The translations under genes and the position numbers were made by a program. Of a stretch of 64,000 nucleotides of DNA, positions 1-64,000 are shown piece by piece (positions within the stretch are counted from its first letter, which is position 1; the number at the start of each line of letters is the position of its first letter). This DNA is from the human T2T-CHM13v2.0 reference genome, Homo sapiens. Under the pieces are notes generated by a model. It was not told the DNA's origin. It worked only from the letters and a program-made list of their open reading frames with translations, and searched no databases. Location: NCBI RefSeq assembly GCF_009914755.1, contig NC_060936.1, one strand, 5' to 3'.

Positions 1-674
1 GTATTTAACCAATTAAGCTGTCATTAGAAAATATTGAAAGTGTAATTGTTAATTACACCAACACTAAATCCTACAACAAAATTACCTTGGATTATCTTTC
101 TAACCTTTTATTTTAATCTATTTTAATCTTTAACATTTTATTTTATTTCATTTATAGAGGCAATTCTCTTTGGATATAAACTTCTTCATTTGAATGTCAG
201 ACTTTGCAGATCAAAGTCTTTTATCTCTGTTCTGTTGGGTAACGTGGCACACATAAGTGGTGTAGCCAATTTACCTTTACCTTAAACTTGTTCCCTTAAG
301 AACTGTTTTTTTCTTGCCACATACAAGATTGATGAGGATGCGGAAAATGAGACCTCAGTGGGGAAAAAAACAAGAATATTGCTATAGGCTTAATCGTAAT
401 TTATATATTTAAGGATGATGGGAAAGATGACCACTTCTGCAGCAAATGTTTAGCTTCTTTCTTTTGAAATAATCTGAATACCTATCAGGTGCTCCCTTTA
501 ATTAAGGAGAAAATTGCAATGGAAGGTAGAGATGTAATATTATCTTATTTGCTACATTATAAGAATCCAGTTATTGACAGAAAGGTCAATTCTAGGATGC
601 TGCTCCTCTCTACAGCTAACACATCTTTAGAATTAGATGTTAAATGAGAAATTAGTTATTTAGAGTGAATAATT

Positions 675-1025
675 GTCTTAGCTTGGGCTGCTCTAACAAA
701 ATACCATAGACTGGATCGCTTGAACAACAGATGTTTCTCTCTCTCAGTTCTGAAGGCTGGAAAATCCAACATCAAGGTTCTCTGGCTCCTGGTGAGGACC
801 TACTTCTGGCTTGCACATGGCTGCCTTTTTGTTGTATCCTCACTTGGCAAAGAGAGTGCTTTGATCTCTTCCTCCTCTTATAAGGACACTAATTGCATCA
901 TGGAGGCCCCACCCTCATGGCCTCATCTACACCTAATTACTTGCTAAAGGCTTCACCAGCAGATTTCATCACATTAGGGGTTAGGGGTTCAACATATTGA
1001 TTTTAGGACGCATTCAGTCCTTAAG
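675..1025. mobile_element. MLT1A-like MaLR solo LTR in a KLRG1 intron
   Basis: tgtcttagcttgggctgctctaacaaaataccatagactgg...cattcagtcc resembles the MLT1A consensus. Confidence 0.7.
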
Positions 1026-1168
1026 AGTGGTGATGATGGAGGCTGTAAGGAATGCTAGTTTGTCTTTTAATTAATTACTTAACTTAGTATTAGGAATCCA
1101 ATGTGGAAAGGAATAATTGTTTGACTGTGACACTAGGTCCCTTTTTTGGTTTTCAACCTCTCCCTTAG

Positions 1169-1269
1169 AGCCTGCTCCAAGTTTTCCTCAGTGAGGCCTT
1201 TTGCTGGATTGGTCTGAGGAACAATTCTGGCTGGAGGTGGGAAGATGGATCACCTCTAAACTTCTCAAG
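1169..1269 (+). CDS. KLRG1: KLRG1 penultimate coding exon (C-type lectin-like domain)
   Basis: ttag acceptor at 1167-1168 and gtaagg donor at 1270; translates SLLQVFLSEAFCWIGLRNNSGWRWEDGSPLNFS(R), with the CTLD WIGL motif, matching recalled human KLRG1. Confidence 0.96.
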
Positions 1270-1619
1270 GTAAGGGGCTTCAAAGGAATGCAAAAAAAGA
1301 GAGAGAGGAAAAAGGAAAGCCAAATTATGATACTTGGGGAATAGATAAAGAAGAGCAGATGGAGAGGAGAGGAAAGAATGAAAAGGAGAGGAAATAGGGA
1401 ACAAGGAAGGGAATGAACAATGGGTAAGGGCAAAAAAAAAAAAAAAAAGGATAACATTTTAAAGAGAGGCTGATGAACAATTTTAATTCTTCTGCTGTTT
1501 GGGGGAATTAGGGGCCTGAATAGGGAGACAGAATTTGCTTCATTTTTATCCCTTCATGCCTTTCAACTCCTTTTCTGTGCATGCGGCCTTAAGTGATTGA
1601 CTTTTCTGATTTCTTACAG

Positions 1620-1731
1620 GATTTCTTCTAATAGCTTTGTGCAGACATGCGGTGCCATCAACAAAAATGGTCTTCAAGCCTCAAGCTGTGAAGTTCCTTT
1701 ACACTGGGTGTGTAAGAAGGTCAGACTTTGA
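1620..1731 (+). CDS. KLRG1: KLRG1 last coding exon, read-through form ending ...WVCKKVRL*
   Basis: ttacag acceptor at 1618-1619; phase matches the previous exon; (R)[36 protein letters not shown] then TGA at 1729-1731. Confidence 0.95.
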
Positions 1732-2192
1732 TAGATGACCACTCTGTCCTGACCCTCAGATCTGTCATGTATCCCTAAAAGGAGGGAGCTGGCCACTGGC
1801 TGTTGGGAAAGCCATGAGTATATAGTTAGCAAATACTGAACTTTCTCAGATATGGCATTAGATGCAAGACAACCTCCTAGGGATTGATGCCTAACTGATG
1901 GATTCTCTTTGAGACTATTTAGATATTATGTGAGCAATTTAAAGACCAGATCTAAGCAAATTTTGAAATAGATGTTTGTTTTTTGTATTTCTCAGTATGG
2001 AAACTAATGCTGCCACTCTCATCCCCGTCCCAACCATCTCTGTCAAAAATATACCTTTTTCATATGATATTCTGAGCTAATCTGATAAAATCTATGCCAA
2101 TATATACTATTGCTTGTGTACTAGAGAAGTACATTATTGCTGTACTCCTCTGTACATTACTGATCCCTGATGGTATATTTCTATCCTAACAG

Positions 2193-2222
2193 TGTCCCTT
2201 TGCAGATCAAGCTTTATTCTGA
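2193..2222 (+). CDS. KLRG1: KLRG1 alternative terminal coding segment CPFADQALF*
   Basis: Internal donor AAG|gtcaga at 1720 and ctaacag acceptor at 2191-2192; tgtccctttgcagatcaagctttattctga = CPFADQALF*, the recalled C-terminus of the longer isoform. Confidence 0.9.
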   Translation, partial: CPFADQALF

Positions 2223-2224
2223 AG

Positions 2225-2230
2225 AATAAA
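2225..2230 (+). terminator. KLRG1: Candidate proximal polyA signal of KLRG1
   Basis: AATAAA two bases after the CPFADQALF stop codon. Confidence 0.5.
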
Positions 2231-2234
2231 CCTA

Positions 2235-2397
<163 letters not shown>

Positions 2398-2916
2398 CTA
2401 ATGTGAGAATATAAATTGTGGGAAATGAGTGAGGGCAAGGTGGTACTTCCTCCTTCTGAGCTCTTCACACGTAATGCAAAAACCCGGTCTTAACTGATTT
2501 TGTTTTTTTTCTGAGTATGCATATATGTGGTTGAATGAACCAATGTGTGATTGTATCTTTTCCATTATGTGACTGTTTGACCTGCATATTAATTTCAAGA
2601 TAGCAGTCAATTCGATAAGGCATTTTCATAGAGGAAAGTTTACAGAAACAGTTTATGTGGTTGGATCACCAAATTATCTTAGGTACTAAGGCCTCAAAAA
2701 TAAGAAAAACTTTATTATTTCTCCTCAGTAGAGTTTGGACATACATAAGGAGAGAAGGTACAGTGATGAAGGAGACCATAATTCTGTAGTGTTGATGATC
2801 CTGGATTATAATCTTTTTCTCTTTATCTTTCATAGTTTTTTTAAAAACATGGACTGTATCTTATCTACCACTATATCCCAAATACCTAAGATAGTGCTTA
2901 CGTTCAGTGACTATTA

Positions 2917-2926
2917 AATAAATAAA
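2917..2926 (+). terminator. KLRG1: Candidate distal polyA signal of KLRG1
   Basis: Overlapping AATAAATAAA. Confidence 0.55.
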
Positions 2927-5670
2927 TGGATGAATTAAAAAGTAAGAATGAAAACTGTTCATTCTAGTTATTTCTGTTAGCCCATAAATTAGAGGAATTG
3001 AAGATGAGAAAAACAGTATATCCTAATCCTCCCTAACTCACCAATATGAGTCTTCAGTAGCTAACTCTACAAAGGCAAAGGGCCAGTTAATCTGGATACA
3101 ATGCTCATAGAAGGAAGTCGTGGAAACAAGCTCCCATCCCCTAGTGATCTCTTCCCTTTGGTTCTGGTGCAGGAAGTATCCCTTAGTTATGAATATTTTG
3201 GTAGTGACTCTCAATTAAGGATGTAATGATAGCGATTCCATGTGGGCCATGGCTTGGCTACTACAGGGTGCACAATTTCATTTACTTATTGAAAGATAAG
3301 AAAAGGAGAACTACAGTCGGGTCTTAAATTCTCATCTGAGCAGGCAGGATGTGTGCAGACCTCCTCTGTGACTAGGGTTCAGGCCTTTTATAAGGATTCA
3401 TCCACCTATTGTCAGAATTGGGTGTAGTTCTTCACTGCTTTGTCTCCCTTAAGGTTGTTACAAGAGAAGTAACAGTTTACTTCCTGGTTGCTTATTTATT
3501 CCTTAGACTTATTTATGAAGGGCTGGGGTCAGTTAGTAACTCAATTCTTGCACCTTACCTAGTGAAATAAAGTTTGGTAAAACTAGAAACTAACATTTTT
3601 TGATTAGCACTTACATTGCACAGTGGACTTCTTTGATGAACATTATACATTAAACATATCTGGGACATTCAGTGTTTGGAATAGGACATTTATTAAAGAT
3701 AATAACAGAGCAGTCACAAAATTAAAATGAAGAAAATCCAGGAACACACAGGAGGAGGTGGAGCAAGAACAAGAAGCCTCCACTGATTTTTCCCCCGCAG
3801 GAATACAAATGGAACAATTATCCGCAAAAGAAAGCACCTTCATAAGAACCAAAAATCAGATGAGCAGTCACAGTACCTGGTTTTAACATCATATCAACAA
3901 AAGAGGCACTGACGAGGACAGGAGAGACAGTCTTGATTTGCCAATGCCACCCCTTCCCCATCTCCCAGCAGCACAGTGTGGTGTGGAGAGAGAGTCTGTG
4001 CTTTGGGGAGGAAGAGTGCTGTGATTATGGGACTTTGCAGTGGAACTCGGTGCAGCTCTGTCAAAGCAGATAGCGACATGGGACAGAAATCAGCCAGTGC
4101 CCACAGAGGGAGCATTTAGACCAGCCCTAGCCACAGGGGAATGGCCCATCCCAGTGGTCGGAACCTGAGTTTCTGCTAGTCCCACCACTGCGGCTAAAAC
4201 ACTCTGGGATCCTAAATAAACTTGAAAGGCAATCTAGGCTACAAGGACCACAGTTCCTGGGCAAGTCCTGGTGCTATGCTAGGCTCAGAGCCAGTGGACT
4301 TGGAGGGAATGTGACCTAGTGAAACACCAGCTGGGTGGCCAAGGGAGTGCTTGTGTAACCCCTCCTCCGACCCCAGGCAGTGGAGCTTGCAGCTCTGGGA
4401 GAGACTCCTTCCTTCCACCTGAGGAGAGGAGATGGAAGAGTAAAGAGGACTTTGTCCTGCAATTTGGATACAGCTCAGCTACAGAAGGATAGGGCACCAC
4501 CACGCAGAGTCCTAAGGTCCCTATTCTGGGACCTAGTTTCTGGATGATATTTTAAGACCCACTCTGGACCAGAAAGGAATGTGCTGCCTTGAAAGGAAGG
4601 ACCCAGTCCAGGCAGGATTCATCACCTGCTGACTAAAGAGCCCTTTGGCCCTGAATAATCAGCAGCAGTACCCAGGCAGTGTTTGCCATAGGTATTGGGT
4701 GAGATCCAGTGCCATGCGGCTTCCAGTGTGACCCAGCACATTGTTAGCTATGGTAGCCATGGGGAGAGACTTCTTCTGCTTGAGGAAATTAGAGGGAGTT
4801 TGGACATAGATAAGGAGAGATTTAACCCAAGACTAATGGGGACTCTGTCTTGCAGCTTAGGTATTAGCTTGGCTACAGTGGGGTAGAGCACCAAGTAAGC
4901 ACCTGGGGTCCTTGATTCCAGGCTCCTGGACAGCATTTCTGGACCTGCCCTGAGTCAGAGGGGAGGGAGCCCATTGCCCTGAAGGTAGAGACCCAGGCCT
5001 GGCAGCATTCACCATAAGCTTACTGAAGAGTCCTTGGGCCTTGAGGGAACATTAGTGATAGCCAGGTAGTGGTTACCACAAGCCTTGGGCGAGACCCAGT
5101 GCTATGCTGGCTTCAGGTCTGACCTAGTGCACTCCAAGTTGTGGTGGCCACTAGGGTACTTGTGTCACTATTCCCCAAGCTCCAGATAGCTCAGTATGGA
5201 GAGAGAGACTCCATTTCTTTGGGGAAAAGTAACAGAAGATAACAAGAGGCTCTGCCTGGTAATCTAGTAAATTCTCCTGTATCATACCCAAGACCACCAA
5301 GGTGGTACTTCTATAAGTCTGCAAGAGTCACAGTGTTACTGGGTTTGTGGTGCTTCCTAATGCAGATATAGCTGCAGTGGCCAAAGACTTAGATCATAAC
5401 ACTCAATTCCCTTTGAATGCTTGGAGAGTTTTCCCAAGAAGGATGGGTACAAACAAACCCAGACTGCAAAGACTATAATAAAAACCTAACTCTTTAATGA
5501 CCAGACACAAATAAACATCCACAAGCATCAAGACCATCGAGGAAAACATGACCTCACCAAATGAACTAAATAAGGCACCAATGACCAATGCCAGAATGCA
5601 GAGATATGACCATTCAGACAGAGAATGTGAAATAGCTGTTTAGAGGAAGCTCAATGAAATTCAAGGTAAC

Positions 5671-6044
5671 TGTGTTAGTCCGTTTTCATCCTTCTGATAA
5701 AGACATACCTGAGACTGGGCAATTTACTAAAAAAAAAGAGGTTTAGTGGACTCACAGTTCCATGTGGCCGGAGAGGCCTCACAATTATGGTAGAAGGTGA
5801 AAGGCACATCTCACGTGGCAGCAGACAAGAGAAGAGAACTTGTGCAGGGAAACTCCCCTTCATAAGACCATCAGATCTCATGAGACTTATTCACTATAAT
5901 GAGAATAGCATGGGAAAGACCCACCCCCATGATTCAATTACCTCCCACCAGGTACCTCCCACCAGGTCCCTCCCACAACATGTGGGAATTGTGGGAGCTA
6001 TAATTCAAGATGAGATTTGGGTGGGGCATAGCCAAACCACATCA
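5671..6044 (-). mobile_element. THE1 (MaLR) solo LTR inserted in L1 ORF1
   Basis: tgtgttagtccgttttc...gccaaaccacatca termini with 5-bp TSD gtaac/ataac. Confidence 0.9.
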
Positions 6045-8821
6045 ATAACATAGAGAAGGAATTCAGAATCCTATCAGAAAAACTTAACAAAGAGAACAAA
6101 AATTTAACAAAAATAAGTTTGAAAAATCAAGCAGAAATTCTAAAGCTGAAAAATTCAGTTGACTTACTGAAGAATGCATCAGAGTCTCTCAACAGCAGAA
6201 CTGATCAGTTAGAAGAAGGAAGCTCAAAGACAGGTTGTTTGAAAATATACAGGCAGAGGAGACAACAGAAAAAAGAATAGAAAAGAATGAAGCATGCCTA
6301 CAAGATGGAGAAAATAGCCTCAAAAGGCCAAATCTAATTGTTTTGACCTTAAAGAGGAGGTAGAGACAGAGACTGGGGTAGAAAGTTTATTCAAAGGGAT
6401 AACAACAGGGAACTCTCCAAACCTAGAGAAGAATATCACTATTCAAGCACAAGAAGGTTATAGAACACCAAGTAGACTTAACTCAAATAAGACTACATTT
6501 AATAATTGAACTTCCAAAGGTCAAGGATAAAGAAAGGATCCTAAAAGCAGCAAGAAAAAAGAAACAAATAACATACAAAGGAGCTCCAATATGTCTGACA
6601 GCAGACTTCTCAGTGGAAACCTTACAGGTCAGGAGAGAGTGGCATGATATATTTAAAGTGCTGAAGGAAAAAAACTTTTACCCTAGAGTAATGTATCCAG
6701 TGAAAATATCCTTCAAACATGAGGGAGAAATAATGACTTTCCCAAACAAACAAAAGCAGAAGGATTTAGTCAACACTAGATCTGTTGTATAAGAAATGCT
6801 AAAGGGGGTTCTTCAATCTGAAAGAAAAGAACATAAGATGCAATAAGAAATCATCTGAAGGTACAAAACTCACTGGTAATAGTAAGTACACAGACAAACA
6901 GAATATTATAACACTGTAATTGTGGTGCATAAACTACTCATATCTTGAGTAGAAAGACTAAAAGATTAACCAAAAAAAAAAAACTACCACAACTTTTTAA
7001 GACATGGACAGTACAATAACATAAATAGAAACAACAAAAAGTTAAAAAGTGGTGGCATGAAGTTAAAGTGTAGAGTTTTTATTTGTTTTCTCTTTGCTTC
7101 TTTGTTTATTCAATCAGTGTTAAGTTGTCATCAGTTTAAAATAATGGGTTATAAGATATTATTTGCAAGCCTTATGGTAACCTCAAATAAAAAAACATAC
7201 AACAGATACACAAAAAATAAAAAGCAAGAAATTAAAACATACCGCCAGAGGAAATCACCTTCACTAAGAGGAAAACAGGAAGGAAGGAAAGAAGGAAGAG
7301 AAGACCGCAAAACAGCAAGAAGACATATAACAAAATGGCAGGAGTATGTTTTATCAATAACAATATTGAATGTAAGTGAACTAAATTCTCCAATCAAAAG
7401 ACAGAGTGGCTGAATGGATAAAAACACAAGACCCAACAATCTGTCACCTACAAGAAACACATTTCACTTATAAAAACACAAGTAGACTGAAAATAAAGGG
7501 AGGGAAAAAGATGTTCCATGCCAATGGAGACCAAAAAGAGCAGGACTGGCTCTATTTACATCAGACAAAATAGATTTCAAGACAAAAATTATAAAAAGAG
7601 ACAAGGTCTCTTTGACCTTATGATAAAGATGTCAATTCAGCAAGAGGATATAATAATTAATTGTAAATAAATATGCACCTGACACTGGAGCACCCAGATA
7701 TATAAAGCAAATATCAGAGCTAAAGAAAGAGATAGACCCCAATGCAATAATAGCTGAAGATTTCAACACCCCACTCTCAGCATTAGACATATCATCCAGA
7801 CAGAACATCAACAAAGAAACATCAGACTTAATCTGTCCTATAGACCAAGTGGACCTAATAGATATTTACAGAACATTTTATCTAATGGCTGCAGAATATG
7901 CGTTCTTCTCCTCAGCATATGGATCATTCTCAAGGATAGATCATATGTTTGGTCACAAAACAAGTCTTTAAAAGTTCAAAAAAATTGAAATCATGTCAGT
8001 TATCTTCTCTGACTATAATGGAAAAAAACTAGAAGTCAGTAACAAGAGGAACTTTGAAAACTATATAAACACATGGAAATTAAACAGTATGTTACTGAAT
8101 GACAGGTGAGCCAATGAAGAAATTAAGAAGGAAGTTAAAAAACTTCTGAAAATAAATGATAATGGAAACATAATACCAAAATCTATGGGATACAATGAAA
8201 GCAGTACTAACAGCAAAGTTTATACCTAAAACCACCTACATAAAAAAGTAAAAATGCCTCAAATATACAACTTAACAATGCGTCTTAAAGAACTAGAAAA
8301 GCAAGAGCAAATCAAACCCAAAATTAGTAGAAGAAAAGAAATAATAAAGATCAGAGGAGAAGTAAATGAAATTGACATGAAAAAAGATACAAAAGGTCAA
8401 TGAAACCACAAGTTGGTTTTTTTGAAAAGATAAAATCAGCAAACCTTTAGCCATACTACGTAAGAAAAAAAAGAGAGACGATCCAAATGAGTAAAATCAG
8501 AGATAAAAAAAGGAGACATTACAACAAATACAGCAGAAATTCAAAGGATGATTAGAGGCTACTGCAAGCAACTATATGCCAATAAATTGAAAAACCTAGA
8601 AGAAATGGATAAATTCCTAGACAGATAAAACCTACCAAGATTGAACCGTGAAGAAATTCAAAACTTGAGCAGACCAATAACAGGTAATGAGGTTGAAGCT
8701 GTAACAAAATGTCTCCCAGGAAAATAAAGCCCAGGACCCAGTGGCTTCACTGCTGAAATTTCCCAAACATTTAGAGAATAACTAATACCAATCCTACTCA
8801 AATTATTATATTTTATTTTAT

Positions 8822-9107
8822 TTTGAGACAGTGTCTTGCTTTGTTGCCCAGGCTGGAGTGCAGTGGCACGATCTCGGCCCACTACAACCTCTGCCTCCTG
8901 GGTTCAAGTGATTCCTCATGCCTCAGCCTCCTGTGTAGCTCAGATTACAGGTGTGCGTCACCACACCTGGCTAATTTTTTCATTTTTAGTAGAGATGGGG
9001 TTTCACTATGTTGGCCAGACTGGTCTTGAACTCTAGACTGCAAGTGATCCACCTGCCTCAGCCTCCCAAAGTGCTGGTATTACAGGCGTGAAACACTGTG
9101 CCCAGCC
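8822..9107 (-). mobile_element. AluS
   Basis: Full dimeric Alu in antisense within L1 ORF2. Confidence 0.9.
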
Positions 9108-9213
9108 CTCAAACTATTTTAAAAAATAGAAGAGGAGGGAATGCTTCCACACTCATTCTATGAGGCCAGTATTACCCTGATACAAAACCAAAGACACATT
9201 TTAAAAAATTTCA

Positions 9214-9485
<272 letters not shown>

Positions 9486-12400
9486 GAAAAAAAATCCCAA
9501 ACAAACAAACCCAAATGTAAATATCCCTGATAGACATTGATGCAAAAATTTCCTACAAAATATTGGCAAACTGGGTTCAACAACACATTAAAAAGATCAT
9601 TCATTATGACAAAATGGGATTTATCCCAGGGATGCAAGGATGGTTCAACATGCACATATCAATCAATGTGATACATCATATCAACAGAATGAAGAACAAA
9701 AACCATGTGATTATTTCAATTGATGCTGAAAATGCATTTGATAAAATTCAACATCCTTTCATGATAAAAACAGTAAAAAATTGGGTATACAAAGACATAC
9801 CTCAACACAATAAAAGCCGTATATGAGACAGACCCACAGGTAGTATTATACGTAATGGGGAAAACCTGAAATTGTCTCCTCTAAGATCTGGAACATGACA
9901 AGGATGCCCATTTTCACCACCGTTATTCAATATAGTACTGGATGTCCTAGCTAGAGCAATCAGACAAGAGAAAGGAATGAAGGGCATTCACATTGGAAAG
10001 GAAGAAGTCAAATCATTCTTGTTTGTAGATGATGTGATATTGTATTTGCAAAAACCTAAAGAGTTCACAAAAAACTATTAAAACTGATTAACAAATTCAG
10101 TGAAGTTGCAGGATACAAAATCAGCCTACAAAAAATCAGTAGCATTTCTATATGCCAACAGTGAACAATCTGAAAAAGAAATCAAGAAAGTAATCCTATT
10201 TACAATAGCTACAAATAAAATAAAATTACTAAGAATTAACAAAAGAAGTGAAAACCATACAGTGAAAACTGTAAGACATTGATGCAAGAAATTGAAGCGA
10301 ACACAAAAACAGTAGAAGGATATTCCATGTTTATGGATTGGAAAAATCAACACTATTAAAATGCCCATAGTACCTAAAGCATCAGATCAGATTTAATACA
10401 ATTCCTATCAAAATACCAATGACATTCTTCACAGAAATAGAAAAAGTAATCCTAAAATTTATATGGAACCACAAACCCAGAATAGCCAAAGCCATCCTGA
10501 GCAAAAAAAACAAAAACAAAAACAAAAACAAAACTAGAGGAATCATATTACCTGATTTCAAATTATATTACAGAGCTATAGTAACTAGAACAGCATGGCA
10601 CTGGCATTAAAAACAGATACATAGACCAATGGAACAGAATAGAGAACTCATAAGTAAATCCATACATTTACAGTGAACTCATTTTCAACAAAGGTGTGAA
10701 GAATAAACACTGGGGAAAGGACAGTTTCTTCAATAAATAGTGCTGAGAAAACTGGATATTCATATGCAGAAGAATGAAACTAGACCTTTCTGAGGCTGAG
10801 GTGGGAGATCATTTGAGCTCAGGAGTTTGAGACCAGCCTGGGCAACATAGCGAGACCTCATCTCTATTTAAAAAAAAAAAAAAGAAAGAAAGAAAGAAGG
10901 AAGGAAGGAAGGAAGGAAAGAAGGAAAGAAACTAGACCCTCCTCTCTCTTGATATACAAAAATTAAATAAAATTGGATTAACAACTTAAATAAAAGACTT
11001 CAAATTATGAAACTACTAAAAGAAAACATTGAGGAAACTCTCTAGGACATTGGTCTGAGCAAAGATTTCTTGAGTAATACCCCACAAGCACAGGCAACCA
11101 AAGCAAAAATGAATAAATAGGATAGCATCCAGTTAAAAACTTCTACCCAGCAAAGGAAACAAAGTGAAGAGATAACCTATGGAATGGGAGGAAACATTTG
11201 CAAACTATCCATCTGACAAGGGATTAATAACCAGAATATATAAGGAGCTCAAACAACTCAATAGGAAAAAAATCTAATAATACAATTTAAAAATGGGCAA
11301 AAGATCTGAATAGACATTTTTCAAAAGAAGACATTGAAATGGCAAACAGGTATATGAAAAGGTACTCAACATCACTGATCATCAGAGAAATCCAAGTCAA
11401 AACTACAATATTGTCTCATCCCAGTTAAAATGGATTTTATCCAAAAGATAGGCAATGACAAATGATGGTAAGGATGTGGAGAAAAGGGAACCCTCATACA
11501 CTGTTGGTTGGAGTGTAAATTAATACAACCACTGTGGACAACAATATGTAGTTTCCTCAAAAAACTGAAAATAGAACTATCATATGATCCAGCAATACCA
11601 CTGCTAAGTATATACACAAAAGAAATGAAATCAGTATATTAAAGAGATATCTGCACTCCCATGTTTATTGCAGCACTATTCACAATAGCCAAGATTTGTC
11701 AGCAATCTAAGTGTCAATGAATAGAAGAATGGATAAAGAAAAATGTGGTACATATACATGAGGGAGTACCACTCAGTCATAAAAAGAATGAGATCCTGGC
11801 TGGGCACGGTGGCCAGGATGATAGGATGAATATGTTCTCTTATATATCCGTACTCCCATCTTCCCCACCTCAGGAAATGGCTCTACCATCTACTCAGTTG
11901 TTTAAATATCAAACTGAAGAAATTTCTGATTTCTTCCTTTAAAAAGAAAATACAAATAGAGATGGGGGTCTCACTGTGTTGCCCAGGCTGGTCTGGAACT
12001 CCTGGGCTTACACAGTCCTCTTGCCTTCGTGTCCCAAAGTGCTGGGATTATAGGTGAAAGCCACCATGCCCGGCTCTTCCTTTTTTACTCACTGCATCAG
12101 AAAACTTTCTTGTCTCTGTTAACAAAGTGTATTCTAAATCTCACTCTTTTCCTCCATTCCCACTTTTCAACTCTTTCCAAGCTACTGTTGTTTTTCACCT
12201 AGGTTACTGTGACAGATTCTTAATCATTCTTTGTATACACATATATATATATACACACACACACACATACATACATATATAAAATTTTAGGGATGGGGTC
12301 TTGCTGTGTTGCCCAGGTCTTGAACTCCTGGGCTCAAGTGATCCTCCTGCCTTGGCCTCCTGAGTCTCTGGGATTATAGGCACGAACCACAATGCCTGGC

Positions 12401-13006
12401 ACTTCTTCCTTTAAAAAATAACTTGATTAAGGTACAATTGACATACAATAAGTGGGATATATTTAAAGAGTAAAATTTGATAAGTTTTGATAGGTGTATA
12501 TATCCATGAAATCACCACCACAATCAGCAGAGTGAATATATCAATTTCTCACAAAAGTTTCCACATGACTTTTCATAATTCCTCTCCCTTTCCTCCCTGT
12601 CCCCTCAACACTCATTACCCCCGGAATTCCCAATCTACTTTCTGTCACTATATATCAGACAGCATCTTCTAGAGTTTTACAGTACATAGAGTTTTATAGA
12701 ATCATATAGTATGTACTTTTTTTTCTGGCTTCTTTCACTCAGCATAATTATTCTGAGATTCATCCATGTTGTTGTTTGCATCAATATTTTACTCTTTTTT
12801 ATTGCTAATATTCTACTGTGTGGATTTACCGCAATTAATTTATCCATTTACTCTTTGATGGACGTTTAAGTTGTTTCCAGCTTTTGGCTATTAAAAATAA
12901 AGCTGTTATGAACATTTGGATACGAATCTTTGAATGGACATAGTCTTTCTTTTTTCTTGGCTAAATGCCTAGGAAGTGGCATGGCTGGATCATATGGTAG
13001 ATGTAT

Positions 13007-14644
<1,638 letters not shown>

Positions 14645-15595
14645 TATATATTTGGTCTTCCTCCCATTTCCTGACATATAGCTTCTAAAATCCTTGGGAT
14701 CTCCGGAGTGGTAAGAGTGTCTTATGTATGCTCATGAATGACTGGTGGCTGGAGGCTCCTAGATAGTTTTAGGATCGGGGGTGGTCACCAATAAGACCAA
14801 GGCATGATCAGAGGGCTGGGATTTTTAGCCCCACCCCTCAACTCCAGGGATGTTGAAGGTTGAGTTGATCAATGGCCATTAATGATGGCCAATGATGTAA
14901 TCAATTATGCCTCTGTAATATATGCCTACGTGTGCCACTCCTCAACTCCAGGGATGTTGAAGGTTGAGTTGATCAATGGCCATCAATGATGGCCAATGAT
15001 GTAATCAATTATGCCTATGTAATGAAGCTTCCATAAAAACCCAAAAGAACTTGTTCCAAGAGCTTCTGGACAGCTGAACAGGTGGTGGTTTCTTGCAGGT
15101 GGTGCACCTGTGTGGGGCCTGGAAAATCTGTGCCCCTTCTCACATGCCTTACCCCATGCATCTCTTCCATTTGGCCGTTCATCTGTATCTTTTGTAATAT
15201 TCTTTAAAACAAATGAGTAAATGTTAAGTGTTTTCCTGAGTTCTGTGAGCCATCCAGCAAATTGGACCTGAGGAGGGTGTCAAGGATACCTAGATTTAGA
15301 GCCAGTCAGTCAGAAACTCAGGCCACATCCTGTGCTTGTGACTGGCATTGGAAGTGGGAGACAGTCTTGTCAGGCTGAGCCCTGACCTTTTGGGATCTGA
15401 TGGTATCTCCAGGTAGATAGTATCGGAATTGAATTGAGTTAGAGGACACTTAGCTGCTGACCTCTGGAGAATTCACTGCAGAATCGATTGCTTGCTTGGC
15501 ATGTGGGGAAAAATCCCTACACATTTGGTCACAAAAGCATTTTGTTGTGAGAGTATAGTATGGGAGAAACAGATTTTGGTGTTTTTTTTCCTATT
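14645..15595. mobile_element. MER21-like LTR with an internal tandem duplication
   Basis: ggtcaccaataagaccaaggcatgatcagaggg motif; ctcaactccagggatgttgaagg...caattatgcct block present twice (~14837 and ~14941). Confidence 0.65.
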
Positions 15596-15749
15596 CAATC
15601 TTTTGCATTATAGCTTATTCTTTTTGTATGTTGTTAAGGAAATCTTTGCCTAGTCCAAGGCCACAAAGGTTGCCTTAATGAATTCTTCTAGAAATTTTAT
15701 AATTTTAGGTTTTACATTTAGGTCGGTAATGTATTTCTATTTAACTTTT

Positions 15750-16046
15750 TTTTCCTTTTTTTTTTTAAGAGATGGTCTTGCTCTATCACCCAGGCTGGAG
15801 TGCAGTGGCACCATCATAGTTCACTGTAGTCTTAAACTCCTGGGCTCAAAATCCTCTTGCCTCAGCCTCACAGCTAGCTGGAACCACAGGTGAATGCCAC
15901 CATGCCTGGCCAATTAAAAAAAATTTTGTAGAGATGGGGTTTCACCCTGTTGCTCAGACTTGTCTTGATCTCCTGGCCTTAAGTGATCCTCTAGTCTTGG
16001 CCTCCTGGGCTGCTGGGATTACAGGCATGAGCCACAGTATCCAGCC
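15750..16046 (-). mobile_element. AluJ
   Basis: Diverged antisense Alu. Confidence 0.85.
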
Positions 16047-16206
16047 TGTTTTTATATAACTTTTATACATGGTGTGAGATATAGGTTGAGGTTTTTTTTT
16101 TCTTATAAATGCCCAATTATTTTAGAACCATTTATTTAAATAAGTATCCTTTTTCCATTGAATTCTTTTGGCACCTATGTTGAAAATCAATTGATCGTGA
16201 ACACAT

Positions 16207-16209
<3 letters not shown>

Positions 16210-16238
<29 letters not shown>

Positions 16239-16518
16239 GAGCCAGAGTCTCTCTCTATTGCCCAGGCTGGAGTGCAGTGGGTGATCTCAGCTTACTGCAA
16301 CCTCCTCCTCCCAGGTTCAAGTGATTCTCCTGCCTTATCCTCCTGAGTAGCTGGGATCACAGGTGTGCACCACCATGCCTGGCTAATTTTTGTATTTTTA
16401 ATAGAGACAGGGGTCACTATGTTGGCCGGGCTAGTCTCAAACTCCTGACCTCAGGTGATCCGCCCACCTCAGCCTTCCAAGGTGCTGGGATTACAGGTGT
16501 GAGCCACCGTGCCTGGCC
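16210..16518 (-). mobile_element. AluS
   Basis: Antisense Alu flanked by the TSD-like aacacatgg(a/g)ttt. Confidence 0.9.
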
Positions 16519-17546
16519 AACACATGGGTTTATTTCTGCATTCTCTTCTGTTCCTTTTTAAAATATATCTATCCTGTCACTTCTACCCCACTGTAATTTT
16601 ATAGTAAGTCTATAAGTAAGAATATAGCGTAGTATAGTTCTCCAACTTTGTTTTTCTTTTTAAAAATTGTTTTATCTGTTCTTGGTCCTGAGGGTTTTAC
16701 TACAGATTTTAGATAAATGTTCTTTTCATACATTTTGCGTATGTGTGAATATAATGGGGGAAATCACTGAGTTAATGGCAATATGCATTTTAAATTTTAT
16801 AAGATAGCTTTAAATGGCCCCACCAATGTAAACTCTCCAGCGATGTATAAATTTGGGTGCCTATTTCTTTATACCCTCACAAGGCAGAGATAAGGTGAAC
16901 CCCAGGCTCTTCATGATTATGATGACTTCACCCCTGGTTCCATTTTTGAAGGATAATGAGGGGTTTTTACCTAGAAGGAGGTCTTTCATATTCTTCACAC
17001 TGGAACATCTACAATACACATCTTTCCCTTGCTAGTAATGCTCTCACAGGGCAAAGTTTTGGTGATAGTAAAGTCTTTATTTCTATATTAGCACTGAGAA
17101 GGGAAAGGAAGTAAAGAAGAGGGAAGAAAACTGGTGGCACAGAGGAAAGAGCATAAAAATGATGTGGTAAAAGCTAAAGAAGAAGTGGTTTTCAAGGGGG
17201 AGGGAGCACTTACTAGAACAAAATGCCAAAGAGTTGTAAAGTAACATAATGAGAGGAGAGTATTCAATGGAAATGGCAATATGAAGGTCATGTTTATCAT
17301 TCTTCACTGGTGTGGTGGTGACAGGTGAAATTTCAGCAGGCTGATCATACAAGGTAAGGAAATGGAAACAATGAGTTTAGATGGTTTGAAGTCTGGTTAA
17401 GACAGGAAGGAAAGAGATAATATCTAAGTAGAGTCATATGTCGGGTCAATAGATCTTAAAATACAGATAGAAGACAGTAACACATTTTGTAACTTGAGGT
17501 AACAAAATTATGTTGAAAGGGAGAGATTAAAAATGCATGTGGGTGT

Positions 17547-17835
17547 GGCTGGGTACAGTGGTTCATGCCTGTAATCTCAGCACTTTGGGAGGCCGAGGCA
17601 GGCAGATCACTTGAGGCCAGGAGTTTGAGATCAGTCTGGCCAACATGGTGAAACCCCGTCTCTACTAAAAATACAAAAATTAGCTGAGCACGTTAGCACA
17701 TGCCTGTAGTCCCAGCTACTCAGGAGAGTGAGGCACGAGAATCACTTGAACCCAGGAGGTGGAGTTTGCAGTGAGCCGAGATCGTGCGATTGCACTCCAG
17801 CCTGGATGACAGAGTGAGACTTCATCTCAAAAAAA
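17547..17835 (+). mobile_element. AluS
   Basis: Full Alu flanked by aaaa(t)atgcatgtg TSD-like repeats. Confidence 0.9.
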
Positions 17836-19376
17836 ACCCAAAAAATATGCATGTGAGAGAGGATGCTTTATAGACCAAGATTCTTGAGTCAGTGGATGAA
17901 TATGAAGCTGACTGGACAACTGGAAGAAGTAACCTTGGGTAGAAAGAGTGCCCCTTCCCCATGGAAGAAGGAAAGATGGGTGAGGATTCTGATGGGTTTA
18001 TTACAAGTGATAGGGAAGTAAACTGTTATTACCTGGTGAACTTCATTTTCTCAGTGAAATCAAAGACAAGGTCATATACTAAGAAGGAGAGAGGAAATAA
18101 TAGGTTTGGGGGTCTATGGACAGCAGAATTTTTGAATAATCACAAAGGGGAAAGAGAGGCATCTGCCTAGAGACACGACATTGCTGGGCAGCCCTGCGAG
18201 CTTGGGTGAGGCAGGGGGCCGAACATTTTCAGTGATTTCAATCTGTACTATTGCACGGTTTTTGGCAGCAGCCTACATGGGATTTGTCATAATAACAGAG
18301 AAATCAAATAGCAAGAAGGATGGAGGGAGAGGATGTTACAGAATGGTTTCAGGGGAAGAGAAAAGGTGTCAGAAAAGAGAAGTAGCCAGAAGTAGGCAAG
18401 AAACCCAAATAATAGGGTCCCTGAAGTGAGGGACATGTATAGGAAAAGATTTGGGAATAATAGTGTAGGAGATGAAATAAAACACCACAGTGAACATTTT
18501 TGTACATGTATTCTGTTTTCTCATGTTTTGAAAGCATGAGCCAAAAACGTATGCCAAAACAAAAATGTTAATAGATACCACTGGATTACTTTCCAAAAAG
18601 ACTGAAGCAGTTTTACTGCCACTGGCAACAGATGAGGGTACTAGTCCTAGGTCCTTCTCAGCTCCATGTGTTCTCAATGTTTTAAATTCTGGCTAATTAT
18701 TATTATTACTATTTTTGTGGGGGAAGAAGGATGTTATAGCTTTGTCATCATTTGTGCTTTCCACACTATTAGTGGCTTTGAGCATCTTCTCAAGTAAGTT
18801 AGTTATTTGTATTTCCTCTGAGTTACATGTTTATATCCTTTGGCTATTCACTCTATCAGGGTTTTTTTCTTTTTTTCTTTTTTTGTCTTTTTTCTTATCA
18901 ATATGTAGGCACTCTTTGAGGCACATGCCACCTGCTTATTTGTCAGTCATATGTGTTGCAAATATTTTATATTATTTGTTTTCTTAAAACATTATGGAGT
19001 GTTTTTTTCCTTCTATTCATACATTTTAAGTTTTAAAAAAATCGTGTGTGTGTCTGTGTATTTTAGAGACAGGTGCTCACTTTTTTGCCCAGGCTGGAGT
19101 ACCGTGGTGTAATCATGGCTCACTGTAGCCTCGACCTCTTGTGCTCAAGTGATGCTCCTGCCTCAACCTCCTGAGTAGCTGGGACCACAGGTGTGCATCA
19201 CTGTGGCTGGCTTTTTTTTTTTAATTGACAAATAAAAATTGTATATATTACAATGTACAACATGTTGTTTTGAAATATATATATACATTGTGGAATGGGT
19301 AAATAAGCTAATTAACATATGCATTACTTCACATATTTGTGTGTGTGAGGTGAGAACACTTAAAATCTATTTTCTT

Positions 19377-21358
<1,982 letters not shown>

Positions 21359-21401
21359 TTAGCAATTTTCAAGAATACAATACATTGTGTGTGTTTTTTA
21401 A

Positions 21402-21737
<336 letters not shown>

Positions 21738-21959
21738 TAGACCTCTTGAACTTACTCCTCCTCTCCAACTGAAATTTTGTATATTTTGACAAGTATCTCC
21801 CCAATCCCCCCTCCTCATTTTAAGTTTAATAAAGTCAAAACTGTCATTTTTTCCCCCTTATTGTGGATTTTGGTATTCCACCTAGAATTGCCTGCTTGGG
21901 ATTTTACTTGTATTTTCCCAAAATTTTTTTCTAATAAGTCTGTATTTTTAATTAATTAA

Positions 21960-22247
<288 letters not shown>

Positions 22248-22538
22248 CTCTCTTAAGCTGGCTTTAATTATTATTTGGTTTCACATTTTGATCTTTAATT
22301 AATTTTTGCAGTTGTGATAACTAACTTGGAAGAGAGAAGACAGACTGAGTTCTGGGCAAAGTCTTGGATCATTGAGAGGGAAGGAAAAGGTTTGAAGATG
22401 AAAGTGATGAGAACGGGTAGTGGATGGGGTGGGCAGGTGGCACGTGCCTCAAAGAAGCTATTTTTTGGGTATTGTTTTTATTGTGATAAAGTGTACATAA
22501 TATAAAGTTTATCACTTTAACCATTTTCAAGTGTATAA

Positions 22539-22899
<361 letters not shown>

Positions 22900-23289
22900 T
22901 AAAGGAACTATTTTTACATGATAAAAAACAATGGTATGGAGTCAGCAAGGAAAACCACAATAACACAAATGCTGACTTTCCTCTCTTCCACTACTTCTAC
23001 TCTCCTTGCAACTTAGTAGCCTCATTTTGAGAGGACATAATTTTAAGAAACAGTTGGCTTGTAGTTAAGGCAAAGAGGAGTGGGGATGTTCTATGTAAAG
23101 GTTGATAAGATAGGGTAACCTGTTTTCAATGTAACAGGGATTGCAGTGAGCACACCAGATAGCATCTCCCGGCAGGGGGTAGTGAGAGAATGGTCAAATT
23201 GTGGAGGCCTAGCTTGCAATGGCATGAGACTGTGGGCAGAAATTAATTTTAACATTTTAGAATTAATTTTTGTTGGGGATTTCCCTGCA

Positions 23290-24040
23290 GGGCTGCTGCA
23301 CGTGGTGAGGGCTCAACCCCTCAGGCACTCCTGTGAGGCCCCTGGTCACCCAGGGGCACCTTTAGGCTGGGAGGGGCAAAAGCCCTTTGTCTTCAGAGCT
23401 GAAAAACTCAGTCTCTCATTTAGCTTTGAAAACAACAGTTCAGTTCCTCAGAATCAAGATAAATTTTAGGAGAAAAAGCAATAGAGAATTCCCTTTAGAA
23501 TGCATCTCTGAATTAGAATTAGGATCCTTAAACAACAATTTCCTAGGAGAAAACCAGCTCAGAATAAATCAAGGACTGTCAAACAAAGGGAGGTCTGGGG
23601 CTCAGGAGGACTTACCCGTTCCACCGGGGGAGAAGCTTGAACTCAGTGGGACTTCAACGGGCCGCTGCTGGTACCTTAGCTCTGGTTTCGGGCAACTCTT
23701 TCAGGGTCCTGAGTCTTCTCTGAGGCCTCATGTATTTGGGCACCAAAATATTGTCAACAAAAAGAGTCAAACTCTATAAAATATTTGAAGATTTATTCTG
23801 AGCTAAATATGAGTGACCATGGCCCACGACGCAGCCCTCAGGAGGTCCTGGGAACATGTGCCCAAGGTGGTCGGGGCACAGCTTAGTTTTATATATTTCA
23901 GGGAGTCATGACACATCAATCAAACACACTTAAGAAATGCATTGGTTTCGCTCAGAAAGGTGGGACAACTCAAAGCAAGGGCTTCCAGGCTAAAGGTAAA
24001 TTTAAATCTTTTCTGGCTGACAATTGGTTGAGTTTGTCTG
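23290..24040. mobile_element. MER4-family ERV1 LTR plus adjoining internal fragment
   Basis: aaaagagtcaaactctataaaatatttgaagatttattctgagc resembles the MER4A terminus; adjacent ERV-leader-like sequence. Confidence 0.6.
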
Positions 24041-24557
24041 ACCCGTATTAATTTCCTAGTGCTGCCCTGACAAAGTACCATAAACTTGGTGGCTAAAGCC
24101 AGCGGAAATGTATGGTCTGACAGTTCTGGAGGCCCAAAGTCAAAGTGTTGGCAGGGATGGTTCCTTCTGGGGGAGAATCTACTCAGTCCACTAATTTAAA
24201 TACTAATCTCTAGTGGAAACACCTGAACAGACACACGCAGAAGTAATACTTAACCAGATATATGGATATTTCATGGCCCTGTTAAGCTGACACATAAAAT
24301 TAATCATCACAGAAGCTCACCTATGATTAATTGATTTTTTTGAGGGTGCAAAAAGCTACTCAGTGATGAGTATAATAAAATATTAGAAAGAGTGTTTTTG
24401 GTTGACTCAGAATTTTGGCTAAAATCTAAAGCTGAGAACAATAGGTGTTAAGAAATCCTATATTCCAAAGAGAGTTCTTAGCTTACCCTACAGGACTTTC
24501 CAAACTGGTCTAAGGACAATTACCAACAGCCCATATCAGGAAAAGATAGAGACTGAT

Positions 24558-25295
24558 TGAAACCACCTTTGCGAAATTATGACAGTAAGAGAAAACTGAC
24601 ATAGTTGACTCCATTTTGCTTCTAAGCTACAAGATGTCTTCGGTGATTCCTCAGTGTAGGCCAAACTAACTTCAGGAGGCACTTAATTTATACTTTAACC
24701 TTAGAGCAAAGATGATAATAGCCCTCTCCTAAAACTAAACCACCTCTGTAAAACTAATGAAAGGCCACAGGTTAGGATTAGGAATTATGAGAGGGGCCTG
24801 AATTCTGCTAAAATGTAGGCAAAGTGAAACGATAACCAGCCATTGTTCTGGAGGTCACAAGATTTGTAACTTCCCCAATTACTCCTGTAGATGACATCAA
24901 CTGTTATAGAACCCAAGATTGGCCTTTTGAGATTTTTTTCAGACTGTTAACGTTTCTCATGACCAGCTGACTCGGGCCAGACCTGCAACTCATGAGTCAA
25001 TCAGTCCTGTAGCCCTACCCAGAGGCCAATTCAGTGCATGAAGACTATTTTCCACACTCCTATGATTTTACCCCAATCAATCAATATTCCCCATTCTCTA
25101 GCCCTCTGACCACCAACTATCCTTTAAAACCCCCAAAACTTTGAGCCTTCAGGGAGACTGATTTGAGTGATATTTCTGGTTCTACTACATGAGTTAGCCT
25201 CCTGTCAATCAAACTCTTTCTTTACTGCTATGCCGTAGTCTCAGTGAATTGATTTTGCCTGTGCAGAGGGCAGGAAGAAACTGCCGGTGATTACA
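24558..25295 (+). mobile_element. LTR8-like ERV1 solo LTR
   Basis: tgaaaccacctttgcgaaattatgacag start; ...ggtgattaca end. Confidence 0.65.
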
Positions 25296-25342
25296 TGATT
25301 GCAGAGACAAATTCCTTGAAAGAATTTGTGAATCAAAAGATT

Positions 25343-25648
<306 letters not shown>

Positions 25649-26630
25649 GGGATTACTGGGGTATTTCCCCTCCCACCCTGATTCCAAGTGAGAGGGGAAA
25701 CAAGAGGGCACTTTGGGGAAATTGGGCACTGCTTGCTGAAGGCAGACAGAGTCTTACTCCTTGGCTCTATGCTTGCTCAGCTATGGGAGCTTGTAAATTT
25801 GAGACAGCATGGAGAATAAAAAAGTGTTTGGAAGAACCTGACCTATGTCCCTTACTGAAGAGGACAAAGACACTTTTGTGTGACTATTGTTTAGAGAGGC
25901 CCAGTGGTGAGAAGTTAGCAGAAGTTGCTCCTGATGACAGGGTAAGGTGGGGTGGCTTCAAGGCTCAGCTTCACTATTTGGTGAGTGGGTATATGAGCTC
26001 CCCTCATCCCAGAAGTAGCAGATGTGGGTTTGCGTCCTCTACAAAGGGCTTTATCCAAGAGGACTCCCTATCGGTGGGAGATCCTACAAGAAAGAAGCCA
26101 TGTTGGATGCTTCACTAGAAGTTGAGAGCTAAGGTAAAGTCACAGGAGGCCTCCCAGAGAGCATCTCACCTGTATCAGGGAATGATGCAGTGCAGAAATT
26201 CCTCAGGGATGTATCTCTGTGTAGGATCTCCTAAAAATCCATTGAAGAACCCCATGAGAGACAATTGGTATTTGTGTATTGTATCAGTCAGGTTTCAACC
26301 ACAGAAGCAGAACCAGTAGAAGAGATACATACAGTCATGCACAGCATAATGATGTTTCGGTTAACAATAGATCACACATATGCCGTAATTATATCCATAA
26401 GATTATAGCGAAGCTGAAAAATTCCTAGTGACATCCTATCTCTAGGGACATCATAGCTGTCATAACATCACAGCACAACACATTACTCATTACTCACGTG
26501 TTCGTGGTGATGCTGGTGTAAATGAACCTACTTCACTGCCAGTCATGTAAAAACCATAGCACATACGGTTATGTATGATACATAATACCTGATGATAATA
26601 TGTGCCTCTGTTATTGATTTATGTACTTAA

Positions 26631-26940
<310 letters not shown>

Positions 26941-27330
26941 ATTATACTTTTTACTGTTATTTTAGAGTACATTCTTTATACTTATCCATTAAAAAATTTG
27001 TTAATTGTAAAACGGTCTTGGGCAGGCCCTTCAGGAGGTTTTCCAGAACAAGGCATTGTTATCACAGGAGAGGACAGCTTCATGCGTGTTACTGCCCCTG
27101 AAGAACTCCCAGTGGGACAAGATAAGGAAGTAGAACAGTGATATTGATGATCCTGACCCTGTGTAGGCCTTGGCTAATGTATGTTTTTGTGTCTTAGTTT
27201 TTAACAAAGCTATTTAAAAAGTAAAAAAAAAATTAAATAGAAAAAAACTTATAAGGATATAAAGAAAGAAAATATTTTTGTATAGCTGTACAATACATTT
27301 GTGTGGTAAGCTGTGCGTTCATACAAAAAA

Positions 27331-28345
27331 GTGTAGTTTGGAGATTTCTCGAAGAACTTAAGACAGAACTACCTTGGAACCAACCCAAATGTCCATCGAT
27401 GATAGACTGGATAAAGAAAATGTGGCACATATACACCATGGAATACTATACAGCCATAAAAAAGGATGAGTTCATGTCCTTTGCAGGGACATGGATGAAG
27501 CTGGAAACCATCATTCTCAGCAAACCATCACAATAACAGAAAACCAAACACCACATGTTCTCACTCATAAGTGGGAGTCGAACAATGAGAACACATGGAC
27601 ACAGGGAGGGGAACATCACACACCAGGGCCTGTCAGGGGGTAGGGAGCTAGGGGGAGGGATAGCATTAGGAGAAATACCTAATGCAGGTGACGGGTTGAT
27701 GGGTGCAGCAAACAACCATGGCACATGTATACCTATGTAACAAAACTGCACGTTCTGCACGTGTACTCCAGAACTTAAAGTAAAAAAAAAAAAAAAAGAC
27801 AGAACTACCATTCAACTCAGCAATCTCATCACTGAGTATATACCCAAAGGAATATAAATTGTTCTACCAAAAAGGCACATGCACGTGCATGTTCCTTGCA
27901 GCACTATTCACAATGGCAGAGACATGGAATCAACCTAGATGCCCATCAACAGTGGACTGGATAAAGAAAATGTGGTACATCTACACCATGAAATACTACA
28001 CAGCCATAAAAAATAAAATCATATTCTTTGCAGCAACATGGATGGAGCTGGAGGCCATTATCCTAAGTGAACCAATGTAGGAACAGACAACCAAATACCA
28101 CATGTTCTCACTTATAAGTAGGAGGTAAACATTTAGTATGCAGGGAGGCAGAGTGGAACAAAAGACACTGAGGGCTACTTGAGAGTGGAGATTGGGAGAG
28201 AGTGAGGATGGAAAAACTGTCTATTGGGTACTGTGCTCATACCTGGGTAACGAAATCATTTGTACACCCAACCCAGTGACATGCAATTTACCCATGTAAC
28301 AAACCTGCACATGTACCCACTGAACCTAAAATAAAAGTTAACACA
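27331..28345 (+). mobile_element. Older primate L1 3' fragment, interrupted by a younger L1PA
   Basis: ORF2 end and 3' UTR (aacctgcacatgtacccactgaacctaaaataaaag). Confidence 0.8.
27374..27795 (+). mobile_element. 5'-truncated L1PA 3' end
   Basis: L1PA 3' UTR with polyA; 14-bp TSD aagacagaactacc at 27360-27373 and 27796-27809. Confidence 0.9.
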
Positions 28346-28415
28346 AAAAGGAAAAAGTTTATTAAGTAAAAAAATTAGAAGAAGCTAAGGTTAATTTATT
28401 ATTGAAGAAAGAGAT

Positions 28416-29715
28416 TTCACTTCACGGCAGCTGTGGCCTGACTGTGAGGCGGCTGACCAGCCTCAGCTGAGAGTGGAGTGGTGGCCGTGGCCCTCCTTAG
28501 GAGATCACCATATCACCTCTTACTGTGGCCTTACCATGGCGACCTATGGGCAGACCTGCATGTGGCCAGTGTGGATTTCTTCATCATATGTTAACCTTGG
28601 CAAAGCTGCCAGAGATATTTTTAACAAAGGATTTGGTTTGGGGTTGGTAAAACTGGATGTGAGAACAAAGTCACGCAGTGCTGTGGGATTTTCAACATCT
28701 GGTTCATTTAATGCAGACACTGGAAAAGCTTTTGAAGTCTTGGAGACCAAATATAAGCGGTGTGAGTATGGTGTGACTTTCCCAGAAAAATGAGACACTG
28801 TTAATACTCTGGGAACAGAAATCACAATTGGACCACCTTTGTCAAGGTTTGAAACTAATATTTGATACTACCTTCTTAGCAATCACAGGAAACAAAAGTG
28901 GTAAAATCAAGTCCTCTTGCAAGAGGGACTGCATAAACCTTGCTTGTGATGTTAATTTTGATTTTGCTGGACCTGCAATCTATGCTTCAGCTGTCTTTGG
29001 TTACGAGGGCTGGCTTGCTGGGTACCAGATGACCACTGACAGTGCCAAGTCAAAGCTGACAAGGAATAACTGTAGTGGGCTACCGGATGGGGGACTTCGA
29101 GCTTCACACTAATAACAATAATGGGGCAGAATTTGGAGGCTCAGTTTATCAGAGGGTATGTGACAATCTTGATACTTCAGTAAACCTTGCTCGGACATCA
29201 AGTGCCAACTGCACTCATTTTGTCTTGCCACTAAATATCAGTTGCATTTCACTGCTTCTATGTTTGCAAAAGTCAACAACTCTAGTTTAATTGGAGTGGA
29301 AGGAAAGAGACTTCATTTACACTCAGACTCTGAGCCTGCTGTGAAGCTTGCACTTTCTGCTCTGCTAGATAAAAAGTGCATTAATGGAGGAGGCCAAAGA
29401 CTTGGGTTTGTCCTGGAGTTGGAGACTTAATCCAGCTGAAAGAAATGGCAATGGATATCAGAAGATTTGGCTTTAATATACTTTCATTGTGATCAGCAGG
29501 CTCTTCCCACAAAGAAGGTGATCAAAACAAAGGCTCTAAACAAGAGCTATATTTTAAATATTTAAACAGCTACTCGTTAGCTGGTTTCTAGTTGAATTGG
29601 TTATGTATCTAGTTACCAATATGCTGCAACCGTGCAGTCACCTACACATTATTTAAGTATATTTAACTGTTAAATGCACTACCCACCAATCATGAAATAA
29701 ACTTTATGAAAAAAA
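28416..29715 (+). pseudogene. VDAC2P2: VDAC2 processed pseudogene (probably VDAC2P2)
   Basis: Intronless; ATG at 28536 gives MATYGQTC...LGKAARDIFNKGFGLGLVKLDV; premature TGA at 28791; frameshifts; terminal TAA at 29428-29430; AATAAA at ~29696 and A-rich tail. The pseudogene number is recalled, not verified. Confidence 0.92.
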
Positions 29716-30171
29716 TTTTTTAAAATGAATTTACTATAGCTTGAGTATACAGTGTGTATAAAGTCTACAGTAATGTACAATAATGTCCTAGGCTTTCACA
29801 TTCACTCACCACTCACTGACTCACCCAGAGCAACTTCCAGTCCTGCAAACCCCATTCGTGGTAAGAGCCCTATCGAGGTGTACCATTTTTAATGTTTTAT
29901 ACTGTTTTTTGATGGTACCTTTTCTATGTTTAGATACATTTAGATACACAAATATGTGCCATTTTGTTATAATTGCCTACAGTAACATGCAGTCCAGGTT
30001 TGTAGCCTAGGAGCAATTGGCTACACCATATAGGCCAGGTGTGTGGTAGGCTCTTCCATCTAGGTTTGTGTAAATACAATCTATGACCTTTGCACAAAAA
30101 CAAAGTTGCTTAGGGTTACGTTTATCAGAACATATCCCTGTAATTCAGTGATACCTGTGTTAAAAGATGTA

Positions 30172-30445
30172 CTGCAGTGGCTCATGCTTGTAATCCCAGT
30201 GCTTTGGGAGGCCAAGACAGGAGGATTGCTTGAGGCCAGGAGTTTGAGACCAGCCTGGGCAGCACAGTGGGAACCCCCAATCCTTACAAAAAATAAAAAA
30301 TTGGCTGGGTGTGGTGGTGCTTGCCTATAGTCCTACCTATTCAGGAGGCTGAGGCTGGAGACTCGCTTGAGCTCAGGAGTTCAAGATGGCAATAAGCTGT
30401 GATTGTGCCACAGCACTCCAGCCTGGGCAACTGAGCAAGACCCTG
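30172..30445 (+). mobile_element. AluJ
   Basis: Diverged Alu. Confidence 0.85.
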
Positions 30446-33169
30446 CAAGGAATTGGCTCATGGCTAGGCAATTCCAAAATCCATAAGGCAGGCTGCCAGG
30501 AAGGGCAGGCTGGGACTCTCTAGCAGAAGCCAAAGCTGCTGAAGCTGCTGTCTATAGGTAGAAATTCATGTTTATCAGGGAAGCCTTAATTCCACTCTTA
30601 AGACCTTTCAACTGATATTGAATCAATTTCACCTAGATTATCTAGGATACTTTCCCTTACTTAAAATCAACTGGTTACGGACTTTAACGAAATCTACAAA
30701 ATACCTTCAATAAATATCTAGATTAGTGTTGGATTGAGTAACAGGGGACTATTGCCTAGCAAAGTTGACACATGAAAAAACCATCCCAGGTAACTTCCAC
30801 ACAAAATCATGGCCAGAGAACAATAGTACCAGAGCAAGACTTTTCCCTCTTCTTTGAATTCCCCATCTTTGAGGCTGGAGGGCTGCATCACTCCCCCACT
30901 GCTGGTTTGTGAGAGCTGTATGTAGAGGAAAACAAAAATTAGCCGGGCGTGGTGGCAGGCACCTGTAATCCCAGCTACTCGGGAGGCTGAGACAGGAAAA
31001 TCGCTTGATTCTCCACCCAGGAGGTGGAGGCTGCAGTGAGCAGAGATCGTGGGCTGCACTCCAGCCTGGGCAACAAAGTGAGACTCTGTCTCAAAAAAAA
31101 AAAAAAAAATTGAAACAAAAAATGAATTGGTTATAAGAATAACATTTTGATTTAGATTGGATTAAACTTTCTCAGTCAAATGAGACTGTTAGAGTAGCTT
31201 AAATTTATTAGAAGAGCTAAATGATTTGTCTGATAAGTTGTCCAAGGGTATGGAGGCTCTGGTTGGAGAATAAAGCTCTTTCCTGATTGCAATATATGAA
31301 TTCTGTTCATTCAATAAGTTGGTCATATGTATAAAGTAGACGATTGCTAAATATAACATTAGTTATCACCTTCAAAGCTTATCTCTTCGCCTCCGCGTCT
31401 ATTCTCTTTGTCCTCTCTCATTTGTTGTTTTTGATGGCTACTCTATGCTTTTACTGAGAATAGAAGAATGAGAAAACCAGCTTAGATTGCGTATGTGAAA
31501 TACTAGAAAGTGAGATTGTATTTTCCTTCTCTGATGACTTTACAAATAGAATGATTAAAAAGTATTTTTCTCTAATAATTTGTGTACACAGAAACTTAGG
31601 ATTGACAAAACGATCTTATTTGTTCTTGACATATGTATAATTTTATGCTTTTTTAAAAAACTTTTTTTTCTGTTCATGGCCTTTTCCTCTGTTTCTTCTT
31701 CCTCATGACACCACTTTAACAACTGATGTCTTACTACACATTATTCTCATTATCTCATTATAGGATTTAACTGCCCTCTTTCGGTCAATGCCAGTAATTG
31801 CACCATTAATGACAGTTGCTAAAGCAGTCAGTCCAGTGACTTTTCAGAGGGTGCTGAGATTACAGATTCTCTTCCAGGATTCTTTGTTTGTTTAGTAGCC
31901 AATCAAGGGTAAAGTCTCTTCTATTCAATCACTAGAGGAAAAACCATTTTCTCACTACCTTGATTCTAGAAAAATTTGTGCATTCTTTTGATAATACTCA
32001 GACACAAATAGTTCTTTAGTGGCCATTCAATTATTCCCTTTGTTACTGTACATTTCCAAGATAGATTATTTGATTAGCAAAAATGCCTGCGCAATGCATT
32101 CAGGTTATTGCCAGGTATGGACACTACTAGAATGACAGTGAGTAAGAGAGAAAAAAGAAATGATACCTTTCAGTAAGAAGGAAAATGGAACTATCAATAA
32201 TAGAAGGCTAATTAGTAAAGAAAAAGTCAAGAGAAGATAAGACTGAGAAAAACTTCAGATTCTTAATAAAAAGAAGGCACTCAATTATAGGAAAGTAAAC
32301 TTTCTGAAAAGTAGGAGAGAAGTAGGATAGTGGTAAATTTGCTACCATTTTGAAATGGTCCATAATCATGAATATATAATTTCAGTATATGGCACAGACT
32401 CATTACAGAATCACACAGTGCTAAGTTCCTAGGCCTTGTCTGTCCTCGAACAATAGTATATAATTTAACTTCTCTCGCCTCATCTTGACAGATAAATACC
32501 ATGCTATCCATTTTTCTGTTTAAGCGCCTTCTGTGTTGGGCTATCCAAGTCAGGAAATCTTTCCTTAGTATTCTGTAGGACCCATTAGGTTGAAATCAGG
32601 AGGTTTTTCACCATTTGATGGTTTGGATCTATAAGAAGGACACTTTCATATTGTTCAACCCAAATATTTATTGTCCTGTCATGAAATAGCAATGATATAT
32701 TTGGAATGTCAGCTAGCTTTTCTGTCCAGTGCCTCCCTCCCATCTTCATCTCAGATATTAAATTTTACTAAAACTTACTTTTATTTAGAATGTAATTCTT
32801 CTGAATCACTTTCAGACTTTCTGTTTTTATATGTGGTTGTGTGGTCTGTGACATCACAGGACATTTTCTGAAAGGGTGCCTCACTATTGTCTCTGGGGTT
32901 GTTTTCCAAACTATTGAAAACTATTCTGCAGATCTTCATGCTCAAAATGTTTTGATCTTACAAGAACTTATCACTGAAAGATTTCAAACAACAACTAGAA
33001 TTCAGATTCCTTTTTCAACTGCTTATTAAACGGTTCATTGATTGAAACATTGAGAGATTGTAGTTGTTCAATGGGAATGTCAATGGGAAGACAACTAAGT
33101 TTATGCATGAAGAGGGAAAGGCAAGTGAATCACGACCACTGCCCACCTGACAGCAGCTGTGCAAAATGC

Positions 33170-36335
<3,166 letters not shown>

Positions 36336-36571
36336 ATTAATTTATTGTAATATGTGTCCCAATTTCAAGGATCTTAAAATGTAAACAAAGTACAACTTAG
36401 AATTGATGAAATAGAAAAAAAGAAACGCATGCAAATTATATGAATAGGTAATTTGTAGAAAAAGAAATCCCAATGGCTAGTATGAAGAGACGCTTTACTC
36501 CTCTAGTAATCAAAGAAGGAAAAGTTTAAACAATCAAAAAATAAGAATTTTTACTCAAAAAAAGTACAAAC

Positions 36572-36891
<320 letters not shown>

Positions 36892-37259
36892 CTAGATAGT
36901 GGTAAATATTGGCAAGAACACAGGGGAAATGAGACCTCCTTGTATACTACTAGAGGGAGTATAGATTTGTGTAGCATTCTGGTTGAATAGTAAATTTAAG
37001 TTAGTATATATCATTTTATTCAACAATTCTTATCCTGGCTTTATAACCCAGAGTAATTATCACATAGGCTGATAAATTGACATGTATTAGGATATTCAGA
37101 GCATTGCTGTATACAGTAGAAGTATCATAAATATCTGTCACTAAAGGAGTGAATAAAATTTTGGTGGCTGCAAATTATTTTAGTGGAATACTATACAGAA
37201 GTTAGAAGCATGACACAAAACATGCAAATAGCAACACAGAAAGAGGCTGAAAAGTATTG

Positions 37260-40200
37260 AAGGACTTCTGGTTTCTGGCATGACTTATAAAGAGCTTGGA
37301 AGTCACCACTGCCACCCTCACAACAAGGAAAAAAAACTGAAATACTGAAAATCAACAACTTTTCTTAGATCCATCAAAGAATTGAGGTAACGGGCAAACC
37401 ATCACTCAGAAAACTGAGAGAGAGAACCACAGTTTTGCGAGAGAAGATACCACAGCTGTCATCGGACCTGTGAGGCTTAGATCCTATTTAAGAAGTCTTT
37501 AGAGAAGCCCAAAGACAAAAATGACGACAGAGGAAATTTTAGCCTCTAATAAAGACACAGAGAGAGTAAACACAGCCGAACTCCTAGATAGATAAACATA
37601 AAACCTCATGATAACTTACTTCAGTTTCTTTTACCCAATATATAATAATCTAGATTTCTACAAAAAATTACACAGCACTTTAAAAGGCAAAAAACACATT
37701 TTGAAGAGGCCAAGCAAGTACAACAAGATGAAGATATGACAGTGATTTTGGAATTAACAGGCTGGAAATTTAAAATAATGATTATTATGCTAAGGGATCT
37801 AATAGAAAAAGTGGACAACATGCAAGAAGAGATGGGAAATATCAGCAGAGAGACTGAAACTCTAAGAAAGAGAAAGAAAGAAATGCTAGGAATAAAAGTA
37901 CAGTATTCTATTATAAAGATACATGCACACATATGTTCATTACAGCACTATTCACAATAGCAAAGACATGGAATCAACCCAAATGTCCATCAGTGATAGA
38001 CCAGATAAAGAAAATGTGGTACATATACACCATGGAATACTATGCAGCCATAAAAAGGGATGAGATCTTTGCAGGGACATGGATGGAGCTGAAAGCCATT
38101 ATCCTCAGCAAACTAACACAGGAACACAAAATCAAACACCGCATATTCTCACTTATAAGTGGGAGCTGAAGAATGAGAACACGTGGACACGGAGGGGAAC
38201 GACAGACACTGGGGCCTGTGGGGGGCAGGTGGGAGAGCATCAGGAAAAATAGCTAATGCATGCTGGGCTTAATACCTAGGTGATGGGTTGATAGGTGCAG
38301 CAAACCACCATGGCACACATTTACCTATGTAACATGGTCTGGACATGGCTGAGGAAAGAATCAGTGAGCTTGAAACTGAAAATTTCCCAAACTGAAAGCC
38401 AAAGAGAAGAAAGGCTGAGAATAAAGGAACAGAATATCCAAGAACTATGGGACAATTATGAAAAGTATAATATACACATAATGGGAATAGCAGAAGGAGA
38501 AGAAGATAAGGGAACAAAAGGAATACTTGAAGTAATAATGACTGAGAATTTTCCAAAATTACCAACAGACACCAAACTACAGATCCAGGAAGTTCAGAGA
38601 ACACCACACAGGATACATACCAAGACATCTGCACCTAAGCATGTTATGATCAAACTGCAGAAAGTCAAAGACAAATAGAAAATCTAGAAAGAAGCTAGAG
38701 TGAGGGAAAGCCTTGCTTACAGAGAGCAAAGGATGAGAATTATAGCAGATGTCTCTTCAAAAACCATGCAAGCAAGAAGAGAGTGGAGTGAAATATTTAA
38801 AGCATTGAAAGAAAAAAGTCACCAACCTAGAATTGTATATTTAGGTAAATTATTCTTTAAAAATGAAAGAAATTAAAAACTCAGAAAAACAAAAATTGAG
38901 AGAAATTGTTGCCTTCCAAGAAATGTTAAAAGAAGCTCTTCATAGAAAAGGAAGATGATATAGGTCAGAAACTTGGATCTATGTAAAGAAAGGGAGAGCA
39001 TTTAAAGTCTTTCATTTTCCTCATTCTTGTTCTTCATTTTTAAATTATTTTTATTTTTTTATGAGACGGAGTCTTACCTTGTCACCCAGGTTGGAGTGCA
39101 GTGGTACAATCACAGGTCATTGCAGCCTCAATTTCCTGGACTCAAGTGATCTTCCCACCTCAGCTTCCTGAGTAGCTGAAACTACAGGCACGTGCCACCA
39201 TACTCAGCTAAATTTAAAATTCTTTATAGAGATAAACTCTTGCTATGTTGCCCAGACTGTCTCAAATCCCTAGCCTCAAGTGCTTTTCCTGCCTAGGCCT
39301 CCCAAAGCATTGGGATTACAGGCATGAGACACCACACCTGGCTTTATTTTTTATTCTTAATTGACCTAACAGATAACAGTTTGTTCAAAAGATTTGTAGC
39401 AACAAAATATTATTAGTAGCAATAAAACTTATAGACATGTGAAAGGTGTGACAGGAATGTTATAAGGGACGGGAGTGAGGTATTGGCTGTTCTCTCTTAT
39501 AAGGTATGTGCACCACCTGTGACTCAGTGTAGTGTTATTTGAAAACAGACTTAGATTAGTTGTAAATGTATATTGCAAACTCTAGGCAAGCACTGAAAAT
39601 GTTTTTTTGAAATAAGTATAATTGATATGCTAAGAGATGAGACAAAATGAAATAATATAAATTTCTCAGTTAAAATCTGAGAAGGCAAAGAACAAGGGAA
39701 ATGAATAAAAAACAATTAAAATAAGGTAGAGATTAAATCTAAATATATGAATGATTAATTAGAATGTGAATAGTCTAAATACATCAATTTAAAAGACAGA
39801 CTATTAGAGTGGATAAGAAAACAAGACTCAATTATATGTAGTCTACAAAAAACTCACTGTAAATATAAAGGATAGATTGAAAATAAAGGATGGAGAAAAA
39901 TATGCCAAGTTAACACTAATAATAATAATAAGGCTGAAGTAGCTATATTAATTTCAGACAAATCACATCTTAGAGCAAGGAAAAAGGGGCCAATTCTCCA
40001 AGAAGTCATAACAATCCTGAGTTTTTGTATACTTAACAACAGCGGTCAAAATATGTGGAGGCAAAAACCGATAGAACTGCAAGGGAAAATATACAAGTCC
40101 ACTATTATAGTTGGAGACTTCAATACCCATTTATCAGTAACTGACAGATCCAGCAGAAGGAAAACCAGTAAGCATATAGTTGAATTGAATAGCACAATCA

Positions 40201-41130
40201 ATCAGTTGGTGCTAATTGATATTCACAGGATATTTCATCCAACAACAGTAGAATACACATTTTTCTCAAGCTCACATGGAACATTCTTAAAGATGGGTCA
40301 TATCCTAGTTCCAAAACACAACTTAATAAACTTAAAAGAATAGAAATCAAACAAAGTATGTGCTCAGAAAACAATGGAAATAAATTAGAAGTCAATAACA
40401 GAAAGATAGCTAGAAAATTCCAGAATATGTGGAGATTAAATAACATACTTCTAAATGACATATAGGCCCAAGAAGTCTTACGAGAAATTTAAAAAATATG
40501 TTGAACTAAATAAAAATGAAAACAAGTAACTAAGAAACGCTTCCTAACCCATTCTATGAGAACAACATTACCCTAATACCAAAACTAGAGAAATACAAGA
40601 TAAGAAAAGTACAGATTAATATCTCTACTGAACAAAAATCCAAAAATCCTCAACAAAATATTAGAAAACCAAACCCAACAATGTGTAAGAATAGTTATGT
40701 GCAATGAAGAGTGGGATTTATTCTAGATATGCATGGCTAGTTCAGCATTCAAAAATCATTTAATGTAATCCATCACATATAACAGGCTAAAGAAAAAAAC
40801 TTTTGGTCATATGAGTAAATACAGAAAAAGCATTTGACAAATTCAACACTCATTCTGGATAAAAACTCTCCAAACTCAACTGTATATAGAACATCTACAA
40901 AAAATCTACAGCTAACGTTATAATTAATGGTGAGAGACTAGATACTTTCCCCTCAAATCCTGAACAAGACGGGGATGTCTACTCTTACTACTCCTAGTCA
41001 TCATTGTCCTGGAATTCCTAGCTAATGAAATAAGAGAAGAAAATAAAATGAAAGGTATACAGACTGGTAAGGAAGAAATGAAACTGTTTTTGTTCACAGA
41101 TTACATGATTGGCTAGGTAAAAAATCTTGA
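37260..41130 (+). mobile_element. Old L1M element (ORF1/ORF2 remnants, internally deleted), with an inserted L1PA 3' fragment (~37905-38333) and AluJ (39050-39343 -)
   Basis: IIVGDFNTHLS...YTFFSSSHGTF endonuclease motifs; ORF1 remnant ENFPKL...IQEVQRTP. Confidence 0.85.
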
Positions 41131-42579
41131 AGGAGTTGAACCTTTGGGGCAGGGTTACCTGGCTTTTGATTTTAAAAGAACAAACAAGAGAAAAACAGAA
41201 TTTGAGAAGGAAGAAAGCCAATTAAGAGACAGAAGTTTATGCTGAGAGGGACTTTCCCCAGGCTAAAATGATTCTTTTAGTCTGGACAGAGAAAGGTCAG
41301 TGAGTCCCTTCAGAGCAGGGACCTACTCTAGTTTCTGGTACTCTCTGAGTAAGTATCAGGGCTTCAGAAGGAAGGTCTGCATGGAGCACTTGGAAGGTTG
41401 GGTTCCAGGCCCAGCTGCTTGTTCTTGGTCAAAGATTCCTATCCTCTGGGCCCACAATGTGGCCACAGAGTGGTGGATCTAGAATGGTCATGTGGACTAC
41501 AGACAGATGCCGGTGGCGGAGTGGGTGCCATATCTTGATCCTGTATTTGGTCACCAGGTAGGAAGGACCCAAAATGTCTGAGATAAATTTCCTGTCAGTC
41601 CAATGGAGCTGGGGTTTAGAGTCATATTTTATTTACAAAAAATAAAGGGATGTGGTATTTCTTGTAGAATACATTGTTTCTAAGAAAATAAAACTTAAAG
41701 CAAAAATCAGCTATTTCCAGGGTTGTGAATGCAATTCTGCCCATAGATAAGGATGATTTGTGCTAGTACCTTATTTTATCTTCTCATTTCAGGTTTCTAT
41801 GGTTATTTTACTCCTCTCTTCTCTGTTCCCATTGCCTAAGTTTATTTTTATTTTTATTTTTTACGAGATTTTTAATGAAGTAGCAGCACTCAACTTTTTT
41901 AACCTTTGCTGCCACCCTGTGGCTATCTTTTATTACTGTATATGAAAGGGGCATCTTGGAGCTTCTGCTAAGCCATCCAAACAGGAACAAGTAAGTGTAG
42001 GGGAAGCATATAAAAAACGTATTTGAAAATAATACTGCTCGGTATCTGGGGCATGAATCTGATATATGCTATACGTGTCTTATGTATCAGTATATGTCTT
42101 TCAGAATGCTATTAGTCTGTGTCTAACCTTATCATAGTACTCCCCCATTCCTCACTTCAAATCAAGATGCATAACTACGCTGGGAACACAGTAATTGTTG
42201 ATCCTGACTTGCCACCTAGTGTCAATTATTGATTTTAATAAACTTCAGAAAAAAAATCTTCGTAGGAAGCTGAACCTGAAATCTACAGTAGACTTAATTA
42301 TTAAAATAGAGCTCTTTGTAGACTTTCAGTTGGTCTAAAACGTGTCACATTGGTGCAAAGCATTTTGGCTCTCCCTAAGCGGTAAGAAATACAGTTTTAA
42401 GAAGTGGAATATCCTTATAGCCCATTTTTCAGGAAAATTTTCCATGAGAAATAAGGATGACTGTAATAATCTCCTTGCCACCTGTCTCTCTCACACTAGC
42501 TCTGCCACTTGTTATCATCCTAAACAAAATCTGATCTTGCCGCTGTGTTGTCTCTAAAAGATTTCATTAGCTTCCTATT

Positions 42580-43830
42580 AATGGCAGTGGCTGCTTGCTA
42601 TCATGCCCCATGCAGCCAGTGGGAGCTTCGCCTCTTCTGAGTTGGGGTGGGGGCTCCCCCAGGTGCTGCTGCAGCCCTGCAAACCTCAGTCCTCCAAACC
42701 TCAGCTGCAGACCCAGGCTTCCTGCTCTATGAAGCAGGCAGGAGCCCCGTCCTCCTGGGTGGGGCTACAGCCGCCCAAATGCGCTTGTGGATATGAGCCT
42801 CCCTGTGCTCCCGGAGGGGGCCGGGAGTAGGCAGGATCTGCTCTTTTGGGTGCAGCTGCAGCTGCCCAATCCTCAGCTGCAGACCTGGGCCTCGCGCTCC
42901 ACGGAGCAGGCAGGAGCCAGGGACACGTGGGAACCTCCCCCCTTTCAAGTTGGCGAGGTGGGAGCTCCCCTGGCGCAGGACCTGGGCATCTCTGCAGTGT
43001 GCACCCTCATGGGCCCAGGAAGGTCCCTCCCACACTCCTGTTCGCAAGCTCAGGGGTGTCTGCTTCCACTGCCTGGCCTCTCTCTGCTCCTGGCACTGGC
43101 TTGGATCTTGGAATGAGGACTTGGGAGCCATGAATGGTGGCAGGAGGCAGAGTCCTGGGAGGAAGGGGGCGGGCCCCCAGTAAGGCCCCACCTTCAGATC
43201 AGGAAGGGCCTGAAGGCTGGGGGCCAGGCTGCCAGTCCCACCAACTGGAGTGGGGACTTGTAGTGCCTCTTCCTGCCCACCCATGGTGCCCATGGACCAA
43301 TCGGCACACACTTCCTCCCCTCCGAGGTCCATAAAAGCCCTGGGCTCAGCCAGAACAAGATAGGATGGAGAGAACGGAGAGAGGACTCAATGGGAAGACC
43401 AGCTGCAGAAAGGAACCACCCTCTCTGCTCAGAGCTTCAGAGACTTCCAGAGACGGGATTACCAGCTGCAGAGAGGAGTAACTCTTTCCAAGAGGCCAGC
43501 TGCAGAGAGGAGCAGCCCCCTCCAGGGCTTCCTCTCTGCTGACAGCAGATGTCAGGATGACCTGTCTACAGAGATGACACAATGGGAAGACCAGCTGCAG
43601 AGAGGAACTACCCTCTCTGCTGAGAGATTCAGAGACCTGCAGAGGCGAGCAACCCTTTCCAGGAGGCCAGCTGCGGAGAGGAGCAATCCTCTCCACGCTT
43701 CCTGTCTGTTGATGGCAGACGTCAGGACAACCTGTCTACAGAGAGCTAGCCACTGCAGGTCTCCTCTGAGCTGTTCTAACGCTTAGTATAGCTCATCTTT
43801 GTCTTGTTCACCCTTCACTTGTCTGCATAC
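42580..43830 (+). mobile_element. MER52-family ERV1 LTR, truncated and CpG-depleted
   Basis: Homologous to 57.4-58.3 kb (gggtgcagctgcagc, catggaccaatc, cataaaa TATA-like, agctgcagagagg repeats). Confidence 0.75.
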
Positions 43831-45160
43831 GGGAAAATCAACACCCCCAAAAATCCCCTAAGACCATTACTTATAAAATAACATGAAAACTTCTGTTAAC
43901 ACGCTTGATAAATGAGTCTCAACTGATTTCTCTAGCCTCACTTTTTATCACTGCCATCAACACTGTCCTGACTTTTCAACATTAAACCATGTCTAACTCT
44001 TTTAGCATAGGCCCCAATTGAGAACTGCTCTGTTTTCTGTCCTAAGCCTTACTTAGATCTTTTCATTGCAATTAGACAAAAATATCAGAGTATTAAGAGT
44101 CAGAGACCAATCAACAGGATGTTCTCTGTTCCTTCGTTTCCCACCAAATACAGCACTATGCACGAAGGTGGCATTCTCTATTGTGTCCATTTGTTGGGGA
44201 GCCCTGCAAATCTGGGCCCCAGCTGATGCAGCTCTCTTGTGATTGAGATTTACAACAGGAATCTCATGTGCCTTATATAAGAGCGTCTGCAGGCATGGCT
44301 GGATCCAATTCTGAGGATGGAGATTCTCTGACCCTTTTATTAAATACAGGATAGTGGATTATTCATAATCTTGGACTCCATTGTATTATCCAATTATAAG
44401 TCTATTGGCTCTTTCGAGGACACTGAGAGGCTCTTTTCTTTCTCTACTCTGGGAAGAAAGAAGGTAGGGCCACATAATCTTTAAATAAAGAGACTCTAAG
44501 CAAGAAGTTTTGTAGGTGTTACCTTTTCTCCTCCCTCAGCATAGTCTGACTTTGGGAAGGGCAAATTCAAATCGTGAGCAGCACTGGTCACAGTCTACCA
44601 GTGCCACATGCCTCACACAAGAAACGGACAATCACGCCATGCTGATGCCAACAGGTCTCAGACATGAACTCACCCAAGGGTCTCACAGATGCCTTTCCTG
44701 TTTTCTTTGCCCCATTTTTCTTTTTTCTGCTTTGCTTTTACATACTTTCTCTTCTTTTGAACACATCTGTCCTTCTGCATTCAGCCTCCCACCATCATCT
44801 GATATCTCAAAAGAAGAGACAGCCGTCTCCTTCCTCACAGCTGAGTAGCACTGAGAAGTAGTTAAGGGTATGGACTCTGGAGCTGGAATGCTTAGGTTAA
44901 AATCTTGCCTCATTTTTCACTTGGAGCTTGGGAAAGTTTCTGAACTTCTCCAAACTTCTGTTTTTCATTTAAAAATGGGATTAATAATAGTATCTACATC
45001 ATAATGTGATTGTGAGGATAAAATTACCTAATACCAGAAAAATGCTTAAAGCAGTGCCAGGCAGATGGTAGATACTCAGTATTGCCTTTTAAAAAATTAA
45101 CCCTTCTATCTCTTTTGTGCTTCTACATTTTTTTAATCTCCTTAGAAAACTTGTTCCTGT

Positions 45161-46971
45161 ACAGCAGGTCCTCCAATAAGATTGTTCCTGTTCAACCTCG
45201 TTTTGTTATAATGTTGATGAGACAATGGCCAGGGCCACCTGTCTGTGTGGAGTTTGCGTATTCTCCCCATGTCTGTGTGGGTTTCCTCTGGGCACTTCGG
45301 GTTCCTTGCAAATCCCAGAGATATGCACATTAGGTTCGTTGGCACATCTAAATGGTCCTAGTCTGAGTGTGAGTGTGGGTGTGAGTGTGCCTGCGACGGG
45401 GTGTCCTGTGCAGGGTTGTTCCCACCTTGGCCCTGAGCTACCAGGAAAGGCTGTGACCACCTGTGACCCTGAACTAGAATACACAGCTTGGAAAAAGAAA
45501 CAAAGAATGAATACATAATTTCACAATAATTTGTGAAATTAATGGCTAAGAATGGGATCCATCAGATGTCTACCCTGTGAAGTAGATGATAATCATACAG
45601 ATACATGGCAATAAATGATGCAGGATGAAAATGCTCGCGACCCCACCACATTTGTTCTCATTTGTTGTTGAACTGCATGCTGGTAGGAGGTGCTACTTCC
45701 TACCAAAACTTTGGTTTGTAAACATTTCTTCCTTGATTTAACCCATCACCACTAAGGAAACCATCCCTATAAACTTTATAAAATTAATCAGGGAAGAAGG
45801 GAGGGGGAGAAATGAAAATAAACCCAGCTTGCAGCACACTCAGCATTAAGCACTAGGTCAGCCTGTGCTCGGACCTGCTTCCTCCTAGTTGTTTGCTGCC
45901 TGTTGCCCTAGAATCACACAGACCCTAGATCGTAGTTCCCCTTAACTGCTCTACAGATAACAACTTGAACATTATAAAATGCAAAGTTTTCCATTTGAGA
46001 TATCCTTTCAGGTGCTGCATACTAATGAAACTACTGACATCAACTGGTCTGAAGGACCCCATAGGAGCTGACTCACCAAAGAATGCAGTTTCCATGTCCT
46101 GATGAATTCATTCTCCTTACCCCAGCCAATCAATGGTCCCAATTCTCCAGCTCCTCACCCTCCATGATCCCCTTAAAAGCCCCAGCCCAGAACTCTTCAG
46201 GGAGGTGAATTTGAGGGTCCCCTCACATCTCCTCACTTGGTGCTCTGTGAACGTTAAACCCTTTCTCTGCTACAAACCCTGCTGTCTCAGTGTAACTGGT
46301 CTGTTATTGTGCACTGGTCATACGAATCTGTTGGTCATGTAACACTATGAATGCTGTCACTCAGTGATTCACCATAAATTGGGGAGTCGCCTTGTTTTTA
46401 TTTATTTATCATGTTTATTTCAATGTTCAATATTAGAAATGTTTTGGGTCTTCATTTAGAAGTTTGGTGATGTTTCTGTGATCAGATATATGCTGTAGAA
46501 ACAGCTCATTTTATTTTTAAAATTTAAATATAATTTTTATTACCAAGGTTATGTGCAAAATTTTAAAAAGGCAAATTTTCCTATGACTCTTTATGAAAAA
46601 TAATAGTTCATGGACTTCTTTAATCTTTAATTTTTATGGATACATAATAGTTGCATGTATTTATAGGGTACATGTATTTTTATACAAGCATACAACGTGT
46701 AATGATCACTTATAATTGGGATATTCATCACATTAAACGTTTATTATTTATTTGTTAGGAGCTTTCCTAACACAATTCTACTATTCTAGTTATTTTTAAA
46801 TGGAGAGTAAATTACTGTTTACTATAGTTGCTCTATTTTGCTACTGAACACTAGATCTTATTCCTTGGTTATATTGATTAGCCTAGGGTAAAATTGGTTT
46901 TGTTCTATGTCATGTCATTTAAAGTTGCAGTTTCTAAGAACCTATCAATGGTGTTAAGAGAGGATCTACTA
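45161..46971. mobile_element. MER6-like DNA transposon, split by an ERV1 LTR (~45753-46343) and an L1 fragment
   Basis: ta|cagcaggtcctc start; gtctgtgtggagtttgcgtattctccccatgtctgtgtgggtttcctctggg core; ...gaggatctacta end. Confidence 0.7.
45753..46343 (+). mobile_element. ERV1 solo LTR (LTR26-like)
   Basis: gaaaccatccctataaactttataaaattaatcagg start; ...gtcatgtaaca end; cacta flanks both sides. Confidence 0.55.
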
Positions 46972-46972
46972 T

Positions 46973-47208
46973 ACAGGTTGAGCATCTCTAATCCAAAAAT
47001 CTGACATCCAAAGTGTTCCAAAATCTGAAACTTTTCAAGTGCTGAAGTGATGCTAGGAGGAAATACTCACTGGAACATTCTGGGTTTCCAGTTTTTGGAT
47101 TAGGGATACTCAACTGGTAAGCATACTTCAAATATTTCAAATCTAAAAAATTCAAAATTCAAAACACTTCTGGTCCCAAGTATTTTGGATAAGGGATACG
47201 CCACCTGT
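46973..47208. mobile_element. Tigger4a/MER46-like MITE
   Basis: TIRs caggttgagcatc...gatacgccacctg with TA target sites. Confidence 0.75.
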
Positions 47209-47797
47209 ACTTATTTATACTTCTCCAATAACACGTGATTCTGTCACACACATAAAACTGATATCCAGATGTTTTTCAACCCAAAGTCATACAAATGGTC
47301 AGTGGCAGATTTTGGACCAGAAGTTAAGCATTTCTAATTCCATGAAATTGTCGTAATATTATGACTCCCACCTAAACATAACTTATTAATTAATTGATTG
47401 ATTGATAAATTTTCACCTTTCTGCAATACGGAGCTTCTATCTAGACAGGCCAGTCATTTTACCTGGTGCTAAAATAAACCATTTCTTCTGCTTTTGCAAA
47501 AAATGTTTCCACTCAGATATACTCTACACTCTTGTCACTAATCTTCAGTTTAGAAGTTTTTTCTTGGAGTGAAACTTTCCCAGATTGCCATTACATTGCT
47601 TTGCATATTCTGAGGTTCTGCAGTAGTGAGGCTGTTGTGAATTGTTCCTAAATTTATGCTAGGTGCTCTTACCTCAATTTGGATGCCATTATTTGTTTAT
47701 TGCAAATACAGGGTACAATGAAAAGCAGTAAGTGCGCATGGAGTAAATTTGCATTAAATGAAGAAGGAATCAATTATAGAGTCTCTAGAAATACATA

Positions 47798-47803
47798 TTT
47801 ATT
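47798..47803 (-). terminator. PolyA signal of the fossil terminal exon (candidate LINC00612 3' end)
   Basis: tttatt on + strand = AATAAA on -, about 100 nt past the fossil stop codon; A2M has its signal about 90 nt past its stop. Confidence 0.6.
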
Positions 47804-49419
47804 TGCCAACCTCATTCAGTATCTGTATTGCAGGGACAAAATATCCTTTTAAAAAGTCGTGGGTCTGGGGATTCCAGCCAAGTCTTGTTTATAGACACAA
47901 GCCTCAAACATTTTCTTGCTCTGTGCCTGTGGAGAGAAGAGGAAAGCGAACAGGATGACTTCGGGCTTGCCAAGGAGTGAATTTAATTCTAATTGGATAT
48001 GGACAGCAGCAGGGCTTTGCTAAAGGAGACCAAACTGGTTATGGCTGAGAATGGAATCCATCAGATATCTACCCTAATCACAGGGTAATTTCATTTACAC
48101 TCTTCTGATAAGAAAATCAGGAAACCTTCCAGGAAGTTAGTGTTCCTCTCCAAAGCTGTATAGTTCTGCGTTACCTTGCAGTATGATAAATCTGATATCA
48201 ACTAATAAAAGATGTAGATGATTTTGTATTTAGGAGGACTGCTTTTGAGAGCAAAATGAAGGCTTGGGATATGTAGAGCAAACTGCCTATCGGCTGCAGG
48301 GGACACTGTATTCAGCAAATTTGCTTCATCTGAAACACACAATGGGAGAAAAGCTTGAGAATGGGAGCTTCAACGGGACAGGGCTATGTGGAGAGGCTTT
48401 GACCTATTTAAGGACTGCAAACCATACTGAATCAGGGCCTGCGTGATCACAAAAATGTCAGCTCACTGGGGAAATATATAGACATGGTCAAGGAATTTCC
48501 ACTCTTGATACCATTAGTATAATCCGTTACTCTGGTGGAAAATCAAAGCCTGCTCATGCTACAGTGTTCAAGCAAAGTACTAGGGGGGATCACGCGGGTA
48601 TGTGTTCTTTCAGTTCTTGTTCCATATTTGCTTCTTTTTTCTTGCATGATATTTCTTATATGTTTTCCTCATCTGAAAGACTTAGCATAATTCTCTCCAT
48701 AAATCAGTATAATACCCACGATTTATATTCCAGCTGAAATTTTACTTGGGGGGTGTGTGTGTGTGTGTGTGTGTGTATTTTAGGGATGGGGTCTCACTCT
48801 TTCACTCACTGCAGCCTCAAACTCCTGGGTTCCAATGATCGTCCTGCCTCAGCCTCCTGAGTAGCTGGGACTACTACAGGTGTGTACCAGCATGCTGGCT
48901 GATTTTATTTTTCAATTTTTTGTAGAGATGGGCTCTCACTTAGTTGCCCAGGCTGGTCTCAAACTTCTAGCTTTAAGAGATCATTCTGCCATGGCCTCCC
49001 AAACTGCTGGGATTATAGGCATAAGCCACTGTGCCCAGCCTCTTCATTTGCTGTTTAAAGACCACTCAACGCTATAGTTCTCACCCCTCTCTTAGTTCCT
49101 ACTATAATTATTTGTATAGTTCTTAGGCTCTTCTTTATTTCTTTGCATTGCTATATTATCTTTTTAAGATTTATGTATGCCTTTATTTATAAGCACTTCT
49201 ACGTAAAACTCTTGGTACTTTGGATTATTTTGCACGACTGATAGGCTTACATATCAATATACATGTATATTACAGGTAGTTTTGGCAGTAGTTTTGTAGG
49301 CCAAGGAAGAAAAAATAAGTTATGGAGACAGATTAAACTGAAAACAAGATGTACAAGGGTTTACCACACTTTTATTGCTTTAAGAATTGAGGTTTGGCCT
49401 CCACTTCCACCCTTGTTGC

Positions 49420-49715
49420 TACTATCTCAAGTGAAATAACTCAGAAACAGGAGGTCAAATACTTCACATTCTCACTTATAAGTGGGAGCTAAATAATTTG
49501 TACACATGGACATAGAGAGTGGGATAACAGATACTGGAGACTCAGAAGGGTGGGAGGGTGACAGGGCAAGAGGGATGGGAAATCACTTAATGGGTACAAT
49601 GTACTCTAATTGGGTGATGGCTACACTCAAAGCCCAGACTTCACCACTGTGCAATGTAGCCATGTAACAAAACCATACTTGTACCCCCTAAATCTATATA
49701 AAGTAAAAAAGAAAA
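49420..49715 (+). mobile_element. L1MA 3' end fragment in a fossil intron
   Basis: ctcacttataagtgggagctaa...gtacccccta aatctata followed by an A-tail. Confidence 0.8.
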
Positions 49716-50616
49716 AAACCCCAAACACATTGGCTTTTATTTTATTTTTCCATCAAAGACACCACACTGGAAAGAACTGAGTTTATCTAGGATTCTGTTT
49801 TGCTCACCTGTCTTATAGTAATCATAGGCTTTCACAAAAGCAGGTTTCAGCTTTCTTATGGGGTTGTCTTGCAGAAGAGTGAAAGAAAAGGTCAGTGTTC
49901 AATCCGTAACCCAAGAAAGGAAGGAGTAATAATGCGGAACCAGGGAGGCCTCATCTCTTTTTCCTTAGCATCAGTCTTCATCCTTTGAAAGATAATTTTT
50001 TAGTGGGCTAATAGGATTCATTCTCTAATTCATTGTGCTCCCTAATGGCTCACATAGGGAGCAGTTGGAGGGTGATGTGGATTTTAGAGTAGGAACCTCA
50101 GGAACTTGAGCAGAGGCTCCCAAAAGTAGATTAGAAGTTTATTAGTCTTTTAAACGATTAAAATAATACATATTCCTCCATAATATCCAACACATGGCTC
50201 TGCCTATAGTGAGAGATAGATTCTTTATACTGGCAAGCTGACTCTATCTATATTAATATTAATATTTCCAAATATTCAGGAAACAGGCGTACATCAGGGG
50301 CTGTTCTTTTGCTGCAAATGAAGTTGATGGAATTACACTGTGATACGACTGACTGTGAGTAATAGATCTAGACTGATAGCATATCTGTTTATCATCTGTA
50401 TCTAATCTGTCATCTACCTTATTTATCTATTATCTATCTAGCTATCTCTCTATGTATAATTTATCTAACTTCTCTCATACATGTATGCTAAGGTAAGGTT
50501 GATTTAATCACTGACAACCCTTGGAAACACTTCCTATCCTTGATTACCAACTTTCAACATGGCTTCTGGATGATGAAGCTTATTTATGGAAAAGAATGTT
50601 TATCTGAAGTATACAG

Positions 50617-50765
50617 AAATATTCATATGCTCATTTTAATATAAACAAACATATATGTTTTAATATAAACATATAAATATTCATATGCTCATTGTAATAT
50701 AAACAAACATATATGTTTTAATATAAACATATAAATATTCATATGCTCATTTTAATATAAACAAA
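50617..50765. repeat. AT-rich tandem repeat, ~58-bp unit x ~2.5
   Basis: aaatattcatatgctcattttaatataaacaaac... recurs three times. Confidence 0.85.
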
Positions 50766-51889
50766 TCCATACCTACTGGCCTCCCCCAACCCTCTTGTCT
50801 GTGACACTCCAAATCCCAGGAAGCTTGCGATGAGGAATGAGGATGTAAAATATCTCACGTGAACAGAGAGGATGTGCTTTTCCAAATGGCCTTCCTAATG
50901 ACTGCTCTTCTCGTACCACGTGCTTGCCTGGTGATGAGATCCCCTAGAAGGACTGTTCACCTGGGTCTGTCTAGCAAGGCTGGCAGGGGCCCCACCTGGT
51001 CCACAGAAATCAAGATATGGTTGTTGTGCACTTCTGTCCTGCTCACGTGGCTAGATCTTTCAAGCTAAGGAAAATAAGAGAAATCACCAGTGTTACTGAA
51101 TAAAGAAAGCCTGTGGGGTACAAAGAGACAAATAGACTATGAGATTGAAGAAGTCTATACATAAACAAAGCTGGGGTTAAATTCATTTAAATGAGTTCGA
51201 AGACACTTGTCCAGTAAGATGAAAACATATACAGAGTATTATGAATACCACCACATTAGATACAAGATTGAATATTCATATGATTAAGTAACAGGCGTCT
51301 TTAGCATTTGTTTGAAGGTGAGGGAGAAGTGTCCTCACATTGGATAGCTAGTCATCTGAGATGATTTGCAAAGCCATCTGTCTCTACACTGCCATTCATC
51401 TCAGCTTTCTCTACATTTCACAGTACTTAAAGACTATGCCAATGATTTTGGTACTTAATTATATCTTGCCCTGAAATGTCATTTGACAGTTTTGGTTACC
51501 CATGTGTAATATTTTTATCTAGAATGTATCAGCACCTAGCACAATGCTAAATATATATTTGGTACTATATGAATTCAATTTCCTTAGATTATGACCAATG
51601 TTGCTTTGACATTATTAGGATACCATTGTTTTATTCTTACATTGGATTAAAAAAATCCAAACACCTAGCACCTATTTACCATTTTCACTGTGGGTTTCAA
51701 TGGATAAAACCAGATATCAACTTGGATACATCCAAGATTAGACAGCTCCCTGTGTAACTATAGATATAAGAAAGAAAAATAAGCCTCAGTGTCTTTTGAA
51801 TCTTGCTCTCAGTTAAGGTTCAACATAAGCCCTGACATCTTTATTTATTTTTGTTTTTATGTTTAATTTTATATATGCATGTATGTATG

Positions 51890-52509
<620 letters not shown>

Positions 52510-54139
52510 CAGCCCTGGCATCTTTAAGTAGCTTTGCTAACTATTCCTGTGTCCTTAGTGGTCTTTCAACTGCTGGGAATAAATAGCCTTTACTGTCAGT
52601 GTGAATAGTTCTGAAAACTAACTGCATGATAGAACCACCTACAGAGTTCATTAAAAACATAGATGCCTGTTAGCCCAACGTGGTGGTGGGCGCCTATAGT
52701 TCCAGCTCCTAGGGAGGCTGAGGCAGAAGAATTGCTTGAACCTGGGAGCAGAGGTTGCAGTGAGCTGAGATTGCGCCATTGCACTCCAGCCTGGGCAACA
52801 GAGTGAGACTCCATCTCAAAAAACAAAAAAACGAAAACAAAAAACAAAAAACGCAGATGTCTGAGCACATCCCCAAAAATAATTAATTAAATCTTTATTG
52901 ATGAGACCTGGATATCTGCATTTTAAAATAAATTCTACAAAGGATGCTAACCAGATTTTAGAATTGCTGGTATATGTCGCTTCTTTATAACTTATATGTT
53001 TTGGATTAATGATGATCTTTTTCGTCACGTGAAGACTATCTTCACAATTAGACTATAAGATTTCTCTAGGTAAGAGACAGTATATTTATATTTCCTGTGG
53101 TTACTCGAATATGATTTTGCTTAATTAATATGTCTTGCTTTTGTGAAACACATTTAACTTGTCTACTGATGATGGATCAAATTGTGAATATTATTTCCTT
53201 TTTTCATCCGAGAAGCTAGGATTAAATTCCTTTAAATGAATTTGAAGAATTTTGTATTTATAACCAGAGTCATGGGTTGTATTCCAAGTAAAGCTTTTTT
53301 TATTTTTTATTTTTTTATGAGATAGGATCTCACTATGTTGCCCACACTGGTTTTGAATTCCTGGGCTTCATATGATCCTCCCATCTCAATCTCCTGAGTA
53401 GCTGCCAGATAAAGTTTTTGAAAAGTGTTGTTGAATTGGGAATCTTTTTTCTCTTAGAAAAATAGAATTAATTTTTTTTTAATAGAGATGGGGCCTTGCT
53501 ATGTTTTCCAGATGTTTGCCAGGTTGGTCTTGCACTCCTGGCCTCAAGCAATCTTCCTACCTTGGCCTCCCAAAGTGCTAGGATTACAGGTGTCAGCCAC
53601 CGCACCTGGCCATTGTGCCTGGCCAAAAAATATAATTTTAAAAAGACCAGAAAGACTTTTCTTTAGAGGTAAAGATGAATGAGCCTATGTTAAAGTGTCA
53701 TTGAAAGAAATTATTAATGGTCAGTCGTGGTGACTCACCCCTGTAATTCCAGCACTTTGAGAGGCTTAAGTAGAAGGATCTCTTGAGCCCAGGAGTTTGA
53801 GACCAGCCTGGGCAGCATAGCGAGACCCTATCTCTACAAAAAATAAATAAATAAGATGAAAAAGAAGTTATTTATTCTTCGATCATGATGGCAGGCAATC
53901 AAAGAATCTTGGAGGCATACTAGTTAGAGCTTTTAACCCCACAGGTCTTCATTGTCCACATCGGTGATGACCATTTTTTTAGTAGACAAGGCAAGAACTT
54001 AATGAAGAGAATTACTTTACGTTTCTTGAATTTACTACTGAAGAGTTATAGGTAGCTAATAGCTAATATTTTCGTAGCTAGTGTTGGGACACGGAAACCA
54101 ACCCCCCAAAATATGGTGCTTTGATGGGCTGAACTGTAT

Positions 54140-54735
54140 AGTATATCTGATATATTTATATAGTGTATAAAAAATCACCTGACACAATAGATGGATAATA
54201 TATCTGATATATTTATATATCGTATAAGAAATCACCTGACACAATAGATATGTAATATATCTGATATATTTATATATTGTATAAAAAATCACCTGACACA
54301 ATAGATGGATAATATATCTGATATATTTATATATTGTATAAAAAATCACCTGACACAATAGATGGATAATATATCTGATATATTTATATATTGTATAAAA
54401 AATCACCTGACACAATAGATGGATAATGTATCTGATATATTTATATATTGTATAAAAAATCACCTGACACAATAGATGGATAATATATCTGATATATTTG
54501 TATATTGTATAAAAAATCACCTGACACAATAGATGGATAATATATCTGATATATTTATATATTGTATAAAAAATCACCTGACACAATAGATGGATAATGT
54601 ATCTGATATATTTATATATTGTATAAAAAATCACCTGACACAATAGATGGATAATATATCTGATATATTTATATATTGTATAAAGAATCACCTGACACAA
54701 TAGATGGATAATATATCTGATATGTTTATATCAGA
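54140..54735. repeat. 57-bp minisatellite (VNTR), ~10 copies
   Basis: Unit aatcacctgacacaatagatggataatatatctgatatatttatatattgtataaaa; gives the 19-aa periodicity seen in the ORF track. Confidence 0.95.
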
Positions 54736-56468
54736 TATATTATACATTTATATATTATACATATACATTTATATATATACATAATAAATACATTGTATTA
54801 TACATATATGTATATATTATACATATACATTTATATGTATAATATAGTTGACATATTTATATATTTATATCGGATATATTGTACATTTATAATATATTTA
54901 TTATATTTTATATTATAGTATATTATCATTTATAATATATTGTTATATGTTATATGATATATATTTATAGCAGACATAGTAAATATCTATTGTGTTAGGT
55001 GATTTTTTATACAATATATAAATATATCAGATATATTATACATTTAAACAGTTAAACACCTAAACAGCCCAATTTTATGTGGATCAGTACTACTAACGGC
55101 TTAGGGTAAAATGACAGCTACAGCGTAACTAGAATGTTAAAGTGGCATGTCTCAGACAACGTGGATGGACATAAAGTATTTGAGAGAATATTGCATAATA
55201 GAAAAAAACATTGTAAAGACTAAAATACTAAATAAGACCTTTTTTTCCCGAGCAATAATTTGCCCAGGCTGGTCTCAAACTCTTGGCCTCAAATGATCCT
55301 CCTGCCTTGGCCTCCTAAAGCATTGGGATTATAGGCATGAACCACTGCTCCTGGCCAGAATTCTTGATTAAACAATAGGGTCTAAATAAATTTAAACCCC
55401 TTTTATTCTTTTTATTCTTACAGGGTAGACTCAAATATTCTATTTCTTTCCAACTTTATATTCTTGTCATAACAACCCAGTATTCTCTGAGGCAAATGGA
55501 TGCTTATGACCAACTGGCCTGAAATGGGGGAATATAGGGTTAGTGGTGAGTCACATATAAGAAAATGCAAGAGAATAGCAGTGTATCATATTTCAAAATA
55601 AAATACAAACTATACATAAAACTGACCCCAACAAGTATCCATTTCATTTCCTGTCGTGTATCTATATGCTTTCCTGGAAAGAATAAACTTCAGTTCACAA
55701 AATCAGATGTAGAAGATACATCACTTTTAAAAATTCTACGTAATTTTAATTCCAAGATTCCCATGCCACCAGGCTGGTGGGAAATCCAGTTTTAGTTGTA
55801 ATTAGGCCTTTTCTCCAGTATTACATATGAATTTGAGTGTAATACCCCAAAACTTGAGAAGGCCATTGTATCTCCAGTCCACTGGGGCAATGAATAGCTT
55901 GAGCACCTGATCATTATAATGACCCAGATGTGTATCTTTTTCTTTTACTCTGCGGTGAGTTTTTCTAAGGGAGGAATCCTATTTTGTTTAATTTTGTATT
56001 ATAGCATGGGATATTGTGCCTGGCAGATAGTAGGCAATCAGTTAGTATTTCAGGAATAAACACTCTTGGTCAGTGATACAGCTAATGATTTGCAACAAGC
56101 ATATCCTTAAAGTACCTTTTCAGTAACGATTTCCATATGAACAAAGAAAAAAACTAGAACCAAGAGGTAAAATTATAATCCTGTTGTCTTGTTCCCATAG
56201 CCATACTCTGATTTCTTTTATGTTCTGTGCCCTGGCTTGATACTTAATTTGACAGCTAATTATAATGTTTATTAAGCTCTGAAATATACTTTCTCCTGGC
56301 CTTTTTGTCTGAAGTTGTTTGAGGTGTCACCATGGTTGGAAGTTAAGAGCATGGAAGCTAGACTTCTTGGTCTTGAATTCTAGCTTTGTCACTAACTTAG
56401 TAACTTTGGGCAAATTACATGTCTCTGCTTCAATTTCATTTGTTAAGGTAGTACCTATTTCACAAGGC

Positions 56469-58856
56469 TGATGGTGGCAGCAGTGGGGCGTCCAGAGCTG
56501 CCGCTGCCATCACGCCAGCTGCAGCAGGGAGGGGCGGGCAGCGGCGGCGGAGCAGCTGCGGGAGCCGCAGTGGCTGCTGTGGGACATCTGTGCCTCGCGT
56601 CCCCTGTGCCTTGAGACCCCAAAGCAGCCGACTGCGCCGCCACCATCCTCGCGTTGCCGGGTGGGGCGACGTGCTCCCCGGCCAGGAGCCTCCACCGCTC
56701 CGGACCCTGGCCCTATGTCGCCGCTCTCGCCCGCCGCCGCCGCGGAGTGGGAGTGGGGAGGAGGGGAACAGTCCTTGGAGCCGGCCCCGGGAGTACTCCC
56801 GGAGCCTGCCGCCCTGGAAGCCGCCACGATGGACCGGGCTGAGTCGCCCGCCGGAGGGGAAGCAGTGTAGTCGGGCACGGAGGGGCAGGCAGAGAGGGGC
56901 CCCAAGGCGGAGCTGGGTCCGGGGCGGAGCGGTGTTCGCACACAAAGCGCTGGGGCTGGACCCAGGGTTCGGGGCCAAGGCGAGAAGTGGGAGCGGGGCC
57001 CGCTTTGGGGACCCGGACAGCGGTGTGGCCACCGCGCACACCTCCGACAGCGCCGCATTCCTGGGCCTTGGGAGGAGGCTCTGAGTAGGGCCGCCTGGGG
57101 CGCGTCTTCAGGGTCCTCCCGGCACTGGGGTGACCGCCGAGCTAGACGCGCCTGAGGGCTGAGCCCCAGGGCTCGTGATCTGCTCCCGGAGGCGCCCCCC
57201 AGGCAGGGCCGTGAGCCGGGCGAGGGAGAGTCCTGGGCTGCCCCTGAGCCCCGGGGCCACGGGAAGAACTTGCAGCGACGTCATCCCTGCCCCGGACACA
57301 GTCCCGGGCCCAGGGAGGACCTGGAACATTCCCTTCCTCCCCCCCCCCCCCCGCCCCCGCCCATCAGCCCAGCCTGCAAGGAGGCGCCACCGGACCTGCA
57401 CACTCAGGAGCAGGTGAGCCAGGGACAAGCAGGAGCCCCGCCCCTTCCGAACTGGTGGAGCAGGAGCTCCCAGGGTGCAGCTGCAGCCACCTTGCCGCGG
57501 CTGTGGACATTTTCTGTGCTCTCAGAGGCCCAGCAAAGTCCCCTGCCCACTGCAGGCTCCAGGGTGCCTACTCCGGCTGCCTGGCTTCTCTCCACTGTTA
57601 GCACCCACTCTGAACTCAGAGCAAGGTCGGGCCGAGCCTGGGTACTGTCACAGCCTGGCCGAGCGTGCACACGCTCAGGACAGTGCTGATACGCCAGCCC
57701 CCTGCCGTCTCGGCCCCCTTTGGAACTTGGGCACCAACAAGCGTGGGAGGGAGGCTGAGAGGGGTCTGAAGACAGCTGGACACTGACTTGCAGGCGCTCC
57801 TTGGCATGAACAGCCTGGGAGCAGGAGGCAGACAGGTTCCTGGGTGGAAGGGGATGGGTCCCCAGTGAAGTCCCACCCTCAAGCTGGTGAGGGCTTGAAG
57901 CCTGCAGACCAGAGAGGTAACTTGTGGTGCTGCTCCCTGGGCCCACTCATGGCTGCCCATGGACCAATCAGCATGCATTTCCTCCCTCTGAGGCTCATAA
58001 AATCCCCCAGACTCAGCTAGATTGGAAGAGAGGATGGGAAGACAATGGATGACCTACCTGTGGAGAGAAACTACCCATTCCAGAACCTCCTCTCTGCTGA
58101 AAGCTGAACACTCAATGGGAAGACCTGTTTGCAGAGAGGAGCCAGCCACTCCAGGGTCTCCGTTCTGCTAGAAGCTGAACACTCGTTGGGACACCCTTGC
58201 TGTGGAAAGGACATCCTTACTGTGGAAATGAGCTACTAACTGCAGGTCTCCTTCCTCTTCATCTTCCTTATCCTTCTGTTCCATTGCTCAGTAATGCTCC
58301 TCTTCATCTGTCTCATTCTCCACTTGTCTGCTTGATGCAGGAGCTGAGGAGCTGCACAGCAAGGTTAAAAGAGCTGTAACACAAACAGGGCTGCAACATG
58401 CCCCTTGCTCCCCACAGGGAGAGAAGAGCTCTGGCCCTCGGAGAAGCCCAGACCTGGGAGCTCCTTGAGCCCGGGCTGTGACTCCCTCTTTGGGGCCCTG
58501 GTTGGCGTCACTGCATTCGCCAGTGCCACTGTTGGAAGCTGCTTGTGATGCGCCTGGTCCAGGGGGAAGCTGTTTGTTGTGTGCCTGGTCCAGCCACCTC
58601 ATGGAGAGCCTGTGCTGGCACCTGGAGCTGCCCAACCTGGGCAGCAGCTTGTGTGTGTGACTGCACAGTGGCCACGCTTGCTCACACACCCCTAGCACAC
58701 CCCTCTGCTCCACCCGTCTCAATCTCCCTTGGATCCGGGATCCAGGTTGGTAGCAAGTGCGAGTGGGCAGAAGCAGCCCAGTGGGCCTAGAGCAAAACTC
58801 AGGCAAAGGTGCCACTAGACTGGCCAGGAAAGCGACACCCTAAAGATCCCATAATG
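56469..58856 (+). mobile_element. Long MER52-family (MER52D-like) ERV1 solo LTR
   Basis: tgatggtggcagcag...gccgctgccatcacgccagctgcagcagggagg start and gcgacaccctaaagatcccataa end match recalled MER52 termini; homologous to the 42.6 kb copy. Confidence 0.75.
56480..57450. promoter_or_regulatory. CpG island; probable bidirectional promoter of LINC00612 and A2M-AS1
   Basis: Very GC- and CpG-rich with GC boxes (ggggcggg, cccgcccc); the only CpG island in the window. Confidence 0.8.
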
Positions 58857-59864
58857 CTGATATGTTAATTCTATTCTATAAGCACCACACAGAAGTGATA
58901 GCTTTTATTTCTTATTTTGTCTAGCCTGGAGACAGAGCTAAGGATTCCTTGAACTGCAAAGTCTTTTCCAGTTCTTAGTTTATACAATCCATACTCACCT
59001 TCTGCCTAACTAAGCATTGTCATTTTTGTGCCAAATGAAGAGTAGGACTCCTACGATTGTCCTCAGACTCTCTTGGCTCAATCCTCCTGCTTTAACCTTT
59101 CCTACTTCAAAAACTCCTGAAGTTTTGCTTCCCCTTCTATAGAATGGAAATATATGTCGCAATACTTACTGCAAAGAAAATTATATATTTTAAAAATAGA
59201 CTAAAGAGATGTTGTGAGACATCAGACATCAATCAGATGTTGTGAGAACTGATTTCTGCATCAGAATATCTCCTTGACTTTACAGCTATCCTTTAATCCT
59301 GGCTCAAAGTTCCAGAAGAAAGATGATCCAATATAATACTCCTATTTGGACTTTGAGTCATACACATTCCTTCTTCTGAGAAAACGTGCTTCTGCATGAA
59401 TCCTCCCTTCATTATTTTCAGCTCATCTATTATTGAATCTGAAACCCCAGGTTAACTGACTGATCACTCTCATCAGTGGCAGATTTTGGTGTAACATAGG
59501 ACACATCACTCCCAATTCAGGTCAAGTCCCAATTATCTTGCCTCTCAATATGACATGTTCAATGTTGTATTTCATTCTACTTCATTTTAATGTAAAAAGT
59601 CTTTTCTGGTGAAGTCAGTCTTTTATTTTCTCATAAAAATTCACCCTTTGGGTTTTTCATAGGGTATTCCCATAACCAAACACACTTTACACTTTCCTAG
59701 TACATAACCCAATACTTTCTTCTTTCCCCACAGTCCTTACATGAAGCCTACTCAGACCGACATCACTGTATCATTTTTTTGTATTCTGAAGTCCTTCAGC
59801 ACTTGATTCCTTTAAGTTTAATCTTGGTATTCTATTGGGAATCATATGGAAATGTACAATGATA

Positions 59865-59918
59865 TTTATTGAATGAACAGGAAACAGGGAAAGACATTGA
59901 CCAGAAAAAGTGTTTATT
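59865..59918 (-). terminator. A2M: Two tandem A2M polyA signals
   Basis: tttatt at 59913-59918 and 59865-59870. Confidence 0.75.
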
Positions 59919-60007
59919 CATCAAGTCTTTAAAGATACAAAAACACGTGTCTTCTGTGGAGCTCTGAGAACAGGACTCCAGCAAAGCACTTTTCAGCCTT
60001 GTGGTCT

Positions 60008-60024
60008 TCAAGCATTTCCAAGAT
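60008..60024 (-). CDS. A2M: A2M exon 36 coding part, (D)LGNA*
   Basis: cacag acceptor; AT CTT GGA AAT GCT TGA; 3' UTR extends to ~59893. Confidence 0.95.
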
Positions 60025-60367
60025 CTGTGACATTGGAAAGAAAAAAAATTAAGACAGATTTGGGTCTCCATGAGCAGAGAGTATTCTTTCCCTTAGTTCT
60101 GGGTAGCATAGTGCCCAAGGAAACCTAATCAGTACAGTGGGAAACCAAATCTATTCCAAATCATTACCCATAAGCAATCCTATGGACTCTCTGAGGTTTG
60201 ACAGAGTCAGCGGCCCTCTCCAATAAATGTGTTTTTCTATAATAATGTGCAGTGTGAGTAATTTGATGTTTTTGACAAATATTTACCCAGCGTTTTATGA
60301 AGGAGAAGGTTTGGGGGGCAAGCTGAAGGAGCTCTGACTGCCTTTTGGAGGAGTGTGAGTGGCTTAC

Positions 60368-60409
60368 CTTTGCTGCAAGGAGCATTGTACTCAGCAATTG
60401 CAAACTCAT
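60368..60409 (-). CDS. A2M: A2M exon 35
   Basis: (D)EFAIAEYNAPCSK; AG/GT flanks; 42 bp. Confidence 0.96.
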
Positions 60410-60924
60410 CTGAAAAAAAAAAAACCAACAAAAAACCAGAAATCATTACATGAAGTGAGAAAGAAAGCAAACATCTGTGGGATACAGGCCAAGGAAGGAG
60501 TTTGTTGTGGGAAGAACAGTATTGTACCAGAAACATAAGCATCATTCATCTGATGTGTTGCTTGCTACCTTATATTCTCCTTTCAAATATAGTGTTTTAT
60601 ATATTCTTTTATCCCAAACTCCTGAAGGACTCTTCAGATGTTCTACTTACTTAAATCTCATATTGTCATACAGTCCATTTATCTGATGAAAAGGGAACTA
60701 AATATCCCACAGGTGTTTTGTATTAGTAGTTGATAAATTTATAATGTAGGTTGTTTCTATAATGTATGTATAAGAGACAAAAAGAGGGGCATCAGACTTG
60801 ATGGAGACAAAATGAAGTGATAATGTAATTACTTAATGTAATAAATAACCCCAACACATCTCCTAAACCTGAATTTCTGTGATCAGGAATTAAATATTTC
60901 TACGTGAAAATCACTCTCACTCAC

Positions 60925-61027
60925 CCGTCTCGTAGTAATCATAGACTTTCACTATGGCTGGTTTCAGATCTCTTACTGGGACATCTTGCAGAACCGTGAA
61001 GAACAAGCTCAGTGTCTGATTTGACAC
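60925..61027 (-). CDS. A2M: A2M exon 34
   Basis: [34 protein letters not shown]; AG/GT; 103 bp. Confidence 0.96.
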
Positions 61028-61929
61028 CTGGAAAGCAAAAGTCAATTAAATGACCTTTCAGGAAGCTTTCTTCTCTCTTTGAATTAGTTTAAGTATTCAC
61101 CTGTTTTTTGGGGGAAAAGCTTTATTATCCTACAGCACACTATAGGGTCCTTAATTAAATTGTGCAGAAATCTCTCAGAGGGGATGATAAATTCTCCAGA
61201 TTATTTCTTAAATAACTAACATAACGCATATACCTCTGTCAATGCCAATACATAGCTCTGTTCATGGGGGTAAATGATATATACTTTTTATTGGATGACT
61301 AACTGTGTTCATTTTTTAATATCCAGAGATTTGGTATAGTTTGACTTCTCTGTCTTGCAGGAATACTTGCGTAGACTCAAAGAGGCATCTAAAAGGTTGA
61401 TCTTCCCAGGCTTAAGTTTCATAAAATTTGTAAACTATAATTCCCATCAACTTATGCATGAACAAACTCTCCTACCACACATATCTATAAAATCAGATTG
61501 GTTTACTGGTGAACTGGTCTTATTATTTTATGGTTCAAGTCCTTGTGGAGACTGACAGTTTTTTTTCCCTTTCATATTGTTGTTGAGTATGTTGATAATT
61601 AACTAATAATTGACTAATCACAAGGGCTACTTCCTTATATTACTGGGTATCCAAAAAACTTGTCAACATAATAAACACATTTTGTGAAGATTTCTTGCTT
61701 ATGGGATTTTAGGAATATTCATATCCCAAGATCATAATAAGCCATTTCTACCTGTAATCCCTGGTGAAATATAAATAAAGGAGAGAAGAACATTCTTTTA
61801 GAGTTAACATTAGAATTCTCAAATTTCTAGCATGGAAGTGATGTTTCTAAAATGCATTTACCTTCCCAGATGTTCCCTTAGAGGATTATTATCTACGTTT
61901 TTTTGCAAATAGACTGGAAGTTCTCTTAC

Positions 61930-61998
61930 CTTATCAAGGTAAATCAAGACATGGTTGCTGCTGACTTCTGTCCGGCTCACATGGTTAGATCTTTCAAG
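61930..61998 (-). CDS. A2M: A2M exon 33
   Basis: [23 protein letters not shown]; AG/GT; 69 bp. Confidence 0.96.
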
Positions 61999-62672
61999 CT
62001 GAAGAAAATTGAAATACCACAAATGTTAATAAATAGATGAAACCCCTGGGGGATCCAGAGAAAAAATCTTTGTATTGCCAAAATAACCCTGAGGGTAGAA
62101 TTCTTCAAATGCTTTTTGTAAGGAAATATATAATGTAATACAATTAAAAATGAAAGGCATAAAGGGTTTACTATTAGTATAACACACGACTAATGTGTAA
62201 AGTTATTTATCTGAAGAAAAGACAGCTAAGTATCCTAAACTTGGTAGTTACTCATATTTCAAAGTTCAATTCAGTTTCTATTTCTTCATAAGGAGTTTTT
62301 TTCCTGTTTTGCTTGCTCTATTTTTCTTTTAACTTCTGTAATACTTATAGTTTATGCCAATCAGTCATTTTCATATTTTTCACTGGTTCGTGTTCATATC
62401 TTTTATCTTCTTAGCAAAATTCTAAGCTAAGAAGAAATTGAAAAGCAGGAACCTGCTGACAATCTTTTTCTTGTAGTCATGGGTCCTAGCACAGTGCTCT
62501 GCACATGGTCAGCATTCATACAAACACATGTGATTATATTTCTGAGCTGGAAAAAGGATAAGGCTTTGATAGAGATTGACTTTAATAGTATTTTGATATT
62601 AGTATTGTCTTATGCTGGGGATACATACATCATTAAATAAAATAGGGCAGTCTGGGGTTATGATAAACCTAC

Positions 62673-62763
62673 CATTTTCACTGTTGGCTTCAGGGGAATG
62701 AAGCCAGAGACCATCTTCACATCAACGATCGCCATGTTGGAGGCAGAGCGGCTCCCTGTGTAA
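62673..62763 (-). CDS. A2M: A2M exon 32 (receptor-binding domain)
   Basis: [30 protein letters not shown]; AG/GT; 91 bp. Confidence 0.96.
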
Positions 62764-63010
62764 CTGAGGATCCAGGGGAGGAAAGGATTAGGGTTTTCTG
62801 TGTTTTTAAATATTTTCTTCTTCTATGTCCATGTTAAGCATTCCACAGCTCTAAAAGGTACACGTAAGTCTTCCCAAATATCTTATCCCAGTGGTTTGTA
62901 AAAGTGGTGTGCGTAGAATTTTTAGGAAGCCTGTTAAAGCCACAGAGACCAGGCCCTACTCTAGACCTGATGAATCAGAATGTCTAGTGTATGGGGGCTG
63001 AGGATCTGCA

Positions 63011-63305
<295 letters not shown>

Positions 63306-63631
63306 AGGATCTGCATTTTAAGAAAGCTCTACAAGTGATGCACAGGCTGTTTGTGACCTCTAATCTATGCCAGTTATTTTATTTATTTGTTTACTTTTAT
63401 TTTCTTTCAGCTGACAAAATGATGTATATTATGAATAATAAATTTCAGTCTACATTATTTACAAAAACAACAATAATTTATAATGTTTACTTAAACACTG
63501 GCTTTCAACAAAACACTTAGAAACACCTAGCGTCTTGTCCCCGAGAGTTTGCATCCGAAATTTGGACTGCTTAATTTATTTTTTGGCATATATATACACC
63601 AAATTAAATGAAAAAAAAATATATATATATA

Positions 63632-63975
63632 CTTAACTTTTAGGTTCAGGCGTACACATGCAGGTTTGTTATATAGGTAAACTCGTGTCATGGGGGTTTG
63701 GTGTACAGATTACTTTATCACTTGGGTACTAAATTTTGCACTGAATTGTTGTTTTTTTCTGATCTTCTCCCTCCTCCCATCCTTAACCCTCAAGTAGGCT
63801 CTGGTGTCTGTTGTTCTCCTTTTTGTGTCCATATGTTCTCATCATTTAGCTCCCACTTACAAATGAGAACATGCAGTGTTTGGTTTTCCATTCCTGTGCT
63901 AGTTTGCCAAGGATAATGACCTCCATCTCCATCCATGTTCCTGCAAAGGTCATGATCTCATTCTTTTTGATGTGT
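63632..63975 (-). mobile_element. L1PA/PB 3' end fragment
   Basis: ttttaggttcagg...catgcaggtttgttatatagg...cccacttacaaatgagaacatg. Confidence 0.85.
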
Positions 63976-64000
63976 GCCAGTTATTTGTTACATGTATTTT

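What the first reader, a model, noticed from the sequence alone, without database searches (positions are those of the whole stretch)
47775..51757. Hidden intron-containing fossil of a second macroglobulin gene downstream of A2M
Seen in sequence: five minus-strand segments mirror A2M exons 32-36 in order. 51680-51757 reads YTGSC..., then ISGFI and, after a frameshift, KPTVKM (78 bp vs 91). 50996-51064 reads LERSSHVSRTEVHNNHILISVDQ (69 bp, open, AG/GT intact). 49808-49910 reads [33 protein letters not shown] (103 bp, nonsense codon, acceptor AG mutated to GG). 48287-48329 reads DEA/FAEYSVPCS (frameshift, GC donor). 47904-47926 reads (G)TEQENV* and is followed by AATAAA. Intron sequence next to exon 33 also resembles the A2M intron (51066-51190 vs 62000-62110). 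None of this shows in the ORF track. Inference: an ancient tandem duplicate of the macroglobulin family, not a retrocopy.
Basis: seen in the sequence. Interest (0 to 1): 0.9.

Follow-up and report, generated by a model that had tools for sequence, protein, structure and literature searches.

The report
Human murinoglobulin-like gene relic inside LINC00612
Just downstream of the human A2M gene lie the decayed last five exons of a lost fourth macroglobulin gene, most likely the human counterpart of rodent murinoglobulin, and the non-coding RNA gene LINC00612 now reuses its splice sites and poly(A) signal.

Summary
Five minus-strand segments (51680-51757, 50996-51064, 49808-49910, 48287-48329, 47904-47926) are colinear with A2M exons 32-36. 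Exon sizes, intron positions and intron sizes are similar, and the similarity runs into the introns. All five are disabled: one stop codon, two frameshifts, a GG acceptor and a GC donor.

The interpretation (ancient genomic duplicate, not a retrocopy) holds but can be sharpened. It is not a copy of A2M. On a fixed full-length backbone, placement beside human or anthropoid A2M is rejected (AU p 0.002 or less), and 79% of the likelihood weight lies inside the MUGL/murinoglobulin clade. The relic carries that clade's C-terminal signature DEA-FAEYS, found in 9 of 11 MUGL rows and 0 of 41 A2M/PZP rows.

No exon 1-31 equivalent survives in the 8.1 kb up to A2M.

LINC00612 exon 2 begins at the relic's exon-33 acceptor and ends at its exon-34 donor. 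Exon 3 is the relic's terminal exon with its AATAAA.

Caveats: only about 100 residues carry signal, the PZP and A2M stems are not rejected, and no named PZP2 sequence was available. Neither the 2026 HGNC paper on the A2M family nor any other searched paper describes this relic.

The parts
51680..51757 (-). Relic of exon 32. It reads YTGSC..ISGFI, then a frame change, then LKPTVKM, and is 13 nt shorter than in A2M. AG and GT are intact. It lies in LINC00612 intron 1.
   Evidence: tblastn hit with 12 of 12 MUGL-clade queries
50996..51064 (-). Relic of exon 33: open, 69 nt as in A2M, 79.7% nt identity. Its acceptor is the 5' boundary of LINC00612 exon 2.
   Evidence: annotation table supplied with the finding
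49808..49910 (-). Relic of exon 34: 103 nt as in A2M, TGA at codon 4, acceptor AG changed to GG. Its GT donor is the 3' boundary of LINC00612 exon 2.
   Evidence: Pfam PF07677 A2M_recep 29.6 bits against a cut-off of 21.7; PDB A2M receptor-binding domains E 7.5e-9
48287..48329 (-). Relic of exon 35. It reads D-E-A, then a frame change, then FAEYSVPCS. The donor is GC. LINC00612 skips it.
   Evidence: (short hits with 10 of 12 MUGL queries)
47777..47926 (-). Relic of terminal exon 36, which is also LINC00612 exon 3. The coding part 47904-47926 reads (G)TEQENV-stop.
   Evidence: annotation table
47798..47803 (-). AATAAA poly(A) signal, 21 nt before the LINC00612 3' end.
49808..51064 (-). LINC00612 exon 2, made of relic exon 33, the retained relic intron 33 and relic exon 34. 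It holds a 58-nt tandem repeat at 50617-50765.
   Evidence: annotation table
56455..57257 (-). LINC00612 exon 1. It lies in a G+C-rich island (64-74% GC, about 56400-57900) that it shares head to head with A2M-AS1. It is not macroglobulin-derived.
   Evidence: annotation table; no colinear tblastn hits
51758..59892 (-). The 8.1 kb between relic exon 32 and the A2M 3' end, where exons 1-31 of a head-to-tail neighbour would lie. None is detectable.

Best explanation
The segments are the 3' stump (exons 32-36, the C-terminal receptor-binding domain) of a once complete macroglobulin gene that lay head to tail behind A2M.

By sequence and position it is most likely the human ortholog of MUGL/murinoglobulin, the fourth member of the A2M/PZP/PZP2/MUGL group. 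That gene is intact in rodents, rabbit, horse, rhinoceros, hippopotamus, pangolin and hedgehog.

In the human lineage the gene died. Exons 1-31 are gone (inferred: deleted). The five remaining exons carry a stop codon, two frameshifts and two broken splice sites (shown).

The stump is still transcribed, because LINC00612 starts at a G+C-rich island shared with A2M-AS1 and splices into it. LINC00612 uses the relic's exon-33 acceptor, exon-34 donor, exon-36 acceptor and poly(A) signal (shown from coordinates). It retains relic intron 33, whose downstream acceptor is dead, and skips exon 35, whose donor is GC.

On this reading LINC00612 is a transcribed relic of a unitary pseudogene and not a lncRNA that arose de novo.
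For: 1. Colinear exon and intron homology to A2M exons 32-36.

2. Family membership. Relic exon 34 scores above the Pfam A2M_recep cut-off.

3. A defined clade. A full-length tree of 61 named proteins gives three clades. The MUGL/Mug clade has 12 rows with support 100 and includes guinea-pig murinoglobulin-1 and a Fukomys alpha-1-inhibitor-3-like protein.

4. C-terminal tree. In an IQ-TREE of 53 rows and 108 columns the relic falls inside MUGL (97/99) and within its rabbit-plus-rodent part (93/85), as expected for a primate ortholog.

5. Placement on the fixed full-length backbone:
- Best position is sister to the rodent Mugs (ELW 0.65).
- All positions inside MUGL together hold 0.79.
- The MUGL stem holds 0.14.
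- Positions inside PZP are rejected (AU 0.035).
- Positions beside human or anthropoid A2M are rejected (AU 0.002 or less).

6. Outgroup check. With sauropsid outgroups and two unnamed Mug-like representatives added, a branch with support 98 separates A2M+PZP from MUGL plus the relic.

7. Signature. [DG]EAAFAEYS occurs in 9 of 11 MUGL rows, 0 of 27 A2M rows and 0 of 14 PZP rows. The relic reads DEA-FAEYS.

8. Diagnostic columns, 10 in all: 3 match MUGL only, 0 PZP only, 1 A2M only, 4 PZP and MUGL, 1 A2M and PZP, 1 none.

9. The best tblastn scores for exon 34 come from rodent Mugs: Chinchilla 5e-11 and guinea-pig murinoglobulin-1 9e-11 at 65% identity. Human A2M gives 9e-9 at 54.5%.

10. Position. 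The relic lies 8.1 kb from the A2M 3' end. The HGNC paper states that horse MUGL lies next to A2M, syntenic to the mouse and rat Mugs (PMC12874980, Discussion, read).

11. No primate is among the 21 MUGL-class proteins of the 165 examined.

12. LINC00612 exon boundaries coincide with relic splice sites (annotation table).
Against: - Only about 100 residues carry phylogenetic signal.
- On the C-terminal alignment, AU tests do not reject the relic with A2M (delta lnL 9.3, p 0.33), nor the relic on the A2M+PZP side (delta lnL 9.5, p 0.34).
- On the backbone, the PZP stem and the A2M stem are not rejected (delta lnL 8.0, AU 0.14).
- Plain identity does not separate MUGL (mean 71.0%) from PZP (71.3%). 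A2M is lower at 66.3%.
- At one diagnostic column the relic has the H of A2M and PZP where 82% of MUGL rows have N.
- No named PZP2 sequence was in the data set, so affinity to PZP2 was not tested.
- That the Mugs lie on the KLRG1/M6PR side of A2m in mouse is recalled and comes from no call.
- That exons 1-31 were ever present here is inferred.
Confidence: 0.78

Rival explanations
1. It is a partial (3'-end only) or complete old duplicate of a PZP-like or PZP2-like gene, or of an unresolved basal member of the A2M/PZP/PZP2/MUGL group, and not the ortholog of MUGL.
For: - Mean identity to PZP (71.3%) equals that to MUGL (71.0%).
- The PZP stem is not rejected (AU 0.14).
- AU tests on the short alignment reject nothing.
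- PZP2 is absent from the data set.
- No exon upstream of exon 32 is found, which a partial duplication would also explain.
Against: - No diagnostic column matches PZP alone; 3 match MUGL alone.
- The DEAAFAEYS signature is absent from 14 of 14 PZP rows.
- Positions inside the PZP clade are rejected (AU 0.035).
- Intact PZP lies on the other side of A2M (annotation table).
- HGNC names a human PZP2 pseudogene (PZP2P) as a separate locus (PMC12874980).
Confidence: 0.18
2. It is a recent tandem duplicate of the 3' end of human A2M that has since decayed.
For: It is adjacent to A2M, on the same strand, with the same exon sizes for exons 33 and 34.
Against: - Nucleotide identity to A2M exons is only 69-80%.
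- Placement as sister to human A2M or anthropoid A2M costs 27-28 lnL units and is rejected (AU 0.002 or less).
- The tail and the exon-35 motif are of MUGL/PZP type, not A2M type.
Confidence: 0.01
3. It is a chance resemblance or a processed retrocopy.
For: None found.
Against: - Four colinear blastn hits with E down to 2e-22.
- A Pfam hit above the cut-off.
- Introns at the conserved positions, with flanking intron similarity.
Confidence: 0.01

Closest known systems
MUGL / murinoglobulins (Mug1, Mug2, rat alpha-1-inhibitor-3; MUGL in horse, rabbit, rhinoceros, hippopotamus, pangolin)
   Same: - Best phylogenetic placement.
- C-terminal signature DEAAFAEYS and a TEQ.N-type tail.
- Lies next to A2M, as stated for horse, mouse and rat in PMC12874980.
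   Different: Only the last five exons remain, and all are disabled. No thioester, bait region or MG domains are left. The literature read here describes murinoglobulins as absent in humans (PMC5142107, passage seen).
Human A2M-family pseudogenes named by HGNC in 2026: PZP2P (unitary), OVOS1P, OVOS1BP, OVOS2P
   Same: All are dead members of the same family in the 12p13 cluster. OVOS1BP was also first annotated as a lncRNA and then reclassified as a transcribed pseudogene (PMC12874980).
   Different: This relic belongs to a different subgroup (MUGL) and is much shorter, a 3' stump. It is not mentioned in that paper: 0 occurrences of LINC00612, and 4 human pseudogenes listed.
A2M exons 32-36 (receptor-binding domain), same window
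   Same: Same exon order, phases and sizes (exons 33 and 34 are identical in length), similar intron sizes, and the same distance from AATAAA to the transcript end.
   Different: 69-80% nucleotide identity. The exon-35 motif and the tail differ. The terminal exon is not alignable at nucleotide level.
lncRNAs built on the debris of protein-coding genes (transcribed unitary pseudogenes; Xist exons from Lnx3 is the textbook case, recalled and not from a call)
   Same: Splice sites and the poly(A) signal of a dead coding gene are reused by a non-coding transcript.
   Different: Here the promoter is new to the relic: a G+C-rich island shared with A2M-AS1. No function has been shown to depend on the inherited sequence.

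Membership tests
Alpha-2-macroglobulin family, C-terminal receptor-binding domain (Pfam PF07677) | Significant match to the A2M_recep profile | tested here: met
   Relic exon-34 ORF: 29.6 bits against a cut-off of 21.7, E 1.1e-6. A2M's own exon 34 scores 36.2 bits. PDB A2M receptor-binding domains match at E 7.5e-9 to 9e-7.
Alpha-2-macroglobulin family, C-terminal receptor-binding domain (Pfam PF07677) | Gene structure colinear with exons 32-36 of a family member | tested here: met
Functional macroglobulin gene | Open reading frame, intact splice sites, and the N-terminal MG domains, bait region and thioester | tested here: not met
   TGA in exon 34; frame changes in exons 32 and 35; GG acceptor; GC donor. 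No colinear hit to residues 1 to about 1360 of 15 tabulated full-length queries (3, 12).
MUGL / murinoglobulin clade | Falls inside the clade in a tree | tested here: inconclusive
   Inside the clade with 97/99 support. ELW 0.79 inside plus 0.14 on the stem; positions inside PZP and beside human or anthropoid A2M rejected. But the PZP and A2M stems are not rejected (AU 0.14), and AU on the short alignment gives p 0.33-0.34.
MUGL / murinoglobulin clade | Clade-specific C-terminal residues | tested here: met
   [DG]EAAFAEYS in 9 of 11 MUGL rows and 0 of 41 A2M/PZP rows; the relic reads DEA-FAEYS. Three MUGL-only diagnostic columns against 0 PZP-only and 1 A2M-only.
MUGL / murinoglobulin clade | Position next to A2M | tested here: met
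   8.1 kb from the A2M 3' end, on the same strand (annotation table). The adjacency of MUGL and the Mugs to A2M comes from PMC12874980. Which side of A2M they lie on in other species is recalled only.
MUGL / murinoglobulin clade | Not closer to PZP2 | not tested
   No named PZP2 protein was retrieved. Two unnamed representatives of uncertain identity (P0183, P0184) fell on the A2M side, away from the relic.
Processed pseudogene (retrocopy) | No introns | tested here: not met
   Four introns at the parental positions, 360-1478 nt.
Unitary pseudogene | Ortholog functional in other species, and no intact copy in this genome | tested here: inconclusive
   Full-length proteins in the MUGL clade are on record for 10 other genera, including a guinea-pig protein named murinoglobulin-1 precursor. 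The absence of an intact human MUGL could not be tested because no human genome was on hand. It rests on PMC5142107 and PMC12874980.
Transcribed pseudogene / pseudogene-derived lncRNA | Annotated transcript uses the relic's exons and signals | tested here: met
   LINC00612 exons 49808-51064 and 47777-47926 (annotation table) begin and end at the relic's exon-33 acceptor, exon-34 donor and exon-36 acceptor. AATAAA lies 21 nt before the transcript end.

The most novel reading that the evidence does not exclude
LINC00612 is not merely decorated with macroglobulin debris. The inherited sequence would be what makes it work. About 64% of its mature RNA (1407 of 2210 nt) comes from the dead MUGL gene body. 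This includes 172 nt of exon 33-34 sequence that is 73-80% identical to the A2M mRNA. On this reading, shared microRNA or RNA-binding-protein sites with the A2M and PZP mRNAs underlie the reported co-expression of LINC00612 with A2M and its effect on A2M. That would be a unitary pseudogene kept as a post-transcriptional regulator of its surviving paralogs.
Probability: 0.1. Interest if true: 0.7.

Novelty: new member of a known kind. Interest (0 to 1): 0.5.

Why it matters
- Papers read here describe murinoglobulins as absent in humans and as an exclusive introduction in rodents (PMC5142107). The 2026 HGNC survey of the family widened MUGL to several placental orders but lists no human remnant. 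A relic in the expected place shows that the human lineage once had the gene and lost it. It also gives a physical landmark for dating that loss across primates.
- The relic supplies an origin for LINC00612. That lncRNA has a growing disease-association literature, which treats it as an ordinary intergenic RNA.
- It suggests a change of annotation to a transcribed unitary pseudogene, a MUGLP-type name. HGNC did the same for OVOS1BP.

Tried and rejected
- The relic's own exon-34 ORF (53 aa) was searched against the 5.8-billion-protein index (lengths 'longer'). Fifteen candidates were scored and none reached E 0.1.
- Further relic exons were sought by tblastn. One search ran 16 A2M, PZP and MUGL queries and tabulated three of them (P0005, P0074, P0114). 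One search ran and tabulated 12 MUGL-clade proteins. Nothing colinear turned up in 51.8-59.8 kb or elsewhere.
- A weak minus-strand hit at 56354-56437 to residues about 330-360 of 2 of 12 MUGL queries (E 4.8 and 14) was inspected. It was dropped as noise: equally strong hits are scattered over the window, and the reading does not continue.
- A weak hit at 36925-36996 (5 of 12 queries, E 1.2-24) is not colinear and was dropped.
- Nucleotide similarity between the relic's terminal exon and that of A2M is not above shuffles (69 of 500 reach it).
- AU tests on the 108-column alignment did not reject the alternatives. The fixed-backbone placement was then used. It rejects only the positions inside PZP, inside Laurasiatherian MUGL and beside human or anthropoid A2M.
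- A search of 50%-identity representatives was made to find PZP2. It gave unnamed sequences whose identity could not be settled.
That paper's supplementary list of unitary pseudogenes could bear on novelty.
- No library paper confirmed the mouse gene order A2m-Mug-Klrg1 (listing only).
- GENCODE and pseudogene.org could not be consulted.
Full report
**What is there.** On the minus strand between 47.8 and 51.8 kb lie five short segments that repeat, in order, the last five exons of A2M, whose own exons 32-36 lie at 59.9-62.8 kb in the same window.
- blastn compared the A2M 3' part with the rest of the window. Apart from matches to the A2M intronic stretch above 63000 (Alu and other repeats), the best hits are four colinear, same-strand matches with E values from 2e-22 to 0.002.
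- The matches run past the exon edges into the introns. They extend 67 nt upstream and 56 nt downstream of exon 33, and 72 nt upstream of exon 34.
- Exon lengths are 78, 69, 103 and 43 nt, against 91, 69, 103 and 42 in A2M. Nucleotide identity is 69-80%.
- The four introns measure 615, 1085, 1478 and 360 nt, against 674, 902, 515 and 343.
- The exon-34 piece alone scores above the Pfam cut-off for the macroglobulin receptor-binding domain (29.6 bits against 21.7). It also matches solved A2M receptor-binding domains.
The copy is genomic and not a retrocopy.

**It is dead.**
- Exon 34 has a TGA at its fourth codon, and its acceptor reads GG.
- Exon 32 has lost 13 nt and changes frame.
- Exon 35 changes frame, and its donor reads GC.
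- tblastn was run with 16 full-length A2M, PZP and MUGL proteins, of which three were tabulated, and with 12 MUGL-clade proteins, all tabulated. It finds exons 32, 33 and 34 every time and exon 35 mostly. It finds nothing colinear for residues 1 to about 1360 anywhere in the window.
- Only 8.1 kb separate relic exon 32 from the 3' end of A2M, so the first 31 exons are not there.
- Two weak hits were looked at and dropped as noise.

**Which macroglobulin.** The protein index turned out to hold named mammalian proteins.
- A full-length tree of 61 of them gives three clades: A2M, PZP and a third of 12 rows with support 100.
- The third clade contains guinea-pig murinoglobulin-1, a Fukomys alpha-1-inhibitor-3-like protein, and proteins of chinchilla, beaver, rabbit, hedgehog, hippopotamus, pangolin, rhinoceros and horse.
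- That species list is the one the 2026 HGNC paper gives for MUGL. The horse protein has the 1482 residues that paper states for horse MUGL (PMC12874980; sections 9, 13, 16, 17 and 26 read).
- Of 165 proteins of 800 residues or more from the two searches, 94 class with A2M, 50 with PZP and 21 with MUGL. None of the 21 is from a primate.

**Placing the relic.** A conceptual translation with X at each break (104 positions) was aligned with 52 C-termini.
- Plain identity separates A2M (66.3%) from the rest but does not separate PZP (71.3%) from MUGL (71.0%).
- Ten clade-diagnostic columns were found. Three match MUGL alone, none PZP alone, one A2M alone, four PZP and MUGL, one A2M and PZP, and one none.
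- The exon-35 motif [DG]EAAFAEYS is present in 9 of 11 MUGL rows and in 0 of 27 A2M and 0 of 14 PZP rows. The relic reads DEA, a frame break, then FAEYS.
- The tail TEQENV-stop resembles the rabbit and hippopotamus MUGL tails. The pattern occurs once in the six frames of the window.
- A careful IQ-TREE search puts the relic inside MUGL (97/99), in its rabbit-plus-rodent half (93/85). That is where a primate ortholog belongs.
- With sauropsid outgroups and two unnamed Mug-like representatives added, a branch with support 98 still separates A2M+PZP from MUGL plus the relic.

**How firm that is.** AU tests on the 108-column alignment do not reject holding the relic with A2M (delta lnL 9.3, p 0.33). 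Nor do they reject placing it on the A2M+PZP side (delta lnL 9.5, p 0.34). I therefore fixed the backbone from full-length proteins and compared 12 attachment points.

| Attachment point | Delta lnL | ELW | AU p |
|---|---|---|---|
| Sister to rodent Mugs (best) | 0 | 0.65 | 0.93 |
| All positions inside MUGL, summed | - | 0.79 | - |
| Branch between MUGL and the rest | 4.1 | 0.14 | 0.30-0.35 |
| PZP stem and A2M stem | 8.0 | 0.06 together | 0.14 |
| Inside PZP | 12.6 | 0.014 together | 0.035 |
| Sister to human or anthropoid A2M | 27-28 | below 1e-4 | 0.002 or less |

- A recent A2M duplicate is thus excluded.
- MUGL is the best reading by a wide margin, but it is not the only one left standing.
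- No named PZP2 sequence was available, so PZP2 was not tested.
- HGNC names a separate human locus, PZP2P, for that gene.

**Position.** The relic lies directly behind A2M, on the same strand, between A2M and KLRG1 (annotation table). The HGNC paper says horse MUGL lies next to A2M, syntenic to the mouse and rat Mugs. That the mouse Mugs lie on the Klrg1 side is my recollection, and no paper in the library confirmed it.

**What it does now.** The RefSeq table supplied with the finding gives LINC00612 three exons.
- Exon 2 (49808-51064) begins at the relic's exon-33 acceptor and ends at its exon-34 donor. It therefore consists of exon 33, the whole of intron 33 and exon 34. The retention fits the dead GG acceptor of exon 34.
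- Exon 3 (47777-47926) begins at the relic's exon-36 acceptor and ends 21 nt after its AATAAA. In A2M that distance is 20 nt.
- Exon 35, with its GC donor, is skipped.
- Exon 1 lies in a G+C-rich island (64-74% GC, about 56.4-57.9 kb). The island faces A2M-AS1 and shows no macroglobulin similarity.
- Of the 2210 nt of mature RNA, 1407 come from the body of the dead gene.
- The mechanism I propose: a divergent CpG-island promoter reads into the stump, and the stump's surviving splice and poly(A) signals shape the transcript. The coincidence of coordinates is shown. That this is how the lncRNA arose is inference.

**What is in print.**
- The HGNC family paper names four human pseudogenes (OVOS1P, OVOS1BP, OVOS2P, PZP2P) and has no occurrence of LINC00612.
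- A 2016 paper states that murinoglobulins are absent in humans (PMC5142107, passage seen).
- The paper on LINC00612 and A2M has no occurrence of pseudogene, homolog or duplication terms (PMC9985899).
- No paper in the library holds both LINC00612 and murinoglobulin.
- Twelve papers hold LINC00612 and pseudogene. Judged by their titles and abstract openings in the search listing only, none concerns its origin.
- Two unitary-pseudogene papers have no mention in their main text. Those of the other, as far as held, have no mention.
- GENCODE could not be consulted.

**Verdict.** This is a real, intron-containing relic of a lost macroglobulin gene. It is most likely human MUGL and is now the backbone of LINC00612. 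It is a new member of a known kind (unitary pseudogene, transcribed): of moderate interest, and useful for annotation and for the history of the family.

Noticed in passing
window 50617-50765: A 58-nt tandem repeat, 2.6 copies, 97% matches. It lies inside relic intron 33, which is part of LINC00612 exon 2.
   Followed up: no
window 54138-54969: A 57-nt minisatellite, 10.4 copies, 96% matches (54138-54731). It is followed by AT-rich microsatellite sequence, and GC falls to 13-22%. It lies in LINC00612 intron 1.
   Followed up: no
window 56400-57900: A G+C-rich island (64-74% GC). LINC00612 (minus strand) and A2M-AS1 (plus strand, from 57362) start from it head to head, about 100 nt apart. The RefSeq 'silencer' elements at 56593-56752 lie in it (annotation table).
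   Followed up: partly
window 30869-30943 (minus strand): The odd C-terminal tail of the horse MUGL model P0114 (after ...APCHTDQQ) matches this unrelated spot in the human window: 60% over 25 residues, E 0.006. This suggests that the last exon of the horse model is predicted from repeat-like sequence. The rhinoceros model ends at ...DQQ.
   Followed up: no
window 36925-36996 (minus strand): A weak tblastn match (E 1.2-24, 5 of 12 MUGL queries) to residues about 127-150 of MUGL proteins, sharing QIYTP. It is not colinear with the relic and is probably chance.
   Followed up: partly
window 50280-50354 and 50820-50907 (plus strand): Exons of long KLRG1 read-through transcripts lie antisense within LINC00612 exon 2, that is, inside relic intron 33 (annotation table).
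   Followed up: no
proteins P0011 and P0020: Some database names disagree with the sequences. A Saimiri protein named 'PZP like' has an A2M-type C-terminus. An Aotus protein named 'Alpha-2-macroglobulin' has a PZP-type C-terminus and falls in the PZP clade.
   Followed up: partly

What the first reader, a model, noticed from the sequence alone, without database searches (positions are those of the whole stretch)
47775..57255. LINC00612 looks like a chimera of an ERV LTR promoter and the dead macroglobulin gene's 3' end
The fossil is on the same strand as LINC00612 and downstream of the CpG-island LTR. Its last exon keeps a strong acceptor (cctcttctctccacag at 47927) and an AATAAA at 47798-47803, about where the recalled LINC00612 end maps. 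Inference: the LTR-initiated lncRNA has recycled the fossil's polyA site and possibly some exons. It would then carry sequence sense-homologous to the A2M 3' end and partly complementary to A2M-AS1, which fires from the same promoter, making a possible three-RNA regulatory unit.
Basis: inference. Interest (0 to 1): 0.75.

Follow-up and report, generated by a model that had tools for sequence, protein, structure and literature searches.

The report
LTR-driven lncRNA reusing dead macroglobulin exons
The human non-coding gene LINC00612 starts inside an old retroviral LTR and is then spliced and ended by signals left over from the last exons of a long-dead alpha-2-macroglobulin-type gene, probably the lost human counterpart of the rodent murinoglobulins.

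Summary
On the minus strand at 47.8-51.8 kb lie decayed homologues of the last five A2M exons (32-36), and nothing further upstream. Three LINC00612 junctions (51064, 49808, 47926), its AATAAA and its cleavage site are the relic's own signals. Lost signals fit the RNA's shape: the exon-34 acceptor is AG>GG (intron 33 retained) and the exon-35 donor is gone (exon skipped).

The CpG island is the GC-rich 3' kilobase of a 2385-bp solo LTR (56472-58856, minus strand) with a 4-bp target duplication and many dispersed copies. LINC00612 starts in it in sense; A2M-AS1 starts 105 bp away in antisense.

New here: the relic belongs to the PZP/MUG lineage, not A2M, and most likely to the murinoglobulin-like (MUGL) clade. 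A 2026 HGNC family paper lists no such human relic.

Not supported: complementarity between LINC00612 and A2M-AS1. Sense homology to A2M mRNA is limited to 156 nt that A2M-AS1 does not cover.

Verdict: a clear new example of two known routes to a lncRNA. Function is untested.

The parts
56472..58856 (-). Solo LTR, 2385 bp, in the orientation of LINC00612. It ends in CA; its first two bases read CA here where four other copies have TG.
   Evidence: Dispersed copies: 352 and 1768 first-look candidates, 40 scored each, 65-94% identity. Shared ends with unrelated flanks. Termini and target duplications. No terminal direct repeats inside the unit.
58857..58860 (-). Target-site duplication TCAG, 5' side of the LTR
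56468..56471 (-). Target-site duplication TCAG, 3' side of the LTR
56472..57506 (-). CpG island, which is the GC-rich 3' 1035 bp of the LTR (GC 0.73, 87 CpG, o/e 0.63). It holds the LINC00612 start (57257, LTR position 1600, sense) and the A2M-AS1 start (57362, LTR position 1495, antisense).
   Evidence: GC falls to 0.38 just outside the LTR. The same part is 66-72% GC in 8 other copies, with CpG o/e 0.17-0.61 against 0.69 here.
56455..57257 (-). LINC00612 exon 1: 786 nt of LTR plus 17 nt of flank. The donor TAG|GTACTA lies 17 nt beyond the LTR end.
   Evidence: Hub annotation
51680..51757 (-). Relic exon 32 homologue, 78 nt against 91 in A2M (12-nt and 1-nt deletions, so a frameshift). Both splice sites are intact. 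The RefSeq LINC00612 transcript does not use it.
50996..51064 (-). Relic exon 33 homologue, 69 nt as in A2M, open frame, 55-58 of 69 nt identical to A2M/PZP. Its acceptor is the LINC00612 exon-2 acceptor (51064). Its donor is intact but unused.
49911..50995 (-). Relic intron 33, retained in LINC00612 exon 2 (1085 nt). It holds a 58-bp x 2.6 tandem repeat.
49808..49910 (-). Relic exon 34 homologue, 103 nt as in A2M. Acceptor AG changed to GG, in-frame TGA at 49901-49899, donor CAG|GTGAGC intact and used as the LINC00612 exon-2 donor (49808).
   Evidence: Pfam A2M_recep E 1.1e-6
48289..48329 (-). Relic exon 35 homologue. Acceptor intact, 1-nt deletion, donor GT lost. LINC00612 skips it.
47777..47926 (-). 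Relic last exon, which is LINC00612 exon 3. The acceptor is the PZP/MUG-type one, 6 nt upstream of A2M's. The TGA stop sits at the homologous place.
47798..47803 (-). AATAAA, aligned with the polyA signals of A2M, PZP and the next paralogue. Cleavage is 21 nt downstream, against 20 nt in A2M.
57362..58856 (+). LTR-derived part of A2M-AS1 (antisense to the LTR): exon 1, exon 2, the first 516 nt of exon 3, and all four splice sites.
   Evidence: Hub annotation

Best explanation
LINC00612 is assembled from two dead elements. (1) A 2385-bp solo LTR inserted between the relic and A2M, minus strand, with a 4-bp target duplication. Its GC-rich 3' kilobase has stayed CpG-rich and carries two annotated transcription starts 105 bp apart: LINC00612 in LTR sense and A2M-AS1 in antisense. 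The sense strand of this copy has no AATAAA or ATTAAA, so no canonical signal stops sense transcripts inside the LTR; that they run out of it is inferred. (2) Downstream lies the 3' stump (exon 32-36 homologues, the receptor-binding domain only) of an alpha-2-macroglobulin-family gene whose exons 1-31 are gone. A donor 17 nt past the LTR joins the relic's exon-33 acceptor. Intron 33 stays in, which fits the exon-34 acceptor being AG>GG. The intact exon-34 donor is used. Exon 35 is skipped, which fits its lost donor. The relic's last-exon acceptor, AATAAA and cleavage site finish the RNA. The site coincidences are shown against the annotation; the causal links are inferred. The relic belongs to the PZP/MUG lineage and is most likely the human remnant of the murinoglobulin-like gene (MUGL) that sits next to A2M in horse, mouse and rat (inferred, about 0.6-0.65). 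I found no sequence sign that the RNA works by pairing with A2M-AS1. Most likely its form is a by-product of surviving signals, and any role comes from transcription at the shared LTR promoter next to A2M (inferred, untested).
For: Relic: collinear homology to A2M exons 32-35 and to PZP exons 32-34 and 36; Pfam A2M_recep. The four-way alignment shows equal exon lengths for exons 33 and 34, an aligned stop codon and an aligned AATAAA. Junctions: the splice-site sequences at 51064, 49808 and 47926 are the relic's own. The 47926 acceptor matches the one PZP uses, as shown by the C-terminus of human PZP protein P0111. Truncation: 20 kb of A2M upstream DNA gives no further same-strand exon hits. 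tblastn with 5 full-length family proteins hits only residues from about 1354 onward on the minus strand. LTR: many dispersed copies. The four other copies with both ends in hand start with TG and end with CA; target duplications are perfect in 3 of those 4 and in the window copy, and 3 of 4 bases in the fifth. The island ends at the LTR border. CpG o/e is 0.69 here against 0.17-0.61 in 8 other copies. There is no polyA hexamer on the LTR sense strand. MUGL: the ML tree of 56 C-termini (106 columns) puts the relic in an 18-tip Mug/MUGL clade (UFboot 89) and with Glires Mugs (83). Placement on a fixed backbone: likelihood weight 0.995, RELL 0.83 for Glires Mug, and A2M 0.017 or less. Five of 18 discriminating columns agree with MUGL only, none with PZP only or A2M only. 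PMC12874980 (Discussion read) says MUGL/Mugs lie adjacent to A2M.
Against: The exon coordinates come from one RefSeq model supplied with the finding; I saw no RNA data. Relic exon 32 has both splice sites intact yet is not in that model, so surviving signals do not explain everything. Used signals are not better kept than unused ones (4 of 4 against 4 of 6 intact), so nothing points to selection on the RNA. The MUGL assignment rests on about 98 usable residues. With rodent Mugs removed, support falls to 0.53 for MUGL, against 0.24-0.29 within PZP and 0.13-0.23 on mixed PZP+MUGL stem branches, so long-branch attraction is not excluded. A 4-taxon nucleotide analysis was unresolved. I could not name the LTR family, and none of the sampled copies forms a pair around retroviral genes. 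Which side of A2M the Mug genes lie on in other species is not stated in the text I read.
Confidence: 0.8

Rival explanations
1. The relic is not a unitary MUGL remnant but an old partial duplicate of the 3' end of PZP (or of a PZP/A2M ancestor) that never belonged to a complete gene.
For: Only exons 32-36 are present. Without rodent sequences, 0.24-0.29 of the placement weight falls within PZP and 0.13-0.23 on mixed PZP+MUGL stem branches. Nucleotide identity to PZP (71.6%) and A2M (69.6%) is similar, and the 4-taxon topology is unresolved.
Against: The best placement is in or on the stem of the Mug/MUGL clade in both analyses. Five signature columns are MUGL-only and none PZP-only. Its position next to A2M matches where MUGL/Mugs sit in horse, mouse and rat (PMC12874980, Discussion).
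Confidence: 0.25
2. LINC00612, A2M-AS1 and A2M form a regulatory unit through RNA-RNA pairing: LINC00612 mimics the A2M 3' end and pairs with A2M-AS1.
For: A shared bidirectional LTR promoter. A2M-AS1 fully overlaps A2M exon 36 (132 nt). LINC00612 exon 3 is the homologue of that exon.
Against: The exon-36 homologues are too diverged: the alignment score equals that of shuffles. The best antiparallel match between the spliced RNAs is 15 nt, E 0.6. Duplex energy is -52.8 kcal/mol against -45.6 +/- 5.5 for shuffles, and 18 of 200 shuffles do as well. The well-kept exons 33 and 34 are not covered by A2M-AS1.
Confidence: 0.04
3. LINC00612 is a functional trans- or cis-acting lncRNA that raises A2M transcription by bringing phospho-STAT3 to the A2M promoter, or acts as a microRNA sponge. 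Its mosaic origin would then be incidental.
For: PMC9985899 (abstract read) reports co-expression with A2M and loss of p-STAT3 binding at the A2M promoter after knock-down. Titles and abstracts in the listing report miR-590 and miR-31-5p sponge models. PMC8112243 (one passage read) reports an HERV locus named LTR19_12p13.31 whose expression is associated with that of LINC00612, A2M-AS1, A2M and PZP.
Against: Nothing in the sequence tests this. Used and unused relic signals are equally well kept. There is no Rfam family in 47000-60500. Half of the RNA is a retained intron with a tandem repeat. Co-expression is also expected from a shared chromatin domain alone.
Confidence: 0.2
4. The CpG island is an ordinary host promoter, and the repeat matches are chance or low-complexity GC-rich similarity.
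For: The region is very GC-rich (0.73), and such DNA can give spurious matches.
Against: Matches run up to 2 kb in single alignments, and near-complete copies measure 2169-2418 bp. The unit has defined ends, unrelated flanks and 4-bp target duplications in 5 copies.
Confidence: 0.02

Closest known systems
lncRNAs that are fossils or loss relics of protein-coding genes (PMC5577775 and PMC10195156: abstracts from the search listing plus term searches of the main text; for PMC10195156 also its one held supplement. Xist/Lnx3 is recalled.)
   Same: A lost coding gene leaves exon homologues that are now exons of a spliced, polyadenylated lncRNA.
   Different: Only the last five exons survive, and the promoter is foreign (an LTR), not the old gene's. 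LINC00612, A2M and Mug terms occur 0 times in the main text of both papers and 0 times in the one held supplement of PMC10195156.
LTR-promoted lncRNAs (recalled from the literature on transposable elements in lncRNAs; no paper read here)
   Same: The transcription start lies inside an LTR in sense orientation, and the first exon is mostly LTR.
   Different: The LTR is unusually long (2.4 kb). The starts lie in its CpG-rich 3' part, 1600 bp in, and it fires both ways, also giving A2M-AS1. The family name is unknown to me.
Transcribed pseudogenes of the human A2M family: OVOS1P, OVOS2P, OVOS1BP, PZP2P (PMC12874980; abstract, sections 9, 13, 16, 17, 26 and term searches read)
   Same: Same gene family and the same 12p13 cluster. 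OVOS1BP was also first annotated as a lncRNA.
   Different: Those are near-complete genes with their own promoters. This is a 4-kb stump not listed there (LINC00612 occurs 0 times), and it appears to belong to the Mug/MUGL branch, for which that paper names no human member.
A2M and PZP 3' ends (same window and C12:9.13 Mb)
   Same: Exon order, exon lengths (69 and 103 nt), phases, stop position and polyA signal.
   Different: About 70% nucleotide identity. One in-frame stop, two frameshifting deletions plus one 12-nt in-frame deletion, two dead splice sites, and no exons 1-31.

Membership tests
Alpha-2-macroglobulin family (clade A2M/PZP/PZP2/Mug) | Receptor-binding domain homology (Pfam PF07677) | tested here: met
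   49740-49898 minus strand: E 1.1e-6, 29.6 bits against a cut-off of 21.7. It is the only one of 127 stretches above a curated cut-off.
Alpha-2-macroglobulin family (clade A2M/PZP/PZP2/Mug) | Collinear exon-by-exon homology with conserved exon lengths, stop codon and polyA signal | tested here: met
Alpha-2-macroglobulin family (clade A2M/PZP/PZP2/Mug) | Complete gene (bait region, thioester domain, exons 1-31) | tested here: not met
   No hit upstream of exon 32 with 20 kb of A2M DNA (same-strand hits only) or with 5 full-length proteins. It is a fragment.
Pseudogene | Disabling lesions | tested here: met
   In-frame TGA in exon 34; two frameshifting 1-nt deletions (exons 32 and 35) and one 12-nt in-frame deletion (exon 32); exon-34 acceptor AG>GG; exon-35 donor lost.
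MUGL/Mug (murinoglobulin-like) orthologue | Falls inside the Mug/MUGL clade in a family tree | tested here: inconclusive
   UFboot 89 and 83. Placement RELL 0.83-0.87, falling to 0.53 without rodents. A2M is excluded (0.04 or less).
MUGL/Mug (murinoglobulin-like) orthologue | Lies adjacent to A2M | tested here: met
   The relic's exon 32 is 8 kb from the A2M 3' end, on the same strand (hub annotation). PMC12874980 (Discussion) says MUGL/Mugs lie adjacent to A2M. The side is not stated there; that mouse Mugs lie between A2m and Klrg1 is my recollection only.
MUGL/Mug (murinoglobulin-like) orthologue | Aligns to the 3' end of an intact MUGL at the orthologous place in another species | not testable with these tools
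   No other mammalian genome is held.
Endogenous-retrovirus solo LTR | Dispersed repeat with defined ends | tested here: met
Endogenous-retrovirus solo LTR | TG...CA termini | tested here: met
   All 4 other copies with both ends in hand start with TG and end with CA. The window copy ends in CA, but its first two bases read CA.
Endogenous-retrovirus solo LTR | Target-site duplication of 4-6 bp | tested here: met
   Perfect 4-bp duplication in 4 of 5 copies, the window's among them, and 3 of 4 bases in the fifth.
Endogenous-retrovirus solo LTR | Copies occur as pairs around gag-pol-env, or are followed by a primer-binding site | tested here: inconclusive
   No same-strand pair within 12 kb among the 40+40 scored matches. 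None of the 9 three-prime flanks printed (8 independent copies) starts with TGG. The flanks were not scanned for retroviral domains.
Endogenous-retrovirus solo LTR | Match to a named family (Dfam/RepeatMasker) | not testable with these tools
   No repeat library is held. PMC8112243 names an 'LTR19_12p13.31' locus near these genes, but I could not check its coordinates (supplements closed).
LTR-derived promoter | Transcription start inside the LTR | tested here: met
   The annotated starts 57257 (sense) and 57362 (antisense) lie at LTR positions 1600 and 1495. This rests on annotation only, with no CAGE data.
Sense/antisense RNA pair LINC00612 x A2M-AS1 | Overlapping or significantly complementary exons | tested here: not met

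The most novel reading that the evidence does not exclude
LINC00612 is the transcribed remnant of the human murinoglobulin-like gene (MUGL). That would make it a fifth, so far unnamed, human A2M-family pseudogene. It lost exons 1-31, and its last exons are transcribed today from an LTR CpG island that also gave rise to A2M-AS1. An ancestral eutherian A2M-MUGL pair would then survive in humans as A2M plus an LTR-promoted lncRNA pair beside it, and the LTR island could act as a cis-regulatory element of A2M.
Probability: 0.55. Interest if true: 0.55.

Novelty: new member of a known kind. Interest (0 to 1): 0.45.

Why it matters
LINC00612 appears in 92 papers of the searched library. Those I saw, by listing or abstract, treat it as a plain intergenic lncRNA. 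Knowing that 36% of it is LTR, 15% is macroglobulin exon relic and 49% is a retained relic intron matters in three ways.
- Probes, primers and 'binding-site' predictions can hit LTR copies elsewhere, or A2M and PZP exons 33-34.
- It adds an entry to the inventory of the human A2M family: a likely MUGL relic that the 2026 HGNC paper does not list.
- It shows that one LTR CpG island carries the starts of both lncRNAs flanking the A2M 3' end, which gives a concrete element to delete when testing cis-regulation of A2M.
It is also a clean teaching case of how dead splice sites (AG>GG, lost GT) shape a new RNA.

Tried and rejected
I replaced it with 127 stop-free stretches. Pfam missed relic exons 32 and 33, so it is too insensitive to rule out further upstream exons. 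I used DNA and tblastn searches for that instead.
- the machine was busy; I repeated the same request.
- window.fa carries no soft-masking, so I had no repeat labels.
- timed out. I never ran the whole-transcript duplex fold with shuffles; only blastn on the full transcripts and the fold on exon 3 stand.
- the 4-taxon nucleotide analysis was unresolved (17, 11 and 10 informative sites for the three topologies; ML bootstrap 57).
- A2ML1 was too diverged to serve as an outgroup. The tree is rooted for display only, on the paralogue beyond PZP.
- constrained ML searches timed out. Their fast versions were 16-19 lnL units worse than the free tree, even for a constraint that the free tree satisfies. 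I discarded that AU test and used branch-by-branch placement instead.
- a file-name clash of my own, fixed.
- no Rfam family in 47000-60500.
- Literature: LINC00612 with 'LTR' gave 1 paper; A2M-AS1 with 'retrovirus' gave 3; LINC00612 with 'pseudogene' gave 12, and nothing in that listing points to its origin, though I opened none of the 12 for this term; Mug1 + Klrg1 + A2m gave 0.
- the supplements of PMC8112243 were closed, so I did not check the coordinates of 'LTR19_12p13.31'. I did not use paper reading after that.
- I did not scan the flanks of LTR copies for retroviral protein domains.


Full report
**1. The observation**

A pyrimidine tract ending in CAG stops at 47927, directly before the annotated last exon (47926-47777). 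An AATAAA lies at 47803-47798, 21 nt before the annotated end.

The fossil is not a chance pattern.
- blastn of the A2M 3' end (59.5-64 kb) against 47-57.5 kb gives collinear, same-strand matches for exons 33, 34, 32 and 35.
- Local alignment scores are 92, 90, 45 and 36, against shuffle maxima of 26-34 (100 mononucleotide shuffles).
- The last exon is too diverged to be significant against A2M alone (25 against a shuffle mean of 22.8). It matches PZP (39 nt, 84.6%, E 6e-6).
- Of 127 stop-free minus-strand stretches between 47700 and 57300, exactly one passes a Pfam curated cut-off: 49740-49898, A2M_recep, E 1.1e-6.

**2. Anatomy of the relic**

I aligned the relic with A2M, PZP and the next paralogue beyond PZP at C12:9.21 Mb. 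That paralogue is probably the locus called A2MP1 or PZP2P; the name is recalled, not checked. The alignment and the splice-site print-out give this picture.

| Relic exon | Window coordinates | State |
|---|---|---|
| 32 | 51757-51680 | Both splice sites intact; 12-nt and 1-nt deletions |
| 33 | 51064-50996 | 69 nt as in A2M; open frame; both sites intact |
| 34 | 49910-49808 | 103 nt as in A2M; acceptor AG>GG; in-frame TGA; donor CAG\|GTGAGC intact |
| 35 | 48329-48289 | Acceptor intact; 1-nt deletion; donor GT gone |
| 36 | 47926-47777 | TGA stop, AATAAA and cleavage distance (21 nt against 20 nt in A2M) all aligned |

The last-exon acceptor at 47927|47926 lies 6 nt upstream of the A2M acceptor. 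It is the one PZP uses: the human PZP protein (P0111) carries the two extra residues that this acceptor predicts.

Nothing of the gene lies further upstream.
- 20 kb of A2M genomic DNA (window 64001-84000) gives only repeat matches (same-strand hits listed).
- tblastn with five full-length family proteins against 40000-59892 hits, on the minus strand, only residues from about 1354 onward. The only plus-strand hits were two weak ones at E 0.65.
- A2M itself ends 8 kb upstream of relic exon 32. The relic is therefore a stump of five exons.

**3. LINC00612 against the relic**

The RefSeq exons given with the finding are 57257-56455, 51064-49808 and 47926-47777.
- 51064 is the relic's exon-33 acceptor.
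- 49808 is its exon-34 donor.
- 47926 is its last-exon acceptor, and the 3' end is its polyA site.
- Only the first donor (56455) is foreign to the relic.

The two odd features of the RNA are what the lesions predict. Intron 33 is retained, and the exon-34 acceptor is dead. Exon 35 is skipped, and its donor is dead.

By origin, the 2210-nt RNA is 786 nt LTR, 17 nt flank, 322 nt relic exons and 1085 nt relic intron.

Used signals (4 of 4 intact) are not clearly better kept than unused ones (4 of 6 intact). I therefore see no sign of selection on the processing pattern.

**4. The promoter**

The CpG island belongs to a dispersed repeat.
- Whole-genome searches with 56440-57520 and with 57500-58420 gave 352 and 1768 first-look candidates. 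Forty were scored in each search, at 65-94% identity, on many chromosomes.
- Pairwise comparison with fetched copies shows one unit running from 58856 to 56472 on the minus strand. Flanks are unrelated beyond both ends.
- The four other copies with both ends in hand start with TG and end with CA. Perfect 4-bp target duplications flank three of them and the window copy (TCAG); the fifth matches at 3 of 4 bases.
- The unit has no terminal direct repeats of its own.

This is the structure of a solo LTR with the 4-bp duplication I recall as typical of class I ERVs. I could not name the family, and I found no copy attached to retroviral genes.

The 3' 1035 bp are GC-rich in every copy examined (66-72% in 8 copies). 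CpG o/e is 0.69 here against 0.17-0.61 elsewhere, and GC drops to 0.38 at the LTR border. The island is therefore LTR sequence that escaped CpG decay.

LINC00612 starts at LTR position 1600 in sense. A2M-AS1 starts at position 1495 in antisense. The sense strand has no AATAAA or ATTAAA.

A2M-AS1 takes 803 of its 2187 nt, and all four of its splice sites, from the same LTR.

**5. Which gene died?**

Nucleotide identity over 350 exon columns is 69.6% to A2M and 71.6% to PZP, while A2M and PZP are 79.9% alike. A 4-taxon analysis is unresolved. The relic is old and not a recent copy of either gene.

Two protein searches supplied named mammalian A2M, PZP and murinoglobulin sequences. I translated the relic through its breaks, with X at gaps and stops, and aligned it with 54 of these C-termini plus the paralogue beyond PZP (106 columns).
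- In the ML tree the relic sits in an 18-tip clade (UFboot 89) with rodent Mugs, two rabbit sequences, a 1482-aa horse protein, rhino, hippo, hedgehog and pangolin. Within that clade it groups with the Glires members (UFboot 83).
- Those are the taxa in which PMC12874980 (sections 9 and 17 and the Discussion, read) reports Mug or MUGL genes.
- Placing the relic on each of 107 backbone branches gives a likelihood weight of 0.995 and RELL 0.83 for the Glires Mug group. The PZP grade gets 0.11 and A2M 0.017.
- Of 18 discriminating columns, 5 agree with MUGL only, 0 with PZP only and 0 with A2M only.
- Without the rodent sequences the best branch is still the MUGL stem. Support falls to 0.53, with 0.24-0.29 inside PZP.

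The paper states that horse MUGL and the mouse and rat Mugs lie adjacent to A2M, as this relic does. It names four human family pseudogenes, none of them this one, and the term LINC00612 occurs 0 times.

I conclude that the relic belongs to the PZP/MUG lineage (firm) and is probably the human MUGL remnant (about 0.6-0.65).

**6. The proposed three-RNA unit**

The spliced LINC00612 shares two sense-homologous stretches with the A2M mRNA: 67 nt at 85% and 89 nt at 77.5%, corresponding to exons 33 and 34.

A2M-AS1 covers only A2M exon 36 and part of intron 35.
- Between spliced LINC00612 and A2M-AS1, the best antiparallel match is 15 nt (E 0.6).
- The duplex of LINC00612 exon 3 with the relevant A2M-AS1 stretch is matched or beaten by 18 of 200 dinucleotide shuffles.

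The pairing idea has no sequence support. What the two lncRNAs really share is one bidirectional LTR promoter.

**7. How it most likely works**

Shown: the origin of each part, and the coincidence of the annotated junctions and 3' end with the relic's signals.

Inferred: the LTR island acts as a bidirectional promoter, transcripts leave the LTR for lack of a polyA signal, and the spliceosome and cleavage machinery use whatever relic signals still work.

Untested: any function. PMC9985899 (abstract read) reports that LINC00612 supports p-STAT3 binding at the A2M promoter. PMC8112243 (one passage read) reports that an HERV locus called LTR19_12p13.31 is associated in expression with LINC00612, A2M-AS1, A2M and PZP. 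Both reports are compatible with a shared regulatory domain. Neither bears on the RNA's origin.

**8. Novelty**

Both routes are known kinds: lncRNAs from gene relics (PMC5577775, PMC10195156) and LTR-promoted lncRNAs (recalled). This is a new, well-resolved member that combines them.

I found no paper describing it.
- LINC00612 with 'LTR' gave 1 paper, and LINC00612 with 'pseudogene' gave 12. Nothing in those listings points to its origin; I opened only PMC8112243.
- There were 0 occurrences in the two relic papers and in one supplement.
- Subscription journals and closed supplements were not seen.

Noticed in passing
window 57362-58856 (+): A2M-AS1 is itself LTR-born. Exon 1, exon 2, 516 nt of exon 3 and all four splice sites lie in the same LTR, in antisense (803 of 2187 nt).
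   Followed up: partly
window 50280-50354 and 50820-50907 (+): Exons of KLRG1 read-through transcripts (hub annotation) lie antisense inside LINC00612 exon 2. That is 163 nt of perfect complementarity, a more real sense/antisense pair than LINC00612 with A2M-AS1.
   Followed up: no
window 54138-54731 and 54711-54969: A 57-bp x 10.4 minisatellite (96% matches), followed by an AT-rich microsatellite, in LINC00612 intron 1. GC falls to 0.18 there.
   Followed up: no
window 50617-50765: A 58-bp x 2.6 tandem repeat (97% matches) inside LINC00612 exon 2, in the retained relic intron.
   Followed up: no
L030 (C12:9130500-9140499) and window 60024: PZP and A2M use last-exon acceptors 6 nt apart (tandem AG). 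This gives PZP two extra residues before its C-terminus.
   Followed up: partly
L007 and L009 (C16:20.42 and 20.46 Mb): Two copies of the LTR 39 kb apart on opposite strands have 99.9% identical 1.5-kb flanks. This is an inverted segmental duplication, not two insertions.
   Followed up: no
G000:C17:81820133-81821802: One LTR copy carries an expanded internal tandem array of about 145 bp. The window copy has a two-unit repeat of about 71 bp in the same part of the LTR, window about 58191-58043.
   Followed up: no
window 56593-56642 and 56703-56752: The two RefSeq 'silencer' elements of the hub table lie inside the LTR's CpG-rich part and LINC00612 exon 1.
   Followed up: no
P0014: A Saimiri protein named 'PZP alpha-2-macroglobulin like' by UniRef groups with A2M, not PZP, in the C-terminal tree. 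This is probably a naming slip.
   Followed up: no

What the first reader, a model, noticed from the sequence alone, without database searches (positions are those of the whole stretch)
47904..51064. Fossil may be the lost human orthologue of rodent murinoglobulin / alpha-1-inhibitor III
The relic differs from A2M at diagnostic positions: DQ|VT at the exon 33/34 junction (A2M has DK|VS), TFSF (A2M SLFF), FAEYS (A2M IAEYN), and a C-terminus ending NV (A2M DLGNA). As recalled, murinoglobulin/A1i3 have DQVTNQTLxFSF, AFAEYSSPCS and end in QNV, and PZP ends TEHGNV. Also as recalled, the mouse Mug genes lie between A2m and Klrg1, which is exactly this position. Humans have no functional murinoglobulin, so this could be a unitary pseudogene. 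A PZP-like origin remains a real alternative.
Basis: partly seen in the sequence, partly recalled or inferred. Interest (0 to 1): 0.8.

Follow-up and report, generated by a model that had tools for sequence, protein, structure and literature searches.

The report
Dead murinoglobulin-like gene tail in LINC00612
The lncRNA LINC00612, next to human A2M, is built on the broken last five exons of an alpha-macroglobulin gene that is most likely the lost human counterpart of rodent murinoglobulin, an ordinary pseudogene relic that seems not to have been described.

Summary
On the minus strand lie recognisable copies of A2M-family exons 33-36 (51064-47904), and a fifth, exon 32-like, at 51757-51680. 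Exon lengths and phases match the family. The lesions are a net 13-nt loss in exon 32; an AG>GG acceptor and a TGA in exon 34; and a 1-nt deletion and a dead donor in exon 35. Exons 1-31 are absent. LINC00612 reuses the relic's exon-33 acceptor, exon-34 donor, exon-36 acceptor and AATAAA.

The relic is not a recent copy of human A2M or PZP. Exon DNA is 72-75% identical to each, against 82% between A2M and PZP, and the introns do not align.

In protein trees with 46-62 named mammalian macroglobulins, it falls inside the Mug/MUGL clade (guinea-pig murinoglobulin-1, horse, rabbit, beaver and others). Placement over all 106 branches gives Mug/MUGL 0.92 of RELL resamples, PZP 0.04 and A2M 0.02. AU tests do not formally reject PZP (p 0.20) or A2M (p 0.10).

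The relic lies just downstream of A2M on the KLRG1 side, while PZP and the PZP2-type pseudogene lie elsewhere. This fits the published "MUGL lies next to A2M".

This is a new member of a known kind, of moderate interest.

The parts
51680..51757 (-). Exon 32-like relic. It is 78 nt against 91 nt in A2M and PZP, a net loss of 13 nt with a frameshift near 51705-51704. Acceptor AG and donor GT are intact.
   Evidence: tblastn; DNA alignments (82.7% identical to PZP and 81.3% to A2M over 75 aligned bases).
50996..51064 (-). Exon 33-like relic. It is 69 nt, phase 0 and open (23 codons), with AG acceptor and GT donor intact. Its first base is the first base of LINC00612 exon 2.
   Evidence: (84.1% identical to PZP, 79.7% to A2M); the annotation table in the finding.
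49808..49910 (-). Exon 34-like relic, 103 nt. It carries an in-frame TGA at 49901-49899, and its acceptor is GG instead of AG at 49912-49911. The donor GT is intact, and the exon's last base is the last base of LINC00612 exon 2.
   Evidence: PF07677, 27.8 bits; 72.8% identical to both PZP and A2M.
48289..48329 (-). Exon 35-like relic. It is 41 nt against 42, with a 1-nt deletion near 48321-48320. The bases after it read AG (48288-48287) where PZP and A2M have the GT donor. LINC00612 skips this exon.
47904..47926 (-). Coding part of the exon 36-like relic. It is 23 nt, as in PZP (A2M has 17), and ends in a TGA stop at 47906-47904. The acceptor AG is intact, and 47926 is the first base of LINC00612 exon 3.
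47777..47903 (-). Former 3' untranslated region. AATAAA lies at 47803-47798, 21 nt before the annotated LINC00612 end at 47777.
   Evidence: the annotation table in the finding.
56455..57257 (-). LINC00612 exon 1, G+C-rich and head-to-head with A2M-AS1. It is not derived from the relic: no macroglobulin similarity was found here.
   Evidence: five full-length queries, E up to 1, no hit between 51757 and A2M's own exons; the annotation table.

Best explanation
This is the 3' stump (exons 32-36 of 36) of a dead alpha-macroglobulin gene of the Mug/MUGL lineage. It is the human positional and phylogenetic counterpart of rodent murinoglobulin / alpha-1-inhibitor III and of horse and rabbit MUGL.

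Shown here:
- The stump encodes no protein. It carries a frameshift in exon 32, a lost acceptor and a nonsense codon in exon 34, and a frameshift and a lost donor in exon 35.
- Exons 1-31 are missing from the 8 kb between the stump and A2M's 3' end.
- The surviving signals (exon-33 acceptor, exon-34 donor, exon-36 acceptor, AATAAA) are the ones that shape exons 2 and 3 of the lncRNA LINC00612, which starts at an unrelated G+C-rich promoter.

Inferred:
- The boreoeutherian ancestor had A2M, PZP, PZP2 and MUGL as separate genes.
- The human lineage lost MUGL long ago, through one or more deletions of about 40 kb or more together with neutral decay.
- The tail was then picked up as lncRNA exons.
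For: 1. Family membership.
- Solved A2M receptor-binding domains match at E 4.9e-9 and 4.4e-5.
- PF07677 matches above its cut-off.
- Exon lengths (69 and 103 nt; 41 against 42; 23 nt) and phases are kept.

2. Old age.
- Exon DNA identity is 74.5% to PZP and 72.4% to A2M. PZP against A2M is 82.3%.
- K2P distances are 0.319 and 0.353, against 0.207.
- Outside the exons, their immediate flanks and shared Alus, nothing aligns. The same holds for PZP against A2M.

3. Clade.
- A full-length tree of 62 proteins gives three clades, each at 100*: Mug/MUGL (11 rows, including guinea-pig 'murinoglobulin-1 precursor' and Fukomys 'alpha-1-inhibitor 3-like'), PZP (16) and A2M (35).
- The relic sits inside Mug/MUGL at 100/100, and at SH-aLRT 100.
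- Over all 106 branches, RELL proportions are Mug/MUGL 0.917 (c-ELW 0.900), PZP 0.042, A2M 0.017, the two deep stems 0.021 and PZP2 0.002.
- PZP2 placement is rejected (p-AU at most 0.0115).

4. Signature. The relic reads DEA-x-FAEYS, against Mug/MUGL DEAAFAEYS, PZP DES(V/A)(V/I)AEYI and A2M DEFAIAEYN. Its KLKPAF compares with NLKPA(L/F) in Glires Mug rows and DLKPAI elsewhere.

5. Position.
- The human genome holds five exon-34-like loci: A2M, PZP, the relic, a PZP2-type pseudogene at C12:9.21 Mb, and the hit at C12:8.86 Mb, taken from recall to be A2ML1.
- The relic is therefore an extra locus, lying tail-to-head behind A2M.
- PMC12874980 (section 26) says horse MUGL lies next to A2M, syntenic with the mouse and rat Mugs.

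6. Loss of constraint. 7 of 49 positions that are at least 95% conserved in 46 intact proteins are changed in the relic. The median for intact proteins is 1 and the maximum 3.

7. The LINC00612 exon borders coincide with the relic's splice sites (and the annotation table).
Against: - AU tests do not reject holding the relic with the PZP clade (delta lnL 9.68, p 0.196), with the A2M clade (9.05, p 0.0998) or with primate PZP (12.63, p 0.053).
- Raw identity does not discriminate: 67-72% to the 11 Mug/MUGL rows, 66-73% to the 16 PZP rows (the best single row is Marmota PZP at 73%), and 60-71% to the 12 of 35 A2M rows printed.
- Only three columns separate Mug/MUGL from PZP at 65% consensus. The relic sides with Mug/MUGL at two and with PZP/A2M at one (H at column 42).
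- The relic nests among rodent rows rather than outside Glires, which the species tree does not predict. This points to a thin signal on a long branch.
- A quartet count on human DNA (relic+PZP2P 14, relic+PZP 9, relic+A2M 7) joins the two pseudogenes, which could be long-branch attraction.
- No call showed that the mouse Mugs lie on the Klrg1 side of A2m. That is recalled.
- No Mug/MUGL genomic DNA from another species could be compared.
Confidence: 0.8

Rival explanations
1. The relic is the tail of an old PZP-lineage duplicate that ended up on the other side of A2M. It would not be a MUGL orthologue.
For: - AU p is 0.196 for relic + PZP clade, and the highest p-AU on a PZP branch is 0.177.
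- The only other match returned for relic exon 34 in the human genome was PZP at 79%.
- The 23-nt last coding exon and the EQ/DQ|VT and FSF motifs are shared with PZP.
- The best single identity is to a PZP row.
Against: - Only 0.042 of RELL resamples fall in or at the stem of PZP.
- All three tree runs put the relic in Mug/MUGL.
- Exon 35 is 24/35 identical to PZP but 27/33 to A2M at DNA level. At protein level it reads like Mug/MUGL.
- The 23-nt last exon and the motifs named above also occur in Mug/MUGL rows.
- This reading needs an extra duplication and a move across A2M, although a gene of the right clade is reported at that place in other mammals (PMC12874980, section 26).
Confidence: 0.08
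2. The relic is an old partial tandem duplicate of the 3' end of A2M itself.
For: - It lies immediately downstream of A2M in the same orientation.
- AU p is 0.0998 for relic + A2M clade, and the A2M stem has p-AU 0.209.
- Exon 35 DNA is closest to A2M.
Against: - RELL support is 0.017.
- The last coding exon is 23 nt, not A2M's 17.
- The relic differs from A2M at DK|VS, SLFF, IAEYN and GNA.
- A partial duplicate starting exactly at an exon 32 with an intact acceptor is no simpler than a deletion.
Confidence: 0.04
3. The relic comes from a further, otherwise extinct paralogue that branched near the split of A2M, PZP and MUGL.
For: - The stem placements are not excluded: p-AU is 0.441 for the Mug/MUGL stem and 0.336 for the (Mug+PZP) stem.
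- The relic is about equally distant from human PZP and A2M in DNA.
Against: - The two deep stems together take 0.021 of RELL resamples. The Mug/MUGL stem takes 0.077 and branches within the clade 0.840.
- Equal distance from PZP and A2M is also what a MUGL relic would show.
- This reading adds a gene for which there is no other evidence.
Confidence: 0.05

Closest known systems
Murinoglobulins / alpha-1-inhibitor III (rodent Mug1, Mug2 and others) and MUGL of horse, rabbit, rhino, hippo and pangolin (Braschi et al. 2026, PMC12874980)
   Same: The relic has the same family and clade by tree placement. It shares the DEAAFAEYS-type signature and the Glires-type non-D residue before LKPA. It lies adjacent to A2M (paper, section 26).
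   Different: The human copy is a five-exon stump with at least five disabling lesions and no exons 1-31. The others are intact genes of about 1,450-1,500 codons. AU tests do not make membership formal.
PZP (pregnancy zone protein), human chr12, on the other side of A2M
   Same: Both have a 23-nt last coding exon, the Q|VT junction, the FSF motif and an ending in NV. Exon DNA is 74.5% identical.
   Different: PZP is intact and lies elsewhere in the cluster. Its exon 35 signature differs (DESVVAEYI). The relic does not group with primate PZP (delta lnL 12.63, p 0.053).
PZP2P, OVOS1P, OVOS1BP and OVOS2P: the four human A2M-family pseudogenes named in PMC12874980
   Same: All are dead members of the same cluster. 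Some are transcribed, and one (OVOS1BP) was first annotated as a lncRNA (paper, section 19).
   Different: None of them is of the MUGL lineage. The PZP2-type locus at C12:9.21 Mb keeps its exons 32-35 with splice sites, and it groups with PZP2-type proteins, away from the relic. The paper's main text does not mention LINC00612 or KLRG1 (0 occurrences of each).

Membership tests
Alpha-macroglobulin family, receptor-binding domain (Pfam PF07677) | Sequence match to the domain model above the curated cut-off | tested here: met
   Exon 34-like scores 27.8 bits against a cut-off of 21.7, E 4.1e-6. Exon 33-like alone (23 aa) gave no Pfam hit but matches solved A2M chains at E 4.4e-5.
Alpha-macroglobulin family, receptor-binding domain (Pfam PF07677) | Family exon structure at the 3' end (exons of 91, 69, 103 and 42 nt plus a short last coding exon, with the same phases) | tested here: met
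   The relic has 78 (broken), 69, 103, 41 (broken) and 23 nt, with splice sites at the matching places.
Alpha-macroglobulin family, receptor-binding domain (Pfam PF07677) | Intact reading frame and full set of domains (a functional member) | tested here: not met
   There is a TGA in exon 34, frameshifts in exons 32 and 35, and lost splice sites. No exons 1-31 were found.
Mug/MUGL clade | Falls inside the clade in a phylogeny with A2M, PZP and PZP2 | tested here: inconclusive
   The relic is inside the clade in three runs, with RELL 0.917 and c-ELW 0.900. However, AU does not reject PZP (p 0.196) or A2M (p 0.0998).
Mug/MUGL clade | Clade-typical residues in the last exons | tested here: met
   In the three columns that separate Mug/MUGL from PZP at 65% consensus, the relic has the Mug/MUGL state at two (A, S) and the PZP/A2M state at one (H). 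It also has F before AEYS, as 11 of 13 Mug-type rows do. The basis is thin.
Mug/MUGL clade | Position next to A2M, between A2M and KLRG1, in the same orientation | tested here: inconclusive
   The human side is shown: the relic lies 8 kb downstream of A2M, on the same strand, towards KLRG1 (annotation table). For other species, only 'next to A2M' is in print (PMC12874980, section 26). The side in mouse is recalled. Three literature searches found nothing on it.
Unitary pseudogene | No intact gene of the same lineage elsewhere in the genome | tested here: met
   A whole-genome six-frame search with A2M exon 34 returned five loci: A2M, PZP, the relic, a PZP2-type locus and the hit at C12:8.86 Mb, taken from recall to be A2ML1. 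None is a second MUGL. The tool scores only the best candidates, so this is not exhaustive.
Unitary pseudogene | Intact orthologues in other species | tested here: met
   Eleven full-length named proteins form the clade, including guinea-pig murinoglobulin-1 precursor. Their function was not tested here.

The most novel reading that the evidence does not exclude
MUGL was a fourth, separate macroglobulin gene of the boreoeutherian ancestor. It was not a rodent invention, and it was not a made-over PZP.

Stem primates lost it through a deletion of exons 1-31. The surviving splice and polyadenylation signals were then recruited into LINC00612. The tail of a dead paralogue would thus serve as a cis-acting RNA that modulates its surviving neighbour A2M. 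One paper claims that LINC00612 acts on the A2M promoter (PMC9985899, abstract only seen).
Probability: 0.15. Interest if true: 0.55.

Novelty: new member of a known kind. Interest (0 to 1): 0.4.

Why it matters
Two papers frame the question. Cheong et al. 2016 (PMC5142107, passages seen) state that murinoglobulins are 'absent in humans' and an 'exclusive introduction' in rodents. Braschi et al. 2026 (PMC12874980) found MUGL in horse, rabbit and others. They left open whether Mugs arose from PZP in species that lack PZP, and they name four human family pseudogenes, none of them MUGL.

A MUGL stump beside an intact human PZP argues that the two were separate genes in the common ancestor. It would also add a fifth human pseudogene to the family list.

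The relic also explains the exon structure of LINC00612, a lncRNA with a growing functional literature. Its annotation as 'intergenic non-coding' hides a protein-coding past.

The practical value is modest: a nomenclature entry, and a caution for people who study LINC00612.

Tried and rejected
- **Relic as search bait.** The same stretch, lengthened into the intron and read with X at the TGA, found no scorable candidate. The relic shares no exact 5-residue word with intact relatives. A real A2M exon was then used as bait, followed by the horse 1482-aa protein.
- **Mouse gene order.** Searches for text giving A2m-Mug-Klrg1 found nothing usable. PMC11484026 (passages seen) did not help.
- **Prior mention.** Searches for the relic in print found none: LINC00612 + A2M (17 papers, listing seen); LINC00612 + pseudogene (12 papers, listing seen); unitary pseudogene/Mug terms; C12orf33 (0 papers).
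- **Representative library.** One search returned unnamed proteins only. Four were used as Mug-type and PZP2-type rows and typed by motif and tree position, not by name.
- **Raw identity and consensus tallies** proved too weak to decide between Mug/MUGL and PZP.
- **RNA families.** An Rfam scan of 46000-58500 found no family.
- **More relic exons.** A search for further exons in the window, with five full-length proteins, found none.
Full report
**What is there**

Read on the minus strand, the window holds five pieces that match the last five exons of alpha-macroglobulin genes.

- Exon 33-like (51064-50996) is 69 nt and open, with an AG acceptor and a GT donor.
- Exon 34-like (49910-49808) is 103 nt. 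It has a TGA at 49901-49899, and GG stands where the acceptor AG should be.
- Exon 35-like (48329-48289) is 41 nt instead of 42. It is followed by AG where A2M and PZP have the GT donor.
- Exon 36-like begins at 47926 after an intact acceptor. Its coding part is 23 nt and ends in TGA at 47906-47904. AATAAA follows at 47803-47798.
It is 78 nt instead of 91, a net loss of 13 nt, and both splice sites are intact.

The matches are not chance:
- Exon 34-like hits solved A2M receptor-binding domains at E 4.9e-9 and exon 33-like at E 4.4e-5.
- Exon 34-like passes Pfam's cut-off for PF07677 (27.8 bits against 21.7).

Five full-length proteins (human A2M, macaque PZP, horse, rabbit and guinea-pig Mug-type) found no further relic exon in the window at E up to 1. 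Only 8 kb separate exon 32-like from A2M's 3' end, so exons 1-31 are gone.

**Relation to LINC00612**

The annotated exons of LINC00612 are 56455-57257, 49808-51064 and 47777-47926.

- Exon 2 starts at the first base of relic exon 33.
- It runs through the unspliced intron 33, whose downstream acceptor is dead.
- It ends at the last base of relic exon 34.
- Exon 35, whose donor is dead, is skipped.
- Exon 3 starts at the first base of relic exon 36 and ends 21 nt after the old AATAAA.

The lncRNA's second and third exons are thus laid out by what is left of the old gene's signals. Exon 1 has no macroglobulin similarity.

**Not a recent copy**

The human genome (handle G000) holds five exon-34-like loci:
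- A2M
- PZP
- the relic
- a locus at C12:9.21 Mb
- a locus at C12:8.86 Mb on the other strand, taken from recall to be A2ML1

I read the 3' ends of PZP (L003) and of the 9.21-Mb locus (L009). The 9.21-Mb locus groups with PZP2-type proteins.

Over exons 32-36, DNA identity is as follows:

| Pair | Identical / compared | Identity | K2P |
|---|---|---|---|
| relic - PZP | 234/314 | 74.5% | 0.319 |
| relic - A2M | 223/308 | 72.4% | 0.353 |
| relic - PZP2-type | 196/308 | 63.6% | 0.504 |
| PZP - A2M | 265/322 | 82.3% | 0.207 |

Outside the exons, their immediate flanks and shared Alus, the relic region does not align with either gene's 3' region. PZP and A2M do not align with each other there either. 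The relic is therefore at least as old as the PZP/A2M split, and it has a longer branch.

Seven of 49 positions that are at least 95% conserved in 46 intact proteins are changed in the relic. The median for intact proteins is 1 and the maximum 3. This is what neutral decay would give.

**Which lineage**

The large protein database holds vertebrate proteins with source names.

A full-length tree of 62 of them gives three clades, each with support 100:
- A2M, 35 rows.
- PZP, 16 rows, from xenarthrans to primates.
- A third clade of 11 rows. It holds guinea-pig 'murinoglobulin-1 precursor', Fukomys 'alpha-1-inhibitor 3-like', chinchilla, beaver, two rabbit proteins, hedgehog, pangolin, hippo, white rhino and the horse 1482-aa protein.

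The horse protein's length matches the MUGL that Braschi et al. describe. Inside the third clade, Glires and Laurasiatheria separate, so the gene predates their split.

I read the relic through with X at its three breaks (104 residues) and added it to the last 650 residues of these proteins.

- It falls inside the third clade at 100/100 and inside its rodent part at 99/98.
- The result is the same after adding two unnamed muroid-like Mug-type proteins, three PZP2-type rows and three outgroup rows (100/100 and 98/98).
- It is the same under a site-heterogeneous model (SH-aLRT 100 and 98).

These supports overstate the case, as two further tests show.

AU tests do not reject the alternatives:

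| Relic held with | Delta lnL | p-AU |
|---|---|---|
| PZP clade | 9.68 | 0.196 |
| A2M clade | 9.05 | 0.0998 |
| primate PZP alone | 12.63 | 0.053 |

I then grafted the relic onto each of the 106 branches of the fixed backbone and resampled columns:

| Placement | RELL proportion |
|---|---|
| within Mug/MUGL | 0.840 |
| Mug/MUGL stem | 0.077 |
| PZP (stem and within) | 0.042 |
| A2M (stem and within) | 0.017 |
| two deep stems | 0.021 |
| PZP2 | 0.002 |

For Mug/MUGL as a whole, c-ELW is 0.900. PZP2 placement is rejected (p-AU at most 0.0115).

The signal comes from few sites:
- The relic reads DEA-x-FAEYS. Mug-type rows read DEAAFAEYS, PZP DES..AEYI and A2M DEFAIAEYN.
- A non-acidic residue precedes LKPA, and F follows it, as in Glires Mug rows. 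Guinea-pig has NLKPAF.
- The relic has DQ|VT and TEQ-NV.
- Against this, H at column 42 is the PZP/A2M state.

Overall identity does not discriminate: 67-72% to Mug-type rows and 66-73% to PZP rows.

**Position**

The relic lies 8 kb downstream of A2M, on the same strand, towards KLRG1. PZP lies on the other side of A2M, and the PZP2-type pseudogene lies beyond PZP (annotation table).

Braschi et al. [quoted passage not shown] Their text does not say on which side, and I could see neither figures nor supplements.

No call confirmed it.

**What is known**

- Braschi et al. name four human family pseudogenes (OVOS1P, OVOS1BP, OVOS2P, PZP2P). Their main text has no occurrence of LINC00612 or KLRG1.
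- Cheong et al. 2016 (PMC5142107, passages seen) call murinoglobulins absent in humans.
- Searches for LINC00612 with A2M or with pseudogene, and for C12orf33, turned up no paper whose title or abstract start (listings only) points to a macroglobulin origin.
- Databases outside these tools, such as GENCODE or pseudogene catalogues, could not be checked.

**Verdict**

It rests on tree placement, a small set of signature residues, and position. An old PZP-lineage or A2M-lineage origin is not formally excluded.

This is a new member of a known kind, a transcribed unitary pseudogene stump. Its interest is moderate:
- It would add a MUGL pseudogene to the human family list.
- It argues that MUGL and PZP were separate ancestral genes.
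- It explains the exon structure of LINC00612.

Noticed in passing
window 30869-30909, minus strand: The unusual C-terminal tail of the horse 1482-aa MUGL model (P0113) matches this spot at 12 of 13 residues (tblastn E 0.001). The spot lies about 17 kb downstream of the relic, on the same strand, just after an Alu and a pyrimidine-rich stretch ending in AG. The Alu part has many copies in the genome. The matching part was not found elsewhere (40 of 723 candidates scored). It may be the human counterpart of an alternative last exon of perissodactyl MUGL. If so, that would be further evidence that the two loci correspond.
   Followed up: partly
window 50617-50765: A 58-bp unit is repeated 2.6 times at 97% identity inside the relic's retained intron 33. 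It therefore lies inside LINC00612 exon 2.
   Followed up: no
window 54138-54731: A 57-bp A+T-rich minisatellite has 10.4 copies at 96% identity. It gives a spurious 224-codon open frame on the minus strand and lies in LINC00612 intron 1.
   Followed up: no
L009 (G000:C12:9208001-9218000), minus strand: The PZP2-type pseudogene keeps exons 32-35 with AG/GT splice sites. It has an in-frame TGA in exon 32. Whether this locus is the one long called A2MP1 was not settled here.
   Followed up: partly
proteins P0096 and P0165 (Microcebus murinus): The mouse lemur has two A2M-clade proteins reported from a contig of the same length. They are sisters in the trees at 100, which points to a lemur-specific tandem duplicate of A2M. 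No primate protein of the Mug/MUGL type was among the best 120 hits to horse MUGL.
   Followed up: no
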